Shown here: one piece after another, positions 1 through 64,000 of the stretch | Position numbering within the stretch: position 1 is the first letter of the stretch | How the letters are laid out: every line of letters begins with the position of its first letter | Virus record (IMG/VR): IMGVR_UViG_3300043775_002158 | Span: 41,375 to 105,374 of that record | DNA length: 64,000 bases | DNA from: a virus | Reading direction: 5' to 3' (one strand) | The notes under the pieces: generated by a model | What the model saw: the letters and a program-made list of their open reading frames with translations, nothing else | Database searches by the model: none | What the model was told of the DNA's origin: nothing | Translations under genes and position numbers: made by a program

Positions 1-303
1 ACAACAGATTATGATAAAATAGATGAACCTAATTTGACCGTGAAAAATTGTAATAGTTTTCCATTCGCGTTAGGATGTAAAAATTCATTAATTGGAGACC
101 TTAATGAAAAGTTTTTTGGTAAACGTAGAAAAGATACATATACAAAACTTTTACAAAATTATTTAGACGACGATGCATACTTTAGTGTTGATAATGAAGA
201 AAAAATGATTACAAAAGAAATTTGGGATCAAATAATGAAATCTAAAATTGTAAAAGAAACGGTAAAAAAAGTTTTAAAAGAATACATTAATAAGAAAAAA
301 TAA
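1..303 (+). CDS. 3' part of a hypothetical protein (frame open from position 1)
   Basis: Frame 1 has no stop from 1 to TAA at 301-303; ends in IVKETVKKVLKE, a motif type seen on other putative virion proteins here. Confidence 0.7.
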   Translation, partial: TTDYDKIDEPNLTVKNCNSFPFALGCKNSLIGDLNEKFFGKRRKDTYTKLLQNYLDDDAYFSVDNEEKMITKEIWDQIMKSKIVKETVKKVLKEYINKKK

Positions 304-315
304 CATATTTATATT

Positions 316-414
316 CAGAGTTTGGCGGTTTGGTCGCCGTTAAATGATAACTCTGTAAACGAAAAGGAGGTATTCTAAATCTCGACAAAGGGTCTTCGGA
401 CCTTTTGTTGTTTT
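316..414 (+). ncRNA. candidate ~100-nt small RNA carrying an exposed Shine-Dalgarno sequence
   Basis: TATTTATA at 306-313; stem CAGAGTT/AACTCTG enclosing GGCGG/TCGCC; AAAGGAGGT at 363-371 with no following start codon; cUUCGg hairpin 387-406 plus U-rich tail. Confidence 0.45.
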
Positions 415-419
415 ATAGA

Positions 420-444
420 AAAACCCATCTAAATGATGGGTTTT
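420..444. terminator. bidirectional-type intrinsic terminator downstream of tmRNA
   Basis: AAAACCCATC-taaat-GATGGGTTTT inverted repeat. Confidence 0.65.
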
Positions 445-477
445 ATCTTAGGTCGAAAACTCAAAAAAGTCGAAGTG

Positions 478-873
478 TGGAGACGAAGGGAGTCGAACCC
501 TTGTCTTTCCTGTTCAACAATAAATGACTACACGTTTATTCAATTGGTTCTCAATTGACAAATAGAAGGTTAATTACAGGAAACCAACAATACTGTCCCT
601 AACCGGATTTTCATGAGCCGTCAAGTTTGCTCCAACACTCTTGGGTGGTGTTACACCGTAAGGACTTCTGTTCCAAGGTTATATGTCCGTCGACCCGTGC
701 GTAGAGGCTAATCTAATTAGGCTGCTACTTTAGAAGTTGCAAGTAAACCTGCAATTTCCATTGTGTTGTAAACGTTGTCGTTTAATTTTCTTCACCGTGG
801 ATTAAAGTCATAGATGAATTCTGACTACGTGCCATTTACCCCTGATACCTGAAATCAAATCCAAGGCGTCCCC
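478..873 (-). ncRNA. ssrA: tmRNA; tag (A)DNVYNTMEIAGLLATSKVAA* at 779..717
   Basis: 5' GGGGACG pairs with 3' CGTCTCC-A with a G3:U70 wobble; T-arm AAGGGTTCGACTCCCTT; internal short ORF ending Ala-Ala-stop; 396 nt. Confidence 0.93.
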
Positions 874-886
874 AGTAAATACAATA

Positions 887-894
887 CAAATATA
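887..894 (-). promoter_or_regulatory. Bacteroidota-type -7 promoter element (TATATTTG) for tmRNA
   Basis: Matches TAnnTTTG, 13 nt upstream of the tmRNA 5' end. Confidence 0.65.
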
Positions 895-897
895 GAC

Positions 898-928
898 AAA
901 AAAGGGTTAAAAAACTAATTTTAACCCT
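898..928 (-). terminator. intrinsic terminator after the 953..1162 gene
   Basis: AGGGTTAAAA/TTTTAACCCT hairpin followed by a U tract on the minus strand. Confidence 0.55.
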
Positions 929-952
929 AATAATCTATTGAAAAGAAAAAAA

Positions 953-1162
953 CTACTTTGCTTTAGTTTTTTTAACTTTCGGAGCTTTTGCTTCTTTAGG
1001 TGCTTTTGGTTTTTTAACCTTAGCTTTAACTTCCGCAACAACTTCTTTAACAACTTCAATTTCATGTTTTACCTCAACTTGAAGTTCTTCCATTGCTACA
1101 GTTTTTTCCGCTACAGAACCACTACCTAAAAGTTTTTTAATTAAATCAATAATTTTTTTCAT
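953..1162 (-). CDS. small protein with Lys/Ala/Pro-rich (histone H1-like) basic tail
   Basis: C-terminus KAKVKKPKAPKEAKAPKVKKTKAK; TATTTATA motif upstream (1177-1184). Confidence 0.7.
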   Translation of the reverse strand: MKKIIDLIKKLLGSGSVAEKTVAMEELQVEVKHEIEVVKEVVAEVKAKVKKPKAPKEAKAPKVKKTKAK

Positions 1163-1193
1163 AAAATAACATTTTATATAAATATATGGAAAA

Positions 1194-1886
1194 TTAAGAA
1201 ATTACTAAAGGGAGATTTTTATCAAATAACGCCTCAAAAAATAGTTTATTCTTTTCCCATTGTTTATTGGTCATACCTACCGATTTATGTGTGACCCCAA
1301 ATTTGGTAGTTAGACCAATCTTAACCCCTTCTAATTGATTTTCAACACAGAACGAAATATCATAAAAATGGAACCCTTCAAACTGTTCATTAAATTCTTT
1401 CTTTAGGAGACTTTTACGGACTATAAAGAATAAACCGTCCACAATTACAACATCCTTAAGAACATCGTTAAAAACACCCTTAGAATAGTGATTAACGTGT
1501 CTTTTACCCTCATGGATATGACCAACCACTCCAAACATATTTTCACGGTTTTGCCACCACATTCCACTTGTTAATTTATCTGTTCCAGCAATACCAATAA
1601 TTCCGTATTCAGGATGTTTCTCAAATAACTTAACAATCTTAGGTGTCATATTGGGTGTCTCCAAAATAAGATCATCGTGCATGAAAACAACGATATCATT
1701 AACACTTTCTTTTAACCCTTTGTTATAGACTTGGGTTAATGACATTTGACCGTCATTTTCATACATCAATATTTCTGTATTCGGATGAGAAAACATTCTT
1801 TTCACATGATCGTAATATGTGGGATCAATCTTTCTCGTGGATATTACAACACTTACCATTTCATTATTCTTCGACATATATTGCAT
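1194..1886 (-). CDS. glycosyltransferase, GT-A/GT2-like
   Basis: YNKGL, VVFMHDD, VDGLFF, FHFYDISFC motifs. Confidence 0.85.
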   Translation of the reverse strand: MQYMSKNNEMVSVVISTRKIDPTYYDHVKRMFSHPNTEILMYENDGQMSLTQVYNKGLKESVNDIVVFMHDDLILETPNMTPKIVKLFEKHPEYGIIGIAGTDKLTSGMWWQNRENMFGVVGHIHEGKRHVNHYSKGVFNDVLKDVVIVDGLFFIVRKSLLKKEFNEQFEGFHFYDISFCVENQLEGVKIGLTTKFGVTHKSVGMTNKQWEKNKLFFEALFDKNLPLVIS

Positions 1887-2613
1887 TTATTTTTCCGTTA
1901 ATTTCAACTAAGTCAATAACGATTGGTTTATTTGTTGGTTCATATCCTGTAGTACAAATTGCGGCATTTACAAATAAAGTTTTATTCCCATATTGAACAC
2001 CATAACCTTCGTGAATGTGACCAAACACATTTACCAATGGATTTATTTCACCAATTCTATTTATTAAACATTCACATCCAACGTGAGTATTTGGTTGTCT
2101 CCAATTATTAACTAAATCACCGTATCCATTTGGTGGGGTGTGTGTAATTAATACATCGGTATCCTCAGGAATCCTATTCCATTTTTCCTGTAATTCAGTT
2201 CCTAATCTTGGTAAGTTAAATGCCCAATCATAGAACCAAGGTTGCCAAGGACTACCATAAAATTTAATAGGTCTTGAGAACTCAGGTGTTTCAATAGTAA
2301 AAGAACTATCCTCCAAATAAGTTATATCTGATTGTGATAAATTTTCAGGAGACATTAGAGGACTTAACCAATCATACATATTTTTATAAGAAGGTTTATT
2401 GATCCTTTCAAAACAATAATCATGATTGCCGGATATGAATATTTTTTGATTCCATCCACCTAAGTTTTGAAACCATTTTATAAAATCTTTAACATCTTTT
2501 TCACCACCTTTATTTGATAAATCTCCAGCATGAATTAGTATATCACCCTTTGGTAAGGGATGTTCCATATCATGATGAAGGCTGTGGGTATCAGATATAC
2601 ATACTAATCTCAT
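1864..2613 (-). CDS. calcineurin-like metallophosphoesterase
   Basis: DTH, HAGD, GNHD, THTPP, GHIHE motifs; TATATTTG only 4 nt upstream of ATG. Confidence 0.92.
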   Translation of the reverse strand: MRLVCISDTHSLHHDMEHPLPKGDILIHAGDLSNKGGEKDVKDFIKWFQNLGGWNQKIFISGNHDYCFERINKPSYKNMYDWLSPLMSPENLSQSDITYLEDSSFTIETPEFSRPIKFYGSPWQPWFYDWAFNLPRLGTELQEKWNRIPEDTDVLITHTPPNGYGDLVNNWRQPNTHVGCECLINRIGEINPLVNVFGHIHEGYGVQYGNKTLFVNAAICTTGYEPTNKPIVIDLVEINGKINAIYVEE

Positions 2614-2647
2614 AAAACAAATATACTAATTATTTTCGAATATACAT

Positions 2648-2674
2648 AAAAAAAGTCAGAATTTCTTCTGACTT
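2648..2674 (-). terminator. intrinsic terminator ending the large ncRNA
   Basis: AAGTCAGAA-gaaa-TTCTGACTT then U tract on the minus strand. Confidence 0.75.
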
Positions 2675-2685
2675 AATTTTGTATA

Positions 2686-3553
2686 GGCCGTATGGTTTTA
2701 CATACATTCACCACCACTTTGTTTTTCTAAACAAAGAAAATAAAACTCTGAGAATACAAGTTTTAACAATCGACTTAGGAACATTATTTGTTTCTTTCCC
2801 TTTCCACAACCTTTTGAGTTGTACCGATCAATGACGGTCAATTAGATTAACCAATCCTAAAGTCATCAGATACTCTTTTATTACTTATTACTCAACAAAT
2901 CTGCCGACCTGTTTCAACCTTGCGGGTTTAGAGAACTTTCTTAAAAATCATATTGGGATTGAGTCCCTTTATGGCCGTGAACCCCTCACGACTAAGTAGT
3001 CACCTGTCTCCAATGACTGACGAACACTTTTTCTTTTTATGTATGATTTTTATACCAAAATAAAAATTTAGTTTTCCGAATTGAGAAAGTAGTGGTTCGT
3101 CACCTAGCCAAGTTATCTTTTGAACAACTCGATACTAAACTACTCTCTGAAGTGTCCCCACCTCCATATTTTTGGTTTCCTTCGAGATTAAACCCTTGGT
3201 AGGATTTATTCAAGGACACTAACAGCACCACCTGTTTTTTGTCATACCTTCCATCTTACGATGCTACGGTTTTAAGACCACCATTGTATTGAATTACGCA
3301 ATAATAAAGTCGGATAACTATACTTCTTACATTAATTCTATGGATTATTCTTATTGATGTTCCCATCTCAACCAAACAACTCGGATTGCTTGGTCATCCA
3401 ACCCTTTCGCTACGGAGTTACCCTCACTACTTCAGGTTAAATGATATTCCACTTGTCTACTCGAGATCTCTTTCGAAATCCGCAACTTACCCCAACCAAG
3501 GGTTTGTCACTTTATCCCACTTTCGTGGTTTATTTTATTGACTATAGACGGCC
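2686..3553 (-). ncRNA. large structured ncRNA (~870 nt), GOLLD-like candidate
   Basis: No credible ORF; ends pair (GGCCGT 3553-3548 with ACGGCC 2691-2686); GNRA-type hairpins at 3517-3528, 3252-3263, 2916-2928; own promoter and terminator; near a tRNA cluster. Confidence 0.7.
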
Positions 3554-3604
3554 AATATTTTTATTCAAAGAACATTATCTTTTGGGTTATTCACCCTTCT
3601 TTTA

Positions 3605-3635
3605 CAAAGATAAGAAATGTTTTCTAATATTCAAA
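3605..3635 (-). promoter_or_regulatory. Bacteroidota sigma-A promoter TTTG-N19-TATCTTTG
   Basis: Exact -33/-7 consensus and spacing upstream of the large ncRNA. Confidence 0.75.
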
Positions 3636-3652
3636 ATATTTTTCAAAGTTTT

Positions 3653-4168
3653 TTATATTAATTTATTTCTTTTCCCGTTATTTCTTTCTCCAAAAAATAC
3701 ACTTGTTTGAGTTAATTTTTTATGTTCAGTTCTTAAAAAATCTAAACAATAGTAATTAAGTCGTAAAAATTCATATGAATCTTTGTTCCAATCGCCATTA
3801 TCAAAAACAATAATTGATTCTTTTTTTTTATTTTTATGTATAAACTTAACAAACTCAAATCTTGGTAAAAAACGAGGGTCATTATCAACTAAAAAAACAT
3901 CGGAAATTTTTACCAAATGTAAGAAAACTTTATCATTTATAATATTCACATCCATTAAATTAAGATTAACGTTTGTAATATTATTTTCTTTTATTTTATC
4001 TAATATTTTATCATACCATATAATATCGTTTTCAAATGAATTAACAATATTAAAATGATTTGAAAAAAATAATGTAGAAAATCCTGAACCTATTTCCAAT
4101 ATTGTTTTATTGATAAAATCTTGTTCATTTGTCCATTTAATAAAACCCTCGGAAAGTGCTGGTAACAT
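3653..4168 (-). CDS. class I SAM-dependent methyltransferase-like protein
   Basis: ILEIGSGFST motif I, SFEND, VFLVD, IIVFDN. Confidence 0.75.
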   Translation of the reverse strand: MLPALSEGFIKWTNEQDFINKTILEIGSGFSTLFFSNHFNIVNSFENDIIWYDKILDKIKENNITNVNLNLMDVNIINDKVFLHLVKISDVFLVDNDPRFLPRFEFVKFIHKNKKKESIIVFDNGDWNKDSYEFLRLNYYCLDFLRTEHKKLTQTSVFFGERNNGKRNKLI

Positions 4169-4374
4169 TATTTTGAAACTTTTTTAGATTTTTTAATCTC
4201 ATATGACCCACCTTGATCATGACCAACCTCAACATTCTCTTTTGGTGATTCAGTCACAACACCTTTCCATTCTGTTTTAGTGGTATATTTCCAAGTATTA
4301 CCCGCCATTTGATTGGCTTGAATATCGGATACTCTAATGACGTTTCCTGTTTTAGTATTTTTTAAACACTTCAT
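4168..4374 (-). CDS. hypothetical protein
   Basis: 68-aa ORF coupled to the next gene (stop/start overlap). Confidence 0.7.
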   Translation of the reverse strand: MKCLKNTKTGNVIRVSDIQANQMAGNTWKYTTKTEWKGVVTESPKENVEVGHDQGGSYEIKKSKKVSK

Positions 4375-4541
4375 ATTTTCTATTTTTAATAATATAAGAA
4401 TTTTTTTTTAAAAAACAAAATAATCAATAGGAACAGTTCCTTCACTTCTGTCTTGTAACTCCGTACCACTCAGCACTATTGATATTTGATGGATGAAAAA
4501 CATCTATTCTTCTTGCGGACTTCCATCGGAGTCCCATATCT

Positions 4542-5744
4542 TTATTTAATCTCACTAATTGGTAATTCACCATTCTTCACAAAAAGATCTTTCATATGAT
4601 CAACCGAACATGTATTAAAACAATAAACCATTTTATCCTCATCTTTTTTAGCATTTTCCCATCTACTTGCAAAAACCACTTCCAAATAATCACTATCTAA
4701 AATTTCTTGTAAAGAATAATTGTTTAAATTGATTTTATCTCTACCATAGTTATTTATTTCATTTCTGATTTGTAAAGTTTCATTATTTTGGAAATCACTA
4801 TTGTGCATAGTACCAACAAAACAACACGGCATAACGTTTCCTTTACAATCAACATATATCTCCATACCAGCTTGATGACAGGATTTACAATTTACTGCCT
4901 TACCTTTAAATCTTTCAGGAAATTCCAAATTCTTTAAATTATTATTTATTACATCGTCCCATTTTTTATCAATTGATTCTTTAGTTGGTTTATCATTTGG
5001 TAACCAAATTTTATCTTCACTGATTTCAAATTTTTTAACTGATTTGTTTAATCTAAATTGTTCAGTTGCAGGTTCTATTCTATAAATAAAATTTCCTTCT
5101 TCATCGTAAACCATTAAATCTTGATAAACATCTGGTACGTGTGTTTCAAACCCAAAAGGTCTTTTTGGTGAAAAGGTAACACCAATTTCTTGTGCTAATT
5201 TTTCAGCCTCACCCAATTGATGTTCATTATGTTTGAAAATTAAAAAGTCCCATATTCCCATACCTCCTGATTTGACATATGATTTCATATTTTTCATCAC
5301 ACTATCCCATTTTACATTTCTTCTATAAATGTGATTAGTGTCTTCTAATCCGTCTACAGAAAAAACTACATATCTACTATTAGTACAAGGTATTGAAAGT
5401 AGTTTACCCATTTTCGCCCAAAACTTTACATCCCTAATTGATCCGTTAGTGTTTATTTGAATTTTAGCATTTGAATTTTTTACAACATATTCTAAAATTT
5501 CATAAGCGTCTTTTGCCATCATCGGATCTCCGTTTGTACCACAGAATATCCAACTTTTACTTTTTTGAACAAAGTCTAATGGGAACCAATTTTTAAAACT
5601 TTCTAAAGAAACACTACCTAAATCTAATTCAGGGTTTACCTTCAAAGAATGATTAATATATCTCGGACAAAGTGGACAAGCAGCATTACAACGATTAGAT
5701 AATTCAACATGAACTAAATAAGTATTTTCATAATTCCATGTCAT
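4542..5744 (-). CDS. radical SAM protein with SPASM/twitch-like C-terminus
   Basis: CNAACPLC (CxxxCxxC), GDP, TNG, FSVDG, C-terminal GNVMPCC and CFNTC. Confidence 0.92.
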   Translation of the reverse strand: MTWNYENTYLVHVELSNRCNAACPLCPRYINHSLKVNPELDLGSVSLESFKNWFPLDFVQKSKSWIFCGTNGDPMMAKDAYEILEYVVKNSNAKIQINTNGSIRDVKFWAKMGKLLSIPCTNSRYVVFSVDGLEDTNHIYRRNVKWDSVMKNMKSYVKSGGMGIWDFLIFKHNEHQLGEAEKLAQEIGVTFSPKRPFGFETHVPDVYQDLMVYDEEGNFIYRIEPATEQFRLNKSVKKFEISEDKIWLPNDKPTKESIDKKWDDVINNNLKNLEFPERFKGKAVNCKSCHQAGMEIYVDCKGNVMPCCFVGTMHNSDFQNNETLQIRNEINNYGRDKINLNNYSLQEILDSDYLEVVFASRWENAKKDEDKMVYCFNTCSVDHMKDLFVKNGELPISEIK

Positions 5745-5746
5745 AA

Positions 5747-6019
5747 TTAATATATTACATTTTTATCTTCTTCCGTTAATAAATTTGGACCGAGATCAAA
5801 ATTACTTTGTCTTCTTCTTGCCTCTTCAGCCTCTCTATACCAACGAATCCATGTTAACGATACGTCAATCGGTGCTAATACCCAAGCCATCATTATTACC
5901 ATAATAGTATCTAACTCAGGTGAACCTCCTGTTGGGTCGTTAGAATACCTTTTGTCCAAATTTTTAAACAACTGATATAAACAATAAATAACACAAATAA
6001 CATAATAACCTACAAACAT
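5747..6019 (-). CDS. small membrane protein (start reassigned to MFVGYY)
   Basis: Two hydrophobic segments; the longer ORF-track start lies inside tRNA-Glu. Confidence 0.65.
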   Translation of the reverse strand: MFVGYYVICVIYCLYQLFKNLDKRYSNDPTGGSPELDTIMVIMMAWVLAPIDVSLTWIRWYREAEEARRRQSNFDLGPNLLTEEDKNVIY

Positions 6020-6033
6020 AATTTTAAATTTAG

Positions 6034-6105
6034 TATTCCCGACGGGATTCGAACCCGTATTACCTCCGTGAAAGGGAGGTGACCTAACCATTAGTCGACA
6101 AGAAC
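6034..6105 (-). tRNA. tRNA-Glu(TTC)
   Basis: Anticodon arm CCTCC-CTTTCAC-GGAGG, T-loop TTCGAAT; acceptor stem has three G:U pairs; no encoded CCA. Confidence 0.85.
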
Positions 6106-6222
6106 AGATCCCGTTTTTTTTCTACATTTAGCCCAAACACCAGTAGATCAGTATTTTGGGTTTTGACGCGAGAAGTCTACAAGGTTTCCCCATTAGACCG
6201 TTACCACGGGCAAACTCTACAG

Positions 6223-6310
6223 CGGAGAGAGTAGGATTCGAACCCACGGGCCAGTTTCCCGGCCTCCTGATTTCAAGTCAGGTGCAATAGACCAACTCTA
6301 CCATCTCTCC
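6223..6310 (-). tRNA. tRNA-Ser(TGA)
   Basis: CCTGA-CTTGAAA-TCAGG, long variable arm, acceptor GGAGAGA/TCTCTCC, G discriminator. Confidence 0.93.
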
Positions 6311-6504
6311 GTTGACACCTTTATTTATCCAACTCACAGGTGTCTTAGCTGTCCCCTTTCGGGTTAGGAATAATCATTTCGTCCTCACGAGGTCGGGGTG
6401 ATGTCCCCTGACGTTCTTCCTATACGTCAATGTACGTTTCCATATGGTTGTCAAACCATTTCTCATCATATTGGACATACTATTCGGTGACTAACCGAAT
6501 CGTG

Positions 6505-6578
6505 CGGAATGTACGGGACTCGAACCCGTGGGCTTCTCCGTGACAGGGAGACATGATAACCAACTTCACTAACACTCC
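6505..6578 (-). tRNA. tRNA-Asp(GTC)
   Basis: TCTCC-CTGTCAC-GGAGA, T-loop TTCGAGT, G discriminator. Confidence 0.92.
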
Positions 6579-6584
6579 GTTTTG

Positions 6585-6660
6585 TGGGTGAGTTTGGATT
6601 CGAACCAAAGACCTAAAGTTTATGAGACTTTTGCTCTAAAACCAGCTGAGCTACACACCC
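6585..6660 (-). tRNA. tRNA with CAT anticodon (Ile2 or elongator Met)
   Basis: AAAGT-CTCATAA-ACTTT; G1:C72 paired and no GGG/CCC anticodon stem, so not an initiator. Confidence 0.88.
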
Positions 6661-6752
6661 TATTAGTCTTTTCCTTACCTCTTAATAACCACATTGCCAT
6701 CCCGGTGTTACTGCCGGGTGCTTACCACTTGCGTGGAGTGATTATCACGTTG

Positions 6753-6825
6753 CGCTCCCTGAGGGTCACGATCCCCCGACTTCAAAATTAACAGTTTTGC
6801 GCTCTACCAACTGAGCTAAGGAAGC
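6753..6825 (-). tRNA. tRNA-Asn(GTT) with atypical T-loop
   Basis: CAAAA-CTGTTAA-TTTTG; T-loop ATCGTGA. Confidence 0.85.
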
Positions 6826-7087
6826 GTGTTTGATTCCAACCCAACTTAAGTTGCACCATCCGTGTCATGCACTGGTTAACAAAGTCCTCGTTGAGTTAGT
6901 TTCAAAAAGTTACAGGTTTTTCGTACCATCTATGTACATCATAACAGACATAGTCTGTGGTTACTTTTCGCTTAATGGTTAATTACTCCAACTTATAGTA
7001 ACTCTACTCTCACCGTTCTACATCTAGATTCAAACGGATAGTTGAGATTCATAGACAGTGGGGTCACACCACCGTCGTCACCTGTTG

Positions 7088-7160
7088 AGCCCAAACTCAG
7101 ACTCGAACTGAGGACCTAATCATTACAAATGACTTGCTCTACCAACTGAGCTATCCGGGC
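7088..7160 (-). tRNA. tRNA-Thr(TGT)
   Basis: AGTCA-TTTGTAA-TGATT, D-arm GCTCAGTTGGTAGAGC, T-loop TTCGAGT. Confidence 0.92.
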
Positions 7161-7200
7161 TTATTTTCTACCATTTTATGTCAAAGAACCACTTATTTTA

Positions 7201-7231
7201 CAAAGGTAATAAATATATATGAATATACAAA
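7201..7231 (-). promoter_or_regulatory. Bacteroidota sigma-A promoter TTTG-N19-TACCTTTG driving the tRNA cluster
   Basis: Consensus and spacing match, 40 nt upstream of tRNA-Thr. Confidence 0.75.
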
Positions 7232-7295
7232 ATTATCTTAAAAATATTTTATAATCAATTATGAATCAATGTGATAAGAACTGATATTTATCAAT

Positions 7296-7811
7296 ATGAC
7301 AAAAATAAAAGGACTCTCTCTCCTTTTATGTACTTTGTTCTTGGCATTCTCTTCATTTGCTCAGGACACACAAAAAGTGTACATATCTGGCGTTGAGAAC
7401 AAAATTAAAATCGGACGTATGACGTCTAACCGAAACTTAGCTTTCGGAGTTAAAAACATTTTTGAAGAAATTTTACAGGATAAGGACTTCACAATCGTAG
7501 AGGTACGTAGTGAGGCTGACGTTTTATTAAACGTTGATTTATTATTTTTTGACGTTAATAAAACTAAAAGAAACGTTTCAGTATTCCATTCTAATGTTGA
7601 AGAAACATTGGTAATAATGAAAGGTACTATTACCGACAAATCAGGAAAAAAATTAAAAGAGGTGGTGGCCGAAGAATCAAGTTCAGAAATTTCTACATCA
7701 ACGTTAATCACTGACGAAGGAAGTGGACAAATAAACCAACAAGCATTGTCTTCCGCAATTAAGAAGACATGTGTTTTACTTGTAGATAAAATATTTTTAA
7801 ATAAGAAATGA
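7296..7811 (+). CDS. exported protein, compact CsgG/FlgO-like fold
   Basis: Signal peptide ending SFA|Q; LAFGVKNIFEEIL..FTIVE and C-terminal ALSSAIKK helix parallel to the 16754 protein. Confidence 0.5.
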   Translation: MTKIKGLSLLLCTLFLAFSSFAQDTQKVYISGVENKIKIGRMTSNRNLAFGVKNIFEEILQDKDFTIVEVRSEADVLLNVDLLFFDVNKTKRNVSVFHSNVEETLVIMKGTITDKSGKKLKEVVAEESSSEISTSTLITDEGSGQINQQALSSAIKKTCVLLVDKIFLNKK

Positions 7812-9457
7812 AAAAACTAACATTATTAATGGGATTATTTTTATTAATGTCCCTATCATCATTTGCCCAATTAACAATTAACCAATCTATAACTCCAACT
7901 ACAGGTTTAAAAGTGGGAGATACATTAACGGTTAAATATACAATTAATAGAGGGGCAACAACACCTCGTTATTTTTGGTTAAGATACTCTTTTAATAATA
8001 AAGCATTGTCAATGGTGTCAAATAGTACCACTTTTACACAAGGCAGTTCAACACAAACATTTTATACAGGTTGGGATAATTACAAATTTACACCGGCAGC
8101 AAATATTGTGGATACACAATTATATGCACAATATCAAGTTACACCTTGGGGATATGAGGTAAATTCTGATTGGAATGTTGGACAATTAACAATTCAAAGA
8201 GCCGACGCTTCAATTAATGGTGACATTGCCACACAAAAATTTGTATTAAAAGACCAAAACACATATAATAATATTCATAAATTAGATTTGGCATATTCAA
8301 TTAATGCAACAGATGAGTATATTTCACCAATTACAAGAAGTTCAACAAACATATCTTTAACCAATGTGGTAGGTAACACATCTCAATTCAAAGTTAGAGT
8401 ATTATTTCCACAAGGATATACAATTTCCGACCACAATGTTCAATTGATGAGATTAAAAACAGATGGTAGTGGTGATATTGATTGGTCACAACAACCAATC
8501 GCACAAAAAGCATTGGATGCAAGTGGTGAGGTAATATTCACATCGGGTGTTAAAGTCGGTGATAGTGTTGGTGTATTTGTATCTCCCGCTTCCCAAAAGA
8601 CTTGGATGAACAACGTAATCACAGTTTCAGATGCATATAAAGCATTCTTAGGACACTCTCAAACTGATATTAGTGGAACGGCAAACTTCTTTACAAGACC
8701 TGTTTTAGAAAGAAAAATAGGTAATGTAACAAAAAACGATATGACATTTAACGAATCTGACTCATATAATTTATTTGCACACGTAATTGGACAAGATGTA
8801 TCGGTAAACGCATTTATCCCAACATCAACTTCAACTTCTTGGAGATGGCATAGTGGTTTATTGAATCAAAGTTGGTTAGATGGTGTTACTAAGAATAGAG
8901 TATACATTACGGCTCCATCACAAACTGTTGATGCAGTATTTGCGTGGGGTGGTGATTTAAACTGGTCACACTCATCTCATCCTGACACAATTGCAACTAA
9001 AATTACACAAGGTAATTTCACAAACTCAATAAACGATAACAAATATCAATCATTCTCAGTAAAGTCGATGTCATATACTCAACCTACATTTGAAAAGGTA
9101 ACTTTAGGAATTAACTCTACTTTGGAAAATGGTAAAGTTGTATTAACTACTACATTGACAAAAGAAGGATTGGCAGGTTTACAAGTTATAATGAATTATG
9201 ACGAAAGTAGATTGACGTTGGATAATGTAATATTTGATGCGGGAAGTACGATTACAAACTTCTCAACTCATAAAGATGGTAGATTGACATTTGGATCTAT
9301 TGATCAATTAAAAACATCAAGAATTAAAGTAGGAACACCGTATAAATTAATTTTCACTCCTAAAGTTCAATTAACAAATACTGCCGGTTTATTCTTCTTT
9401 GTATTGGCGGATGCGGTTGATGGATTGGGTAAGAAAGTTGATTTGACAATAGAATAA
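7808..9457 (+). CDS. exported protein with dockerin-like segment and C-terminal cohesin-like domain
   Basis: Signal peptide; VITVSDAYKAF...GNVTKNDMTFNESD; C-terminal LAGLQVIMNYDESRLTL; paralogous blocks with the next gene (WGGDLNWSHS vs WKGDVNLSHS). Confidence 0.6.
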   Translation: MKKLTLLMGLFLLMSLSSFAQLTINQSITPTTGLKVGDTLTVKYTINRGATTPRYFWLRYSFNNKALSMVSNSTTFTQGSSTQTFYTGWDNYKFTPAANIVDTQLYAQYQVTPWGYEVNSDWNVGQLTIQRADASINGDIATQKFVLKDQNTYNNIHKLDLAYSINATDEYISPITRSSTNISLTNVVGNTSQFKVRVLFPQGYTISDHNVQLMRLKTDGSGDIDWSQQPIAQKALDASGEVIFTSGVKVGDSVGVFVSPASQKTWMNNVITVSDAYKAFLGHSQTDISGTANFFTRPVLERKIGNVTKNDMTFNESDSYNLFAHVIGQDVSVNAFIPTSTSTSWRWHSGLLNQSWLDGVTKNRVYITAPSQTVDAVFAWGGDLNWSHSSHPDTIATKITQGNFTNSINDNKYQSFSVKSMSYTQPTFEKVTLGINSTLENGKVVLTTTLTKEGLAGLQVIMNYDESRLTLDNVIFDAGSTITNFSTHKDGRLTFGSIDQLKTSRIKVGTPYKLIFTPKVQLTNTAGLFFFVLADAVDGLGKKVDLTIE

Positions 9458-9460
9458 TTT

Positions 9461-12049
9461 ATGAAGAAACTATTAGTAGTATTATTTTTATTTATATCAT
9501 TTTTAGGGTTTGGTCAGTCGGTTTTGGCACCAGACCCTAAGTCATTTATTGTTAATACCACAGGACAAGATGCAAGTGGGTTTGAGTTAACTGGATTTAA
9601 TTCAACCGCAACTTTATTAGCATCGGTGAGTTTAGTATCACCACCAGCAGGAACAACATTCTATTTAAACACTTACACAGGTCTAACCGCAGCAAGTGGT
9701 TTCAATATGATTGGTAATAAAACTAAATTGGTGTTTACCGGAACAATGGCAAATATCAATACGGCATTGGCATCATTAAAAATTAACACAGGTTCTATTT
9801 CGGGTGATATTGTCATATCAGTCGCAGCAACTATAAATCCAACTGGTTTCTTTTACAATGGAACAAACGGACACTTTTATAGACCAATATCAACAGGAAC
9901 AAGCTATACGGGTGCAAGAGCAGCGGCATTAAATACTACATTTAAAGGACAGACTGGATATTTAGTAACAATAACTTCGGCAGATGAAGATGCGTTTGTA
10001 TTTAATAATGTACCACAAACAAACATTTGGTTTGCACTAACGGATGAAGAAACAGAAGGCCAATGGAAAATTGATGCTGGTCCTGAAAAGGGAACTTTAA
10101 TCAAAACATCAAACGGACAAACTGCGGGTAATATACAAGGACAGTACAATAACTGGGCACCTGGTGAACCAAACAATAGTGGTAACGAAGATTATGCGGT
10201 AACAAAATGGAACGGTTCTCAATGGAATGATTTACCGAATGGATTTAGTTGCCCTTATGTAATTGAATATGGAACTTGGACCAATCCTGATGATGCAACA
10301 TTTACCGAATTTTATACTAACAGTGTAGTTCATTCAAACGGAGAAACAATAAAAGCATTATTCAATTTTACATTTGGTGGAGCAACTGATAAAAGTAAAT
10401 TTTCAGCAAGATTATTTAATAGAAGCGATGCGACATCAACATGGGTAGCCGGTGGTTCTTATAAATCATTAAGTGGATTGGGTAAAGTATATCTTTCAAA
10501 TCAAATAGATACTGCAAAGATATTTTCAACCGCAATTCAATTAACGCCGGGTACAAATGATATGACACAATTTAGTTCTGCTGATATTGGTAAGGTCTAT
10601 AAACTAACAACAACTGGAGCAAGTGGTGGTGGATGGGGAACGGACATTTATACAAGTGACTCTTATATACCCGCTATGGCAGTTCACGCAGGAGTTTTAA
10701 CAATCGGACAAACAAAAGAAATTTATATTAAAATAGTTGAGGGAAAAAGTAGTTATTTAGGTTCAACCCGTAATGGAATCACAACGTCAGAATGGGGTGG
10801 ATGGGGATTGAGTTATCAATTTGTATCTCAACCATCTTCATACAAGGCAATATCATCACCTGGCCAAGTTGAATGGTGTGTGATATATGACTACGATGCA
10901 TCAAATCAAAGATATAGAGTTGGGATTGATAAGAGAGAATTTGATGGAACCAACGTATCACCAAATAATGTATCATCACTAAAATTATTTGATTTGTGGG
11001 ATGGAAATGTAACATTTGATAGTGAAGACATATATTGGGCAAATTATTGGATTAATACACCAACCCAATTTAATTTTACGGGTTCATCATTTTCATCATT
11101 TATAAGACAAGGCAATGGATTTTACGGAGTAAGTAGTGAGTTTACCTTTTCACAATTAGGTACATACAAACAACACAAAATGGAATTAAATGAATATGAT
11201 AATGTACAATTAAAAACATTATATAATAACATTGTAACAGTATCGGATGTTTATTTGGCATTTAAGGAATTATCTAATAAGGGTTTATTTGGTAATCAAA
11301 GTGGTAATGAATTTGGATATGGTATTCAATATATAAATGCAGATGTGGATGATAATGGTGTATTCAATGAAGTGGATACATATAAATTATTACAAAATTT
11401 AACGGGTGTAAATGATTTAGTTAGCAGTTATACTTTGGATAATACTATAAAAGTAATTCCAGACTCAATCTATAATTTAATTGGTAAATCAACATGGAGT
11501 TCATTTACATCATACAAAGGTAAATCATATTCATTTAGTTTATTGGATAATGTGTTGAATTACAATTACAATTTATCTGTGAGTTGGAAAGGTGATGTGA
11601 ATTTATCACATTCAGCAACACCTCCTTCAAATGGTATAACAACAATGTCGGTTAGAACATCAATGAGTACACCGATATCAAACGAAATAAATTCATCAAT
11701 TATGTCCGAAATTGTGGGAGATAGTGTTTATGTATATATTACAATAGACCCATTACAACAAGAATTGGTGGGGACACAGTTTAAGTTAAATTACGATAAT
11801 GATTTATTAAAGTTTAATAATGTAATATATAAAACAAAAGGATTACCAACTAACTATGCGACGGACAAAGGGAATTATATTAATTTAGGTTCTCTAATAA
11901 CGGATGGTGGAACTTTAGATAATACCACTGAATATAAATTATCATTTACAACAAAAACAAAGTTGGAGAATATATTCGGTTTAATTTCGGTTGGGTTAAT
12001 GGATGCAGTAAACAAAAGTGGTAGAACATTAAAAGTAATAATGAAATAA
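9461..12049 (+). CDS. exported multidomain adhesin: C-type lectin, LCCL, dockerin-like and cohesin-like domains
   Basis: YNNWAPGEPNN...WND (CTL); WGTDIYTSDSYIPAMAVHAGVL (LCCL); NADVDDNGVFNEVD; LVGTQFKLNYDNDLLKF. Confidence 0.75.
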   Translation: MKKLLVVLFLFISFLGFGQSVLAPDPKSFIVNTTGQDASGFELTGFNSTATLLASVSLVSPPAGTTFYLNTYTGLTAASGFNMIGNKTKLVFTGTMANINTALASLKINTGSISGDIVISVAATINPTGFFYNGTNGHFYRPISTGTSYTGARAAALNTTFKGQTGYLVTITSADEDAFVFNNVPQTNIWFALTDEETEGQWKIDAGPEKGTLIKTSNGQTAGNIQGQYNNWAPGEPNNSGNEDYAVTKWNGSQWNDLPNGFSCPYVIEYGTWTNPDDATFTEFYTNSVVHSNGETIKALFNFTFGGATDKSKFSARLFNRSDATSTWVAGGSYKSLSGLGKVYLSNQIDTAKIFSTAIQLTPGTNDMTQFSSADIGKVYKLTTTGASGGGWGTDIYTSDSYIPAMAVHAGVLTIGQTKEIYIKIVEGKSSYLGSTRNGITTSEWGGWGLSYQFVSQPSSYKAISSPGQVEWCVIYDYDASNQRYRVGIDKREFDGTNVSPNNVSSLKLFDLWDGNVTFDSEDIYWANYWINTPTQFNFTGSSFSSFIRQGNGFYGVSSEFTFSQLGTYKQHKMELNEYDNVQLKTLYNNIVTVSDVYLAFKELSNKGLFGNQSGNEFGYGIQYINADVDDNGVFNEVDTYKLLQNLTGVNDLVSSYTLDNTIKVIPDSIYNLIGKSTWSSFTSYKGKSYSFSLLDNVLNYNYNLSVSWKGDVNLSHSATPPSNGITTMSVRTSMSTPISNEINSSIMSEIVGDSVYVYITIDPLQQELVGTQFKLNYDNDLLKFNNVIYKTKGLPTNYATDKGNYINLGSLITDGGTLDNTTEYKLSFTTKTKLENIFGLISVGLMDAVNKSGRTLKVIMK

Positions 12050-12072
12050 AAACAAATTAAAAAACAAAAATT

Positions 12073-12756
12073 ATGGCAGACAGAAACGGAGACGGAGTTG
12101 TTTATCATCGCTCAGATTGTGGTGATAATTATGTAAGATGGTATGGGTTCGGTGGAGATGGACCTTGTTCGGCGTGTGATACGTGGGGACTTACCAATAA
12201 AGCAATAAGATATATTCATGACCACCCTGAAATAAATCATAGACTTGAAGATGTGGTAGGTAGAGAGTGGGATGAAGAGGTTATGCCAGTATTAACAGAG
12301 GTTTATGAAGAAGTAAAAGAAGGTGTAATAGACGCATATAATTGGGTGGACGCAAACGCTTGTAATATAGCTGTAACAGCAGCAATCTCGGCGGGAGTTG
12401 TTTACGCATTCACACCAGAACCGGCAAACCCAACAGCGGTGGCAACATCAACTACTTTATCGGCAATGGCATCAACTATTACTAATATGGCAGTTAAAGT
12501 TGCGGTAGTAGGAGAAATGAGTGAAATTATAACAAATGGATTTTTACTAATACCATTTGTAAGTGATAGTATTGACCACACTCTATTATACAATATAATT
12601 TCAAATTGTTTAGCTAAAAGTTTAGATTCTGCGGAGTTATGGGCAACACCAGCCGGTGTTGGTATTGCGATTGGAGCAGCAATTGCACCTGTTATTGCGG
12701 ATTTGATATGTAAAAAAACTTGTCCTGAAGGATTTACTAAAGCATTTGGTGCGTAA
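12073..12756 (+). CDS. hypothetical protein, Cys-containing N-terminus and hydrophobic Ala-rich helices
   Basis: 227-aa ORF in the cluster; no signal peptide. Confidence 0.7.
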   Translation: MADRNGDGVVYHRSDCGDNYVRWYGFGGDGPCSACDTWGLTNKAIRYIHDHPEINHRLEDVVGREWDEEVMPVLTEVYEEVKEGVIDAYNWVDANACNIAVTAAISAGVVYAFTPEPANPTAVATSTTLSAMASTITNMAVKVAVVGEMSEIITNGFLLIPFVSDSIDHTLLYNIISNCLAKSLDSAELWATPAGVGIAIGAAIAPVIADLICKKTCPEGFTKAFGA

Positions 12757-13649
12757 TGAAAAAACTAATAACCATATTATTTTTACTTTGTGTAAGTTTT
12801 GTTACAAATGCACAAATACAAAAACCAGATACGTTACAACTATCGGCAAAAGAACTATTTGGAGAAAGTGATGATTGGAACGATGTGGGTATATTACAAT
12901 CCTATGTTAATTTTTCAAAAGATGTCCTATCATCATCAAACCTTTCAATTGGTGTAATTGGAAAACAAGTATCTACAACTCTTAATTTGGGATATAATAA
13001 ATCATCATTGAATGGGAAGTGGGGACACTCATTTGCAGCATCAATAAACCCTATTTGGAATTATTATGGTGTAGGGTATGGTCTTAGTAGAAATACCGAA
13101 AAGAGAACAACTACAATACAAACATTTTATTCTACGGACTTTGATTTCCAAAAAGATATTAACTTATCATTTATTGATGTATTCAGAACAAAAAAATGGG
13201 GAACATTCGGTTATAGTTTAACAGCATCAAAATCATTTTGGGGAACTTATCAGGGTGAGTGGGAAGGGAAATATACGGTTGATGAAAATGGTGATTTTAA
13301 AGATTTAATATATCCAATGATACCGGCATCAAGTGAAATAAGTTATAGAGGTATGATGATGTACACTTATACATTGAAAACAAAGAGAGTAAACATCTCA
13401 CCACAAATATTTGCAATGAGTGATGTATATAAAGTATTTAAAGATGGAACTGAATCAGATTTGGCATATGTAGATGATTTCAATTTGGACTTATATTATG
13501 GTACATCTATTGATTGGAAAATAACTAAAAGATTTGTATTGAATACCAATGTTAGATATAATACAACTTGGGATAAATTAAGTGAATCAGTCGGTTATAA
13601 AAAAAGTAACCCAATAATGTTTATGATAGGAACAAACTTTCAATTTTAA
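12756..13649 (+). CDS. probable outer-membrane beta-barrel protein
   Basis: Signal peptide; alternating aromatic/Gly strands; C-terminal BAM-type signal MIGTNFQF. Confidence 0.7.
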   Translation: MKKLITILFLLCVSFVTNAQIQKPDTLQLSAKELFGESDDWNDVGILQSYVNFSKDVLSSSNLSIGVIGKQVSTTLNLGYNKSSLNGKWGHSFAASINPIWNYYGVGYGLSRNTEKRTTTIQTFYSTDFDFQKDINLSFIDVFRTKKWGTFGYSLTASKSFWGTYQGEWEGKYTVDENGDFKDLIYPMIPASSEISYRGMMMYTYTLKTKRVNISPQIFAMSDVYKVFKDGTESDLAYVDDFNLDLYYGTSIDWKITKRFVLNTNVRYNTTWDKLSESVGYKKSNPIMFMIGTNFQF

Positions 13650-14023
13650 TGAGTAAAAAAGATTTAATATCATTCATAGTAATTTATTTATTAACCACAT
13701 TTGTAATATTATTTAGTGGTTGTAGAAAAACGCAGACTATTCCAACACCACCACCGATAAATAAAGAATTTTTTAATTCACCCGAAAACAACGTTAAAAA
13801 TGGGGATATTATTAATTTTAATTTAACTACAGTTGGTGTTTATACTTTGACAATGATTGATACGGTTCAAAATCAAGTTGTGACCAGAGAAAGATTTACG
13901 GGTAAAATTGGTTTAAACTCACTTAAAATATTTACAAAAACTTTACCGACAAAATACCTAAGTGTCGTTTTAAAGGATCAAAATAATCAACAGATAGGTA
14001 AAACAAGAATAATAATAAATTAA
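13649..14023 (+). CDS. lipoprotein with T9SS-CTD-like Ig domain
   Basis: Lipobox FSG-C followed by RK; paralog of 14037. Confidence 0.6.
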   Translation: MSKKDLISFIVIYLLTTFVILFSGCRKTQTIPTPPPINKEFFNSPENNVKNGDIINFNLTTVGVYTLTMIDTVQNQVVTRERFTGKIGLNSLKIFTKTLPTKYLSVVLKDQNNQQIGKTRIIIN

Positions 14024-14036
14024 AAAATAACAAAAA

Positions 14037-14405
14037 ATGAAAAAAGTATCTCTCGTACTCTTCGGTTTGATTCTACTTGCTGGATGTAGAAAATCAGATT
14101 TTCCAACGCCACCTCAATCAGTTAGCGACGATTTAAAAATTGCTAGTTTATCAGGATTAAAATTACAAACTGCATTTGTAACAAGTGAAGTTTCAATGAA
14201 CATAAAAAGTGAGACATCTCAGACTGTAACTATCAGAATCTTTGATATTGCAAATAGAGTAGTGTCTAAATCAACAAGCGACGTAAAGTCAGGTGATAAT
14301 ATATTGAAGATATACACTTCATCATTACCGTCATCAGGTTATAGAATAGCAATTTACGATCGTGCCGGTAATATGTTAGGTATTACGGACTTTAATAAAA
14401 TTTAA
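14037..14405 (+). CDS. lipoprotein with T9SS-CTD-like Ig domain
   Basis: Lipobox LAG-C; VTIRIFDIANRVV...GDNILKIYTSSLPSSGYRIAI resembles Por secretion tails. Confidence 0.65.
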   Translation: MKKVSLVLFGLILLAGCRKSDFPTPPQSVSDDLKIASLSGLKLQTAFVTSEVSMNIKSETSQTVTIRIFDIANRVVSKSTSDVKSGDNILKIYTSSLPSSGYRIAIYDRAGNMLGITDFNKI

Positions 14406-14435
14406 GATAATTATAGTATATAAAAACACAAAATT

Positions 14436-14744
14436 ATGGCAGAAGAACAACAAGAACAATCAACCGGTGGTTCAATTAAGAATATACTTATCGGTTTAGT
14501 AAGTACCATCACATTAGGTGTGGGTGGTTGGTTTACAACAAAATTAACGGGTGGTGACGAAAAAGAAACTCCGGCACAACAAGCTGCACCTGTAATCAAC
14601 ATTACAAACTCTAATCAACAATCACAAGCTGCAGGAGGTAAGACTGTTATTATTAAAGAAAAGTCAACAACACCAGCACCGGCACCAAAACCAAAACCTA
14701 AAAAAGATGGTGACGAATTTAAAGAAGAGACACCAAAATGGTAG
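14436..14744 (+). CDS. single-pass membrane protein with Gln/Pro-rich tail
   Basis: TM ILIGLVSTITLGVGGWF. Confidence 0.75.
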   Translation: MAEEQQEQSTGGSIKNILIGLVSTITLGVGGWFTTKLTGGDEKETPAQQAAPVINITNSNQQSQAAGGKTVIIKEKSTTPAPAPKPKPKKDGDEFKEETPKW

Positions 14745-14851
14745 GTTTGGGTTTAGAGGTTGAAACTGCAACCTTAATTTTTACGATTATAATAATTGGG
14801 ATGTCGATAAAGACATCCTTGGAATTGACAAAAAAAGAAAAAAATGGCTGA
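14738..14851 (+). CDS. 37-aa membrane peptide, absent from the ORF track
   Basis: MVGLGLEVETATLIFTIIIIGMSIKTSLELTKKEKNG*; overlaps both neighbours and fills the gap. Confidence 0.5.
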   Translation: MVGLGLEVETATLIFTIIIIGMSIKTSLELTKKEKNG

Positions 14852-15452
14852 TCAACAACCACCAAGTGGATTTAAAGAATTATTAGCAAATATGATGAAA
14901 CGTAGATGGTTCATCACTGCAATTGTATTAGGGGGATTTATGATAATCATAATGGGAATATTTGGGGCAATCCTAAATAAATCCGCTATTGAAGGAGAAT
15001 GGAAAGAACTTCTACTATTGTTATTGGGTGCATTTATCGGTAGTTACGGTAAAATAATCGACTATTGGTTTAGTGATACTGATAAGGATAAAATGTTAGT
15101 TCAGAAAATGGATGAAGAAGATGGTGTATCGTTGAGTAATACTAACGATGGTCCAAATACTCCAATCGTACCAATGTCAATAGCACCATTAGTGTTATCA
15201 GAATCAACCGAACAAATAACCGAACAATTAGTTGAAACACCAAAAGTAGAAAAGAAGGGTGTTGAAATCGATGAAGATGGTGACGGTGTTATGGATGGTT
15301 TAGATTTCGATGGTGATGGTAAAATCGATGAATATTTCGCACACAGACAATGTGAACACGTTTGGGGTGACTTAGACGGTGACGGAACAGAGGAGTGTTT
15401 GAAGTGTGGTAAAGTTAAGGATGAATACGCAGAAATGCATATGGAAGGATAA
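14844..15452 (+). CDS. two-TM membrane protein with DxDxDG Ca-binding repeats and Cys/His cluster
   Basis: Two TM helices; DEDGDG, DFDGDG, DLDGDG; CEH...CLKC. Confidence 0.75.
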   Translation: MADQQPPSGFKELLANMMKRRWFITAIVLGGFMIIIMGIFGAILNKSAIEGEWKELLLLLLGAFIGSYGKIIDYWFSDTDKDKMLVQKMDEEDGVSLSNTNDGPNTPIVPMSIAPLVLSESTEQITEQLVETPKVEKKGVEIDEDGDGVMDGLDFDGDGKIDEYFAHRQCEHVWGDLDGDGTEECLKCGKVKDEYAEMHMEG

Positions 15453-15481
15453 AATAAACAAAAGACAAAAAATAAAAAACT

Positions 15482-15730
15482 ATGAAATTTAAAGAATGGG
15501 CTATTGAACTCTTCAAAGACGAAAGAGGTTCAATTTCAGTAAAACCAGTTATTGCATTTGTAGGGGCGATGTTCCTATGTGTGACTATGATCTTAAATTC
15601 GTTCTCTCACGCGGATTTCGCCCCATCACCTGAATTGGTGAATGCGGTGATGATTATCACGGGAATTGGGATGGGTGCCGATACGATGGATAAATTCTCT
15701 CACAAAAAGAAAGAAGAAACAGAAGGTTAA
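15482..15730 (+). CDS. small two-TM (holin-like) membrane protein
   Basis: LFKDERGSISVK followed by two TM helices and a charged tail. Confidence 0.6.
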   Translation: MKFKEWAIELFKDERGSISVKPVIAFVGAMFLCVTMILNSFSHADFAPSPELVNAVMIITGIGMGADTMDKFSHKKKEETEG

Positions 15731-15734
15731 TATG

Positions 15735-15763
15735 AAGGAGGGTTTATCCCTCCTTTTTTTTTT
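15735..15763 (+). terminator. intrinsic terminator
   Basis: AAGGAGGG-ttat-CCCTCCTT-like hairpin then a long U tract. Confidence 0.8.
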
Positions 15764-15787
15764 CATATATTTATTAAAAATGAATTT

Positions 15788-15994
15788 ATGAAAAATTTAA
15801 GAGATATTTTAGCTTTAAGGTTTATTCAATTAGTATTTGTATGGGTAAGTTTTGCTCTAACATTTCAGGTGTTTATGATTATAACACATTTTACCAATCC
15901 TGAATTGAGTACAAAAATAGGTAATGAAATTATGTGGAAAATAGACGGTACATTTAAAAATGATCCTGATAATATTTGGTATGAAAAAAAATAA
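15788..15994 (+). CDS. small membrane protein
   Basis: One hydrophobic helix; TATTTAT upstream. Confidence 0.65.
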   Translation: MKNLRDILALRFIQLVFVWVSFALTFQVFMIITHFTNPELSTKIGNEIMWKIDGTFKNDPDNIWYEKK

Positions 15995-16000
15995 AACAAG

Positions 16001-16744
16001 ATGACAAAAAACGAAATATTATATAATGTCGGTTTAACCGATAAAGTATATTCAGAACAAAAAGATATTGATTTTAAAGCACAAAGGTTAAAATTAATTA
16101 AATGGATTGAAGATAAAAAATCAGACACACAAGGATTTGTTGCAACGAAAGATAATACAATTTATATTGTGTGGAGAGGTAGTTCTTCTAAAAAAGATTT
16201 CCAAAACGACGCCTCTATCGATAAAGTTCCTTTTATTGAAGAAGGTGAGAAAGTTCATATTGGATTTAAAACCTGTTGGGATGCCGTAAAGGATGATACA
16301 TATAAAGCATTAGATATTGCACTTAAAAACTTAGGTCAAGAACATTCAATAGATAATATTGTTGTTTGTGGACACAGTTTAGGTGCGGCAATTTCTACCT
16401 TGTGTGCATATGAAATCTATTCAATTTATAAATCAAATAAAATTATATGTTGTACCATAGGTAGTCCAAGAGTTGGTAATAAAATATTCAAACAAAACTT
16501 TGATAAATCACCAATTGAATCGTTAAGGATTGTTAACAATTTAGATATTGTAACTCGTGCACCAAATATTGGATATCACCACGTTAATACCGAATTACGT
16601 ATTGATAGTGAGGGTAAAGTTAAAAAATGGATGATTGATTGGCAAAGAGTTGGTGAATATCTTAAAGCCGTATTCACAGGTAAGACTGCGAAAGATCATA
16701 TGACAAATAATTACATAAGTGCATTAAATAAATGGAACCCATAA
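16001..16744 (+). CDS. class 3 lipase
   Basis: VWRGS, VHIGF, GHSLG nucleophile elbow, GSPRVGN, DIV, DH. Confidence 0.93.
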   Translation: MTKNEILYNVGLTDKVYSEQKDIDFKAQRLKLIKWIEDKKSDTQGFVATKDNTIYIVWRGSSSKKDFQNDASIDKVPFIEEGEKVHIGFKTCWDAVKDDTYKALDIALKNLGQEHSIDNIVVCGHSLGAAISTLCAYEIYSIYKSNKIICCTIGSPRVGNKIFKQNFDKSPIESLRIVNNLDIVTRAPNIGYHHVNTELRIDSEGKVKKWMIDWQRVGEYLKAVFTGKTAKDHMTNNYISALNKWNP

Positions 16745-16753
16745 AAAAAATAT

Positions 16754-17473
16754 ATGAAAAAATTATTAATATTATTAAGTGTTTGTTTAGTAAGTCTTGT
16801 TGCAAATAGTCAAACAATAGGTAAAACTAAGACAGAGGACTTCAAGGCGGACTTTGAAAAGAAAAAGGATATAAGTACTTACTTAGATTATGACGGACCT
16901 CAAATACCCGTTCAAATCCTTAAATGTGGTATTTCTGACGAAGTATATGAGATGTATCCAGAATTAAAGGAAAAACGTGTAGGTTTAGGTGTTGCTAATA
17001 TCTCTATGGAATATCTTGAGAACTTAAACAGATTTAAATTTACTGAGGACAAGACAGAAATTAAGAATCGCATGGTAAAACAATTCCAAGCATCTCAAGC
17101 CGGTATTTCTGAGAACAAATTAGATGGTCGTGGTAAAATCAATTTGGCTAAGTATTTTGTAACTATCGAGTGTTATGATTATTCGGTATCTGAAGATGAA
17201 ACTATCAACCTAAAAGACGGTATTAAAGATAATATGGTTACTCGTATTGGTTTACAAGTTAGATTTACTGACGCCGAGACAGGACTAGTATTTGCAGGTT
17301 CAGGTTTAGGTGAAGCTAAGACAACAAGAGAGTTGACTTTATTATCTGATGCAACTATCGACCCAATTAAATTTAATCAATCAACCATCAGTATCTCAAC
17401 TAAAAAGGCGTTAGATATTGCGGTTGCTAACATTCTTGATAGAATGATTAAAAAAGGTATTTTCACAAAATAA
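16754..17473 (+). CDS. CsgG/HfaB-family exported protein
   Basis: Signal peptide; GLGVANISMEYLENLNRFKFTE, GKINLAKYFV, IGLQVRFTDAETG pattern of the CsgG fold. Confidence 0.75.
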   Translation: MKKLLILLSVCLVSLVANSQTIGKTKTEDFKADFEKKKDISTYLDYDGPQIPVQILKCGISDEVYEMYPELKEKRVGLGVANISMEYLENLNRFKFTEDKTEIKNRMVKQFQASQAGISENKLDGRGKINLAKYFVTIECYDYSVSEDETINLKDGIKDNMVTRIGLQVRFTDAETGLVFAGSGLGEAKTTRELTLLSDATIDPIKFNQSTISISTKKALDIAVANILDRMIKKGIFTK

Positions 17474-17706
17474 TGAAATACGAAGTTGTTGATATTCCAC
17501 AACCGGAAAATTGTGAAAAATGTACACCATGTCTTAGACTTAGATTAATGGAAATGGGGTTTATTACGGGAGAAAGAATTGAATTTGGAGAAAGTAGATT
17601 AGGTTTATATATGGTTAATATATTAACCGAAAATGACCATATCTCTTCGGTGGTTGCACTTAGACAAGAAGAATTGGATAGAATATGTTTAAAAGGGGTT
17701 TTATAA
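17473..17706 (+). CDS. feoA: FeoA (SH3-like) domain protein
   Basis: RLRLMEMGFITGERI...VALRQEE; extra CxxCxxC. Confidence 0.8.
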   Translation: MKYEVVDIPQPENCEKCTPCLRLRLMEMGFITGERIEFGESRLGLYMVNILTENDHISSVVALRQEELDRICLKGVL

Positions 17707-17716
17707 CCCCTTTTTT
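17691..17716 (+). terminator. intrinsic terminator overlapping the feoA stop
   Basis: AAAAGGGGTT-ttat-AACCCCTTTTTT. Confidence 0.65.
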
Positions 17717-17729
17717 AGTATTTATATGT

Positions 17730-17909
17730 ATGGAAAAATTTTATAGAACATATGACGATAGAGTCTTTTTTGGTATTTGTAGCGGTTTGGGGGTTAGAAC
17801 CAATATCGATCCTTTAGTTTGGAGATTATTGTTTTTTTTCTTAATTTTTTCACCGGTACCAATAATAACAGGTTATTTATTAACTACAATTTTAACTAAA
17901 AGTGTATGA
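17730..17909 (+). CDS. pspC: PspC-domain membrane protein (start reassigned to MEKFYR)
   Basis: FYRTYDDRVFFGICSGLG..NIDPLVWRLLF; GTATTTATA just upstream. Confidence 0.85.
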   Translation: MEKFYRTYDDRVFFGICSGLGVRTNIDPLVWRLLFFFLIFSPVPIITGYLLTTILTKSV

Positions 17910-18733
17910 AAAAATTTTTATTAATCGTCGGTTTAATTTTAATTTTAACGTTATTTGTTTCAATAATGTTAAACGCTCAAGTAAGTTCTTGGAGAAATAA
18001 TTCACAACAAAGAACAACCGCACCAAGAATTCAACCATCAACTCCACAAAGAAATGACGTTAGTCGATGGAGAACACAAACAGAACCAATTAGACCAGGT
18101 CAACCTATTCCAAATAGACCTTTAGTGAGAAGATGGAGAGGTGGGGGTGTAAATCCATATGGATTAATGTGGGGAAATTGGGGGTGGTATCAACCATACC
18201 CATATATTTGGTACGATGATTATGGATGGAGACATAGAAGTGTAGTTCGTGTTTATGAAAATGGAAAAAGAGATACTGTTAAAAAGGAAACATATTATAC
18301 TTTAGGTATTGGACATACAAATAACAATCAAGCTTCTTTTTGGGGTGCTGTAGGTGGTAATAAAGGATACTTTATTGTTGATTACGTTATGACCTATGAA
18401 ATTGATCGCAACCAATATTTTCCAAATGGTAAAATTAATGAAGTTGATTTTCCGTTAAGTAAAAATGACTTTTTAAAAGAGGGTACATTATATCTTGGTG
18501 GAGGTAAGAGATTCGGTAAATTAGGTGTCCATGGAATGGTTGGATTTGGAAATGAAATTATTAGATACCAAGGTAAAGATGATTTAGGTGGTATTTCATT
18601 TCCTAAATCAAATTCAAATTTTACAACATTTAAATTTGGTATTATAAGAGATTTCAAATTCTTCACATTAAAGTTAGATAGAGACCCAATAAGAAATTAC
18701 AATCAAATATCAATTGGATTGAATAATAAGTAA
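17906..18733 (+). CDS. exported protein: Arg/Pro/Trp-rich N-region plus probable small beta-barrel
   Basis: Signal peptide; amphipathic strands ending QISIGLN. Confidence 0.6.
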   Translation: MKKFLLIVGLILILTLFVSIMLNAQVSSWRNNSQQRTTAPRIQPSTPQRNDVSRWRTQTEPIRPGQPIPNRPLVRRWRGGGVNPYGLMWGNWGWYQPYPYIWYDDYGWRHRSVVRVYENGKRDTVKKETYYTLGIGHTNNNQASFWGAVGGNKGYFIVDYVMTYEIDRNQYFPNGKINEVDFPLSKNDFLKEGTLYLGGGKRFGKLGVHGMVGFGNEIIRYQGKDDLGGISFPKSNSNFTTFKFGIIRDFKFFTLKLDRDPIRNYNQISIGLNNK

Positions 18734-20181
18734 TGAAAAAAAATCTAATTGTTTTATTAATTTTATGTTTCATAGGTTTTAAATCATATGGACAAACATT
18801 TACACAAACATTTATTGATAAATGTACAGGTGAAGTTAAAGTTGCAACAACAACTTATATAAGTGGTAATGCATTTGTATCTTTTTATAATCAAAGTAAA
18901 ACATTCACACCTTTAGAAGTCCAAACAGGACAATTACAATTATGGTTACAAACAACTTACGCAACATATAACTCGATGGCCTGTCCAACAAATCAGGTAG
19001 TTCAACAAACAATACAAAATACAGTTACACAGGCGGCGGCAACCGCAGCAAGTAATGCAGCATCTTCGGCGGCAAGTAATGCGGCATCTTCAGCTGCAAG
19101 TAATGCGGCAAGTTCATCGGCATCAACTGCGGCGAGTTCGTCGGCATCAACTGCTGCGAGTTCGTCGGCATCAAGTAGTTCCGCCGCAACATCAAGTTCA
19201 AGTACAACAACATCATCTAGTAGTTCATCTTCATCTAGTAGTTCATCTTCATCTAGTAGTTCATCTTCATCTTCTGAATCAAAGACTGAGAGTAGTTCTT
19301 CATCATCGGAATCAAAATCTGAAACAAAGAGTGAATCAAAATCTGAAAGTAAATCAGAAGAAAAAAAATCAGAAAGTAAATCAGAAGAAAAAAAAGAAGA
19401 GAAAAAGTCAGAGGAAAAGAAAGAGGAAAAGAAAGAGGAAAAGAAAGAGGAAAAGAAAGAGGAGAAGAAGAAGGAAGAAAAAAAAGATAAAAAGGAAGAT
19501 AAGAAAGAAAAAAAGAAAGGAGGAGTATTAAATCCGATGTTAATTGCCTCAGATTATACTGTTGCTCAAAATGCGGATAAAAGTTTTGGTTCTATGTTAG
19601 GGTTGGGTTGGAGTAAATCATCATTAATGGGTGACGAATCTTTTTCAGCAAATGCAATTATATGGAGTAACCTAAAACAATTTGCGTTAGGTGGTGGATA
19701 TACCAAAATGGACTTTAGTGGTGGTAAATTAAATGCCATACATTCTTATGGTGTAACAACCGCATATTTGAATGGTAATTATATGGGTTTACTTGGTTAT
19801 ACTTACATTAAACCACATCCTAAATTTGGAACTTACGGATACAATATAGGTGTTGTAAATTTATTCATTAAAGATGAAAAAGGTAAATTTAATTATAGTG
19901 TTGTAAGTTCAGCTGTTGCATTTTGGACTAAACCATATTCATATTCAAAGAAACTTTCAATATCACCTCAATTATTTGTTATGTCTTCACCATTATCTTA
20001 TAATACAGTTACGGGAGTAAGTATGGTTAATAGACACGCAGGATATTTGGTTGGAGGTTCGTTTGATTATAAATTAAGTAAAAGATTTGGGTTTACTTTT
20101 AATTATAGAATGAACGGATCAACTCAACCATATAGTCCTATTTTACATAACTTCTTGATTGGTAGTAGAATGACATTATAA
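18733..20181 (+). CDS. exported protein: N-domain, Ala/Ser and Lys/Glu low-complexity stalk, probable C-terminal beta-barrel
   Basis: Signal peptide; (A/S)n then (KKEE)n; C-terminal strands ending FLIGSRMTL. Confidence 0.7.
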   Translation: MKKNLIVLLILCFIGFKSYGQTFTQTFIDKCTGEVKVATTTYISGNAFVSFYNQSKTFTPLEVQTGQLQLWLQTTYATYNSMACPTNQVVQQTIQNTVTQAAATAASNAASSAASNAASSAASNAASSSASTAASSSASTAASSSASSSSAATSSSSTTTSSSSSSSSSSSSSSSSSSSSSESKTESSSSSSESKSETKSESKSESKSEEKKSESKSEEKKEEKKSEEKKEEKKEEKKEEKKEEKKKEEKKDKKEDKKEKKKGGVLNPMLIASDYTVAQNADKSFGSMLGLGWSKSSLMGDESFSANAIIWSNLKQFALGGGYTKMDFSGGKLNAIHSYGVTTAYLNGNYMGLLGYTYIKPHPKFGTYGYNIGVVNLFIKDEKGKFNYSVVSSAVAFWTKPYSYSKKLSISPQLFVMSSPLSYNTVTGVSMVNRHAGYLVGGSFDYKLSKRFGFTFNYRMNGSTQPYSPILHNFLIGSRMTL

Positions 20182-20211
20182 AAAAATCCCCGAAGTATAA
20201 ACCACGGGGAT
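20180..20211 (-). terminator. intrinsic terminator between convergent genes
   Basis: ATCCCCG/CGGGGAT hairpin with U tract on the minus strand. Confidence 0.65.
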
Positions 20212-20268
20212 ATGACAAAAAATAAATGTACCTCTCTCCTGATACAATATAAATTTATTAAAGTTTTT

Positions 20269-20607
20269 TTATAAAGTCAATTCTTTATGAAGATTTAATA
20301 CCTGACTACAAATTTCATAATCTTCGTTTTCTTCAAAGTAAGGTAATATGTCTCTTTTTAAAACAATCGTTTCACTACGATGAAATTCAAATTCAGTATT
20401 CCAATCCGCATCTTTAAACTTAGCTGAAAGTTTTAAAACTAAAGATTTTTTTCTTGTATTTTTAAACTCTTCAAAAATTTCAATTATTGATTTATAAATG
20501 TCTTCTTTGTTTGGTTCATAAAAACTTTTCCAATCCTTATATACTCCATTGATTATCAATTCTTTATAAGGTTTTTTTCTTCTTTTTGGTTGGTCCAAAT
20601 TTTCCAT
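20269..20607 (-). CDS. hypothetical protein with C-terminal UVR-like motif
   Basis: YFEENEDYEICSQVLNL. Confidence 0.65.
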   Translation of the reverse strand: MENLDQPKRRKKPYKELIINGVYKDWKSFYEPNKEDIYKSIIEIFEEFKNTRKKSLVLKLSAKFKDADWNTEFEFHRSETIVLKRDILPYFEENEDYEICSQVLNLHKELTL

Positions 20608-20672
20608 GTAAGTAAGTGTTTAGTTTGTTTAGTAATTATGTAAAAGTAATGATTTTTTTGAATAACCAAAAA

Positions 20673-21161
20673 TTATTCGTCACCAATTGTACGATCCCAT
20701 TTTGCTTTACGTTCTTCGGGGGATAACATGTGTATTTCACTAATAGTGTGGTTAATTTGAACTCTTACACAAGTTTGGGGTAATTTACAATTCATCAAAT
20801 AATTATTAATATAACCCATCATATTTGCCGCACCAATAGGGTTTGCTGAATGTACATATATCTGAGGTAATGGTATTTTTTCATTCATACTTTCACTAAC
20901 CAAATAACGGCAACAATCCATACCTGTCCTTTCATTAATGTTGTTGTAATCCAACATATAATTATTTTTTACATTTGTATAATACTCAACCATCGCACCT
21001 TCACCTAAATCATGATCTAAGGATATTAATTCAAATGTACCTAATCCATGTAATTTTATTTGTGCAACAAATTCGTCATAGTTTCTTACAACAATCCAAT
21101 CTTCATCTACGGGAGTTCTTATATCGTCAAGGTATAATCTTAATCTTTTATTAATTTTCAT
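20673..21161 (-). CDS. cyclic-phosphate-processing receiver-like domain protein
   Basis: LYLDDIRTP, ISLDHDLG, TGMDC, VHSANPIG; adjacent to RNA ligase. Confidence 0.75.
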   Translation of the reverse strand: MKINKRLRLYLDDIRTPVDEDWIVVRNYDEFVAQIKLHGLGTFELISLDHDLGEGAMVEYYTNVKNNYMLDYNNINERTGMDCCRYLVSESMNEKIPLPQIYVHSANPIGAANMMGYINNYLMNCKLPQTCVRVQINHTISEIHMLSPEERKAKWDRTIGDE

Positions 21162-22221
21162 CTTTTTTAAATGGTTTTGAATATTTTGGCTTAATTAATT
21201 TCCAAATTATTTCGTCTACTTTCGAATTATTATTATCCCACATTGCAAACATTATTGGATGTAAAACTTTTTGTTGTTTCATTACAAATTCCGCAAATTC
21301 TTTTTTGGATGGTTCGGGGTCTCTATCACCAAATTTTCCATACCTAAAACCATCGTGTAATTTTCCTGCGGTCTCTCTTAATTGAAAACATGAATACCTT
21401 AAATCACTAATTGTTTTTTTAACCCAATCATTAAATTCATCTGGAACTTTTTCAAGTAGTTCATCAAATGGTTTATTATCTTTTAGATATTCCCATATAT
21501 CTTGATTAGATATGTTTGTTAAAATTTTATGAAGACGTTTATATTCTTCACCTTTGATTTTCATACGAAAACCATTCTTAAATTTAATTACATATCCTTC
21601 TCTATCTTTACTTATTTCTTCTTTAAGTAAATCATACGATTCACCCCAAGTCTTGTATGTCATAACAACTTCAAATCCAGAATCTTGTGTCCAAAACAAA
21701 CTACTATCAGGTATTTCTTCACCTGTTTCTGTATGAATGGCACCAAGAACAACTAATTTTTCTTCACCTTTATAATCAACAACAATTCTATTTTCAGGAT
21801 AAATTATTTCAAACAAATATGTGTTATCTTTTCTCCACGATCCAATATCGTGTCTATCAAGAATTTCTTTTCCTTTGATAGCTTGTGGTGAGGTAAATGA
21901 CCCACGAGTTGCCATTATCCATTCACCTTCATAATTAAAAAGAATACCTAATGAACCATCCATCTTTTCGTAAACAACATAATCTTCATTAGGAATATCT
22001 TCTGGTTTATGTTCTTCGTAATTAAAAAATTTCTTAAATGGTCTTGCAACAATGTCACCTTTTGAATTGATAACCAACCCACGACATTGTAAAGTAATAT
22101 CATCCCACAATCTTTCGTATTGAACTTTTGGTGAATAGTTCCATATAGTCAAATCTTTCGTAGGATGTGTTTGTTTGTGTAACAAACCATCATTATAATA
22201 TTTTTCTAATATGTCTAACAT
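21151..22221 (-). CDS. T4 Rnl1-like RNA ligase
   Basis: CRGLV, RPFKKFFN, EKMDGSLG (motif I), FEII, EGYV, KIK. Confidence 0.9.
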   Translation of the reverse strand: MLDILEKYYNDGLLHKQTHPTKDLTIWNYSPKVQYERLWDDITLQCRGLVINSKGDIVARPFKKFFNYEEHKPEDIPNEDYVVYEKMDGSLGILFNYEGEWIMATRGSFTSPQAIKGKEILDRHDIGSWRKDNTYLFEIIYPENRIVVDYKGEEKLVVLGAIHTETGEEIPDSSLFWTQDSGFEVVMTYKTWGESYDLLKEEISKDREGYVIKFKNGFRMKIKGEEYKRLHKILTNISNQDIWEYLKDNKPFDELLEKVPDEFNDWVKKTISDLRYSCFQLRETAGKLHDGFRYGKFGDRDPEPSKKEFAEFVMKQQKVLHPIMFAMWDNNNSKVDEIIWKLIKPKYSKPFKKDEN

Positions 22222-22224
22222 AAA

Positions 22225-22467
22225 TTAGTTTAATCTTTTGTGGAAACCGATGTTGTAGGTATGTTTTAACCAATTGAGTGACAAATATATACCACATATT
22301 TTGTTTTTCCAAATAGAAACGTGAGCATCGGGAAAACAAGTTTCAAAATAAAAATAAATAAAAGGTAAAGGATATAATGACCATTGGTTTTTTTGTAAGT
22401 TAGCGTGGAATTTCATCTTTGGTTTTGGATTTACGGACTCAAAAAACGAAATAATAAATTCACTCAT
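22225..22467 (-). CDS. hypothetical protein
   Basis: 80-aa ORF coupled to the upstream kinase. Confidence 0.55.
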   Translation of the reverse strand: MSEFIISFFESVNPKPKMKFHANLQKNQWSLYPLPFIYFYFETCFPDAHVSIWKNKICGIYLSLNWLKHTYNIGFHKRLN

Positions 22468-22895
22468 TAAAGTTTAATTTGAAATCTATTTTTCATTTGT
22501 TGAAGTTTATCTTCGGGAACTCCATGAACATTTTCATTCCCGTGTCTATTTTCAACAATTACAGTATGAACTCTGTAATTATATCTTTCTGCCATTTTAA
22601 AATACTCATCCATTTCCCATTCTTGAGTAAACGTATTTGCAACAACTATTCTTGCTCTTTGTTGTCTCATTCTTTCTGAACATCTAAATTGACAATAGTT
22701 ATGTGCTTCCTTTAATTTAGTCGGATCAAAATTGTAATCACCTTCTTTATCTTCAAAAAAATCATCAGCAGATAAAACTTCAGGTTCATCCGTACTTCTA
22801 AGTTGTAATATAATCTTTGCTAATGTTGATTTACCCGAACCTGGTAAACCTCGTAATAATATTAATTCGCCCTGTGTTTCGTTTACACTATCCAT
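22467..22895 (-). CDS. P-loop polynucleotide-kinase-like protein (AAA_33/N4BP2-like)
   Basis: LRGLPGSGKST, SADDFF, VANTF, NVHGVP. Confidence 0.88.
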   Translation of the reverse strand: MDSVNETQGELILLRGLPGSGKSTLAKIILQLRSTDEPEVLSADDFFEDKEGDYNFDPTKLKEAHNYCQFRCSERMRQQRARIVVANTFTQEWEMDEYFKMAERYNYRVHTVIVENRHGNENVHGVPEDKLQQMKNRFQIKL

Positions 22896-22948
22896 ATGAG
22901 AGATTTAGGATTAAAGAATTGGGGTCGGAATAAACCAACCCCGATTTC

Positions 22949-23158
22949 TTATTTTACTTCTTCAACAGTAGAATGAGAATCACCCTTACCGTTTTCATCT
23001 TGTACTCCACCACCTGCACCACCTTGAACAGGTGCTGATGTTGAATCTACTAAAGGAGCCGCTGTTGAGTCAGTTGTTTGAGTTGCGGTTGACCCTGAAC
23101 CACATGCTGCTAGTGTTAATACAACACCAAGAGCTAAAATAAATGTTACTTTTTTCAT
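22949..23158 (-). CDS. small Bacteroidota-style lipoprotein (start reassigned to MKKVTF)
   Basis: Lipobox LAA-C; two DST sequons in a low-complexity tail. Confidence 0.8.
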   Translation of the reverse strand: MKKVTFILALGVVLTLAACGSGSTATQTTDSTAAPLVDSTSAPVQGGAGGGVQDENGKGDSHSTVEEVK

Positions 23159-23201
23159 ATATAGTAAATATACGAAATTTAAATTAGAAAACCAAATCCA
23201 A

Positions 23202-23304
23202 TAAAAAAACCCCAACGAGATGTCGGGGTTTAAGGTCTTTGGGTGGGTTCAACCCCACTTACTTTTGAAAAAACGAAAAGGTAATCGACAAAGAGAACCT
23301 ATAG
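23202..23304 (-). ncRNA. candidate ~100-nt small RNA
   Basis: TATTTATA at 23315-23308; closing stem AGGT..CTTTG/CAAAG.ACCT, inner GTGGG/CCCAC hairpin, terminator AAACCCCGAC/GTTGGGGTTT plus U tract. Confidence 0.4.
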
Positions 23305-23348
23305 TGATATAAATATATATAACTTTAGTAAAAAGTCAACTATTTATA

Positions 23349-25361
23349 TTATTTTTTTGAAATTAATAAATTTTCGTCCTTATATTTCAAAGTATACTGT
23401 ACATTTTCTAAAATATTACCTTTTAAAATTTCTTCACTTAAGAAATCTTCACAAAGATTTTGTATGATACGTTTTAACGGACGTGCACCATATTCTTCTT
23501 GTGAATTTAATTCGTAAATTCTATTAATAACAGTTTTATCAAAATTAATTTTGTAATTCTTTTCAACTAAACGTTTATTTAATTTACTCATTTCAATTCC
23601 AATAATTTTTCTTAATGTTTCATCATTTAATGCGTTGAATAAGATAATATCATCAATACGATTTAAAAATTCAGGATTGAATTGTTGTTTTAACGCCTTT
23701 TGAATCATTGTCTTTCTAACTTCATATTGTTGTTCTTCACTTGAAGATGTTTTAAATCCAACACCTCCACCTAAATCAGATACACGTTTGGCTCCTACGT
23801 TAGAAGTCATGATAACAATGGTATTTGTGAAATTAATTTTTCTACCAAATGAATCTGTTAAATGTCCTTCATCTAAAATTTGAAGCAGGATATTGAATAC
23901 ATCCTTATGGGCCTTCTCAATCTCATCAAATAAAACAACAGAGAATGGGTTATTTTTAATCTTCTCAGTCAACTGACCTCCTTCATCATAACCAACATAA
24001 CCTGGAGGTGAACCGATTAATTTAGATACATTATGTTTCTCCATATATTCACTCATATCAACACGAATGATTTTATCGGGATCTCCAAATAATGTTTCGG
24101 CAATTGATTTAGCAAGATATGTTTTACCAACACCCGTTGATCCGATAAAGATAAATGAACCAATTGGTTTGTTTGCTTCTTTAATACCAACACGATTTCT
24201 TCTAATTGCCTTAGAGATAGTTTTAACCGCCTCGTCTTGACCAATTACTTTAGAAGTTAATGTTTCTTCTAATTGTAATAATTTTTTAGTTTCTTTCGTA
24301 TCAAGTTTAGTAATAGGAACTCCCGTCATATCACTAATAATGTCATAAACATCATCTAACGAAACGGGTGTTTTATTATCTTTTTGTTTTTCTGTCCATT
24401 TTAATTTTTCATCTTCCAGTTTTGTTGTTACTTTTCTTTCTTCATCACGAAGTTTTGCCGCTTGTTCGTAATTTTGATTTTTTACAACTTGGACTTTCTT
24501 TTCTTTAATAACGTCAATTTCCTTTTTTAATTTTTCAATTACTTCAGGAATTTTAGATGATACTCTTTTTTCAGAACCTAATTCATCTAATACATCAATT
24601 GCCTTATCAGGAAATTGTCTATCAGTAATATAACGTCCTGAAAGTTTAACAATAGTTTCTAATACACCATCTTCGTAACTTACTTTATGAAAGTCTTGGT
24701 ATGATGTTGTTAAGTTTTTAAGAATTTCTAATGTTTCCTCTTCAGTTGGTTCTTGTAAAACTATTTTTTGAAAACGACGAACTAATGCAGCATCTTTTTC
24801 AATGTGTTTTTTAAATTCATCAAATGTTGTTGCACCAATACATTGTAATTCTCCACGTGCTAATGCGGGTTTCAAAATATTTGCGGCGTCCATCGCACCA
24901 CTTGCATTTCCCGCACCAACCATAGTATGTAATTCATCAATAAAGATAATTACGTTTGGTGCTTCTTGTAATTCGTTAATAATTGCTTTAATTCTTTCTT
25001 CAAATTGACCACGATATTTTGTGCCGGCAACTAATGAAGTTAAATCTAAAGACATAATACGTTTGTCTAAAAGATTTGAAGGACAATCTCCTTTATAAAT
25101 CATTAATGCTAATTTCTCAACTAGTGCTGATTTACCCACACCAGCTTCACCAACAATTACTGCGTTGTTTTTCTTTTTACGAGAAAGAATTTGAGCAATT
25201 CTTTTTACCTCTTTATCCCTACCAATTACAGGATCAATTTTACCCTCTTCAGCCATCTTAATAAGATCACGTGAGAAATTGTCTAAGATTGGTGTATTTG
25301 ACCCTTTTCTAACCTTCTTGGGGTTTGTGGTTGGTCCGTCCTCAAAAAAATCTACTGACAT
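23349..25361 (-). CDS. clpC: ClpC-like Hsp100 AAA+ ATPase lacking the N-terminal repeat domain
   Basis: Two Walker A motifs ([16 protein letters not shown]), UVR-like M-domain [10 protein letters not shown], ClpP-docking GVGF loop. Confidence 0.92.
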
Positions 25362-25384
25362 AATAATAAGTTTAGTTTACAGTA

Positions 25385-25415
25385 CAAACATAACATAAAT
25401 CGAACTAAAAACAAA
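25385..25415 (-). promoter_or_regulatory. Bacteroidota sigma-A promoter TTTG-N19-TATGTTTG for clpC
   Basis: Consensus and spacing match. Confidence 0.7.
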
Positions 25416-25539
25416 ACGGATGTGTATAAATTTATTTTAATGACAAGTTGTCAATAAAAATTATAAAACTATGTCAAGTTGTCTAAATCTATGTGTTGGC
25501 AAAAATTTTGATGATATAAGGGTATAAAAACAATATATT

Positions 25540-25896
25540 ATGATAACATTATTTAAAGACCCATTTTTTAGAGGAATAGATACGAAGGGATTTCTATCTA
25601 CTCCTGAAACTAACATCGAAAAAGATGATTTGGGATACACAGTATCCATAAGTGTTCCTGGTTTAACAAAGGAAGATCTTAAAATTTCCGTTAAAGAAGG
25701 AGTATTAAAAATTACCTATCAAAAAGAAGAAGGTGATATTACAAGACATTTTATTGGAAGTTTTGTGAAATCATACAATATTCCAGAAGATGTTAAAGAA
25801 AAAGATATCGAGGGTAAGGTGGAAAACGGAGTTCTAACTATTTCATTACCAATTGATAAGAAGAAAAGTTTAGAAAGATTAATTTCTTTGAACTAA
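25540..25896 (+). CDS. small heat-shock protein (Hsp20)
   Basis: VPGLTKEDLKISVKEGVL, FVKSYNIP, ENGVLTISLP. Confidence 0.93.
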   Translation: MITLFKDPFFRGIDTKGFLSTPETNIEKDDLGYTVSISVPGLTKEDLKISVKEGVLKITYQKEEGDITRHFIGSFVKSYNIPEDVKEKDIEGKVENGVLTISLPIDKKKSLERLISLN

Positions 25897-25964
25897 AATA
25901 TTTCCTCTAAAATTTTTTTTTACGAATATATTTTTGTAGATTTATAATATAAAATTTATACACC

Positions 25965-26216
25965 ATGTCAGTAAAAAAAGAAAAAATCAACGGTAAGATG
26001 ATTGAAGTATCAATCAAATCAACAAGTTTAAACAAAGCAACTTACGATGCTTTAAAAGAAAACTTGAGAGTATCTTTCGTAAATGGTAGCATTTACGAAT
26101 ACCAAGGAGTTCCATCTAAAACTTTTACACAGTTTAGATTGGCTAAGTCACAAGGTAAGTTCTTAAACGAGAGTATCGTTAAAGCTTACAAATACAAAAA
26201 AGTTAGAACTATCTAA
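25965..26216 (+). CDS. KTSC domain protein
   Basis: STSLNKATYD...FVNGSIYEYQGVP...AKSQGKFLN. Confidence 0.9.
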   Translation: MSVKKEKINGKMIEVSIKSTSLNKATYDALKENLRVSFVNGSIYEYQGVPSKTFTQFRLAKSQGKFLNESIVKAYKYKKVRTI

Positions 26217-26225
26217 TTAAACTTA

Positions 26226-26254
26226 AACCCCTCTAAATGAGGGGTTTATTTTTT
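26226..26254 (+). terminator. intrinsic terminator
   Basis: AAACCCCTC-taaat-GAGGGGTTT plus U-rich tail. Confidence 0.7.
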
Positions 26255-26289
26255 GATATTTATTATCTATAATCTATAAAACATACATT

Positions 26290-26535
26290 ATGGGAATAAT
26301 ATCAGAAAAAATTGATGGTAAACTTATTACTGTCATTGTACAATCATCCAATCTTAAAGAAGCCACTTACAATACCGAAACTGAAGATTTGACCATTATA
26401 TTCAATAACGGAAGTATTTATGAGTATAATAAAGTCCCTTGGTCTAAGTTCACCAAATTTAGGTTAGCCGAATCACAAGGAAAACACTTTAACGAAAACA
26501 TCGCTAAAGTACATAAGTACACAAAAAAAGGATGA
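26290..26535 (+). CDS. KTSC domain protein (tandem paralog)
   Basis: SSNLKEATYN...FNNGSIYEYNKVP...AESQGKHFN. Confidence 0.9.
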   Translation: MGIISEKIDGKLITVIVQSSNLKEATYNTETEDLTIIFNNGSIYEYNKVPWSKFTKFRLAESQGKHFNENIAKVHKYTKKG

Positions 26536-27284
26536 GTTTATTTGAAGAACTTATTGAGGGTAAAAAGAAAGACAAACAAATTGTAAAATCTTTCGAGACA
26601 AAGGAAACTTTATCTAATCAAATATTTGATGAGGTAAAAGGTCATTTTGTTATGCGTGACGAAATTAAGAAAAGACTTTTAGAGATTTCAAATGATTTTA
26701 TTGAAAGTTTAGGCGTTGAATTTTTTATACATGATATAGTTCTTACGGGATCTTTGGCAAATTACAATTGGTCTCAATACTCCGATGTTGATTTACATAT
26801 TCTTATTGACTTTGAAGAATCCAAATATGAAATGGATATTTTAAAGGAATTTTTTGATGCAAAGAAAAACGTTTGGAACGAAAAACACGACATTAAAATA
26901 AAAGGGTATGATGTTGAGGTATATGTGCAAGACGTAAATGAGGAACATATATCATCAGGAGTTTATTCTATATTACATAATAAATGGGTTGTTGAACCTA
27001 AAAAAGATAATCCAAATATAGACGATAGAAAGATCTTAGAAAAGGGAGAAGAGTTCGGAAAAAGAATAGATCACCTAATACAAAATCCAAAAGAGATTAC
27101 AATTGATCAACTCGAAGATCTTAGAAAGAAAATAAAAGAATTTAGACAGAGTGGTTTAGAATCGGGAGGAGAGTATTCTTACGAAAACCTAACATTCAAA
27201 TTATTAAGAAGAAACGGATACATCCAAAAACTTTTAAAGCTAAAAACACAACTTAAGGACAGGAAATTGTCTATAACACAATAA
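26532..27284 (+). CDS. Pol-beta superfamily nucleotidyltransferase
   Basis: LTGSLANYNWSQYSDVDLH (GS...DxD), third acid in VEVYVQD. Confidence 0.8.
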   Translation: MSLFEELIEGKKKDKQIVKSFETKETLSNQIFDEVKGHFVMRDEIKKRLLEISNDFIESLGVEFFIHDIVLTGSLANYNWSQYSDVDLHILIDFEESKYEMDILKEFFDAKKNVWNEKHDIKIKGYDVEVYVQDVNEEHISSGVYSILHNKWVVEPKKDNPNIDDRKILEKGEEFGKRIDHLIQNPKEITIDQLEDLRKKIKEFRQSGLESGGEYSYENLTFKLLRRNGYIQKLLKLKTQLKDRKLSITQ

Positions 27285-27355
27285 TTATACCTAATTTTTC
27301 TATATATCTATGTATTTATAGGATAAGAATAAGTATATCTTAACAATTTTATAAA

Positions 27356-28339
27356 ATGGCAGAATTAAAACCACTAGGAAGTGAAAAATTAAACGGGGAT
27401 GAAAAATTAAAAAGAATCCTTGAATTAACATACTTCAACAGTAATAAAAATAACGGTCGTTCTTCGAGTAAACCCGAATTAGTGAAAGAATCTAAAAACG
27501 GGGGTGTATATGGTGTCGTTAAAGAAAAAGACGGTTACTATGTAAAGAGAGGATTAAATGAATCATCACTAGATTATATCGGTGGTATGTTCATGAAGAA
27601 CAAGAATAAGTTCTCTTCGTATGCCGAAGCGTTCAAACGACTTGAATTGTTGAAAGGACAGGAAGAACTACAGGAAGCAACAAAATACGTGTTAAAGCAA
27701 AACAAACCTCAACAAGAGGCTCCAATGCCTGAAGCACCAATGGATTTACCTCCAGCACCTGCGGCTGACGCATCAGGTGATGTTCCTCCTCCACCTGCTG
27801 AAGGTGGTGACGCTCCAATGGATGCTCCTACAGATATGCCACCTGCTGAAGGAGGTGAAGATGAGGATGCTGGTAAGAGATCATCTTACATGGCCGAAGC
27901 TCAAAAATACGCTGGTAAATTAGGTCAAGAATTAAGAGATTTACACGATAGAATGGAAAGTGATGACATCAAATACATTTTAAACATGATCATTTCTGCA
28001 GTTGATTTGGATAAATTATCTGATGAAGATATTGAAGATATTTCTAAGAAATTTGAAAGAGAAGAAGAAGAGGGTGGAGTTGGTATGGAAGAACCGACAG
28101 GTGAAGAACCTGCACCGGCTCCTGAAGAAACACCGGCGGATATGAATGAATATGATTCTATGGCCGCTTTAGATGAGTTTGTGAACACACCTATGGATAC
28201 GGACGAAATTGATTTATCAAAATATGCAATTAAGGAAGAAGGAATGGACGAAGAAGAAGTTCAAGAATTAGACTTAGACGAAATGAAAAGTGAAATCAAT
28301 AATGCAATTGGAACGACGTTAAGCAAATATTTTAAATAA
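27356..28339 (+). CDS. hypothetical acidic/Pro-rich protein, probably head-associated
   Basis: Upstream of terminase; late motif at 27313; LxE/VxE sites. Confidence 0.6.
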   Translation: MAELKPLGSEKLNGDEKLKRILELTYFNSNKNNGRSSSKPELVKESKNGGVYGVVKEKDGYYVKRGLNESSLDYIGGMFMKNKNKFSSYAEAFKRLELLKGQEELQEATKYVLKQNKPQQEAPMPEAPMDLPPAPAADASGDVPPPPAEGGDAPMDAPTDMPPAEGGEDEDAGKRSSYMAEAQKYAGKLGQELRDLHDRMESDDIKYILNMIISAVDLDKLSDEDIEDISKKFEREEEEGGVGMEEPTGEEPAPAPEETPADMNEYDSMAALDEFVNTPMDTDEIDLSKYAIKEEGMDEEEVQELDLDEMKSEINNAIGTTLSKYFK

Positions 28340-28342
28340 AAA

Positions 28343-28744
28343 ATGCATCTAATATATGTCAATGAAATCGGTTCAGATTACAAAGGTCAAAAACAATACG
28401 AATTCGTATTCAGTGAGACCACTGAAATTGATATGGGCGATTGGTTCGTTATACCTGCTTCGGCTTGCCAACGGTCTAAATCACCTGACATCGAATATGT
28501 TGACGTAGTTGGTTTATTAAAAGATACAGATTTACAATTAGAATTAGTTCAAGACTCCGATCATTTCGGAGTTATTGATGCTGTAGATGGTGTAATTTCA
28601 ATGGCTTGGGAAAAGTTTGACTTTGAGAACACGGAAGAAAGATTGACATTTAAATTTGGTGAACCAATAGAGAATGTAACAAAGAAATTAAAATCAAGAG
28701 GGTTCATCCTCTTAAAAGAAGAAATAAAATTCAAGGAATCATGA
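28343..28744 (+). CDS. hypothetical protein
   Basis: 133-aa ORF in operon. Confidence 0.75.
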   Translation: MHLIYVNEIGSDYKGQKQYEFVFSETTEIDMGDWFVIPASACQRSKSPDIEYVDVVGLLKDTDLQLELVQDSDHFGVIDAVDGVISMAWEKFDFENTEERLTFKFGEPIENVTKKLKSRGFILLKEEIKFKES

Positions 28745-30360
28745 AAAGAACAGAATTAGTAGAGAAATTAATTAAAGAAGGTTTCTCAGAAAAAACATTA
28801 GTTAAATTCAGTGATAGCCAACTTAAACAATTGGCATCAAGAATATTATCAGAAGAAGATGTTATGATATCTAAACAAGACCCTCAATATCAACAAAAAG
28901 TCGATAGCGCAAAAAAACAAAATAAAACTATTGAAGCTTACGAAGAACTTAAGGGTAATCAATCTAAAATTGATAAAAACCATAATGGTAAAATTGATGC
29001 TGACGACTTTGCAATATTAAACAAAGAAAAAAAGGGTGATGTTAAAGAAGGTTTATTTGGTGGTAAACATAAAAAAGTTGACACGATTAAACACGATGGT
29101 TATGAGATGGATGTATTCTCAAAAGGAAAAGACAAAGTTTATGGACATCCAAGAAAAGAAGGTTCAAAAAATCAAAATGATAAAGAACGTTTAGTTTATG
29201 GTGATTTAGAAAGTTTGAAGAAATCCGCGAGTTTGATGGGTAAAGGTGAAAAAAATATAAATTTCCCAAAATCTAAAAAAATTAGTAATCCAGATTATAA
29301 AGCAACAGTTGTTGATATTAATGAAGTTGATATGGGTTTAACTATTAAAGGTTCAAAATCAAGTAGTTCAACGGTATTTGGTGGAACTCCTAAAAAGAAA
29401 TCTACACCTAAGAAAAAAGAAGTTGATGAGACTGAAGAAACTGAAGTGGACGAATCTTTACATGGTATTATGATAGGTGCGACTAAAGAAAAATTAAAAA
29501 AGGATTTAGGTAGAGACCCTAAAGATCATGAAGTTGAAAAAGAACTTGGTAAATTTGTTGATAGTTGGAAAAAAGATAACGAATCAAAAGAAAAAAAGGG
29601 AAAAAATCCATACAAACCAGGAAAACCTCCTAGTCCAGATTTTAATGGTTACAATAAGAAAAAAGAAAAGAAAGAAGGTGAAGTAGAAGAGGGCGATTAC
29701 CACAATGAAAGAAGTAGAAAAGCGTTAGAGAAATCTAAAGAAGATTTTCCGCAACTTAAGAATATTAAAAAATGTGATGATTGTGGAAAGGTAGAATCTA
29801 AATGTAAGTGTAAAAAAGAAGAGGTGGATGAGTTATTACGTTTCTACGATGATGATGGGAATCCAATAAAAAATAAAAAAGGTGAACAAGACGCTGTTTC
29901 TACAAAGGACAAAAACTTTAAGAAAAAAACTAAAAGTAAAAAATGTTCAGATTGTGGAAAAGATGATAAAGATTGTAAATGTGATCATTCTCATTTAGAT
30001 GAGAATCGTAAAATAAAAAATTGGGTTAAAGGTTTGGTAGAGAACAAAGAATTTCATAGCTTTACGTCTAAAAACGAAATTATGGAACTTATCCAATCTA
30101 AACTTAATGAATCTGATACAATGGTTCAACATGGTCCTAAAGTAAAAAAAGGACATAATGGTATTCCTGAGTTTATGTCATATGATGCTATTGTAAGTGC
30201 GGAACCAAAAACTGCACCATCAAAACCGGCACCATCAACTAAACCTGGCACAAAACCAACTCCAACAAGAAGAGAAGACCCAAGAAAAACTCCTTTTCAA
30301 CCTGGACCTGGAACAAACCCTAAACCAAAGGCTAAAATAGCTGAGGAGAAAAAAAAGTAA
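28741..30360 (+). CDS. Lys/Glu-rich modular protein with EF-hand-like and CxxC motifs
   Basis: DKNHNGKIDADDF; KKCDDCGKVESKCKC and KKCSDCGKDDKDCKC. Confidence 0.7.
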   Translation: MKRTELVEKLIKEGFSEKTLVKFSDSQLKQLASRILSEEDVMISKQDPQYQQKVDSAKKQNKTIEAYEELKGNQSKIDKNHNGKIDADDFAILNKEKKGDVKEGLFGGKHKKVDTIKHDGYEMDVFSKGKDKVYGHPRKEGSKNQNDKERLVYGDLESLKKSASLMGKGEKNINFPKSKKISNPDYKATVVDINEVDMGLTIKGSKSSSSTVFGGTPKKKSTPKKKEVDETEETEVDESLHGIMIGATKEKLKKDLGRDPKDHEVEKELGKFVDSWKKDNESKEKKGKNPYKPGKPPSPDFNGYNKKKEKKEGEVEEGDYHNERSRKALEKSKEDFPQLKNIKKCDDCGKVESKCKCKKEEVDELLRFYDDDGNPIKNKKGEQDAVSTKDKNFKKKTKSKKCSDCGKDDKDCKCDHSHLDENRKIKNWVKGLVENKEFHSFTSKNEIMELIQSKLNESDTMVQHGPKVKKGHNGIPEFMSYDAIVSAEPKTAPSKPAPSTKPGTKPTPTRREDPRKTPFQPGPGTNPKPKAKIAEEKKK

Positions 30361-30366
30361 GTTAAA

Positions 30367-31767
30367 ATGCAATTTTCTAAGAAAAAACTCTTATCTTTAA
30401 TTCAAGAAAATTTGAATGAAATGCCAATGGATTTTGATAGTCAGGATAGACCTGACCAAGGACTACAAGATGACTTAGCAGCGGGCGAAACTCCGTTGAA
30501 AAAAATACCTTTTCCTAAGACGGGGGACGAACCTAACAAGAATTTCCAAGAACTATTAGCTTCAGAAAGATATAGACAAGTTGTTGCTAAAATGAGACAA
30601 TACACCGGCGCGAACACTCCTATGAGGGGTATGCAAGGTTTATCTCCTTTGATGCAACAAATGATGAGTGCACATAATCAAATCTTACAATTTGAACAAA
30701 ATCACAGAAGAGAATTAGAGGAGTTATCTGTTGAGTTAGTAATGAAGGAATTAGGTATTCCTGAAGGATCGGTTCAATATGATGCACGTATTATCGGTAT
30801 GGGTGAGTTTAACCCTGAAGACTTCAATCACGATGAGGAAGAACAAGGTGGTGAAGAAGAAGGTGGTGAAGAAGAAATGAATTTTGGTAATGAAATTGAA
30901 ATCGTTAATGATTTAGAGAAACTTGACTTAGAAAAAGCAAAAAGAAGATTTATTAACACAATTATACAAGGTGCGTCTAAAAGAGGTCATTACATGTATC
31001 ATTATGTTGAAGATAGAGTTAGACAAATTGTTGGTAACGATAGAATTATCGGTCTTTACGGCATTATGATGTCAGTAAATGATGCTTTATATTGGCAATT
31101 ACCTAACGAAACTATGAAATCAATGGGACAATCTGGTGGTAATATTGCGGGTAGAGAAGATGTTGATAGACAAACAGACCCACCAACAGTTAAAGCGAGA
31201 GCGGTAAACTTTCCAGTTTTAATACACGAATTGATTAAAGGAACTTTGGAGTTAGTTGCAATACAAGGAAGACCAAGAGATGAAGAGGGTAATGAAGAAG
31301 ATTTCACAGATATTGAAGGTTCGGAAGATACTCTTGAAAAAGAAATGTGGGATTTACGTTTAGGGCCAGCAATTTGGGACAGAATTAGATCAACATTCCC
31401 TGAAGATGTGTTAACAGATGAAACTAAAGGAATTATCCAATTAATGGTGTTCCAACATATTTTTAAGAAACCAGCAAAAGAATTTTTAGTATTCATGAAA
31501 GAAATTGTTTCTAAATCTGAAAACGGAAATCGTTTAATGGAAACATTGGTTCGTGCGATTGAAGAGGACATTAACAATTACGATTATGAACAAACGATGG
31601 CGGAATTTGATGAAGATTTAACTGACATCACAGATGAAACTGATAACGATGAATTAAAAGATTTTATATCGGGTATTCCTGGTATTTCATTATCCAACGA
31701 TGACGAAGAAGACGATGATGATGACAGTCTATTTGATGAATTAGGTTTAGATAGACCTACGAAATAA
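30367..31767 (+). CDS. hypothetical acidic protein
   Basis: 466-aa ORF before terminase. Confidence 0.75.
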   Translation: MQFSKKKLLSLIQENLNEMPMDFDSQDRPDQGLQDDLAAGETPLKKIPFPKTGDEPNKNFQELLASERYRQVVAKMRQYTGANTPMRGMQGLSPLMQQMMSAHNQILQFEQNHRRELEELSVELVMKELGIPEGSVQYDARIIGMGEFNPEDFNHDEEEQGGEEEGGEEEMNFGNEIEIVNDLEKLDLEKAKRRFINTIIQGASKRGHYMYHYVEDRVRQIVGNDRIIGLYGIMMSVNDALYWQLPNETMKSMGQSGGNIAGREDVDRQTDPPTVKARAVNFPVLIHELIKGTLELVAIQGRPRDEEGNEEDFTDIEGSEDTLEKEMWDLRLGPAIWDRIRSTFPEDVLTDETKGIIQLMVFQHIFKKPAKEFLVFMKEIVSKSENGNRLMETLVRAIEEDINNYDYEQTMAEFDEDLTDITDETDNDELKDFISGIPGISLSNDDEEDDDDDSLFDELGLDRPTK

Positions 31768-31770
31768 TAC

Positions 31771-31800
31771 AAAGGTGGTTTACAATAACCACCTTTTTTT
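31771..31800 (+). terminator. intrinsic terminator
   Basis: AAAGGTGGTT-tacaat-AACCACCTTT plus U tract. Confidence 0.8.
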
Positions 31801-31814
31801 GTATTTATACATAT

Positions 31815-33593
31815 ATGAATAGTAGAGCAGAACAATTAATGGAGTATGCTAAGATCATAAAAGATACCCCATATGCACTTAGAACGTATTTACAAACATT
31901 CGATAATACACAGAAGAAATATGTCCCTATGGATTTGTTCGAAGATCAAATTCAATTGATTAAGGACTACGAAGAATATAACGAAAATATTACAAGAAAA
32001 TATAGACAGGCAGGGGTTACCACTGTAACTGCCGCGTGGTTATCAAAAAAATTACAATTAGCGAAACCCGATAACCCTGAGAGAGTTCTACTTATTGCAA
32101 ACAAACGAGATACGGCGGTGGAGATGGCAAATAAGGTTAGACATTTTTTAGAACAATGGCCTGATTGGTTAAATGTTGGGTTCTCACCTGATAAAAACTC
32201 AGAGAGTAGATTTAGATTAAATAATGGTTGTGAGGTTAAGGCGGTTGCAACATCTCCAGATGCCCTTCGTGGTTATACACCTACCATACTTGTATTTGAT
32301 GAGGCAGCATATATTGAAGCGGGAGATGATTTTTGGGCAGCATCTATGGCGTCCCTATCAACAGGAGGTAAAATTATTCTTATTTCCACACCAAATGGTT
32401 ACGACCCAATTTATTACGGTGTTTATGATCAAGCGTTACGGGGTATTAATGATTTTCATATAACAGATTTAAGATGGTTTAAAGACCCTCGTTATACCAA
32501 AGATTTACGTTGGATTAAATGTCAGGATATTTGTCACTATATGTTGAACAGAGAACAATATAATGACGATGAAGTTGTTTTATATGACTTTGATATGAAA
32601 GAGTATAATAAACTAATTGAGGATGGTTATAAACCATTTTCATCTTGGTTTGAGTCAATGTCAAAGAAATTTAAATACGATAGACGTAAAATTGCTCAGG
32701 AGTTGGAATGTGATTTCTTAGGTTCAGGAGATGGTGTCATTCCTGGTGATATTCAAGAAAATATCGCTAAGAACATGATTAGAGAACCTATTGAGAAATA
32801 CATGCAAGCCACATTTTGGCAATGGAAAGAACCAATCATTGGTCATCGTTATATTATGGGTGTGGATGTTAGTAGAGGAGATAGTGAAGATTTTTCCGCA
32901 ATATCAATCATAGATTTTGACGATAGAGAACAGGTTGCAGAATATATTGGTAAGATACCTCCTGACGACTTAGCCGCTGTCGCATACAAATGGGCCGTCT
33001 TATACGGTAATGCGTTTATTGTAACGGATATTACAGGTGGAATGGGAGTTGCAACATCGAGAAAGTTAACAGAACTAAATTACAAAAATGTTTACATTGA
33101 GGGTGTTAATACTCAAAACATTTGGGACTATAATGCTAAGGCCATGGATAAAATACCGGGTCTTAACTTTAATAACAAAAGAACTCAAATTGTTGCCGCA
33201 TTTGAAGAACAACTTAGAAAAGGATTTATTGTTAGATCTGCAAGATTATTAAACGAACTTAATACGTTTGTTTATATGAACGGTAGACCTGATCACATGA
33301 AAGGATCTCACGATGATGCTATTATGGGTATGTCGATGGCGTTATATGCGGCGGATGTATCATTTAATTTATTACAAAAAAATGAAAATGCGAACAAAGC
33401 AATGTTAGATTCTTGGACTATGAGTGAAAGATCATATGAGACAAGTAAATCATTTTATTCATACGGTACTGCGTTTGATCAAATAGGTTCTATGGGGATG
33501 GATAATAATAATTTATATTATCAAGATAAAAATATGAATGTCAGTAAACAAACATATCAAGAGAATTCTTGGTTATTTGGTAGACGTAGATAA
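31815..33593 (+). CDS. terL: terminase large subunit (T4 gp17-like)
   Basis: KYRQAGVTT Walker A, LVFDEAA Walker B, ISTPNG, QELECDFLGS, GVDVSRG, HDDAIM. Confidence 0.95.
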   Translation: MNSRAEQLMEYAKIIKDTPYALRTYLQTFDNTQKKYVPMDLFEDQIQLIKDYEEYNENITRKYRQAGVTTVTAAWLSKKLQLAKPDNPERVLLIANKRDTAVEMANKVRHFLEQWPDWLNVGFSPDKNSESRFRLNNGCEVKAVATSPDALRGYTPTILVFDEAAYIEAGDDFWAASMASLSTGGKIILISTPNGYDPIYYGVYDQALRGINDFHITDLRWFKDPRYTKDLRWIKCQDICHYMLNREQYNDDEVVLYDFDMKEYNKLIEDGYKPFSSWFESMSKKFKYDRRKIAQELECDFLGSGDGVIPGDIQENIAKNMIREPIEKYMQATFWQWKEPIIGHRYIMGVDVSRGDSEDFSAISIIDFDDREQVAEYIGKIPPDDLAAVAYKWAVLYGNAFIVTDITGGMGVATSRKLTELNYKNVYIEGVNTQNIWDYNAKAMDKIPGLNFNNKRTQIVAAFEEQLRKGFIVRSARLLNELNTFVYMNGRPDHMKGSHDDAIMGMSMALYAADVSFNLLQKNENANKAMLDSWTMSERSYETSKSFYSYGTAFDQIGSMGMDNNNLYYQDKNMNVSKQTYQENSWLFGRRR

Positions 33594-33647
33594 TGTTTAG
33601 TTTATCATTATTTTAGTTTATATTATAAAGAAAAGTATTTATATAGA

Positions 33648-35486
33648 ATGGCAAATCAAAATTTAACTGTATTTCAGAAATTAACAAAGATGTTTGGTTA
33701 TCCGGGTAAACCTCAGGTAACACAGGCACCTTCATTTAATTTCAGTAAAGATGAATTATTAAAAACAGATAACAGAGAAGATTATGAGAAAGCAATGTTA
33801 CAGGCTCAACAAAGTCAATACATTGCCGATAAGTGGACTAAGTTAGATCAATCTCTTTATAACCAATCGGTTTATTATGAACCAAATAGATTGGCTGCTT
33901 ATTATGATTATGAAGCAATGGAGTTTACTCCTGAAATATCGGCGGCATTAGACATATACGCAGAAGAGTCTACTACAATGTCAGAAAAGGGTCAGATTTT
34001 AACGATCTATTCTGAATCAGATAGAATTAAAGAAATATTGGAAGATCTGTTTAATAACAGATTAGATGTTAATACTAACTTACAAATGTGGACAAGAGGT
34101 GTTTGTAAGTATGGTGATAACTTTGTTTATTTAAAGTTAGATCCTGAAAAGGGTATTGTTGGATGTCAACAATTACCAAATATTGAAATTGAAAGATTGG
34201 AAGGTGCTGCTGGTAAAACTACAACACAAAATAGAGATTTAAAAGTTCCATCAAGAGAATTACGTTTTCAATGGAAAAATAAAGATTTAGAATTTCAGGC
34301 ATGGGAGATTGCACATTTTAGATTATTAGGTGATGATAGAAAACTTCCTTACGGAACTTCTATGTTAGATAAGATTAGAAGAATTTGGAAACAACTTTTA
34401 CTTGCAGAAGATGCGATGTTAATTTACAGAACATCAAGAGCACCTGAGAGACGTGTATTTAAAGTGTTTGTTGGTAATATGGATGATAAGGATATTGAAT
34501 CTTATGTACAACGTGTTGCGAATAAATTTAGAAGAGATCAAATTTCCGATCCAAAAAATGGTCAGGTTGATATGAGATATAATCAAATGGCTGTGGATCA
34601 GGATTATTTTATTCCTGTTCGTGACCCATCACAATCTAATCCAATTGAAACATTACCAGGAGCACAAAACTTAGGAGAGATTGCCGATATTGAATATATC
34701 CAAAAGAAAATGTTGGCAGCTTTACGTATTCCTAAAGCTTTCTTAGGATTTGAAGAAGTTGTAGGTGAAGGTAAAAGTTTAGCGTTAATGGATATTCGTT
34801 TTGCTAGAACAATTAACAGAATTCAAAAATCTGTTATTCAAGAATTAAACAAAATTGCATTAATCCAATTATACCTTTTAGGTATGGAAGATGAGTTGAA
34901 TAACTTTACATTATCCTTAACTAACCCATCAGCACAATCTGATTTATTACGTATTGAACAATGGAAAGAAAAAGTAACCCTTTATAAAGATGCGACGTCG
35001 GATCAGTCTCAAGTAGGTATCTTGCCAGTATCACATACATGGGCTAAGAAAAACATTCTTGGATTTAGTGATTCTGAAGTTATGTTGGATTTACAACAAC
35101 AACGTTTAGAACGTGCATTAGGATTTGAATTGACAAACACTCAAAATGTAATTAAACGTTCAGGTGTATTTGATGAAGTAGATGCTAAGTATGGTATTCC
35201 AGAAGAAGATAGAGAAAAGGCAATGGAAGCCGCAGGTGGGGCTGAAGGCGGAATGGATATGGGTGGTGGAGGAATGGATATGGGAGGTGGTGCACCACCG
35301 CCATCAGGTGGAGGAGGAGAAGCACCATTAAGTGAATCAACATTACAAAAAAAATCTAAAAAATCTAAGATTTTAAGTATGTTGGGTGAAGAAAAAGAAG
35401 ATTTTAATATTCTGTTTGATATGGAAAGAGCACAACAGAATATTTATGAAATAGAGACGAAAATAAATGATATGTTAAACGATTAA
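33648..35486 (+). CDS. portal protein (T4 gp20-like)
   Basis: PYGTSML, EDAMLIYRTSRAPERRVF, QDYFIP, IETLPG, AALRIPK. Confidence 0.95.
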   Translation: MANQNLTVFQKLTKMFGYPGKPQVTQAPSFNFSKDELLKTDNREDYEKAMLQAQQSQYIADKWTKLDQSLYNQSVYYEPNRLAAYYDYEAMEFTPEISAALDIYAEESTTMSEKGQILTIYSESDRIKEILEDLFNNRLDVNTNLQMWTRGVCKYGDNFVYLKLDPEKGIVGCQQLPNIEIERLEGAAGKTTTQNRDLKVPSRELRFQWKNKDLEFQAWEIAHFRLLGDDRKLPYGTSMLDKIRRIWKQLLLAEDAMLIYRTSRAPERRVFKVFVGNMDDKDIESYVQRVANKFRRDQISDPKNGQVDMRYNQMAVDQDYFIPVRDPSQSNPIETLPGAQNLGEIADIEYIQKKMLAALRIPKAFLGFEEVVGEGKSLALMDIRFARTINRIQKSVIQELNKIALIQLYLLGMEDELNNFTLSLTNPSAQSDLLRIEQWKEKVTLYKDATSDQSQVGILPVSHTWAKKNILGFSDSEVMLDLQQQRLERALGFELTNTQNVIKRSGVFDEVDAKYGIPEEDREKAMEAAGGAEGGMDMGGGGMDMGGGAPPPSGGGGEAPLSESTLQKKSKKSKILSMLGEEKEDFNILFDMERAQQNIYEIETKINDMLND

Positions 35487-35488
35487 AA

Positions 35489-36226
35489 ATGAACAATTTC
35501 GGAATTATTAAAACCAAATTATTAAATAAATTAACTGAATCTTACGCTAATGAAAATAAAGCTGAGATTAAAAATATATTAACCACAATTAAAGAAAACA
35601 AAGATTTTAAAGAAATGTATTTGTTTTATGAAGAAATTGAAGGTAAGCACATTTCAGATAAAGAAACTGCAAAGTTGTATGTTGAGGGTTTAAGTACAAT
35701 CTTAATTCAAAGTAATGAAAATTTAAAGACGTTCTGTGAATCATTAGATAAAACTTTAGATAATAATGAAGTTGTTTCAAATGAATTATATCAAGCGTTA
35801 GACACTTTAACTGAAAGTGATAAACTAAGTAATATTGAAAAGAAAGTTATTGCTAAGAAAAAATTAGTAGAACACTTAACAACTAAGAAAGAAATTACTG
35901 AATCAAAAGATACAACATTAGTACCAAACGAAACATTATTAAATGCTGTATTGGCAAATAATTTTAATGTTTTATATTCTAACACATTATCTGAATCACA
36001 AAAAGAAGAATTAAAGAATATTCTTTCTATTCCTTATGAAGATTTATTAACAAAAACAAGTGAATTAAAAGAATCAATTAATAATCAAGTATCAACACTT
36101 TTAAGTGAATCAAATGAAACAGATTTAATAAATAAATTAAAAGCTGTTAAAGATGAAGTAAATCAAATGTTTCCGTCGAGATACAATTACTACAGATTAA
36201 ACGAATTAAAAAATGGACTTAACTAA
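35489..36226 (+). CDS. hypothetical helical head-module protein
   Basis: Follows the portal; multiple L/I-x-E sites. Confidence 0.7.
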   Translation: MNNFGIIKTKLLNKLTESYANENKAEIKNILTTIKENKDFKEMYLFYEEIEGKHISDKETAKLYVEGLSTILIQSNENLKTFCESLDKTLDNNEVVSNELYQALDTLTESDKLSNIEKKVIAKKKLVEHLTTKKEITESKDTTLVPNETLLNAVLANNFNVLYSNTLSESQKEELKNILSIPYEDLLTKTSELKESINNQVSTLLSESNETDLINKLKAVKDEVNQMFPSRYNYYRLNELKNGLN

Positions 36227-36234
36227 GTCCATTT
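36211..36234. terminator. palindromic hairpin spanning both convergent stop codons
   Basis: AAATGGACTT-aact-AAGTCCATTT flanked by A and T tracts. Confidence 0.65.
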
Positions 36235-36410
36235 CTTTTTTGTTGTATATAAACCGCTTTTAATTTTTGAGTTCTTTTCTTAACTGATGGTTTAACAAAT
36301 ACTTGTCTATCCCTTAATTGTTGAACTTGTTTTACTTTTTGAACTTTATGTTTGTAAGTTCTAAGTGCAGTCTCAATACTTTTTTCTTTTGATAGGTCTA
36401 CTATAATCAT
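36219..36410 (-). CDS. rpsU: ribosomal protein bS21
   Basis: SIETALRTYK.K...LRDRQVFVKPSVKKR...KAVY54. Confidence 0.9.
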   Translation of the reverse strand: MIIVDLSKEKSIETALRTYKHKVQKVKQVQQLRDRQVFVKPSVKKRTQKLKAVYIQQKRNGLS

Positions 36411-36512
36411 ATATTATAAATATAACACAAATATATGAAATTATTTTTGGTTATTCCAACTATTTTATTTATTTTTTATAAACACCATAATAAATAATAA
36501 TATGAAATATTA

Positions 36513-36938
36513 ATGAAAACAGGTAAGTATATCCCATTAGGGACTTACAATGATGTAAAGATCGGTTATGGTACCGTAGATTTTAAGAATCTTAAAACCA
36601 TTTATTTGAAATTGAATTCATGGGTTCAGGCTGAAAATGAGACTGATGATTTTGATCATATGATCCATAAATCAAGACGAAAAGTTAAAGAAATAATTTA
36701 TAATCTTAAAAATCCTTATTTTAAACAACAATCTATTGTTGATTTAGATATTAGAACAAAGGGAATTAAATTAGAAAAAAGATCTTTTATGAACTTGGAA
36801 ATCACATTATATGTTGATAAACAGTTCGATGTTAAATCAAAAGAAATTAAAAATAACGTAAAAGATATTTTGTCAATTGTAATAGAAGACGGACTTTCTG
36901 ATAAAAATCTATTCAATTTCTACAAATCCAAAAAATAA
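36513..36938 (+). CDS. hypothetical protein
   Basis: 141-aa ORF between bS21 and protease. Confidence 0.75.
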   Translation: MKTGKYIPLGTYNDVKIGYGTVDFKNLKTIYLKLNSWVQAENETDDFDHMIHKSRRKVKEIIYNLKNPYFKQQSIVDLDIRTKGIKLEKRSFMNLEITLYVDKQFDVKSKEIKNNVKDILSIVIEDGLSDKNLFNFYKSKK

Positions 36939-36976
36939 TAGGGATATCGATGTATTTATAGTAATAAAATCTATAA

Positions 36977-37660
36977 ATGAAGATATTAGGACCCAAAGAA
37001 CTTGGAACAGGAATTTTAATAGAATACGACGCAGGACACGTATCTCCAGACGAGAATAAAAAAATTATACAGGAAATGAAAGGTGTGGACTTCTCAGAAG
37101 ACCTAATCCTTTATGCTGTTTTACAAAAATTCGATACTCCAAATAAGAACGGAAGGATTTATCCTGAAATGTTACTTAAGAGAGAAAACGAAAAATATCA
37201 AACACTAATTAAGAAGGGAGGAGCTTTAAATGAATTAAATCACCCTTCATCTTCACTAATCGATTTAGATCGAGTATCACATTCAATTTTAGAAACTTGG
37301 TGGGACGGTAAAATATTAATGGGTAAGATCAAATTATTCACTTCTCCTGGATGGAAGAAGATGGGTATCGTTTCAACCAAAGGAGACCAAGCGGCAATGT
37401 TATTAATGAACGGAGCAACTTTAGGTATCTCTTCACGTGGTGTAGGATCACTTAAACAAGTTAAAGGTGAGAACATCGTACAAGATGATTTCGAGTTAGT
37501 TTGTTTTGATTTAGTGTCATCACCATCAACCCCTGGTGCTTATATTTTTAAAGACCCATCAGAAAGAGACCAATATCAAGAGTCTGAAATTAAAAAACCA
37601 ACACTTGATAGTAGAATGTCAAAACTTATGGGCAATTTAGATACATTTCTATCTAAATAA
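36977..37660 (+). CDS. prohead protease (T4 gp21-like)
   Basis: NKNGRIYP, ELNHP, VSH, GISSRGVGS, FDLVSSPSTPGA. Confidence 0.95.
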   Translation: MKILGPKELGTGILIEYDAGHVSPDENKKIIQEMKGVDFSEDLILYAVLQKFDTPNKNGRIYPEMLLKRENEKYQTLIKKGGALNELNHPSSSLIDLDRVSHSILETWWDGKILMGKIKLFTSPGWKKMGIVSTKGDQAAMLLMNGATLGISSRGVGSLKQVKGENIVQDDFELVCFDLVSSPSTPGAYIFKDPSERDQYQESEIKKPTLDSRMSKLMGNLDTFLSK

Positions 37661-37749
37661 TAAACTTTATAGGGGCAGTAATATTAAAAAACACGATTTT
37701 TTACTAAATCGTAGTATTTATAAGATAATAAAAACAATTAATTTTCACA

Positions 37750-39036
37750 ATGAGCGAAAAATCAATTTTAGAACAAGCGTTACTTCAAGTACAAAATCTT
37801 GAAGAAGCAGTTAAGCAAAATGCAAAAGGTATACTTGCTTCAACAATGAAGGAAGAACTTAAAGATTTGCTAAAAGAATCATTGGAAGAAGAGGAAGAAG
37901 ATGAAGTTATGGAACAACCAGAAACTGAAACTGATCCTGAAGGAGAGGAAGAACAAGATGTAACAGCTGACGACGAGTCTGCAGATGATGAATCTGAAGA
38001 TGAAGTTGATGCAGATGTTGATGCAGATACAGACCTCGATAATTTAGACTCAACAGATGACGTTGATTCAGATGTTGACGCTGACGTTGACATGGATGAT
38101 ATGAGTACCGATATGGATACTGATATGGAATCTATGGATGACGAAGGTTCAATGGATGATGAAGACGTTATGGATATGACAAGTGCTTCAGACGATGAAG
38201 TTCTTAAAGTATTCAAAGCTATGAAACCAGAAGATGGTATTGTAGTTAAAAAAGACGGTAACAATGTTGAATTCGGTGACGGTGAAGATGAATACATTAT
38301 CAAATTAGATGGTGAAGATTCTGATATCGATGCTGGTATGGACATGGGTACTGATGTTGATTCTGACCTTGAAATGGATGAAATGGATATGGAAGCTGAT
38401 GCTGAAGTTGAAGAAAATTGGAATGAAGAAGAAATGCCTTCTGACAACCAAGAAGAAACTATCTATGAAATCGAATTAGACGAGGAAGAAGAGGAAGAAG
38501 AATCTGAAGTTTCTGAAGAAGAAGAAGATTCTAAAAAAGTTGAAGCTACTGAAGCTGCACGTACAAAATCAAACGTTCATGGAAACAAGAACGGTATGAG
38601 TAGAGCTGGTTTACCATCTAAAACAAAGTATAAAGCAGGTTCATCTATTAACGAAGAAGTTGAAACATTGAAAAAACAAAATGCTGAATATAAAAAGGCG
38701 TTAGTATTATTCAAGGATAAACTAAATGAAGTTGCGGTATTCAATGCAAACTTAGCTTACGCTACACGTTTGTTTACTGAACATTCAACTACTAAACAAG
38801 AGAAATTGAATATATTAAAGAGATTTGATACAGTTTCTACTATGAATGAATCTAAAGGTTTATTCAACACAATCAAAACTGAATTAGGTTCAAAAACTAC
38901 GGTTACCGAATCAGTTGCGACAAAAATCTCTAACACTCCATCAACATCTTCTTCTACAGAGGTATTATCTGAGTCAAAAGCTTACGAGAACCCACAATTC
39001 AGTAGAATTAAGGAAATGATGAGAAAAATAAAATAA
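37750..39036 (+). CDS. prohead core/scaffold protein (gp22-like)
   Basis: Highly acidic, coiled-coil C-terminus, located between protease and capsid. Confidence 0.8.
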   Translation: MSEKSILEQALLQVQNLEEAVKQNAKGILASTMKEELKDLLKESLEEEEEDEVMEQPETETDPEGEEEQDVTADDESADDESEDEVDADVDADTDLDNLDSTDDVDSDVDADVDMDDMSTDMDTDMESMDDEGSMDDEDVMDMTSASDDEVLKVFKAMKPEDGIVVKKDGNNVEFGDGEDEYIIKLDGEDSDIDAGMDMGTDVDSDLEMDEMDMEADAEVEENWNEEEMPSDNQEETIYEIELDEEEEEEESEVSEEEEDSKKVEATEAARTKSNVHGNKNGMSRAGLPSKTKYKAGSSINEEVETLKKQNAEYKKALVLFKDKLNEVAVFNANLAYATRLFTEHSTTKQEKLNILKRFDTVSTMNESKGLFNTIKTELGSKTTVTESVATKISNTPSTSSSTEVLSESKAYENPQFSRIKEMMRKIK

Positions 39037-39060
39037 AACAAAAACAAAATACAATTCAAA

Positions 39061-40827
39061 ATGGGAGCATTATTAGAATCAGGTATGGTTGGTAACATCG
39101 GTTTAAAACACCTTAGAGTTATCAAGGAAGATACCATCAAAAAATGGGACGAATTAGGCTTTTTAGAAGGTCTTGACGGTCACCAAAAAGATAACATCGC
39201 GCAATTATATGAAAACCAAGCGTCTTACTTAATCAACGAAGCAGCAGTAGCTGATGCGTCTGGTTCTTTCGAGACTGTAGTTTTCCCTATCATTCGTCGT
39301 GTATTCTCTAAATTATTAGCTAACGACATCGTGTCTGTACAAGCTATGAACTTACCAATCGGTAAATTATTCTATTTCATTCCTAAAATTCAGGAAAGAG
39401 ATGGTAACGGTCACTACTCTCCTTATGGTGGAGCAAACAACGATTTAGGTTTACCACAGAACGCACAATCAGGTTATACTGCTGGAAAGAGAAGTTTATA
39501 TGATCGTTTTTACGAAGCTAGTGATGATTTAGATCAAGGTCTTTTTGATTATTCAAAAGGAGCTTTCTCTGTTCAATCATTAACTGTTAACGGTTTTGCA
39601 ACTTTCTCTAACGGTGAAGTTACTACAAGTACATCGGCTATCGTGACTGGTACAACTAAATCTTATGTGATTTTAGAATTATCAGGTTTCACACAAGCTG
39701 GAGCTGGTAAATTGAAAGGACCAGATGGTAATGAAATGGATTCTGAAGAATTCTTGGCTTCATTACAAGTGTTCACTTCGGACGCTAACTTGTTAAATCA
39801 CTTAGGTGCTACAACAGGTACTTCATTACCAATCAACATCGTAACTCAAAAGTACGGTAAAGGTATTGTAGAATATGGTGCAAAAACAACTAATGCTACA
39901 CAAAACTATTATGATATTTGTGATTCTGATGGTAAAATCTATGTTCAAGTTGATTTACAAGTATATAGTGCAACTTCGGGTTATAGTGATTACGAAGTAA
40001 CAGGTTCTACATTAGCAAAAAGTGAATTCAACGCATCTTACCGCAAGTATGAGACATTAGAATTTGAAGAGCAAATTGGTGAAGTATCTTTTGATTTAGA
40101 GTCAGTAACAGTTTCTGTAACTGAAAGAAAATTAAGAGCTAGCTGGTCTCCAGAATTAGCACAAGATGTTAGTGCATTCCACAACATCGATGCTGAAGCT
40201 GAATTGACAGCTTTATTATCAGAGCAAATCGCTGCTGAAGTTGACCGTGAAATCTTACGTGATTTACGTAAAGGTGCTGCATGGACTGCTAAATGGGATT
40301 ACAATGAGTGGAAATACGGTGGAACTGGTGGTGCAACTTTACAAGGTTACACTCAGAAAGATTGGAACCAAACTTTGGTTACAAAAATCAACCAAATTTC
40401 AGCTCAAATCCACAAAACTACGTTAAGAGGTGGTGCTAACTGGATCGTTGTTTCTTCAGAAGTTTCTGCAGTATTCGATGATTTAGAGTATTTCCACGTT
40501 TCTAACGCAGAACCAGAACAAGATCAATATAACATGGGTATCGAGAAAATCGGTACAGTAGGTGGTCGTTACCAAGTGTATCGTGATCCTTACTTCCCAG
40601 CAAACAAGATCTTGATTGGTCATAAAGGTAAGTCTTTGTTAGATGCAGGTTATGTATACGCACCATATGTGCCATTACAATTAACTCCTACAATGTACAA
40701 TCCATTTAACATGACTCCAATCAAAGGTATCATGACACGTTACGCAAAGAAAATGGTGAACAACCGTTACTTCGGTGTAATCGATGTAAAAGGTATCCAA
40801 GTGTTTGGTTTAGATACATTAAGATAA
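39061..40827 (+). CDS. major capsid protein (T4 gp23-like) with large insertion
   Basis: IVSVQAMNLPIG, RKLRASWSPELAQD, AEAELTALLSEQIAAEVDREI, YAPYVPL, GIMTRYA. Confidence 0.96.
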   Translation: MGALLESGMVGNIGLKHLRVIKEDTIKKWDELGFLEGLDGHQKDNIAQLYENQASYLINEAAVADASGSFETVVFPIIRRVFSKLLANDIVSVQAMNLPIGKLFYFIPKIQERDGNGHYSPYGGANNDLGLPQNAQSGYTAGKRSLYDRFYEASDDLDQGLFDYSKGAFSVQSLTVNGFATFSNGEVTTSTSAIVTGTTKSYVILELSGFTQAGAGKLKGPDGNEMDSEEFLASLQVFTSDANLLNHLGATTGTSLPINIVTQKYGKGIVEYGAKTTNATQNYYDICDSDGKIYVQVDLQVYSATSGYSDYEVTGSTLAKSEFNASYRKYETLEFEEQIGEVSFDLESVTVSVTERKLRASWSPELAQDVSAFHNIDAEAELTALLSEQIAAEVDREILRDLRKGAAWTAKWDYNEWKYGGTGGATLQGYTQKDWNQTLVTKINQISAQIHKTTLRGGANWIVVSSEVSAVFDDLEYFHVSNAEPEQDQYNMGIEKIGTVGGRYQVYRDPYFPANKILIGHKGKSLLDAGYVYAPYVPLQLTPTMYNPFNMTPIKGIMTRYAKKMVNNRYFGVIDVKGIQVFGLDTLR

Positions 40828-40845
40828 TCTTAATATTATCAATAG

Positions 40846-40880
40846 AAAAACCCTCGAGAAATCGGGGGTTTTTTATTTTT
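40846..40880 (+). terminator. intrinsic terminator after the capsid gene
   Basis: AAAAACCCTCGA-gaaa-TCGGGGGTTTTT. Confidence 0.85.
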
Positions 40881-40909
40881 GGTATATTCTAAATAAAGTT
40901 GTATATTTG
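40878..40909 (+). promoter_or_regulatory. Bacteroidota sigma-A promoter TTTG-N20-TATATTTG
   Basis: Consensus match 4 nt upstream of ATG 40914. Confidence 0.7.
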
Positions 40910-40913
40910 TAAT

Positions 40914-41210
40914 ATGGAATACGAAAACCTACGATTAGACATTCTAACCAAACTCATAGATGAGAGGGGAATTGTGTGTAAAAATAAGAAAGACGTAATG
41001 ATTGAACATCTCAAAATGGATGATGAGGGGAAATATGTACGTGAAACTACCTATGAAAAGTGGGAAGGACGTTTTTTAGTGGGTATAGACCTTAAAAACG
41101 GACCTCATTTAATACAGATGGGTAAGTTAGTAGAAAAGAAAGAGGCGTCCCCTAAGGGTCTCTATGCGTCAGATAGAGTATATTTTATTTCTGGTCAAAA
41201 ATTAATTTAA
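40914..41210 (+). CDS. hypothetical protein (start reassigned to MEYENL)
   Basis: ATG immediately after the promoter. Confidence 0.7.
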   Translation: MEYENLRLDILTKLIDERGIVCKNKKDVMIEHLKMDDEGKYVRETTYEKWEGRFLVGIDLKNGPHLIQMGKLVEKKEASPKGLYASDRVYFISGQKLI

Positions 41211-41211
41211 A

Positions 41212-41964
41212 TTACCAAGTTCTACAAGCCCAATATCTTGGTTTCCAACGAGGACCCGGATTTGAACAATTGTGTCTCGCTCTAAATGATTTACGTCTTT
41301 TTGGGTTATTTTTCTTAATAACCATTCTTTTACCTTTTGCAGATTTACCGCCAAAACCAAAGTTTACTTTAACGACTTTACCTTTGTCGTTTTTAACATA
41401 AACTTTAAATTTCTTAATGTCTCCTTGCATGATTTTACCAAGTTGAACTTTACGTCCTTGATATTCCGCTTCATTTAAAAGACCTAAATCATATTCATAT
41501 TTAGTATTTTGTACTGAACCGTTTTCATCTTCGTAAATTAATACGGGGGTTTGTTCATTATATTCGAAAAGTCTTTCGAATTGATCTTCAGATATTTGAA
41601 TTATTGTTCTCTTTTCCATATTTTCATCAAATTTAGTCATCGTTGGTTTATTACCCTTACCTACTTTAGGGTCTTTTTTTTCTGCTCTTCTTTTTTGTGA
41701 AGTCATTGATTTCTTTTCTTTTTTACTATATGAAGATGCAACTTTTGGGGTTTCTTTTGATACTTTTTTAGATGGTCTACATTTTGGATATGATTTACCA
41801 TCGGCATCTTTTCTACCACAAGGAGGATGTTTACCATCTACTTTTTTACTAACATCTACCCATTTTTCTTTGAACCATCTTCTAAGGTCTTCTTTTAAAA
41901 CCTCACCTGATTTAATTGATTCTTCTATATATTCTTTATCTTCCTTTGAAACAATTATTCTCAT
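41212..41964 (-). CDS. basic two-domain phage protein
   Basis: LRRWFKEKWVD...PCGR...YPKCRP and KKFKVYV...VNFG...RKSFRARHNC...YWAC modules. Confidence 0.75.
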   Translation of the reverse strand: MRIIVSKEDKEYIEESIKSGEVLKEDLRRWFKEKWVDVSKKVDGKHPPCGRKDADGKSYPKCRPSKKVSKETPKVASSYSKKEKKSMTSQKRRAEKKDPKVGKGNKPTMTKFDENMEKRTIIQISEDQFERLFEYNEQTPVLIYEDENGSVQNTKYEYDLGLLNEAEYQGRKVQLGKIMQGDIKKFKVYVKNDKGKVVKVNFGFGGKSAKGKRMVIKKNNPKRRKSFRARHNCSNPGPRWKPRYWACRTW

Positions 41965-41965
41965 A

Positions 41966-42244
41966 TTATTTAATTTTATTTACCTCATTAACAAATTTAT
42001 GACACTTATCGGATACCTTACCCTTATCGTGGTCTGTAATGGATAACTTTACATTATCATAATGAACCGTCATATCGGGATGATGATTTTGTTTGTTGGC
42101 AATTTTCATTACCTCATTCACAAATGTCATAACCTCCTTATAATCTTTAAAATAAAATGTTTTAATTAGTTTACCACTTACTTCCTCCCAATTACTACTA
42201 TTCATAATTTTATTTTTTTGGTCTTCGGTTATTATTATTCTCAT
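41966..42244 (-). CDS. phhB: pterin-4a-carbinolamine dehydratase
   Basis: KLIKTFYFKDY...FVNEV...NHHPD...TDHDKG. Confidence 0.88.
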   Translation of the reverse strand: MRIIITEDQKNKIMNSSNWEEVSGKLIKTFYFKDYKEVMTFVNEVMKIANKQNHHPDMTVHYDNVKLSITDHDKGKVSDKCHKFVNEVNKIK

Positions 42245-42245
42245 G

Positions 42246-43007
42246 TTATAATTTAGTATCTTTTAAGAATTTATTGTGAGAATCTTTATATGATTTTTGA
42301 CTTTCGTCGTTAATATCTTTAGTATACTGCCAATTCCAATACAAATCATCGTTTGTTTTAAAACCGTAAAATGAATGAACTTGTTTTTGTAAATCAACAA
42401 CATTACTTCCATTCCAATTATGCCCCGTACAAATGTATCCAGACTCAACATCCTTTACTATATTAGATTCATTTTGTGTTGTATGTCTATTTTCAATCCA
42501 ATTAAGTCTTTCAATTAGATTTTGATAATACATATTTGCCTGTCCCCATCTAATCGAACTAAAAAATACAACCGTATCAGATTCAAATAGTTCTTTAGAT
42601 ATTTTCCAAAGTTCATCTGATTTGTTATTGATACTAGCCCAACATCTGTGATGACCTGAAGGATTTTTATCCTTATCATCGAGTTTGGATTTCAATACTC
42701 CACATGAATCTCCGTCTTTTCTTGATACATTACCTTCACAAGGAAATATCTTAAGTTCAGGTACATCTATTAAAACAGATTTGTCACCCAATTCTTCGTT
42801 AAGATACATTGCAATCATTTTAGATTTTGGTATATCAATATCATTTTCGTCCCAATTATGTCTATTAGAACAACTTAATAGTAAAACTTTTTTCTTCTTT
42901 TTAAGAACGTCCAATGTTTTCTTTATAGATTTCCAAGCATCAGATTGTACCATCTCCTCAGAAATCATCATTTCCCTAATCCTTTGTATGTTCTCTTGTA
43001 AGTTCAT
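42246..43007 (-). CDS. flavodoxin-fold NAD(P)H-dependent FMN reductase / iron-sulfur-flavoprotein-like
   Basis: VLLLSCSNR, PCEGNVS...C...RCWAS, SDTVVFFSSIRWG, LIERL. Confidence 0.75.
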   Translation of the reverse strand: MNLQENIQRIREMMISEEMVQSDAWKSIKKTLDVLKKKKKVLLLSCSNRHNWDENDIDIPKSKMIAMYLNEELGDKSVLIDVPELKIFPCEGNVSRKDGDSCGVLKSKLDDKDKNPSGHHRCWASINNKSDELWKISKELFESDTVVFFSSIRWGQANMYYQNLIERLNWIENRHTTQNESNIVKDVESGYICTGHNWNGSNVVDLQKQVHSFYGFKTNDDLYWNWQYTKDINDESQKSYKDSHNKFLKDTKL

Positions 43008-43664
43008 CTATTTACATTTTTTCCATCCACCGCCTTTCGCCTTATAATCTTTTGCCGCGAACCCATTTGCGTAGGCTGAAGGGTAGACGTCAAATTTGGC
43101 TTTAGCTTTAGCTTTAGATGCTGCCCACTTTGCGGGATCTGTTGGACAGTTCTTACTTTCGTCTATTTCTTCTTCGGTAGTTTCATTTTTAGGCGTTTTA
43201 CCTTGCTTCTTCATATTGATAGCAATTGCTGCTTGTTGTGCGGGACTACTTGCTTCGTTTGTTGGAACACAGTTTGGTACCATTTTTCCGTTTTTCTTCT
43301 TACCACCAACTTGTTTATAACCATCCCAACATTTTTCATTAAGTTCTCCTTCTTCGTTCAAACTAAATTGATCCATGTCAGCGGTAACATCTTGACTATC
43401 TTTACGTTTTGTTTCATTCATAAAGAAATCAAAAACTTGATCCATATTGTTTTTAGCTTCGGATACGTGATCGTCAGCCCAATCATGACCATTTTGTATA
43501 ATTTGATCTAACTCTTGTGGATCCATTTTCATTAACATTTCACATTGTCTGTGAATTTGTTGTAAATTACTGAAAAACATATAGTTTTCAGTCATTTTAT
43601 TTTCATTTATAATCTTAGTAATATATTTTCTAAGATCGTTTTCTTTTAGTCTAATTACTTTCAT
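43008..43664 (-). CDS. modular phage protein with short conserved motifs
   Basis: KCWDGYKQVG.K.K.GKMVPNCVP; AQQAAIAI; KFDVYPSAYAN...YKAKGG.W. Confidence 0.75.
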   Translation of the reverse strand: MKVIRLKENDLRKYITKIINENKMTENYMFFSNLQQIHRQCEMLMKMDPQELDQIIQNGHDWADDHVSEAKNNMDQVFDFFMNETKRKDSQDVTADMDQFSLNEEGELNEKCWDGYKQVGGKKKNGKMVPNCVPTNEASSPAQQAAIAINMKKQGKTPKNETTEEEIDESKNCPTDPAKWAASKAKAKAKFDVYPSAYANGFAAKDYKAKGGGWKKCK

Positions 43665-43679
43665 AATATATAAATAGTT

Positions 43680-45101
43680 TTATTTTTCTGAGACAATCTC
43701 AAATTTAATATGTTCGTTATAGAATATTTCTTCGGTGTGAGTTTTGGCTTTGATTTCGATAAAGTATTCTCTTGGAATATAAACTGAAGTATCAAAATGG
43801 AATGAATTTTCATTAGTTTTATCTAATAAAGTCCAGTCATGTACATTTACATTTGTGGTACCTTCTTTAATAAACATTCTAAAATAAACTTCATTAAATA
43901 AGTTGGATTTTTGAACATCTATCGATTTAATGGTTACAACCACTTTTCTCAATTCACCTCTTACAATCTTTTCGTTTTGTTTTATACCAAAGTATTGTAT
44001 TTTATATCTTTGTAATTCCGTTTGATTTTCTCCAATTGTATATTGTGCGGTAAATGGTTTAGGAACAAATTTTTGTTTCACGTTGGAAATATCAATTCCG
44101 TCAATCGAAAGGTTTGTCCATTCATCATAAAAAAATCTCTTACCATCACATAAATTACCATCAATACCTAATTTTACTTTGTAAACTCCCTTTTTAACTC
44201 TTGTAACTTCTTGTTGATTACCTAAACCTTCGATAACATTGTTATTAGAATCTAAAATATTAACTATTGGCATAGTGTCTAAATTGTAGAAATTAGTACC
44301 TTTAGTAACATATAGATATAAGTAATTATAAACACCCGCAGCAAAATTTGTTCTATTATCGTCAATTCTATCATTTACAAATGTCTCGACGTAAGGCTCA
44401 AAAAATGTTTGTGTATATTTTGTAAAGAACGAAACTGACTTATCATATTCAGGTGTGAGATCTTGATAAGGTAAAGAAAACGCCAATCCAAATCCTTTAA
44501 TTTGACTCAATTTGGTACCAAAATTTAATACTTCATTTCTTAATCTTTGGTTAATATAACTTGTTAAATCAAAATCAATATTTTCGTTTCCATTATCAAA
44601 ATGTATTGTTCCAACTATAGTTGGGTTTTCAGCATAAATTCCTGATGTTGTCCAAGCATCTACAGTCGTTCTATTAAACCAATTTGAGGGGTTTTGATCA
44701 AAAACTGTATCATCATCCACCGTATCTGACGGAGCATTGACATAATCAAATCCAACTCCTTCATCCCATTCTTCAGTAATTTCAAATAATATTAGATCAA
44801 AAGAGGTTGCTCTTTGTCTACCAGTACTTCTACCTTGACCTTTAAATCCCTCATCACCAAATATACAATTTGTTAGGTGCAATGTATGTGATACAGTATT
44901 ACCACTAACACCAATATCTGTAAGAGTCAATTCGCCATTACTTAATTTTCCAATTAAATCTGTAAAATCAACCTTAAATATAAATTTAGAAAAAGTGCTA
45001 TTACCGTAATAAATCTCCGTAGTTGGATTTTTAGCGGTATTTGTGGTTGAACCCTTTATAATAGTATTGTTCTTTTCAAAATAGGAACGTAAATATGACA
45101 T
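43680..45101 (-). CDS. putative virion structural protein (beta-rich)
   Basis: WDEGVG motif, late motif upstream, next to the baseplate-like gene. Confidence 0.6.
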   Translation of the reverse strand: MSYLRSYFEKNNTIIKGSTTNTAKNPTTEIYYGNSTFSKFIFKVDFTDLIGKLSNGELTLTDIGVSGNTVSHTLHLTNCIFGDEGFKGQGRSTGRQRATSFDLILFEITEEWDEGVGFDYVNAPSDTVDDDTVFDQNPSNWFNRTTVDAWTTSGIYAENPTIVGTIHFDNGNENIDFDLTSYINQRLRNEVLNFGTKLSQIKGFGLAFSLPYQDLTPEYDKSVSFFTKYTQTFFEPYVETFVNDRIDDNRTNFAAGVYNYLYLYVTKGTNFYNLDTMPIVNILDSNNNVIEGLGNQQEVTRVKKGVYKVKLGIDGNLCDGKRFFYDEWTNLSIDGIDISNVKQKFVPKPFTAQYTIGENQTELQRYKIQYFGIKQNEKIVRGELRKVVVTIKSIDVQKSNLFNEVYFRMFIKEGTTNVNVHDWTLLDKTNENSFHFDTSVYIPREYFIEIKAKTHTEEIFYNEHIKFEIVSEK

Positions 45102-45125
45102 CTCTTTTTTATTATAAATATCAAA

Positions 45126-46640
45126 TTAGTTGATTCTAATCGATTTATTTAAAATGTCATTCTCAATGGTCTTAAAAAGTTCCTTAAGTTCATTACCATG
45201 ATCGTAGTCGTATTGTCCCGATATTGGCATTAATGGGTTATGTCTATGGGTGAAAATAACTTCTATCATTTTACTAAGTAATTTTAATAGATTTTCACCC
45301 CTTACCGTTGAAAAGGTTGAAGGTTCAATTTTTTCAATATAATCTTGTTGAGATAACTCATAACCATTTAAATCAACAAATGGTACTGGATTAGAGGATT
45401 CGTTCGTACCTAAATCAGTTGATAATAGATAAAGTTTATCCACTAACATAGCTCCGAATGTTTGTTCGGCGCTATTATTATCGATTTTAGCAACCTTCTC
45501 AATCGAATTAACGGGGTTAACTTCCGCCTTCGCTCTTGTTGCTGACCATATTAAACCAGCACCAGGACCAATTCTTAATACGTTAATTCCATTCAAAATA
45601 GTTTGTTTATTATTTAATTCATCCGTAGTTGATAAAGATCTTTTAAAATTAGTGTATGGTCTAAAAAAGAACGGATGTATATCATCTGAAGGATATTGAG
45701 TGTTTAATTCATTTAATCCCTTATCGTGTATTAAAAATATTTTATCTCTTATTTCTCTATAAATGTCGGATATGTCTGTTACGGTTACTTGATAAGTAGG
45801 TGTTGTATTTGTGTTGTCGGTATTAATTAACTTAATTAAAGAAGATTGAACCTCGGTATTTTCGGTAAAGTAATTTGTTTTAAACAGATCACCTAACGCT
45901 CCATTTACTTTATAGACATACAAACTAATAGTATAACCCGTCGCACCATTTACAAAACTATTTACATCATATTCAATAATATAATTTAAATCTTTATTTT
46001 CACTTAAATTTTCGGTAGTTAAAACCTCCTCTAAGTTCATTTTTTTAGGGAATTTTTTTAAATAAATCCTTGATGACTTTTTAGCCATTAAAGGATAATC
46101 TAACATAGTTTGTCTATTGACAGTACTAGCTGCTTCTTTGGATAATAATTTACCTCCCCTCAACTGTAATCCATTTTCCGTAAAAAGAACATCAGAACCA
46201 CTCTTACCATATATTGCAAAATCTTTTTCTTTTGCAAATGTATTTTCAGATTTTTTATTTATATATTCTCCTGTTGAATTTCTAATATTTGCTTTATGTT
46301 TAACATTTGTACCGTAAGTGGTGTTCGCTATTTGTTGTGAAAATGTTTGTCCGTTATAATCATACATCGTTGTAAATGGACCAGCAATGTATTCAACGTT
46401 TACCGTATCTTTATCAGTATTGTATTGTATTATTTTTACAGATTGATTAATCTCAGGAATAAAATTGACGTTAGAAGGTAAGAAAGGATTGGCAATAAAT
46501 AAATCTCTATCACTCCATGGTTCATAGTCAATTGCACCTTCTTTCTGTCCCGTATATTCGTTATAACGACTAACCCTTATTCTACCAATACCTAAAGGGT
46601 CAACATTATCAATACATTTACCAATATCTATTATTTTCAT
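45126..46640 (-). CDS. baseplate hub/spike protein (gp5/VgrG-like OB-fold)
   Basis: N-terminal DNVDPLGIGRIRV...FIPEINQSV; C-terminal VRGENL...THRH. Confidence 0.65.
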   Translation of the reverse strand: MKIIDIGKCIDNVDPLGIGRIRVSRYNEYTGQKEGAIDYEPWSDRDLFIANPFLPSNVNFIPEINQSVKIIQYNTDKDTVNVEYIAGPFTTMYDYNGQTFSQQIANTTYGTNVKHKANIRNSTGEYINKKSENTFAKEKDFAIYGKSGSDVLFTENGLQLRGGKLLSKEAASTVNRQTMLDYPLMAKKSSRIYLKKFPKKMNLEEVLTTENLSENKDLNYIIEYDVNSFVNGATGYTISLYVYKVNGALGDLFKTNYFTENTEVQSSLIKLINTDNTNTTPTYQVTVTDISDIYREIRDKIFLIHDKGLNELNTQYPSDDIHPFFFRPYTNFKRSLSTTDELNNKQTILNGINVLRIGPGAGLIWSATRAKAEVNPVNSIEKVAKIDNNSAEQTFGAMLVDKLYLLSTDLGTNESSNPVPFVDLNGYELSQQDYIEKIEPSTFSTVRGENLLKLLSKMIEVIFTHRHNPLMPISGQYDYDHGNELKELFKTIENDILNKSIRIN

Positions 46641-46840
46641 TTCCCTGTATATCTTTTTTCTATTTCTTTATTAACCTTATTATATAAACTTTCAACACCA
46701 TCTAAATGTCTAGTTAAATCAATAATTAATTCTTTAGTTTTTTCAAATTCCTCATTTAATTCATCTGCAACAATCATTAAATCTTTATTAGATTTATTTT
46801 CAACATCGTTTGCAATTTCAATTAATTTTTGACTTTCCAT
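46637..46840 (-). CDS. small coiled-coil protein
   Basis: 67-aa ORF coupled to neighbours. Confidence 0.7.
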   Translation of the reverse strand: MESQKLIEIANDVENKSNKDLMIVADELNEEFEKTKELIIDLTRHLDGVESLYNKVNKEIEKRYTGK

Positions 46841-46843
46841 ATC

Positions 46844-48778
46844 TTAATGTTTCATTAATGCACCAACAGGTACACCTGACGCTTTAGGTATTGATATAAA
46901 TGGTGTTTTTGCTAAATTATCGGCAAGTCCCTCAATGGCTGCTGAATGTGATAATAGATGATAATTAGGTTCTCCATTTACATCTCCTGTTGGGATACCC
47001 ATTGCCTCCATTTTTTCATTAACATCCATAGATGTTTTAACGGCACTAAAACCAGGTAATTTATCTGCAATTAATAAAAGGACGTTTGGTATATTCAAAC
47101 CCCCCGACGCACTTAATGCACCGTCAATTGCAGCACCAATTGCACCAATTAAATCCGCACAGTTATTTATTCCAGTTTCAATTATTCTTTTTAATAATGC
47201 AATCAACGCAGCAATTACTATATAATATCTTCTAAACTTATCTCTTAATATTTTTTGTATTATTCTTTTTAAAAAATTCTTAAGATCGGCTTTAACTCTT
47301 TTCCAAAACTCACGTAAAAATTTCCAAAACAATTGGTTAATTGTACATAAGAAAATCTTTTTCAATAATTTCATTATTGTTTTTACATCGAATATCAATT
47401 GTTTTGCTCCCGCTGTAAATAATTTATAAATTATTACAAATGGTAAAAACATTTTAGGTGATATTACACTCATTATTAAAGCCTTAGGTATGTTGAAGAT
47501 AAAAGATAAATTTATGGATAATTGAAAACTAGGTAAATCGATCGCAAAATTAGATTGTTCGTATGCATCTGACGCGGCTTTATTTAATGCTCCATCTATC
47601 CATGTTCTTTGATCTGTCTTATCTTCTAAATAAATGAAGTCCTCAATATGAACCGTATTGTAAGGAACCTCATAGTTATTACAATCCACAAATTTTAAAA
47701 CTTTTCTTCTTCTTGCATCTTCAGAATCTATATCAATTCCTTCAACATCGTCAAAATCAAAATAAAATTCATCGGGTTCTTCATTTTCATGAAATAGATT
47801 TGTTGGAGTTTGTCCACTCAATTGTTCAGTTTGGTTATTACAAAAAGCGAACAATTTATTTAACATTCTTTCCAAGTTATTAATTGCCTCATCTAATGAA
47901 GGGGTAAAATCTAAAGGATTTTCCATTCCTGTTGCAGATCCTCCGACTTTTACACCGGTTTTATCCGCGCTGACACTGGCGGCTTTTAAAGTAAGTAACA
48001 TCGCTTTCTTTACAATTTCATTTAAATCTGGCATTTCTATATTTGAATAATAATCATTAAAGAAATCTTCTACTTTAATAATACCATATTGTCCAAGACC
48101 CGGACCCTGTGTTAATCCACTTATTTGAAATGTTTGATCACTTGTACTCCAAGTTGATGTAAATAATGTTTTATTACTTGGTGTTTCATATTCAAATGTT
48201 CCTCCTGTAAATGAATTATATAGTCCTGTATTTACTTGAACTTTATTACCCCCCGTTCTTTTGGGGTTTTCATACATTATTGCACCATAATCACTTTTTG
48301 GTGGAACTCTAAACATATTTAAAAAATCAATCTCTTTTGGTGAAATAACTACAGAGTCCATATCGGCACCTGTAAGAAATCGATCAGTACCACATATTCC
48401 TCCATTTGCAAAAAACGCACTTTTAACGCAATCCATTAAAATTTGTTTTGCGGAATTAGATGTGACTTCTACAGAATCAATAACGTGTTGTCTTAATCTT
48501 TGAGTAGATTGAAATCTACTTGAGTCATTAACTCTTCTACCTGCTTCTAAAAATTTATTTACTACACTAATAACTTCCTCAAAAATATTTTTTTGATTTT
48601 GTTTTTTCTTTTTTTTGTTTGCTAACTTAGATTTAAACTGTTCTAATTTAGCATCTAAATTTGGTAATTTAGGGGCATGTTTTTTAATAAAGTCATCAGA
48701 ATTAATTTCCATTTTAACTGACGCACTATCAACACTTTTCTGAATTAAATCAATTTTGGTCTTTAATTTATCAAACAT
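46844..48778 (-). CDS. hypothetical protein (possibly structural)
   Basis: 644-aa ORF in operon. Confidence 0.75.
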   Translation of the reverse strand: MFDKLKTKIDLIQKSVDSASVKMEINSDDFIKKHAPKLPNLDAKLEQFKSKLANKKKKKQNQKNIFEEVISVVNKFLEAGRRVNDSSRFQSTQRLRQHVIDSVEVTSNSAKQILMDCVKSAFFANGGICGTDRFLTGADMDSVVISPKEIDFLNMFRVPPKSDYGAIMYENPKRTGGNKVQVNTGLYNSFTGGTFEYETPSNKTLFTSTWSTSDQTFQISGLTQGPGLGQYGIIKVEDFFNDYYSNIEMPDLNEIVKKAMLLTLKAASVSADKTGVKVGGSATGMENPLDFTPSLDEAINNLERMLNKLFAFCNNQTEQLSGQTPTNLFHENEEPDEFYFDFDDVEGIDIDSEDARRRKVLKFVDCNNYEVPYNTVHIEDFIYLEDKTDQRTWIDGALNKAASDAYEQSNFAIDLPSFQLSINLSFIFNIPKALIMSVISPKMFLPFVIIYKLFTAGAKQLIFDVKTIMKLLKKIFLCTINQLFWKFLREFWKRVKADLKNFLKRIIQKILRDKFRRYYIVIAALIALLKRIIETGINNCADLIGAIGAAIDGALSASGGLNIPNVLLLIADKLPGFSAVKTSMDVNEKMEAMGIPTGDVNGEPNYHLLSHSAAIEGLADNLAKTPFISIPKASGVPVGALMKH

Positions 48779-49155
48779 TATAATGAATAGTTAGTTGATT
48801 TATTATCATTTCCGTCATTAACCAATCTATCCAAAATCTCACGATCTTCGTCAGATAAAGTCAATTTACCCATAGAACCTCCACCACCCGGTCCCGCTGT
48901 AGTTTGTTTAAGTAAAACACTTTGTAATTTAACTAATGAAATTTTCTTTTCCGTACAATCGTTAAGGATTTTCTGTTGTTCTTTAATAACAGGACCAATT
49001 GTACTCATGTCTTCAGCGTCCTTCATAAAACTCATCATTTTTCTTAAAATGGTTGAGGCGGTATTTCTATTCTCAACGACATCGTTGTAGATCTCCTGCA
49101 TTAAGGCTAACGCCGAATCAACATCTAATGTAATATTGTTTCTTTGTGTTCTCAT
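48778..49155 (-). CDS. hypothetical coiled-coil protein
   Basis: 125-aa ORF; late-type motif upstream. Confidence 0.7.
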   Translation of the reverse strand: MRTQRNNITLDVDSALALMQEIYNDVVENRNTASTILRKMMSFMKDAEDMSTIGPVIKEQQKILNDCTEKKISLVKLQSVLLKQTTAGPGGGGSMGKLTLSDEDREILDRLVNDGNDNKSTNYSL

Positions 49156-49169
49156 ATCAATAAATAGAT

Positions 49170-49871
49170 TTATTCTAAAAACCCACCCAAAATACCGTCA
49201 TATAATTTCTTATAACGTTTTAGGGAGACTCTAATCTCTTTTGTTGATAATGAGGTCATTTCTCTTAAAGAGAGTAAAATAAGGTTCTTATTGAATTTAT
49301 TACCATCTCCTACTTGGAAAATCTTATCAAAATTCCCAAATATCTCTAATAATGCATATCCTAATTTTCTTTCATTATCTGAAATATTTTTCTCTTTCTC
49401 AATAAAATTTTCTAAATCAATTGTAAGTTTTGTAATAACAGAACTATAATCAATAATATGTTCGTCAATTATAAAGGACAATTTTGGATCATCTTCAAAA
49501 TCTGATGAAATATCATCATATGATACTTGTCTGTTCTGTTCTTTAGTATCTTTCTGTATTGCTCCCATAAGGTAGTTTTTACAGATTGTACCAAAATAAG
49601 AATAAGCTTTAGTATTTTTTGTGTGATCAAACTTGTTGATCTTGGTTATAAGAAAAGACATGGTATCCGTATGAATTTCTTCAAATTCCATATCTTTTCT
49701 ATAAAGTTTATAACGTCGAATAATTGATTCGACCATTATAATTAGGGGTTCTCGTAAATATTCGTTGAATATCTTATTTTTTTCTGCTTCATCAGTACTT
49801 TCTAAGTAATTGACTACCGCCTTCTCTTGATCCTCCCCAAAATAAATTTTTTGGGTTCTTGGTCTTGGCAT
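49170..49871 (-). CDS. phage sigma factor, T4 gp55-like late sigma candidate
   Basis: KINKFDHTKNTKAYSYFGTICKNYL (sigma region 2), C-terminal helix-turn-helix-like LREMTSLSTKEIR. Confidence 0.75.
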   Translation of the reverse strand: MPRPRTQKIYFGEDQEKAVVNYLESTDEAEKNKIFNEYLREPLIIMVESIIRRYKLYRKDMEFEEIHTDTMSFLITKINKFDHTKNTKAYSYFGTICKNYLMGAIQKDTKEQNRQVSYDDISSDFEDDPKLSFIIDEHIIDYSSVITKLTIDLENFIEKEKNISDNERKLGYALLEIFGNFDKIFQVGDGNKFNKNLILLSLREMTSLSTKEIRVSLKRYKKLYDGILGGFLE

Positions 49872-50650
49872 TAAGCTACTTCATAATTTACGTCTCGTTT
49901 ATTTTTAAAGAAAAATTCTTTCTTTGCGGTCTCCAACCAAAACTTAGCTTCATCTTCAGAAAGTTTATTTGCTTCATCATTTTTATATGACCAAAATAAT
50001 GAATCTTCTCTGAAGTTTAAGTGTTGATATCCTACACGTGGAACTGTCATAATTTTAACATTATTATGTGTTAATCTTAATAAAAACTCATAACCAAATG
50101 TTAGTTTAATATTCTCCTTTAATGAACCGTTGTCTTTAATAACTTGAGTCTTATATAATCCTCCACTAATTTGGTAGTTTTGGAAATCTAATAAAACCTC
50201 ATTATCTAACATACCTTGTTTTTCGGTAAATCCATAAGCCCATGTAGATTCATTTGTAAAACTTACAAAATTTCCCTCAACATTAATATCCTTAACAACT
50301 GGTAAAAAAACATCAACATCTTCATATTTTTTAGCATACTCATTCGTGGATTTTAACCAAATAGATTTGTATTCATCATCCATTTCTAAAATACTAAACC
50401 ATTCGGTATTACATTTTTCAATACCTAAATTAATTTGAGAACAAAAATCAGTTTTACCATTATTAGAAATAATTTCAATTTCTAAAACTTCTGAAAGATT
50501 GATTAATTCTGAGGTTAATGTAGTTGGAGCCACGATAAACAATTTAACATCATTATGAAATTGTTCAACTGATTTAATAGAATTATCTAACATTTCTTTA
50601 TAAATGCCATCTATTTTATGTACAGGTAAAATTACTGTTATATTTTTCAT
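49871..50650 (-). CDS. glycosyltransferase family 2
   Basis: ITVILPVH, INLGI, FSILEMDD, EFLLRL. Confidence 0.85.
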   Translation of the reverse strand: MKNITVILPVHKIDGIYKEMLDNSIKSVEQFHNDVKLFIVAPTTLTSELINLSEVLEIEIISNNGKTDFCSQINLGIEKCNTEWFSILEMDDEYKSIWLKSTNEYAKKYEDVDVFLPVVKDINVEGNFVSFTNESTWAYGFTEKQGMLDNEVLLDFQNYQISGGLYKTQVIKDNGSLKENIKLTFGYEFLLRLTHNNVKIMTVPRVGYQHLNFREDSLFWSYKNDEANKLSEDEAKFWLETAKKEFFFKNKRDVNYEVA

Positions 50651-50651
50651 A

Positions 50652-51707
50652 TTATTCTTCTTCTTTTTTTAAGTTTTCTAATGCCTTAGATAAAGTTTCA
50701 ATCCTTTTATTAGTAAATGAATTGAAAATAGATAAGATATTATTTTTAGTTATTTCAGTATCATATGGTAATAAAGTATCTTTCATTTTTTGTTTTACTT
50801 CTTCTGTTAATTCAACACCGTCTAACCAAGCCAAAACGTAAGTACCTAAAATGTCAACTAATTTAGTTTCGTCATATGTCCACATACCATTTTCTGTCAA
50901 CCAATCAGGTTCAGTATTTGGTATTTTACCAATAACAGGTACATTTGATTTCATAGATTCTAAAGGGAATGTACCAAAAGTAGATTCATCATCAACCCAT
51001 AAAGAAACCATACAATCTTTTAATGATTCTGAAAATTCTTCATAAGACATTTGTACCATATCTTTAAAAGTAATCCAACGTAAATGTGGATATTTGATAT
51101 AGAATTCGGAAATTAATTTTCTATGTTTAACTCTATCTCTACAACTAATTGCAATATAAGGTTTAATGATGTCATCACTATGTTTAAAATTATCACCAAT
51201 AATTGGAGGAATAATGTGAACTAAAGATTCAGGAAACAATTCTTGAACATATTTTTTACTTGATTCAGTGGTTACGATTACACGATCAAATCCATAATCA
51301 CTCCAACGACTACCTACTGGTAATGTCTCAAAAATATATTCTTTTTGTTGTATTAACATTACTTTAGTACATCTAATATTTGACAATTGTTGTAAGACAT
51401 TTGAATAATATTCGGGAACCACAATTACATCATCAATTAAGATATTAATTTTATCTTCTTTAATTGATACGACATCTAAAACATTATATTTTTCACCTAA
51501 CCATTCAGGTGTCGTATATGTTTTATCTTCAACTAAAATTTTTGGATTACTTCCATTTTCTTTTAGAGTTAAAGCAATATCGTAAATGTGTTTTACTGCA
51601 GCTCTAGCGTTATTTTTAGTATCATACGTTAAAAAATATATAACGTTTTCTTTTGTTTCTAACCTTCCTAAGGCTGATTCAATTTTTTCTATGTTTTCTT
51701 TACTCAT
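50652..51707 (-). CDS. GT-B glycosyltransferase-like protein
   Basis: VIVVPE, STFGTFPLESMKSNVPVIG. Confidence 0.75.
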   Translation of the reverse strand: MSKENIEKIESALGRLETKENVIYFLTYDTKNNARAAVKHIYDIALTLKENGSNPKILVEDKTYTTPEWLGEKYNVLDVVSIKEDKINILIDDVIVVPEYYSNVLQQLSNIRCTKVMLIQQKEYIFETLPVGSRWSDYGFDRVIVTTESSKKYVQELFPESLVHIIPPIIGDNFKHSDDIIKPYIAISCRDRVKHRKLISEFYIKYPHLRWITFKDMVQMSYEEFSESLKDCMVSLWVDDESTFGTFPLESMKSNVPVIGKIPNTEPDWLTENGMWTYDETKLVDILGTYVLAWLDGVELTEEVKQKMKDTLLPYDTEITKNNILSIFNSFTNKRIETLSKALENLKKEEE

Positions 51708-51984
51708 CTTCGTCTTCTATTAAAATTTGATTTTTTATTAATGTGTTAAATGCTATTTTGAAAGATACTGATGTTCCTTCTTGTGCAAATTTCCCCAATT
51801 CTTCGTCAACTTCGTCAATTTCACCTAAAACTCTATCCAAACACATTTTAATCACTTCGTATTTGAATATGTTTACTTCAGTTACTTCTGTTCCGTCTTC
51901 GTCAGGGACTGTTCCTCCTGTTCTACATTTTTCTGTGATTCCGTCAAGGTCAATGTAGTAGGATTTTCCAAAGATTTCAACCAT
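51700..51984 (-). CDS. hypothetical protein
   Basis: 94-aa ORF overlapping the upstream gene by ~100 nt. Confidence 0.7.
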   Translation of the reverse strand: MVEIFGKSYYIDLDGITEKCRTGGTVPDEDGTEVTEVNIFKYEVIKMCLDRVLGEIDEVDEELGKFAQEGTSVSFKIAFNTLIKNQILIEDEDE

Positions 51985-52568
51985 AAGTTTTGTATTTCAA
52001 TTAATTTAGATATTTCTTTATCATAAGTAAAGAATTGATTATAAGTGGTGTTGAATTTAATTCCAGTTTTATTCTCGGGAACTAAGTCTATAATCTTTTT
52101 GTTATCAGTGATCCACATATCACATTGATTCCAATTAGATTCAATATCTTTAGTTCTAATAAATTTTATATTATTACCAAGAAAACCATTTTTAGATAAA
52201 AAGAATAATGTCGCAGGTTTTGCTTTACCCATTTCATCTAAACCCACTAATGTAAAATTATGCTCGGGATTATCATACAAAATTTTGTGTAACTCGGTAA
52301 AGGTAGTTGAGTAACTTAATCCGGCGTGACCAAATATTTCAATAGGATATTCAATAAATAAAAAGTTTTCAAACTCTTCTTGTGATTGAAATTTGTGAGA
52401 ATTTAAAAGATTATCATTTTGAATAGGTTCGGTAACAGCATATTCAAATGTATTTTCTTCTTCACCTTCAATTATAATGTCACTATTAAAATATGATTCA
52501 TTATAATGATAATCAAATTTTTGAATTGTATTTCTTAAAACCCCATCAATACTAATGTATATTTCCAT
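51882..52568 (-). CDS. HAD-fold 5'(3')-nucleotidase-like protein with degenerate motif I
   Basis: ISIDGVLRN, ATLFFL, WITDN, TTYN. Confidence 0.65.
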   Translation of the reverse strand: MEIYISIDGVLRNTIQKFDYHYNESYFNSDIIIEGEEENTFEYAVTEPIQNDNLLNSHKFQSQEEFENFLFIEYPIEIFGHAGLSYSTTFTELHKILYDNPEHNFTLVGLDEMGKAKPATLFFLSKNGFLGNNIKFIRTKDIESNWNQCDMWITDNKKIIDLVPENKTGIKFNTTYNQFFTYDKEISKLIEIQNLWLKSLENPTTLTLTESQKNVEQEEQSLTKTEQK

Positions 52569-52605
52569 TAGAAAAATATACAACGAATTGAGTTATAAGT
52601 AAATA

Positions 52606-53334
52606 CTATTCGTATCTATTTAAAATTTCTCCGATGATTGGGTTTCTTACAATATCTTCCATACCGAATTCAAAGATTCCAATTCCCTTAACATCTTGTA
52701 ATCTTTTCTTCGCATCGTATAAACCAGATTTTGTTTTATCTCTGAATTTATCTGATTGTTCAAGATCACCTGAAATAAAGAATTTAGAATTAAATCCAAT
52801 ACGAGTTAATAATAACTTAATCTGTGATGGTGTGGCATTTTGAGCCTCTTCAAAAACAAGGATAGTATTATCTACGTTCCAACCTCTCATATAAGCAAGT
52901 GCCGCAACTTCAATATAACCTTGATCTTTTAATTCTTCTCTCGCCTCTTTACCTATAATTTTATTTAATAGATAATATGATGGATAAATGTATGGATCTA
53001 ATTTCTCTTCTAAACCCCCTGGAAGTGATCCTAATTTCTCTTCAGCTTCAACTGCGGGTCTAACTATGATAATCTTCTCATACTTGTTAGAATCGTCATA
53101 TAATAGGTCTACTGCACGTTTCATTGCTATGTAGGACTTACCCACACCTGCAGGACCGAAACATAATGTAATTTGATTTTCTCCAAGAATATTCCAATAG
53201 GTTTCTTGGTTTTTAGTGAGGAACTTTTCTTTAGGACGTTTGATGATTTGTCTTATCCTATCTTTATGTGATATTTTTTTCTCTTCTATTAATACGGGTG
53301 GTTGGATTGTTTTGGTTCTAGTTTTATATGCCAA
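52606..53334 (-). CDS. phoH: PhoH family ATPase
   Basis: GPAGVGKS, RPAVE, LGSLPG, YMRG, EEAQN, GDLEQSD, IVRN. Confidence 0.95.
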   Translation of the reverse strand: MAYKTRTKTIQPPVLIEEKKISHKDRIRQIIKRPKEKFLTKNQETYWNILGENQITLCFGPAGVGKSYIAMKRAVDLLYDDSNKYEKIIIVRPAVEAEEKLGSLPGGLEEKLDPYIYPSYYLLNKIIGKEAREELKDQGYIEVAALAYMRGWNVDNTILVFEEAQNATPSQIKLLLTRIGFNSKFFISGDLEQSDKFRDKTKSGLYDAKKRLQDVKGIGIFEFGMEDIVRNPIIGEILNRYE

Positions 53335-53377
53335 AATTGTTAGTTTTAAAAGTTCTGTTTATTGTTTATAAATATCA

Positions 53378-54010
53378 CTATTTTCCCGTAGATCCAAATC
53401 CACCAGATCCTCTTTCAGTATCAGATAATTCAGGAACCTCAGTCATATATATGGTAGGATAAGGTAATATAATAATTTGAGCACCCCTTTCACCAATTTT
53501 GTATTTAATTGAGTCTAAACCTTGAGTTTTCTTAAATGTTGCTTGTAATTCACCTCTATATCCACTATCAATAACACCTACACAATTTGATAGTATTAAA
53601 TCTTGGTTACGTACAGATGAACGTGGAAAAACTAACCCAACATAACCTTTAGGAATTTCCATTGCAATACCAAAACCGTACGATACACTAAGTGATGTGT
53701 TTTCAATTTCTTTTGTAATTGTTAAATCCATACCAGCATCACCAACTTTTGAATATGATGGGATTACCGCATTTGTGTCTAATTTTTTAACCTTAACTAA
53801 AACGCCACCACCCGTCATCGTTGGTTGAGTGTTAATTATATTTTCTTCAGTAACAGGTTGAATTGGTTGTAATTCTTCTTGTAATTTTGTCAACAATTCA
53901 TTTAATTCCGACATGAAATTTAAATCTAAATCATCTTCATTATCGGTTCCGATTGTTTTTTCAAAATCTTCTAATTTTTTTAAATATTCTTCAGCTTCTT
54001 TTTGGTCCAT
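53378..54010 (-). CDS. dut: trimeric dUTPase with acidic N-terminal extension
   Basis: DAGMDL, PRSS, GVIDSGYRGE, GERGAQ, RGSGGFGSTG. Confidence 0.95.
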   Translation of the reverse strand: MDQKEAEEYLKKLEDFEKTIGTDNEDDLDLNFMSELNELLTKLQEELQPIQPVTEENIINTQPTMTGGGVLVKVKKLDTNAVIPSYSKVGDAGMDLTITKEIENTSLSVSYGFGIAMEIPKGYVGLVFPRSSVRNQDLILSNCVGVIDSGYRGELQATFKKTQGLDSIKYKIGERGAQIIILPYPTIYMTEVPELSDTERGSGGFGSTGK

Positions 54011-54011
54011 T

Positions 54012-54227
54012 TTATTTATTTTTCTTTTCTTCTAACCATTTATCTAACGCCTTAATTCTTTGTTTAAGGTTGTCATCTTGTGGACGTAAACATATTTCCA
54101 CAAATAAATCGGTAATTCTTACCAATTCTTCAAGAGTAACAGAAACACCAACTGATGTTACATATTCCAACGCCATTTTACTTTGTGATTGACGCATGAT
54201 TTGTATTTCACGACTATAAAATTCCAT
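54012..54227 (-). CDS. hypothetical protein
   Basis: 71-aa ORF in operon. Confidence 0.7.
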   Translation of the reverse strand: MEFYSREIQIMRQSQSKMALEYVTSVGVSVTLEELVRITDLFVEICLRPQDDNLKQRIKALDKWLEEKKNK

Positions 54228-54247
54228 ATCAGTTGGTGTTTAAATTG

Positions 54248-54484
54248 TTATTTTGATTTGTAATACTCTGGAGTGTTCTTTGAATCGATGATACATTCAA
54301 TTGCCATTTTTGCAACTGAAATACTTTCACTAGATCGAACGTCTCCTGCTCTGTATTTCGATGCAACAATCGTCGCCTCTTCTACAGTCTCAGCTTCAAT
54401 AATGTATTTTAATTTTTGAAGACGAGGGTTTCCTGCTCTGTCCATTTGTTCGGTCTCATAACCGATTGTAACTAAATAATGCAT
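54248..54484 (-). CDS. hypothetical protein
   Basis: 78-aa ORF in operon. Confidence 0.7.
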   Translation of the reverse strand: MHYLVTIGYETEQMDRAGNPRLQKLKYIIEAETVEEATIVASKYRAGDVRSSESISVAKMAIECIIDSKNTPEYYKSK

Positions 54485-54490
54485 GTTGTT

Positions 54491-55711
54491 TTATTTTATT
54501 ATTGATTTAAAAAATTCTACTCTATCTTTACATACTTTTTTTAATGAGTATGTGTCTTTAACTGTTTCATATAAACGATTACCCAAGTCTTCAATCATAT
54601 TAGGATTCTCAACTAAACGTTTCATATGTTTTGCCCAATCTTTATGGTTCTTCTTAGATCCTACTAATAATGCGTTTCCCTTATCGTTGAACTTACCTTC
54701 ATCAACTGCAGAAATTAAATCGATTGTAAATGGATCGACATCACTTGCAATAATTGCCTTCTTAAAGAATCCCGCTTCAATTACTTTTAATTGTGATTTG
54801 TTTGCGTTAAATACGGACTCAACTAATGGAGCTAATGAAACATCAAACGTGTTATAGTTTGTTGCATAACTATTAATATCTTTTGTCCATCTTCTTCTAT
54901 ATGGTTCATTTATGTCGTTATAATCTCCTTGGGTAAATGTTCCTAAATAAGATTTATATTCAGGACTTAATACTTTAAAATCATCTGTGAAAAATCCTTC
55001 GTATTTATACCAAACAGTTTCCATTGGTTGAATCGGTCTTTGTTCTTGTTTACCATTTTGATCAATAACAGTAACACTGCCTCTTGTATCAAATCCACAC
55101 AAAACAAATTGAACTTTATCTTTAAATAAATTGTGAGTTGATGAAATACCATTTGACATTAACTCTAAATCGTGTAAATGTGATGATCCTCCTAACCAAC
55201 CAAATCTTACTTTATCTGATTGGACAGGTTTATTTTGAAACTGTGGTTCATCTTCATTTACCGCATTTGGAAAAACAACAACATTATTAATTTTTAATCT
55301 TTCCTTAATTGTTTGAGCAAATATTGAAGTGGTTGTTGAAACATAATCAACGGTTTTTAACATGTCGATTTTCATCTCACCAATTTTATTCATTTTAATT
55401 GCGTGATACATCGGATGTCTTTGATCAACGAACCATAAATCGTCAATATCCATTACGGTAATAATACCTTTTGATTTTAACCATTTAATTCTATTAATGT
55501 TATGTTCGTGATTTGTTTGATGAATAAAAGTATGAAAAACTACAATATCGTAGTTTAAAAAATAATCATCTCTATCTTCCGCATTGTACGAAATATCTAC
55601 GTGAATATCTTCCGAGTGTTTATCTGAAATGAACACAAATGGATCCATTACTCTAAACTTACCTACACCATGTTTATCCGATGGGATTGCTAAAATTCTA
55701 ATTTTTGACAT
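54491..55711 (-). CDS. GT-B glycosyltransferase
   Basis: MDIDD, VFPNA, FGWLGGSSH, DVSLAPL...FNANKSQLKVIEAG. Confidence 0.88.
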   Translation of the reverse strand: MSKIRILAIPSDKHGVGKFRVMDPFVFISDKHSEDIHVDISYNAEDRDDYFLNYDIVVFHTFIHQTNHEHNINRIKWLKSKGIITVMDIDDLWFVDQRHPMYHAIKMNKIGEMKIDMLKTVDYVSTTTSIFAQTIKERLKINNVVVFPNAVNEDEPQFQNKPVQSDKVRFGWLGGSSHLHDLELMSNGISSTHNLFKDKVQFVLCGFDTRGSVTVIDQNGKQEQRPIQPMETVWYKYEGFFTDDFKVLSPEYKSYLGTFTQGDYNDINEPYRRRWTKDINSYATNYNTFDVSLAPLVESVFNANKSQLKVIEAGFFKKAIIASDVDPFTIDLISAVDEGKFNDKGNALLVGSKKNHKDWAKHMKRLVENPNMIEDLGNRLYETVKDTYSLKKVCKDRVEFFKSIIK

Positions 55712-55763
55712 TTAAATTAACTTATATGTCTAAAATATAACTAAAAAATTTGAGAAAACAAAA

Positions 55764-56345
55764 TTACTTCGCTTTATTTACACCTGTAATTTTACCCTTA
55801 AAAATAGAATCTCCCACCTTTAATACTAAATTCTCATTAATAGATGATGTTGTAGATGCACTAAGGATTTGATTTAATTTTTCATCCATTACTTTACGAA
55901 CTGTGTTTTCAATAAGAACGGCAATTGCGTTCATATCAATATTACCACCAGACGATTGTCTTTGTTGTGGTTGTGATTTTTTTGATGAAACTCCCTCTTG
56001 TTCCATTAAACGTTTTGCACCTTTAACAAAGTCCATATCTAAAGTTTCGTTTAAAGATATAGATTGCATTTGTTCTATTGGGTGGTCGATCATCGCTTGT
56101 TTAATTGCAGGAGATAATTTTGAGTTCATTATTTTATCGACATTCATATTACCACCGACAGGTCTTGTATTAGTTTGTTGTGGAAGTTGTGATTCCATCA
56201 ATTCAGATGGGTCAGATAATAACATTTCACTATTAACATGACCTCTTTCGAAGTTTCCTCCATCTACTTTATTCATTACTTTCTTAGCTTGAACTAATTT
56301 TTTCATTAAATCGTTTTGTGATATTGCTCCTTGACCTTGTGACAT
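55764..56345 (-). CDS. hypothetical protein
   Basis: 193-aa ORF. Confidence 0.75.
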   Translation of the reverse strand: MSQGQGAISQNDLMKKLVQAKKVMNKVDGGNFERGHVNSEMLLSDPSELMESQLPQQTNTRPVGGNMNVDKIMNSKLSPAIKQAMIDHPIEQMQSISLNETLDMDFVKGAKRLMEQEGVSSKKSQPQQRQSSGGNIDMNAIAVLIENTVRKVMDEKLNQILSASTTSSINENLVLKVGDSIFKGKITGVNKAK

Positions 56346-56378
56346 ACTATTAAATATTTTATACTATAATATACTTTT

Positions 56379-57125
56379 TTAAGAAAACATTAAATGCTTA
56401 ATCTTTTTAATACTTTCCTGTAAATTTTTATTTTCCTCATCTTCCTCAGGATTTGGTTCTGGTTTTTCTGCTGACTTTGGTTGAGGTAATTCTTTTGGTT
56501 TTTCTGAGTCAGGTTCAACCCCCGTTGGTTCAGAAGGTTTTGGTTCTTCTTTTGGTGGGGTTACTAACTTCTCAGGTTTTGTTTTAGGTTTTGGTTGTGG
56601 TAATTCTGTCGTCTTCGGTTCTTGCGGAGCAACAGGTTCAACTTTTGGAGTTGGTTCTATTGGAGTAGTCACCGAAGGTTTTGATTTTAAAATTCTTGGT
56701 TTTTTAACTTCAGGTTTGTTAGTCCAATCTGTCGTCACATATGTTACTGTCATCGACTTATCATCACCTTCTTTATAATCAGGTCTTTTTTGATCGAACT
56801 TTTTATCACTTACTTTTAAATTACCCATACGACTAACCATAAAAGTTCTCCATCCTGTTTTATCAAATCCTTTTTTAGAAACCGATGGTGGTTGAACATA
56901 TGCACGAACAACTAAATTACCTCGTTTACTTAATCCTAATGCCACCGCTTCGGCATCAATTCTATTACCTTGTTTAACACTATCTTTTGCAGGTTTTTTA
57001 GGACCCGTATAGAAAAAAGAAATCTTATTCCTATTTTTGATTGCATCAACAATGGGTTTAGTTTTAGATGTCTTTAAAATATTTTGTTCTTCAAGTATGT
57101 CGAAGATTGTGTTAATAAAACTCAT
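56379..57125 (-). CDS. WYL-like domain protein with Pro/Glu/Lys tail
   Basis: AIKNRNKISFFY...R...EAVALG...VRAY...WRTFMVSRM. Confidence 0.65.
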   Translation of the reverse strand: MSFINTIFDILEEQNILKTSKTKPIVDAIKNRNKISFFYTGPKKPAKDSVKQGNRIDAEAVALGLSKRGNLVVRAYVQPPSVSKKGFDKTGWRTFMVSRMGNLKVSDKKFDQKRPDYKEGDDKSMTVTYVTTDWTNKPEVKKPRILKSKPSVTTPIEPTPKVEPVAPQEPKTTELPQPKPKTKPEKLVTPPKEEPKPSEPTGVEPDSEKPKELPQPKSAEKPEPNPEEDEENKNLQESIKKIKHLMFS

Positions 57126-57817
57126 TATGTTGTTGGGTGTCTATTATATTCTTTTTTAGATCCGTAAGTATTTTTTACGACGTTTTCAGTTCTTCTAAGT
57201 ATATCTGTTTTAGAACCAACGGTTCCATTTTCATCTTTAGGTCCTTTACCATTTTCATCACCGTCAGAAATGGCGTCTGGATTTGAACTATTATATTGAT
57301 TTCTCTTATTAAATTTATTTTTAACTAAATTCTCAGTTCTTTTTAATACGTCAGTTCTTGTCCCAACTTCACCAGTTTCACCTAACTGTCCTTTACCTAA
57401 TTCATCACCATTAGAAATCGCATTAGGATTATTAACACCATATTGATTATTTCTACCATACGTGTTTTTACTAATTAATAAATTTCTATTTGCAATATCT
57501 ACAGATGTTCCTATTGCAACATTATCATCTTTTTGACCTCTACCTTTTTCATCTCCGTCAGCTAATGCATTTGGATTTGTTAAACTGTATTGATTATTTT
57601 CGTTATAAGTGTTTCTACCTAAACTTGAAATTCTATTTTGTATATCGGTTGATGATCCAACTTTACCATCATCACCTATTTGACCTTTACCTTTTTCATC
57701 TCCATCAGATAATGAATTTATATTTCTACTATTGTATAGATTTTTTTCGTTATAAGAATTTCTTGTTAAGGATTCTTTTCTAAACTGTTCTGATATTTGA
57801 TCTAATTTTGTTGCCAT
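57125..57817 (-). CDS. repeat protein with four ~49-aa units
   Basis: Unit Y..N.Y...NPNAISDGDEKGKG.......VG..TD...R repeated four times. Confidence 0.8.
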   Translation of the reverse strand: MATKLDQISEQFRKESLTRNSYNEKNLYNSRNINSLSDGDEKGKGQIGDDGKVGSSTDIQNRISSLGRNTYNENNQYSLTNPNALADGDEKGRGQKDDNVAIGTSVDIANRNLLISKNTYGRNNQYGVNNPNAISNGDELGKGQLGETGEVGTRTDVLKRTENLVKNKFNKRNQYNSSNPDAISDGDENGKGPKDENGTVGSKTDILRRTENVVKNTYGSKKEYNRHPTT

Positions 57818-57818
57818 A

Positions 57819-58310
57819 TTATAACATTAATTTTTTTATTCTATTAACTTGTTCAAATAAACCTGTTAATTTTATTGATGCCACTGAATTTTTTTCTGAA
57901 TTAGAATTAAATTTAAATGACGGTAACCAACTTGATTTTTTTGTATGTTTTGTTAAGAAACTATTTTTTCTTTCTCCCGTTGTACTTGAAATATCATCAG
58001 CCTGTTTTCTACCTTCTTTTCTATTTTGAATTAAATCTCTCTCACCCTGAAGATATTGTTTTGACCACGTATCCATTAAATCACCACCAGCCAAGTCATA
58101 CCTAATTTTATCAGCAACTTTATCCATACCTTGTATGTCATGAATAATACGTTTAAGTTGACCATATGTTACTTTTTTATCGGTTAAAAGTTTTTTTGCT
58201 CTCATTACCCCATGCACATTTTGACCGTTAAGACCTGTAACCGTGTGGTTGATCTTATCTAAAATGTTCTGTGGTAAATCAAAGTCCCTATTTTTTAACT
58301 CTTTATTCAT
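57819..58310 (-). CDS. hypothetical protein
   Basis: 163-aa ORF; C-terminal LFEQVNRIKKLM. Confidence 0.75.
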   Translation of the reverse strand: MNKELKNRDFDLPQNILDKINHTVTGLNGQNVHGVMRAKKLLTDKKVTYGQLKRIIHDIQGMDKVADKIRYDLAGGDLMDTWSKQYLQGERDLIQNRKEGRKQADDISSTTGERKNSFLTKHTKKSSWLPSFKFNSNSEKNSVASIKLTGLFEQVNRIKKLML

Positions 58311-59055
58311 TATCGTCTTTAAGTCCTTTCAAAATATGGTCTGGTTTAAGACCATAAGTTTTCATACTATTTTTAAGTGATTTTATTTGTTTTGCAACTA
58401 TTGGGTTTATTTCAACCTCTTCTACTTCCTCTTCTTTTGACAATACATCATTATCTTTTCCTTTTTGTTTTAAAAGATTATCTATGTATTCTTCCATGAA
58501 TTTTTTAGGATTTTCAACTAATCTAACCTTGTCTTCAGGTAAACTTGGGTCATATCCCATTTGTCCTAATCTATCTTCCAATTCCTTCGGATCGGTTACA
58601 CCTAATTCAATGAATTTCTTTTTAGCTTCTTCATAACTTGCGTCGTCCATTATGGTATCTTCTGCACCCAAAGCTTTACTCATATCAGATTCACCCCAAT
58701 ATCTTCTATAACCCATACCTAATCTTGGTGATATTGAAGATTGACCAGCTCCCGTTAATGCAAATTCATCACTAGTAGAATTTGATGTTGTCCCTTTTGA
58801 ATTAAGATTTGCTGGTTTTTTACCTTTAGCAAAATTACCCGCAGCATCTACGATTTCACCCACCTCTTCCTCTTTCTCTACTTTATCAGGGATTTCATCA
58901 TAATCTGTTTTATCGGAGAACTCCTTAGCCCATTTGGACCATTTCTTCTTTTCTTTTTTGGGTTTACCCTTCTCATTCGCCTTAGCGTAGAAGAATCTTT
59001 GTTGTGCTTTTGAAGCAAATTTCTCCTCAATTACCTGTTTTATAAAATTATTCAT
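58303..59055 (-). CDS. hypothetical protein
   Basis: FASKAQQRFFYA motif; late motif upstream. Confidence 0.75.
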   Translation of the reverse strand: MNNFIKQVIEEKFASKAQQRFFYAKANEKGKPKKEKKKWSKWAKEFSDKTDYDEIPDKVEKEEEVGEIVDAAGNFAKGKKPANLNSKGTTSNSTSDEFALTGAGQSSISPRLGMGYRRYWGESDMSKALGAEDTIMDDASYEEAKKKFIELGVTDPKELEDRLGQMGYDPSLPEDKVRLVENPKKFMEEYIDNLLKQKGKDNDVLSKEEEVEEVEINPIVAKQIKSLKNSMKTYGLKPDHILKGLKDDNE

Positions 59056-59108
59056 CTAAATAGACTTTTATATAAATATCAAATGTTATGAAAGATATTT
59101 ATATTATA

Positions 59109-60941
59109 ATGAATAGACAGAATATTTTAAACTATTATGGATCTAAATTGGATTTGAAGTTAGATTCATCGGAACTTTATGACTATCAATTAACCACAAA
59201 TGAGGTTGATTATGATACAGATGTGTTAGATTTATCTACCCCAATCACATATAGTGCTCTTACAATTGACTCAAGTTGTTTAACAACAAATTTAAATGAT
59301 CAGAAACCGTGGGTTGTTCCGGTTGATAGTCGTTACACAGGAGATACTTGTGATTTTACGGTTAGAAGAAGAACTGAAAAGGGTTGGACCTTAGATTTTA
59401 TCTTTAATAGAGATGAGGTTAATTGGTCAGGAGGAACGGTATTTTATTACCTCGGAGTTGATGGTGATAATATCTATACAAATTATTTAGATAATAATTT
59501 ATCATTTCAATTTACAAATGATGGTAGGGTAAAATGGGTTGCTTATCACTATTCAGGATATTGTGCACTAACTGGATACACGGAAACACATAGTCTTTTA
59601 AATGGGCAAACACCTGTATTATGTGTTACGGGAGATACAAGTGATTTTAATTTAACAATAGTTTTCAATAGATATAGAGAGTTAATAGGTTGTGATTTAG
59701 ATAATGTGGGAGGTTTTAATGATCTAATACCAGGACCACATGCGGTTCCATATACAGTCGATCCAACAGGATATACTGCGGTTACTTCAACTCAAATCGT
59801 AACGGGATACACAATTACAAATACACTTGAAGATTGGGTTACGGGTGGAACAATAACAACTGAATATGTGGAGGAATTAAATAGAAAATGGTCGAACGAA
59901 AGAGATAAGAGATTAGGGGATTTGAAATTCTATCTAAATGGTAATTTAATTCATACCGAAACCAATTGGGAAGAAATAATTCCATCTTATAGAGATAATC
60001 AAACAATTATACAATCTTGGGGTGGAGGATATAACTACACTTATTTTGGAAATACATCAAAAACATGTGGGTTCAATATTAAATCGGCTTTATATTATGA
60101 AGAACCATTAGATTTTGTTCATGTTAAACATAACTTTAGAACAAGATTAAATGACTTTGATTTTGAAATATGTAATGCGCCTTGTGTTGATGACGTATAT
60201 CAATACGTTCCACCGACCGCGACTCCCACACCAACACCAAGTCCAACTCCGGTTCCAACCGCGACTCCAACAACTGTACCGACGGTTACACCAACACCGA
60301 CAGGACAACCTACGAATACACCAACCCCATTACCGGCAACAGTTACACCAACACCTGGCCCAACATCAACACCGTTTATAACACCAACACCATATCCATT
60401 TACAACACCTCTACCAAGTGGATTTACATTTGATGCTGACTATATAATCGTTTCATATGCATTTACCGATGGTACTGATTTAGATACGAGAACAAGAATT
60501 AGTAGTCCTAATATCGGTCAAAATAGTGCACAAACATATCTTGGTTGGTGTAGATCTGAATTTTTTCCCGATAATGAAGGAACTCCAATATTAACTTGGA
60601 GTGGTGATAATACGGGACAAGGTTTTGAATCTGTGTTTGTCAATTTAATTAGATTTAAAGAATTATATCCATCTGAGACATCACTTACAATTGAAATGAG
60701 TGCAATGTGGTACGGTACTCTTGGAAGTAATCCTGTTATTATGGATGTAATGATGTATAAAGGTGGTACAATATCATTGGTTCAAGAGGCGTATATGTTT
60801 GCAAATGATGGTTATAGTGGAATTTACGGAGTTGCCTCAACGGGTACAACTATTACAACACAATCTCAAGAATGTTTTAGTCAAGAACTTGTTGCGAAAT
60901 TACAATATAATTTAACAACATATAACGGACAATTCATATAA
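59109..60941 (+). CDS. putative virion fibre/structural protein with PT-rich linker (start reassigned to MNRQ)
   Basis: LamG-like beta domain, (PT)n stalk, C-terminal DLD...WSGDN domain; TATTTATA at 59096-59103. Confidence 0.65.
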
Positions 60942-60957
60942 ACAAAATATTTAAGGT

Positions 60958-61962
60958 ATGTCTTGGCAGATAAACGGTAAATTCATTTTAGTCCCAAAAA
61001 ACCAAACATCCCCACCAACGGGGACACCTACGCCGACGCCGTCAATTACCAATACACCTTTACCAGCTACAAGTACACCAACACCGGTACCAACAGATAC
61101 ACCAACACCAACGCCAACATCTACCCCTGTTCCACCAACTGCCACTCCAACAATTACACCAACACCAACATCTAATATAGTAACTTCAGGTTTGGTTATT
61201 CAACTCGATGCATATGAGAGTTCAAGTTATTCAGGAGGAACAACTGTTTTTGATATTACAGGTGGATATAACCATACATTAATTGGTGCAACTTATACAG
61301 TTCTTAATGGTATAAAATGTTTTGATTGTACAACAGGAAATAATAGAGTTGCGGTAAATGGAACAGGTCCTCTATTACCTAATACAGGATACACATATGT
61401 TACTTGGACAAGATTAATGACAAATAATACTGGATTTAGAACATTACTTTACACAAACTCACCTAGATATACACCAATTACCATTCCTAATGGAACAAAT
61501 ACATTAGGATATTGGGATACTTCCTTTAAGAGTTCAGGATATGATGTAACGTCTTCGGTTGGAGTTTGGGTTCAGTTTGCTGTAGTTGGAACAAATACAT
61601 CACAAACATTCTATATAAATGGTTCACAAGTAGGAAGTACAATCAATACGGGTTCGGGTGGAAATACACATTGGGGATTGGGTAATAATGATGTTGTTGC
61701 TCAACCTTGGGGACATGTTGCCAACATGTATTTTTACAACAGACAATTAAATCTTGCTGAAATAACGGAACAATACAATTATTTGGCACCAAGATTTGTG
61801 GAACCAACTCCAACACCAACCGTTACACCAACAGCAAGTGTTACTCCAACTCCTACAATAACAAATACACCAAGTCCAACTCCGAATGAGTTTGGTATAA
61901 TAACCGAAAACGGTATTTACATAATTTCAGATGAAAATGGAAACATACTAATACCTGAATAA
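60958..61962 (+). CDS. LamG/concanavalin-like fibre protein flanked by PT-rich linkers
   Basis: IVTSGLVIQLDA, FYINGSQV, YNRQLNLAEITEQYN. Confidence 0.8.
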   Translation: MSWQINGKFILVPKNQTSPPTGTPTPTPSITNTPLPATSTPTPVPTDTPTPTPTSTPVPPTATPTITPTPTSNIVTSGLVIQLDAYESSSYSGGTTVFDITGGYNHTLIGATYTVLNGIKCFDCTTGNNRVAVNGTGPLLPNTGYTYVTWTRLMTNNTGFRTLLYTNSPRYTPITIPNGTNTLGYWDTSFKSSGYDVTSSVGVWVQFAVVGTNTSQTFYINGSQVGSTINTGSGGNTHWGLGNNDVVAQPWGHVANMYFYNRQLNLAEITEQYNYLAPRFVEPTPTPTVTPTASVTPTPTITNTPSPTPNEFGIITENGIYIISDENGNILIPE

Positions 61963-61986
61963 AAAATTATAAAAATATAAATAAAA

Positions 61987-62655
61987 ATGGCACTAATAAA
62001 AGTTTCAGAATTAACCAGTACGGGTTCCGTAAAAATTGATGATATATTAATGATATCCTCAACCAGTGGTAGTGGGTACACATCAAATCGAATATCAATT
62101 GAAGACTTGGTATCAAGTCAACCATTTCTTGATTTAGGTTCTTCAGGAACTGCCGGTTCATCGGGGACATCAGGTTCTAACGGTTCTTCGGGTTCGTCAG
62201 GTTCAAACGGTAGTTCAGGGTCATCGGGAACATCAGGTTCTAGTGGTACATCAGGTTCATCAGGAACTAGTCCTGCAAATGTTTTATTAAAAACAACAGG
62301 AACATGGACAGTACCAACCGGTGCTTCTACACAAAGTTTCACCGTAGACATGAACAGCTCATATTCAATGTGGGTAAATGGTAATATTCCTTTTGGTATA
62401 ATTATTTGGAACGCAACCGCAACACTTTCAAATACAAATGTTCCAGTAGTTGGTGCTCAATATGGTTGGTATTATGCAACGGGTAATGCGTTAGTTTTAA
62501 CTTCAATGCCTAACCAATTTACAGGAACAAATGGTAGTATTTTAAATACACCAGGTGATTATGCATCAAATACTTCAAATGTATTTAGTTTTGGTATAAC
62601 AAACAATAGTGGAACATCACAAACAATTAATTACGGTTATATAAAATTATCATAA
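61987..62655 (+). CDS. fibre protein with G-X-S triplet (collagen-like) segment
   Basis: N-terminal IKVSEL; (GSS/GTS/GSN)n. Confidence 0.75.
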   Translation: MALIKVSELTSTGSVKIDDILMISSTSGSGYTSNRISIEDLVSSQPFLDLGSSGTAGSSGTSGSNGSSGSSGSNGSSGSSGTSGSSGTSGSSGTSPANVLLKTTGTWTVPTGASTQSFTVDMNSSYSMWVNGNIPFGIIIWNATATLSNTNVPVVGAQYGWYYATGNALVLTSMPNQFTGTNGSILNTPGDYASNTSNVFSFGITNNSGTSQTINYGYIKLS

Positions 62656-62700
62656 TAATAAAACAAAATAGACAGAAAATAAAAGTATTTATATAACATA

Positions 62701-64000
62701 ATGGCAACAACAAGACCCTTCGCATACAACACAGGATCCACCATAGATGGAACAACACAAATTGGAAACATCGCAATAGGTGTTTCAGATCAAGATTATT
62801 CACAAGATCCAGGTGGGGTTAAATGGTGGATGGGACCTGATGAAGAGTTAGGTTATGTTATTGCAAACGAGGTACCAACAGGAGACCACCCAACACCTGT
62901 CGATGAAGATTCTTATATTAATTTTTGGAGATCAACAGATTTAACCGAACAATCTTTATTAGATTTATTAAACGTTTTACCAATAACAGATGGTTTAGAA
63001 CCATTTACAAATGGTAGTGATGCTAAAACTTGGTTAAATGATAACGGTTATTTTACAACATATGGTGAAGATTTACCAACACCAACCCCTACACCTACTC
63101 CTTTACCGGCAACTAGTACTCCAACTCCGTTACCGGCTACAGCAACACCTACACCTACTCCTTTACCGGCAACTAGTACTCCAACTCCGTTACCGGCTAC
63201 AGCAACACCTACACCTACTCCTTTACCGGCAACTAGTACTCCAACTCCGTTACCGGCTACAGCAACACCTACACCTACACCAACTGATAATTTAGGTGAT
63301 AATTTATTACAAGAGAATGGTGATAGTTTATTACAAGAAAATGGTGATAATATTTTATTAGAATCTACATCAACAACACCAACTCCTACACCAACTCCTA
63401 CGGAGGTTCCACCTACCGACACACCAACACCGGTACCGACAGATACCCCAACACCTACACCAACGGCAACGGAGGTTCCACCTACCGAAACACCAACTCC
63501 TACACCAACGGCAACGGAGATTCCACCTACCGAAACACCAACTCCTACACCAACTCCAACTCCGACAGCAACAAGTACACCTACACCTACAATTGATTTA
63601 AGTGCAGTAACAACTTATACAATTTCGGGATGTAGTAGTTCAAATGTTTTAGTTGTTGATTTAGGACCAGGATTTATAGTTCCTGGAGATGTATTCTATT
63701 TCACATTCACAGGAGCAACACCAAGTGAGTGTTATACCATTGTTAATAAAATTGATACAGCACCTACAGATGGTGGTAACCCAATATCATCTTATTCTAA
63801 TTGTGCGGATTGTATTGATGGGACAACAACAACTTATACAATTTCAGGATGTACTAATTTGAACGTATTAGTTGCTGATTTAGGACCAGGAGCATTCGCT
63901 GCTGGCGACATATACAACATGACATTTACAGGAGCAACTCCAAGTGGATGTTACAGAATTGTCAATAAGATTGTTGATACCCCAACAGACACAGGAGCAC
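62701..64000 (+). CDS. PT-rich fibre-like protein, truncated by the window end (absent from ORF track)
   Basis: [12 protein letters not shown]...KWWMGPDE; PT repeats; LLQENG repeats; repeated TTYTISGC...DLGPG...FTGATPS.CY domains; GTATTTATA upstream. Confidence 0.8.
63088..63278 (+). repeat. exact 60-bp tandem repeat, ~3.2 copies
   Basis: Sequence lines 63121 and 63181 are identical; encodes [20 protein letters not shown]. Confidence 0.95.

What the first reader, a model, noticed from the sequence alone, without database searches (positions are those of the whole stretch)
306..414. Candidate late sRNA presenting a perfect Shine-Dalgarno sequence with no ORF: an anti-SD decoy?
The order is late motif, hairpin, unpaired AAAGGAGGT (363-371), then a UUCG terminator, with no start codon after the SD. 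The protein genes I inspected lack SD motifs. Known: Bacteroidota ribosomes hide the anti-SD via bS21/bS18/bS6, and host rpsU is autoregulated through a strong SD. Inference: this RNA could capture ribosomes with an exposed anti-SD (bS21-deficient) and work with the phage bS21 to control translation.
Basis: inference. Interest (0 to 1): 0.7.

Follow-up and report, generated by a model that had tools for sequence, protein, structure and literature searches.

The report
Phage small RNA mimicking rpsU ribosome-binding site
A large lake phage that carries its own ribosomal protein bS21 also keeps a conserved, protein-less RNA of about 100 bases whose exposed stretch is a perfect 13-14-base match to the normally hidden tail of Bacteroidota 16S rRNA, so it probably acts as a start-less decoy for ribosomes, and a second phage RNA has co-evolved to pair with it.

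Summary
Window 306-414 holds a promoter box (TATTTATA), a hairpin, a largely unpaired AACGAAAAGGAGGUAUUC, then a UUCG intrinsic terminator, with no ORF.

It is a real RNA gene. At least 57 distinct copies occur in 80+ IMG/VR phage contigs, with an invariant box, covarying stems and no Rfam match. bS21 is encoded on 16 of 20 contigs tested.

The SD-like stretch is extended. 47 of 55 copies have 12-14 contiguous base pairs (median -20 kcal/mol) with one of two natural Bacteroidota 16S tails (GAAUACC... or GAACACC...). Host rpsU leaders show the same A/G alternation. This is the signature of the rpsU site that only bS21-free ribosomes use (McNutt 2023).

A second conserved phage sRNA (window ~23204-23303, minus strand) pairs with both flanks of the SD. 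Compensatory changes support this pairing.

Best reading: a start-less rpsU-site mimic that binds the 16S tail, gated by the partner RNA. The function is inferred. Expression data were inconclusive.

This scan has already noted the same RNA, and the pair, on other phage genomes. I found no published description in Rfam, the two bS21 papers read or one full-text search.

The parts
306..313 (+). Promoter box TATTTATA of RNA A. The transcription start is inferred at about 316-320.
   Evidence: TATTTAT is invariant in 55/55 aligned copies. The same box sits 3-7 nt before the ATG of 25 phage ORFs, including bS21, against 0/61 in a reversed-genome control. The upstream A-tract/T pattern is shared with the RNA B promoter.
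316..355 (+). Hairpin P1. It has a conserved apical GGUUUGGUCGCC (327-338) and a conserved GAUAA bulge (346-350).
   Evidence: It appears in the MFE fold. Six of 9 pairs show changes on both sides, and 95.5% of cells are paired.
358..375 (+). Largely single-stranded AACGAAAAGGAGGUAUUC. Positions 363-375 are a perfect 13-nt complement of GAAUACCUCCUUU, and 362-375 are a 14-nt complement of a Saprospiraceae 16S tail.
   Evidence: The duplex with the tail is -20.2 kcal/mol and the opening cost is about 2 kcal/mol.
379..384 (+). Invariant AUCUCG. It resembles an anti-SD, can pair with GAGGU at 367-371, and lies where a start codon would be.
   Evidence: It is invariant apart from one copy that reads AUCUAG (54 of 55). 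The predicted mini-helix shows no covariation.
383..414 (+). Intrinsic terminator: a 12-bp stem, a UUCG loop and a U tail.
   Evidence: Three of 8 pairs have double changes. The G-U pairs fit only the + strand.
357..367 (+). Block 1 of pairing with the partner sRNA (RNA B): AAACGAAAAGG.
   Evidence: The length of the A-run covaries with the U-run of RNA B.
382..392 (+). Block 2 of pairing with RNA B: UCGACAAAGGG. This is also the 5' strand of the terminator.
   Evidence: RNA B reads GCCGA where RNA A reads CGGC.
23204..23315 (-). Partner sRNA gene (RNA B). It has a TATTTATA box at 23308-23315, a 5' seed CUCUUUGUCGAUUACCUUUUCGUU at about 23295-23271, a hairpin and a terminator.
   Evidence: Its 18-mer occurs in more than 119 IMG/VR contigs. 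There is no Rfam match.
36219..36410 (-). Phage bS21 gene (63 aa). It has a TATTTATA box 4 nt before the ATG, no SD, and Tyr at position 54.
421..445 (.). Second hairpin between RNA A and the convergent tmRNA gene. It is probably the tmRNA terminator.

Best explanation
Window ~316-416 (+) is an independently transcribed phage small RNA of about 100 nt, called RNA A here. It imitates the extended Shine-Dalgarno initiation site of the host gene rpsU (bS21) but has no start codon or ORF.

Its exposed segment AAA(A)GGAGGU(A/G)UUC forms a 13-14-bp helix with the 3' tail of Bacteroidota 16S rRNA. In these bacteria bS21, bS18 and bS6 bury that tail, and only bS21-free ribosomes use it, to translate rpsU (established: McNutt 2023). 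RNA A would therefore bind bS21-free small subunits, or pull the tail out of its pocket.

This could have two effects. It could compete with host rpsU mRNA and block re-synthesis of host bS21. It could also keep the platform open for the phage's own bS21, which is made from an SD-less, box-type start.

A second phage sRNA, RNA B, pairs with both flanks of the SD. RNA B would mask RNA A or strip it off, acting as an off-switch or timer.

Shown here: the RNA family, its structure, the promoter box, the extended complementarity, covariation with tail variants, and co-evolution with RNA B. Inferred: transcription ends, ribosome binding, and the effect on bS21.
For: Conservation and structure:
- 82 IMG/VR contigs match a hairpin-only pattern. 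Their 55 distinct copies keep GGAGG (52 exact; 3 G-U-compatible variants) while the linkers vary in length and sequence.
- Two further copies found by covariance model keep AACGAAAAGGAGGUGUUC.
- Both stems covary. 97% of cells are paired and 0/500 shuffles reach the observed score.

Promoter:
- The box is invariant and is shared with 25 gene starts and with RNA B.

Match to the 16S tail:
- 47/55 copies have 12-14 contiguous WC pairs with GAAUACCUCCUUU or GAACACCUCCUUU. Median dG is -20.2.
- rpsU spans -14 to -21 with mode -20, and is the only such gene in Flavobacteriales.
- Both tails occur in Bacteroidota.
- Host rpsU leaders read GGAGGUAU in T-tail genomes and GGAGGUGU in C-tail genomes. 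GGGGGUAUC occurs in both host leaders and RNA A variants.
- Both RNA A types occur within each of the four multi-member upstream-gene clusters holding typed copies, which suggests repeated switching.
- The closest bacterial bS21 found is in a Saprospiraceae MAG. Its 16S ends GAAUACCUCCUUUU, a 14/14 match to window 362-375.
- The site is the unique extreme in the phage genome.

Context:
- Phage genes lack SDs.
- bS21 is on 16/20 RNA A contigs and on 2/2 near-complete ones.
- RNA B pairing leaves AGGU(A/G)UUC unpaired in most pairs, so it does not explain that conservation.
Against: There is no direct evidence of ribosome binding. River and lake metatranscriptome contigs cover the neighbouring tmRNA and GOLLD deeply, but cover RNA A only at depth 1-5 in 2 of 4 runs. 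Small RNAs are often lost in such libraries, so this is inconclusive.

Hosts of individual contigs are unknown, so the A/G match to tail variants is a parallel and not a paired test.

The GGAGG core can be partly closed by AUCUC.

The flanks of the SD are also explained by RNA B pairing. In some clades RNA B covers the GGAGG core itself, so part of the conservation may serve RNA-RNA pairing.

The phage bS21 keeps Tyr54, so phage-loaded ribosomes probably hide the tail too. The benefit of a decoy is therefore a model, not a result.

bS21 co-occurrence is a lineage-level observation, not independent evidence.
Confidence: 0.5

Rival explanations
1. This is an sRNA/anti-sRNA (sponge) pair in which RNA-RNA pairing is the whole function. 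RNA B, with its 5' seed, is the regulator of some mRNA, and RNA A is its target mimic, or the reverse. The SD-like look of RNA A reflects only what RNA B recognises.
For: The two-block complementarity (11 + 11 bp) is the best target of the RNA B seed in the whole phage genome. It is conserved in 20+ contig pairs. The compensatory changes are:
- 4A:4U in 12 distinct pairs.
- 3A:3U in at least two RNA B lineages.
- A-to-G changes tolerated as wobbles.
- GUCGA changed to GCCGA where RNA A reads CGGC.

The RNA B centre resembles an anti-SD (GAUUACCUUUUCG, GAUAACCUCUUCG, GAUAUCCUCACG).
Against: In most pairs RNA B leaves AGGU(A/G)UUC unpaired, yet that stretch is conserved and alternates A/G like the 16S tails. 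The next-best RNA B target in the genome is only 2 kcal/mol weaker. RNA B shows no special complementarity to sampled host rpsU sites. Block 2 is locked in the terminator stem in the co-fold.
Confidence: 0.2
2. RNA A is a protein sponge or chaperone for bS21. The SD paired with an anti-SD-like strand mimics the SD-anti-SD helix that bS21 contacts, as stem P6 of OLE RNA does. That strand would be either the internal AUCUC or RNA B. The RNA would then bind host or phage bS21 rather than the ribosome.
For: bS21 binds an SD:anti-SD mimic in OLE RNA (PMC12054373). GAGGU and AUCUCG are both invariant at variable spacing. The RNA is linked to bS21-encoding phages.
Against: The internal helix is only 4-5 bp, weak and without covariation. 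A 13-14-nt perfect match to the real 16S tail, tracking its variants, is more than such a mimic needs.
Confidence: 0.1
3. It is a cis element only. It would be the structured 3' UTR and terminator of the upstream gene, or an attenuator whose read-through (perhaps opened by RNA B pairing with the terminator's 5' strand) controls what lies downstream.
For: In 57/59 loci a same-strand ORF ends 0-13 nt (at most 66) before the box. In 24 loci the next gene is on the same strand, sometimes 11-19 nt after the terminator. RNA B block 2 overlaps the terminator stem.
Against: The upstream ORFs fall into at least 5 unrelated BLAST clusters, while the box is invariant and promoter-like. The downstream gene is on the opposite strand in 34 loci, including this one, where it is a convergent tmRNA. 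So no conserved cis target exists.
Confidence: 0.08
4. It is a tiny translated ORF that starts at the near-cognate AUC (379-381) behind the SD.
For: AUC lies 6-12 nt after GGAGG in all copies except one pair of divergent clades.
Against: The reading frame is not conserved. The stems covary at the RNA level. An in-frame UAA sits in the loop of many copies, while other copies have no stop before the terminator.
Confidence: 0.02

Closest known systems
Extended Shine-Dalgarno initiation region of rpsU (bS21 autoregulation) in Flavobacteriales and other Bacteroidia (Jha 2021, PMC7797042; McNutt 2023, PMC9976891)
   Same: It has 9-14 contiguous pairs with 16S nt ~1532-1544 and a duplex of about -20 kcal/mol. 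It is unique in its genome. The SD variant tracks the tail variant. Even the flank (A)ACGA(G/A)A..GGAGGU resembles some host leaders.
   Different: It has no start codon and no ORF. It is phage-encoded, has its own phage promoter box and terminator, is preceded by a conserved hairpin, and has an antisense partner RNA.
sRNA / anti-sRNA (sponge) pairs, e.g. prophage AgvB acting on GcvB in enterohaemorrhagic E. coli (my own knowledge)
   Same: These are two separately encoded small RNAs with conserved, co-evolving complementarity, one looking like a target mimic.
   Different: Both RNAs are phage-encoded. No third mRNA target is known. One partner matches rRNA rather than an sRNA seed.
Decoy RNAs that titrate cellular machines by mimicry: 6S RNA (open promoter, RNA polymerase) and CsrB/RsmZ (GGA/SD-like motifs, CsrA) (my own knowledge)
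   Same: The principle is the same: a non-coding RNA imitates the natural nucleic-acid ligand.
   Different: The proposed target is the 16S rRNA tail of a ribosome sub-population. RNA A has a single extended SD in a linker, not many GGA loops. There is no sequence or Rfam relation.
Stem P6 of OLE RNA, an SD:anti-SD helix mimic bound by bS21 (Wencker, Lyon and Breaker 2025, PMC12054373)
   Same: Both are non-coding RNAs that display SD/anti-SD-like sequence and have a link to bS21.
   Different: OLE is about 600 nt and found in Bacillota, and its binding partner is the protein. Here the internal helix is marginal, and the match is to the real rRNA tail.

Membership tests
rpsU extended-SD initiation region | At least 9-13 consecutive base pairs with the 16S 3' tail (nt 1532-1544), dG -14 to -21 kcal/mol | tested here: met
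   The window copy has 13 bp (14 with a Saprospiraceae tail) at -20.2 kcal/mol. 47/55 copies have 12 bp or more.
rpsU extended-SD initiation region | The SD is followed at 9-12 nt by a start codon and the rpsU ORF | tested here: not met
   No ATG, GTG or TTG follows and there is no ORF. The phage bS21 gene lies 36 kb away and has no SD. RNA A is therefore a mimic, not a member.
rpsU extended-SD initiation region | The SD sequence covaries with the organism's anti-SD tail | tested here: inconclusive
   RNA A occurs as GGAGGUAUUC and GGAGGUGUUC, matching the two natural tails and the host rpsU leaders. The hosts of individual contigs are unknown.
rpsU extended-SD initiation region | Used preferentially by ribosomes lacking bS21 | not testable with these tools
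   This needs binding or toeprint assays with bS21-depleted ribosomes.
sRNA / anti-sRNA pair | Two separately transcribed small RNAs, each with its own promoter and terminator | tested here: inconclusive
   Both have the box and an intrinsic terminator. Transcript ends were not observable.
sRNA / anti-sRNA pair | Extended complementarity maintained by compensatory change | tested here: met
CsrB/RsmZ-type SD-mimic protein sponges | Multiple GGA motifs presented in hairpin loops | tested here: not met
   RNA A has one GGAGG, in a linker and not in a loop.
OLE P6-like bS21-binding helix | A stable intramolecular SD:anti-SD helix | tested here: inconclusive
   A 4-5-bp GAGGU/AUCUC helix is predicted. 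It is invariant, shows no covariation and costs about 2 kcal/mol to open.
Any Rfam 15 family | Score at or above the family's gathering threshold | tested here: not met
   The best hit is MicX at 23.5 bits against a threshold of 75. The whole-window gathering scan lists only GOLLD, tmRNA and tRNAs.

The most novel reading that the evidence does not exclude
The phage runs a two-RNA switch on the ribosome. RNA A anneals to the 16S 3' tail and pulls it out of the bS21/bS18/bS6 pocket. This loosens host bS21 and at the same time starves its SD-dependent re-synthesis, so that phage bS21 takes over. RNA B, a tail-like antisense RNA, then strips RNA A off by strand displacement from the two flanking toeholds, returning re-armed ribosomes to the phage's SD-less, near-leaderless late messages.
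Probability: 0.15. Interest if true: 0.95.

Novelty: new variant of a known kind. Interest (0 to 1): 0.8.

Why it matters
How phage-encoded bS21 takes over Bacteroidota ribosomes is an open question. Both the discoverers of these phages (Chen 2022) and the bS21 autoregulation work (McNutt 2023) raise it. McNutt and colleagues explicitly speculated that rpsU autoregulation is a host counter-defence.

A phage RNA that copies the rpsU docking site, in versions that match the two host tail variants, is a concrete candidate for the phage's answer. It can be tested directly with existing F. johnsoniae bS21-depletion strains, reporters and purified ribosomes.

If the reading is true, it would be the first RNA known to act as a decoy for the anti-SD tail of a specialised ribosome population. 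It would also add a co-evolving RNA partner as a control layer.

Tried and rejected
- Rfam: no family matches either RNA.
- GenBank phage collection, near and distant: no relatives, only terminator-like chance hits.
- Pfam and PHROGs on the five upstream proteins: nothing useful.
- Three of the 29 exact 18-mer hits (L009, L019, L028) are unrelated. L019 and L028 use the 18-mer as an ordinary SD of a 336-aa gene in another phage type, which is a chance match.
- Metatranscriptome contigs: tmRNA and GOLLD are deeply covered. RNA A is barely covered. Contigs cannot show ends, so this is evidence neither for nor against a discrete sRNA.
- RNA B seed against rpsU initiation regions of six sampled Bacteroidota genomes: not better than random windows, except in one. 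I therefore do not claim that RNA B targets host rpsU. An earlier, larger version of this script timed out.
- Kissing between the P1 loop and the RNA B 3' part: considered from the sequences and dropped, because RNA B varies there without matching change in RNA A.
- AUC-initiated mini-ORF: rejected, because neither the frame nor the stop is conserved.
- Covariance model search near RNA B loci: no extra copies. There is a single copy in the window.
- Taxonomy of the 16S tail variants from the genome search: not given by the tool. Only species named in McNutt Table S1 and one Saprospiraceae MAG could be assigned.

Full report
**What is there**

The window is the last 64 kb of a 105-kb IMG/VR phage contig with 31% GC. 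Position 303 ends a 352-aa gene, the last of a plus-strand block. A tmRNA gene ends at 475-477 on the minus strand. The finding sits in this convergent gap.

The sequence shows the following features:
- TATTTATA at 306-313.
- A nested hairpin at 316-355.
- AACGAAAAGGAGGTATTC at 358-375.
- ATCTCG at 379-384.
- A 12-bp stem with a UUCG loop at 383-410, followed by TTTT.

The fold beats all 200 shuffles (z = -3.6). G-U pairs in both stems fit only the plus strand. No canonical start codon follows the SD. One nuance is that GAGGU can form a weak 5-bp helix with AUCUC, which costs about 2 kcal/mol to open.

**It is a conserved RNA gene, not a chance motif**

The exact 18-mer around the SD occurs in 29 IMG/VR contigs, and 26 of them share the whole ~110-nt element.

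To avoid selecting on the SD, I scanned with a pattern taken from the hairpin plus AACG. This found 82 contigs and 55 distinct copies. In these copies:
- TATTTAT is invariant.
- GGAGG is exact in 52. The other three read GGGGG or GGGAGG, which remain compatible through G-U pairs.
- ATCTCG is invariant apart from one copy that reads ATCTAG.
- The linkers on either side of the SD vary in length and sequence.

Hairpin P1 has 6 of 9 pairs with changes on both sides, and the terminator has 3 of 8. Overall 97% of cells pair, and no shuffle or slid register comes close. A covariance model found two more copies on contigs chosen only because they hold RNA B. Both keep AACGAAAAGGAGGTGTTC. Rfam has nothing.

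**Own promoter rather than only a 3' UTR**

A same-strand ORF ends 0-13 nt before the box in 57 of 59 loci. These ORFs fall into at least five unrelated BLAST clusters, and the downstream gene points either way.

The box itself occurs 76 times in the genome. In 25 cases it lies 3-7 nt before the ATG of an ORF of 50 aa or more, including the phage bS21 gene. A reversed-genome control gives 0 of 61. The box also precedes RNA B. The region upstream of RNA A shows the same phased A-tract/T pattern as the strongly conserved RNA B promoter.

I read the box as a phage promoter element that gives very short or no leaders. That reading, and the label 'late', are inferences. None of 107 long ORFs has GGAGG upstream, as expected for a Bacteroidota phage.

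**The SD is an extended, tail-matched SD**

McNutt et al. (PMC9976891) established three points:
- In Bacteroidia the 16S tail is buried by bS21, bS18 and bS6.
- rpsU alone carries an extended SD, of 9-13 bp and -14 to -21 kcal/mol.
- Only bS21-free ribosomes exploit that SD.

Their Table S1 gives GAACACCTCCTTTCT for F. johnsoniae and GAATACCTCCTTTCT for Sphingobacterium and Pedobacter. Both variants occur among 62 sampled Bacteroidota genomes.

The window RNA reads AAAGGAGGTATTC, the perfect 13-nt complement of the T-type tail. Thirteen other copies read AAAGGAGGTGTTC, the perfect complement of the C-type tail.

Across the family, 47 of 55 copies have 12-14 contiguous Watson-Crick pairs with one of the two tails, with a median of -20.2 kcal/mol.

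Host rpsU leaders that I fetched show the same alternation. They read GGAGGTAT in T-tail genomes and GGAGGTGT in C-tail genomes. The GGGGGTATC variant is also seen in two RNA A copies.

Both RNA A types occur inside each of the four multi-member upstream-gene clusters that hold typed copies, which suggests repeated switching.

The closest bacterial bS21 to the phage protein is in Saprospiraceae MAGs. The 16S of one of them ends GGAATACCTCCTTTT, a 14/14 match to window 362-375.

In the phage genome this site is the lone extreme, and the next best run is 11 nt.

**Link to bS21**

The phage bS21 gene is at 36219-36410 on the minus strand. It has a box-type start without an SD and keeps Tyr54. Sixteen of 20 RNA A contigs, including both near-complete ones, encode bS21. 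These are the bS21 phages of Chen et al. (PMC9723584), whose paper does not mention small RNAs.

**A partner RNA**

An earlier first-reader note (e1-6051960) led me to window ~23204-23303 on the minus strand. I checked this region myself. It has its own box, a 5' single-stranded CUCUUUGUCGAUUACCUUUUCGUU, a hairpin and a terminator. Its 18-mer is in more than 119 contigs.

It pairs with RNA A at AAACGAAAAGG and at UCGACAAAGGG. This is the best target of its seed in the whole genome (-25.6 kcal/mol; the next is -23.8).

Across about 20 contig pairs the pairing is kept, with these compensatory changes:
- 4A with 4U in 12 distinct pairs.
- 3A with 3U in at least two RNA B lineages.
- A-to-G changes tolerated as wobbles.
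- GUCGA changed to GCCGA where RNA A has CGGC.

The centre of RNA B resembles an anti-SD tail (GAUUACCUUUUCG, GAUAACCUCUUCG, GAUAUCCUCACG). In some clades it covers the GGAGG core.

In most pairs, however, AGGU(A/G)UUC stays unpaired. RNA B therefore cannot explain the conservation of that stretch or its A/G alternation.

**Mechanism**

I commit to the following reading at about 0.5. RNA A is a start-less mimic of the rpsU initiation site that binds the 16S tail of bS21-free subunits, or pries the tail loose. This blunts host bS21 re-synthesis and favours phage bS21. RNA B gates it.

The rivals are:
- A pure sRNA/sponge pair (0.2).
- A bS21-protein-binding SD:anti-SD helix mimic, as in OLE P6 (PMC12054373; 0.1).
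- A cis 3'-UTR or attenuator element (0.08).
- An AUC-started mini-ORF (0.02).

**Limits**

Expression could not be established. Logan contigs of river and lake metatranscriptomes cover tmRNA and GOLLD at depths of hundreds to thousands, but cover RNA A only at 1-5. Hosts are not assigned per contig. No binding data exist.

**Relation to earlier scan notes**

After reaching these conclusions I found that this scan had already flagged the same RNA on other phage genomes. Follow-up agents had read it as an rpsU-site mimic with a co-evolving partner. Those are unpublished AI notes. My tests were run independently on this window and agree with them. I found no published description.

Noticed in passing
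window 2745-3147 (-), probably extending to about 3600: A full-length GOLLD RNA (Rfam RF02032, 296 bits). River and lake metatranscriptome contigs cover 2700-3620 at very high depth (up to about 14,000).
   Followed up: partly
window 475-873 (-): A phage tmRNA with a 20-residue tag ending in VAA. It is covered in all four metatranscriptomes laid. A convergent tmRNA lies within 1.5 kb downstream of RNA A in 22 of 57 distinct loci, often only 20-60 nt away. The reason for this recurrent adjacency is unknown.
   Followed up: partly
whole genome; e.g. window 36410-36423 (-) before bS21: The box TATTTAT(A/T) lies 3-7 nt before the ATG of 25 ORFs (0 in a reversed control). This implies leaderless or near-leaderless phage messages. 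SD motifs are depleted at gene starts.
   Followed up: partly
window 23204-23315 (-): RNA B has a strongly conserved promoter region (GACTTTTT about 17 nt before the box, with phased A-tracts). It is more widespread than RNA A in IMG/VR, with more than 119 contigs at an exact 18-mer.
   Followed up: yes
window 6033-7160 (-): A cluster of six tRNA genes (Glu, Ser, Asp, Met, Asn, Thr). Together with tmRNA, GOLLD and RNA A it forms an RNA-gene island in the first 7 kb of the window.
   Followed up: no
window 36219-36410 (-): The phage bS21 keeps Tyr at position 54, the residue whose mutation frees the anti-SD in F. johnsoniae. The phage protein therefore probably still sequesters the 16S tail.
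   Followed up: no
L016, L033 (loci of IMG/VR contigs), just after the RNA A terminator: In some relatives a same-strand gene with a VFGDS (GDSL-like) N-terminus starts 11-14 nt after the RNA A terminator. Read-through control cannot be excluded there.
   Followed up: no

Follow-up and report, generated by a model that had tools for sequence, protein, structure and literature searches.

A GOLLD RNA gene in an uncultivated, very large freshwater phage

The segment at positions 2739–3557 on the minus strand of the 64 000-nucleotide stretch of DNA analysed here (the window) is, with a probability of about 95%, a gene for GOLLD RNA, carried by an uncultivated, very large phage from fresh water. 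GOLLD, a giant RNA known from phages, builds hollow cages (PMC12286853, PMC12990946); the family dates from 2009, when lake metagenomes yielded it, and its structure was solved by cryo-EM in 2025. The main outcome is a settled annotation: the stretch is an ordinary env-38-type member of a known family, and calling it GOLLD was correct.

Identity and domain structure

The whole window was scanned against Rfam 15. GOLLD (RF02032, gathering score 150 bits) was matched at 2745–3147 (−) with 296.4 bits and an E value of 9e-84, the match spanning model positions 1–416 of 416 without truncation, and one GOLLD copy was found in the whole IMG/VR record to which the window belongs. The Rfam model takes in the conserved 3′ domain only, which here (2745–3147) holds the L14 loop and an A/U-rich variable linker; the conserved core as a whole (2739–3557) has a length of 819 nt. 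An earlier interpretation made from the letters alone (the sequence-only reading) had proposed a structured RNA at 2686–3553, GOLLD-like or of a new class. Its GOLLD option is confirmed by the full-length match and by a 5′ half that forms a covarying GOLLD 5′ domain, and its boundaries are kept in part, the core being 2739–3557 and position 2686 marking where a 3′ tail hairpin specific to the clade ends. The stretch had also been called ORF-free and richer in GC than its flanks, and is both: no ORF of at least 60 aa lies in 2686–3553 (the longest overlapping ORFs are of 43–51 aa) or on the minus strand of 2640–3640, and the GC content is 0.36–0.39 inside the RNA stretch versus 0.21–0.30 in the flanks.

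The 5′ domain (3148–3557, minus strand; about 410 nt in 19 helices) is supported by covariation and by homology to env-38 judged by eye. A blastn search of GenBank phages with the whole unit gave just two partial matches, and both proved to be full GOLLDs in the Rfam scan: the 410 nt 5′ domain is conserved in the 'uncultured phage' entries LR745206 (634 kb) and LR756502 (642 kb), which also carry full 3′ domains (287 and 275 bits). A 16-nt word from the 5′ half retrieved 53 IMG/VR loci, 38 of which hold full-length homologues; these gave 33 distinct sequences including the window, at 60–99% identity to it. Relatives are labelled below by locus (L0xx), and the alignment of the 33 5′ domains is referred to as A2. 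Complete GOLLDs of the env-38 type are common in very large freshwater phages, the 634 kb and 642 kb genomes included, and no mention of GOLLD in such phages was found in the literature searched.

RNAalifold applied to A2 gave 101 pairs in the 19 helices, 67 of them with compensatory changes. In this fold 98.0% of the cells are paired, compared with 36–41% after sliding the partners by 1–3 columns, the covariation score is 0.54 compared with 0.08–0.09 for the slid partners, and none of 500 shuffles reached the observed values. Helix 1, in which GUCUAU (3544–3549) pairs with GUAGAC, covaries. The several GNRA-type hairpins noticed before on the minus strand are present, four being listed: CCAC-GAAA-GUGG (3517–3528) and GAUG-GGAA-CAUC, the stems of which covary, CAUC-GUAA-GAUG, and CCC-GCAA-GG (2918–2926). 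A GUAA hairpin is inserted in the 5′ domain of the window clade (A2 columns 316–344). The complementarity of the 5′ and 3′ ends (GGCCGU/ACGGCC) that had been noticed before exists in the letters but does not exceed chance: RNAduplex gave −12.4 kcal/mol versus −9.6 ± 2.4 for shuffled tails, with 13% of the shuffles as good, the pairing is absent from relatives L046, L009 and L004, and its GU overlaps helix 1 (3544–3549).

The env-38 sequence was taken from supplement 1 of PMC12286853 and compared with A2 by eye. The blocks GGCCGC.UAUGGUCGU.AAAUAAA, GGAUAAAGUG, GUGAGGGUAAC, CAAUAAGAAUAAC and GGGUGGUGCCG are common to both, and since the construct shares long blocks with A2 from its first nucleotides on, the 5′ domain of the window appears by eye to be of the classical, structurally solved env-38 type. 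A search of the env-38 supplement for exact 5′-domain motifs found none, env-38 differing at those positions. As a side observation, the conserved 5′-domain hairpin CAG-GUGGUG-CUG (3223–3234, minus strand) occurs in env-38 as GGGUGGUGCC, and a look-alike, UGGUGGUG, lies at 2707–2716 (−) in a single-stranded part of the 3′ tail.

That the stretch belongs to a new class of large RNA, or is a ROOL, a group I or II intron or an RNase P RNA merely resembling GOLLD, is suggested by size and context alone and is extremely improbable: the Rfam scan gives GOLLD and nothing else above threshold, which refutes this reading and with it the new-class option. When the scan was extended to E values of up to 1, a single chance match of 13.5 bits appeared beyond GOLLD; the ROOL model matched neither at its gathering score nor at E up to 1, and ROOL, the introns, RNase P and a tRNA-like identity are excluded at this sensitivity. 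A decayed protein-coding region, to which the overlapping ORFs of 43–51 aa might be credited, has next to no probability either; the substitutions in the 33 homologues are compensatory across helices and the RNA family is matched in full. The sequence-only reading had itself offered decayed coding as a possible refutation, which fails on these data.

Elements of cage assembly

The env-38 RNA, from a marine metagenome, is 833 nt long, with a 5′ part (1–420), a 3′ part (421–833) and a disordered linker (497–538), and forms a D7 14-mer held together by bridges, in which the cage is capped by the 5′ domain (PDB 9MEE; Kretsch et al., 2025, PMC12286853). The pseudoknot of the Rfam GOLLD model corresponds to the intermolecular bridge B7, between L20 and J13/15 (PMC12286853). 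In the window RNA this long-range pairing is formed by AGUCAUUGGA (3009–3018, minus strand) and UCUGAUGACU (2861–2870, minus strand) over 10 bp; among the 33 sequences 98.8% of its cells are paired, compared with 24–52% in slid controls, and both sides change in nine of the ten pairs. The A-rich L14 loop, which makes the A-minor bridge B6 in env-38 (PMC12286853), is present as UUCAAAAGA at 3115–3125 (−) and aligns to UCAAAAG of the RF02032 model.

Two adjacent hairpins at 2899–2926 (−), whose helix numbers were assigned from position, resemble L21a (CCC-GCAA-GG, 2918–2926) and L21b (GUC-GGCA-GAU, 2899–2908). Each loop contains a self-complementary GC; that of L21a is GC in the window clade and CG in L002, L003, L014 and L006, and that of L21b stays GC. 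A GC/CG switch in the L21a loop has been reported for bridge B8, and L21b provides B9 in the env-38 type (PMC12286853). An A/U-rich, poorly aligned internal linker lies at about 3020–3085. GOLLD linkers are variable and poorly conserved and sometimes enclose a tRNA; no tRNA was found inside that of the window by Rfam at E up to 1 or by a tRNA gene search.

Because these bridge elements (the B7 pairing, L14 and the L21a and L21b loops) are all present, the RNA is predicted to form an env-38-like cage. It would fold into two domains, the 5′ one a cap and the 3′ one a ring, and, protein-free, would assemble itself into a hollow 14-mer of D7 symmetry that encloses the A/U-rich linker. The number of 14 subunits is an extrapolation from a homology of about 65–70% identity, since the stoichiometry of GOLLD varies with the helices present.

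The likeness to env-38 comprises the two-domain layout (819 versus 833 nt), the common 5′-domain blocks, the A/U-rich linker, the L14 A-run, the 10 bp pairing, loops of the L21a and L21b type, a terminal loop of the L27 type and tRNA genes nearby in both. Identity, about 65–70%, was estimated via relatives L005 and L023, which are nearly identical to the first 45 nt of env-38. The window RNA differs in its GUAA hairpin insertion, in its 3′ tail of two hairpins plus terminator, in a tRNA array lying 2.5 kb off (that of env-38 is adjacent) and in its source, a Bacteroidota-type phage from fresh water. The GOLLD of Streptococcus agalactiae (700 nt; 12-mer, PDB 9L0R; PMC12990946) shares the family and the core of the 3′ domain and lacks P9, P11a–c and P21b, whereas the window RNA keeps the second L21-type hairpin and a full-size 5′ domain. 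Mycobacterial and mycobacteriophage GOLLDs (Morgado et al., 2020, cited in PMC12286853 and PMC12990946) also sit within tRNA islands, but some of them have a tRNA inside the linker and none was detected there in the window RNA. ROOL, an 8-mer cage, is likewise a large phage RNA near tRNA islands that builds an RNA-only cage; its sequence and fold are unrelated and it is shorter than the window RNA.

Transcription unit and RNA in metatranscriptomes

A Bacteroidota-type promoter was located by pattern match at 3605–3635 (−), with a −33 element TTTG (3632–3635), a 19-nt spacer and a −7 box TATCTTTG (3605–3612), where the sequence-only reading had placed one. The count of such matches in the window is not above chance (seven versus 6.65 expected), and five of the seven lie upstream of genes in the correct orientation. 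The promoter of GOLLD is credible because of its position and its conservation in relatives, not because of this count. The −7 box with the letters following it (TATCTTTGTAAAAGAA) recurs in L043, L056, L044, L053, L029, L012 and L004, with a one-base variant in L051 and L055, so that nine close relatives share this context, also in cases where they diverge farther upstream. A scan for σ70 promoters gave eight sites versus 8.3 expected and is uninformative for this type of host.

Transcription would start near 3598. The 5′ leader (3558–3597, minus strand) comprises a hairpin, GGGU-GAAUA-ACCC (3584–3596), followed by GTTCTTTGAA (3564–3573), a copy of a motif, GTTCTTTRAA, that here lies between promoter and GOLLD. 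At the other end a clade-specific 3′ tail (2686–2744, minus strand), folded with RNAfold, consists of hairpin T1 (2717–2736), an invariant UGGUGG and hairpin T2 (2686–2712). In L046 and L009 one pair of T1 has changed in a compensatory way, three types of tail retain UGGUGG, and one RNA contig spans the tail. No tRNA was found in the tail by Rfam at E up to 1 or by ARAGORN; in relatives that are more distant its place, directly after GOLLD, is taken by a tRNA or tRNA-like gene. In L003 (2663–2736), L019 (4635–4707), L031 (3109–3179) and L048 (7566–7637) ARAGORN reports a 'tRNA-???' with an abnormal anticodon loop right after GOLLD.

An intrinsic terminator follows at 2646–2674 (−), with a 9 bp stem, a GAAA loop and a run of seven U (hairpin plus U run at 2674–2653), in agreement with the terminator noticed earlier. 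Five different hairpin-plus-U-run sequences occupy this place (in the window clade, L051, L046/L009, L004 and L006), so that the structure of the terminator is kept and its sequence is not. Host RNA polymerase would start near 3598 and stop near 2646; the primary transcript would measure about 950 nt, and its 40 nt leader is probably trimmed.

About a third of the sampled words of 2500–3800 were found in six metatranscriptome runs. For four of the six, from four river or freshwater studies, RNA contigs were compared with 2000–4400. The word depth reaches from hundreds to about 15 000 over 2810–3538 and is 0–2 in the flanking protein genes (2000–2647 and 3620–4400), and since these flanks serve as a silent-stretch control, carry-over of DNA does not explain the signal. 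The contigs mix strains and speak to presence and to contrast with the flanks, not to strand, ends, timing or true level; the contig-bare stretches (2648–2809 in three runs, and 3539–3619) are not readable as transcript ends. The 5′ leader is barely covered, a weak observation, and the contig of one variant runs on from the tail into tRNA-like sequence. This lends moderate support to the RNA being abundant and discrete, and to no finer statement. Standing out strongly from its flanks in river and lake libraries, it is probably a major stable phage RNA there. In L. brevis, the level of GOLLD RNA rises during phage lysis.

The earlier suggestion of independent transcription is supported by this stand-alone promoter-to-terminator unit and by contigs that cover the RNA and not its flanks. 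GOLLD might instead be cut from a long precursor that includes upstream genes or tRNAs, GTTCTTTRAA marking the cut and the promoter being incidental. From the tRNA array (7160) through to the tmRNA (477) every gene is on the minus strand, no terminator lies between the ORF at 3653–4168 and GOLLD, in relatives the motif also precedes tRNA and tmRNA genes, by 3–45 nt, GOLLD abuts tRNAs in many of these relatives, one variant's contig passes from the tail into a tRNA, and the promoter pattern is not enriched window-wide. Such processing is nonetheless considered unlikely: the nine close relatives, which differ in their upstream sequence, preserve the −7 box together with its surroundings, the tRNA array is preceded by a similar arrangement of promoter (7201–7231) and motif (7179–7189), and the RNA contigs leave 3620–4400 uncovered. 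Transcription from its own promoter remains the preferred reading for GOLLD. A comparably low probability is given to a GOLLD that assembles in a manner unlike env-38, for instance as a 12-mer or as a cage altered by the tail, or that stays a monomer in the cell. Members of the family contain ten, 12 or 14 subunits (PMC12990946), and the window clade has its own GUAA hairpin insertion and 3′ tail; however, hairpins like L21a and L21b are both present, the review PMC12990946 links the 14-mer form to the presence of P21b and P11a–c, and the 5′ domain aligns with sequences of the env-38 type.

Genomic context, leader motif and possible role

The window is part of a 105 kb IMG/VR virus record with a CheckV completeness of 32%, from which the complete phage genome is probably about 330 kb. 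Genes for a large terminase, a portal and a major head protein mark the contig as that of a phage. The phage origin and the proximity to tRNAs expected by the sequence-only reading are both borne out, six tRNAs lying at 6033–7160 and a tmRNA at 477–873. The surroundings of GOLLD on the minus strand include, besides these, a radical-SAM protein, two small ORFs of unknown kind, a metallophosphoesterase and a glycosyltransferase. The genes for the radical-SAM protein, the metallophosphoesterase and the glycosyltransferase, the last of family 2, are interleaved with the RNA genes, 1194–2613 (−) and 4542–5744 (−) being among the sites.

The promoter type, together with a Bacteroidota-like tmRNA tag in relative L007, suggests that the host belongs to the Bacteroidota. 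A second promoter of this type, TTTG-N19-TACCTTTG, lies at 7201–7231 (−) directly upstream of the six-tRNA array, and further ones precede ORFs at 22282–22313 (−), 25385–25415 (−) and 40878–40909 (+). The tmRNA (477–873, minus strand; 77.7 bits in Rfam) was given the unusual tag DNVYNTMEIAGLLATSKVAA by ARAGORN. The ARAGORN tags of relatives, seen over L043, L029, L046, L017, L019, L034, L018, L024 and L047, are of 24–25 aa and end in YAVAA, YAIAA, YALAA or LAVAA; the reading of the tag is uncertain, ARAGORN picking a short frame (ATSTVAVA) in some close relatives.

Side observations of this study that are new are a shared leader motif, GTTCTTTRAA, and a recurring order of tmRNA, tRNA-Met, GOLLD and tRNA array. 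In all 38 full-length homologues the motif precedes the core by 16–112 nt and shares its strand; it is often preceded in turn by an AAC-rich stretch and followed by WTATTG. For 35 of 47 distinct copies a stable-RNA gene follows within 120 nt downstream (26 GOLLD, eight tRNA and one tmRNA), compared with 4% of random positions. Copies occur just downstream of host-type promoters, 3–112 nt before GOLLD, tRNA or tmRNA genes and always on their strand. In the window a one-mismatch copy at 7179–7189 (−) lies between promoter and tRNA array. As a general phage promoter the motif was rejected, with two exact copies in 64 kb versus 1.1 expected and no match for a longer form. Other copies are at 3989 in L016, 1263 and 2661 in L017, 8052 in L018, and elsewhere.

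The order tmRNA, tRNA-Met, GOLLD, tRNA array recurs in L017/L027, L018, L019, L034 and L024; L007 has tmRNA, GOLLD and array, with no tRNA-Met detected, and in L047 the tmRNA and a tRNA-Leu come after GOLLD. The arrays are large, with up to 26 tRNAs. No gene was detected in the roughly 600 nt that separate tRNA-Met from GOLLD in L018, L019 and L034, nor in gaps of 350–750 nt after GOLLD in relatives; these stretches may hold further RNAs.

We tentatively propose that GOLLD could be part of a stable-RNA island conserved among huge phages that probably infect Bacteroidota, the shared leader (AAC-rich stretch, GTTCTTTRAA, WTATTG; downstream of host-type promoters and 3–110 nt before mature 5′ ends) acting as a common processing or transcription signal and tying the cage functionally to the supply of tRNA and tmRNA. 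Likewise, the neighbourhood hints at a possible role of the cage in translation. As a guess, the cage might hold tRNA, tmRNA or ribosomal components, or shield them, and in this way influence translation in the infected cell, because one relative after another has GOLLD grouped with tRNA-Met, tmRNA and tRNA arrays; gene neighbourhood is the sole basis of this link. This fixed company of tRNA-Met, tmRNA, tRNA arrays and leader motif offers a concrete handle on what the cage does.

Elsewhere in the window a 670-aa ATP-dependent protease is encoded at 23349–25361 (−) (phrog_4871, E value 1e-243). The product of 9461–12049 (+), 862 aa long, combines C-type lectin and LCCL domains and is unusual for a phage.
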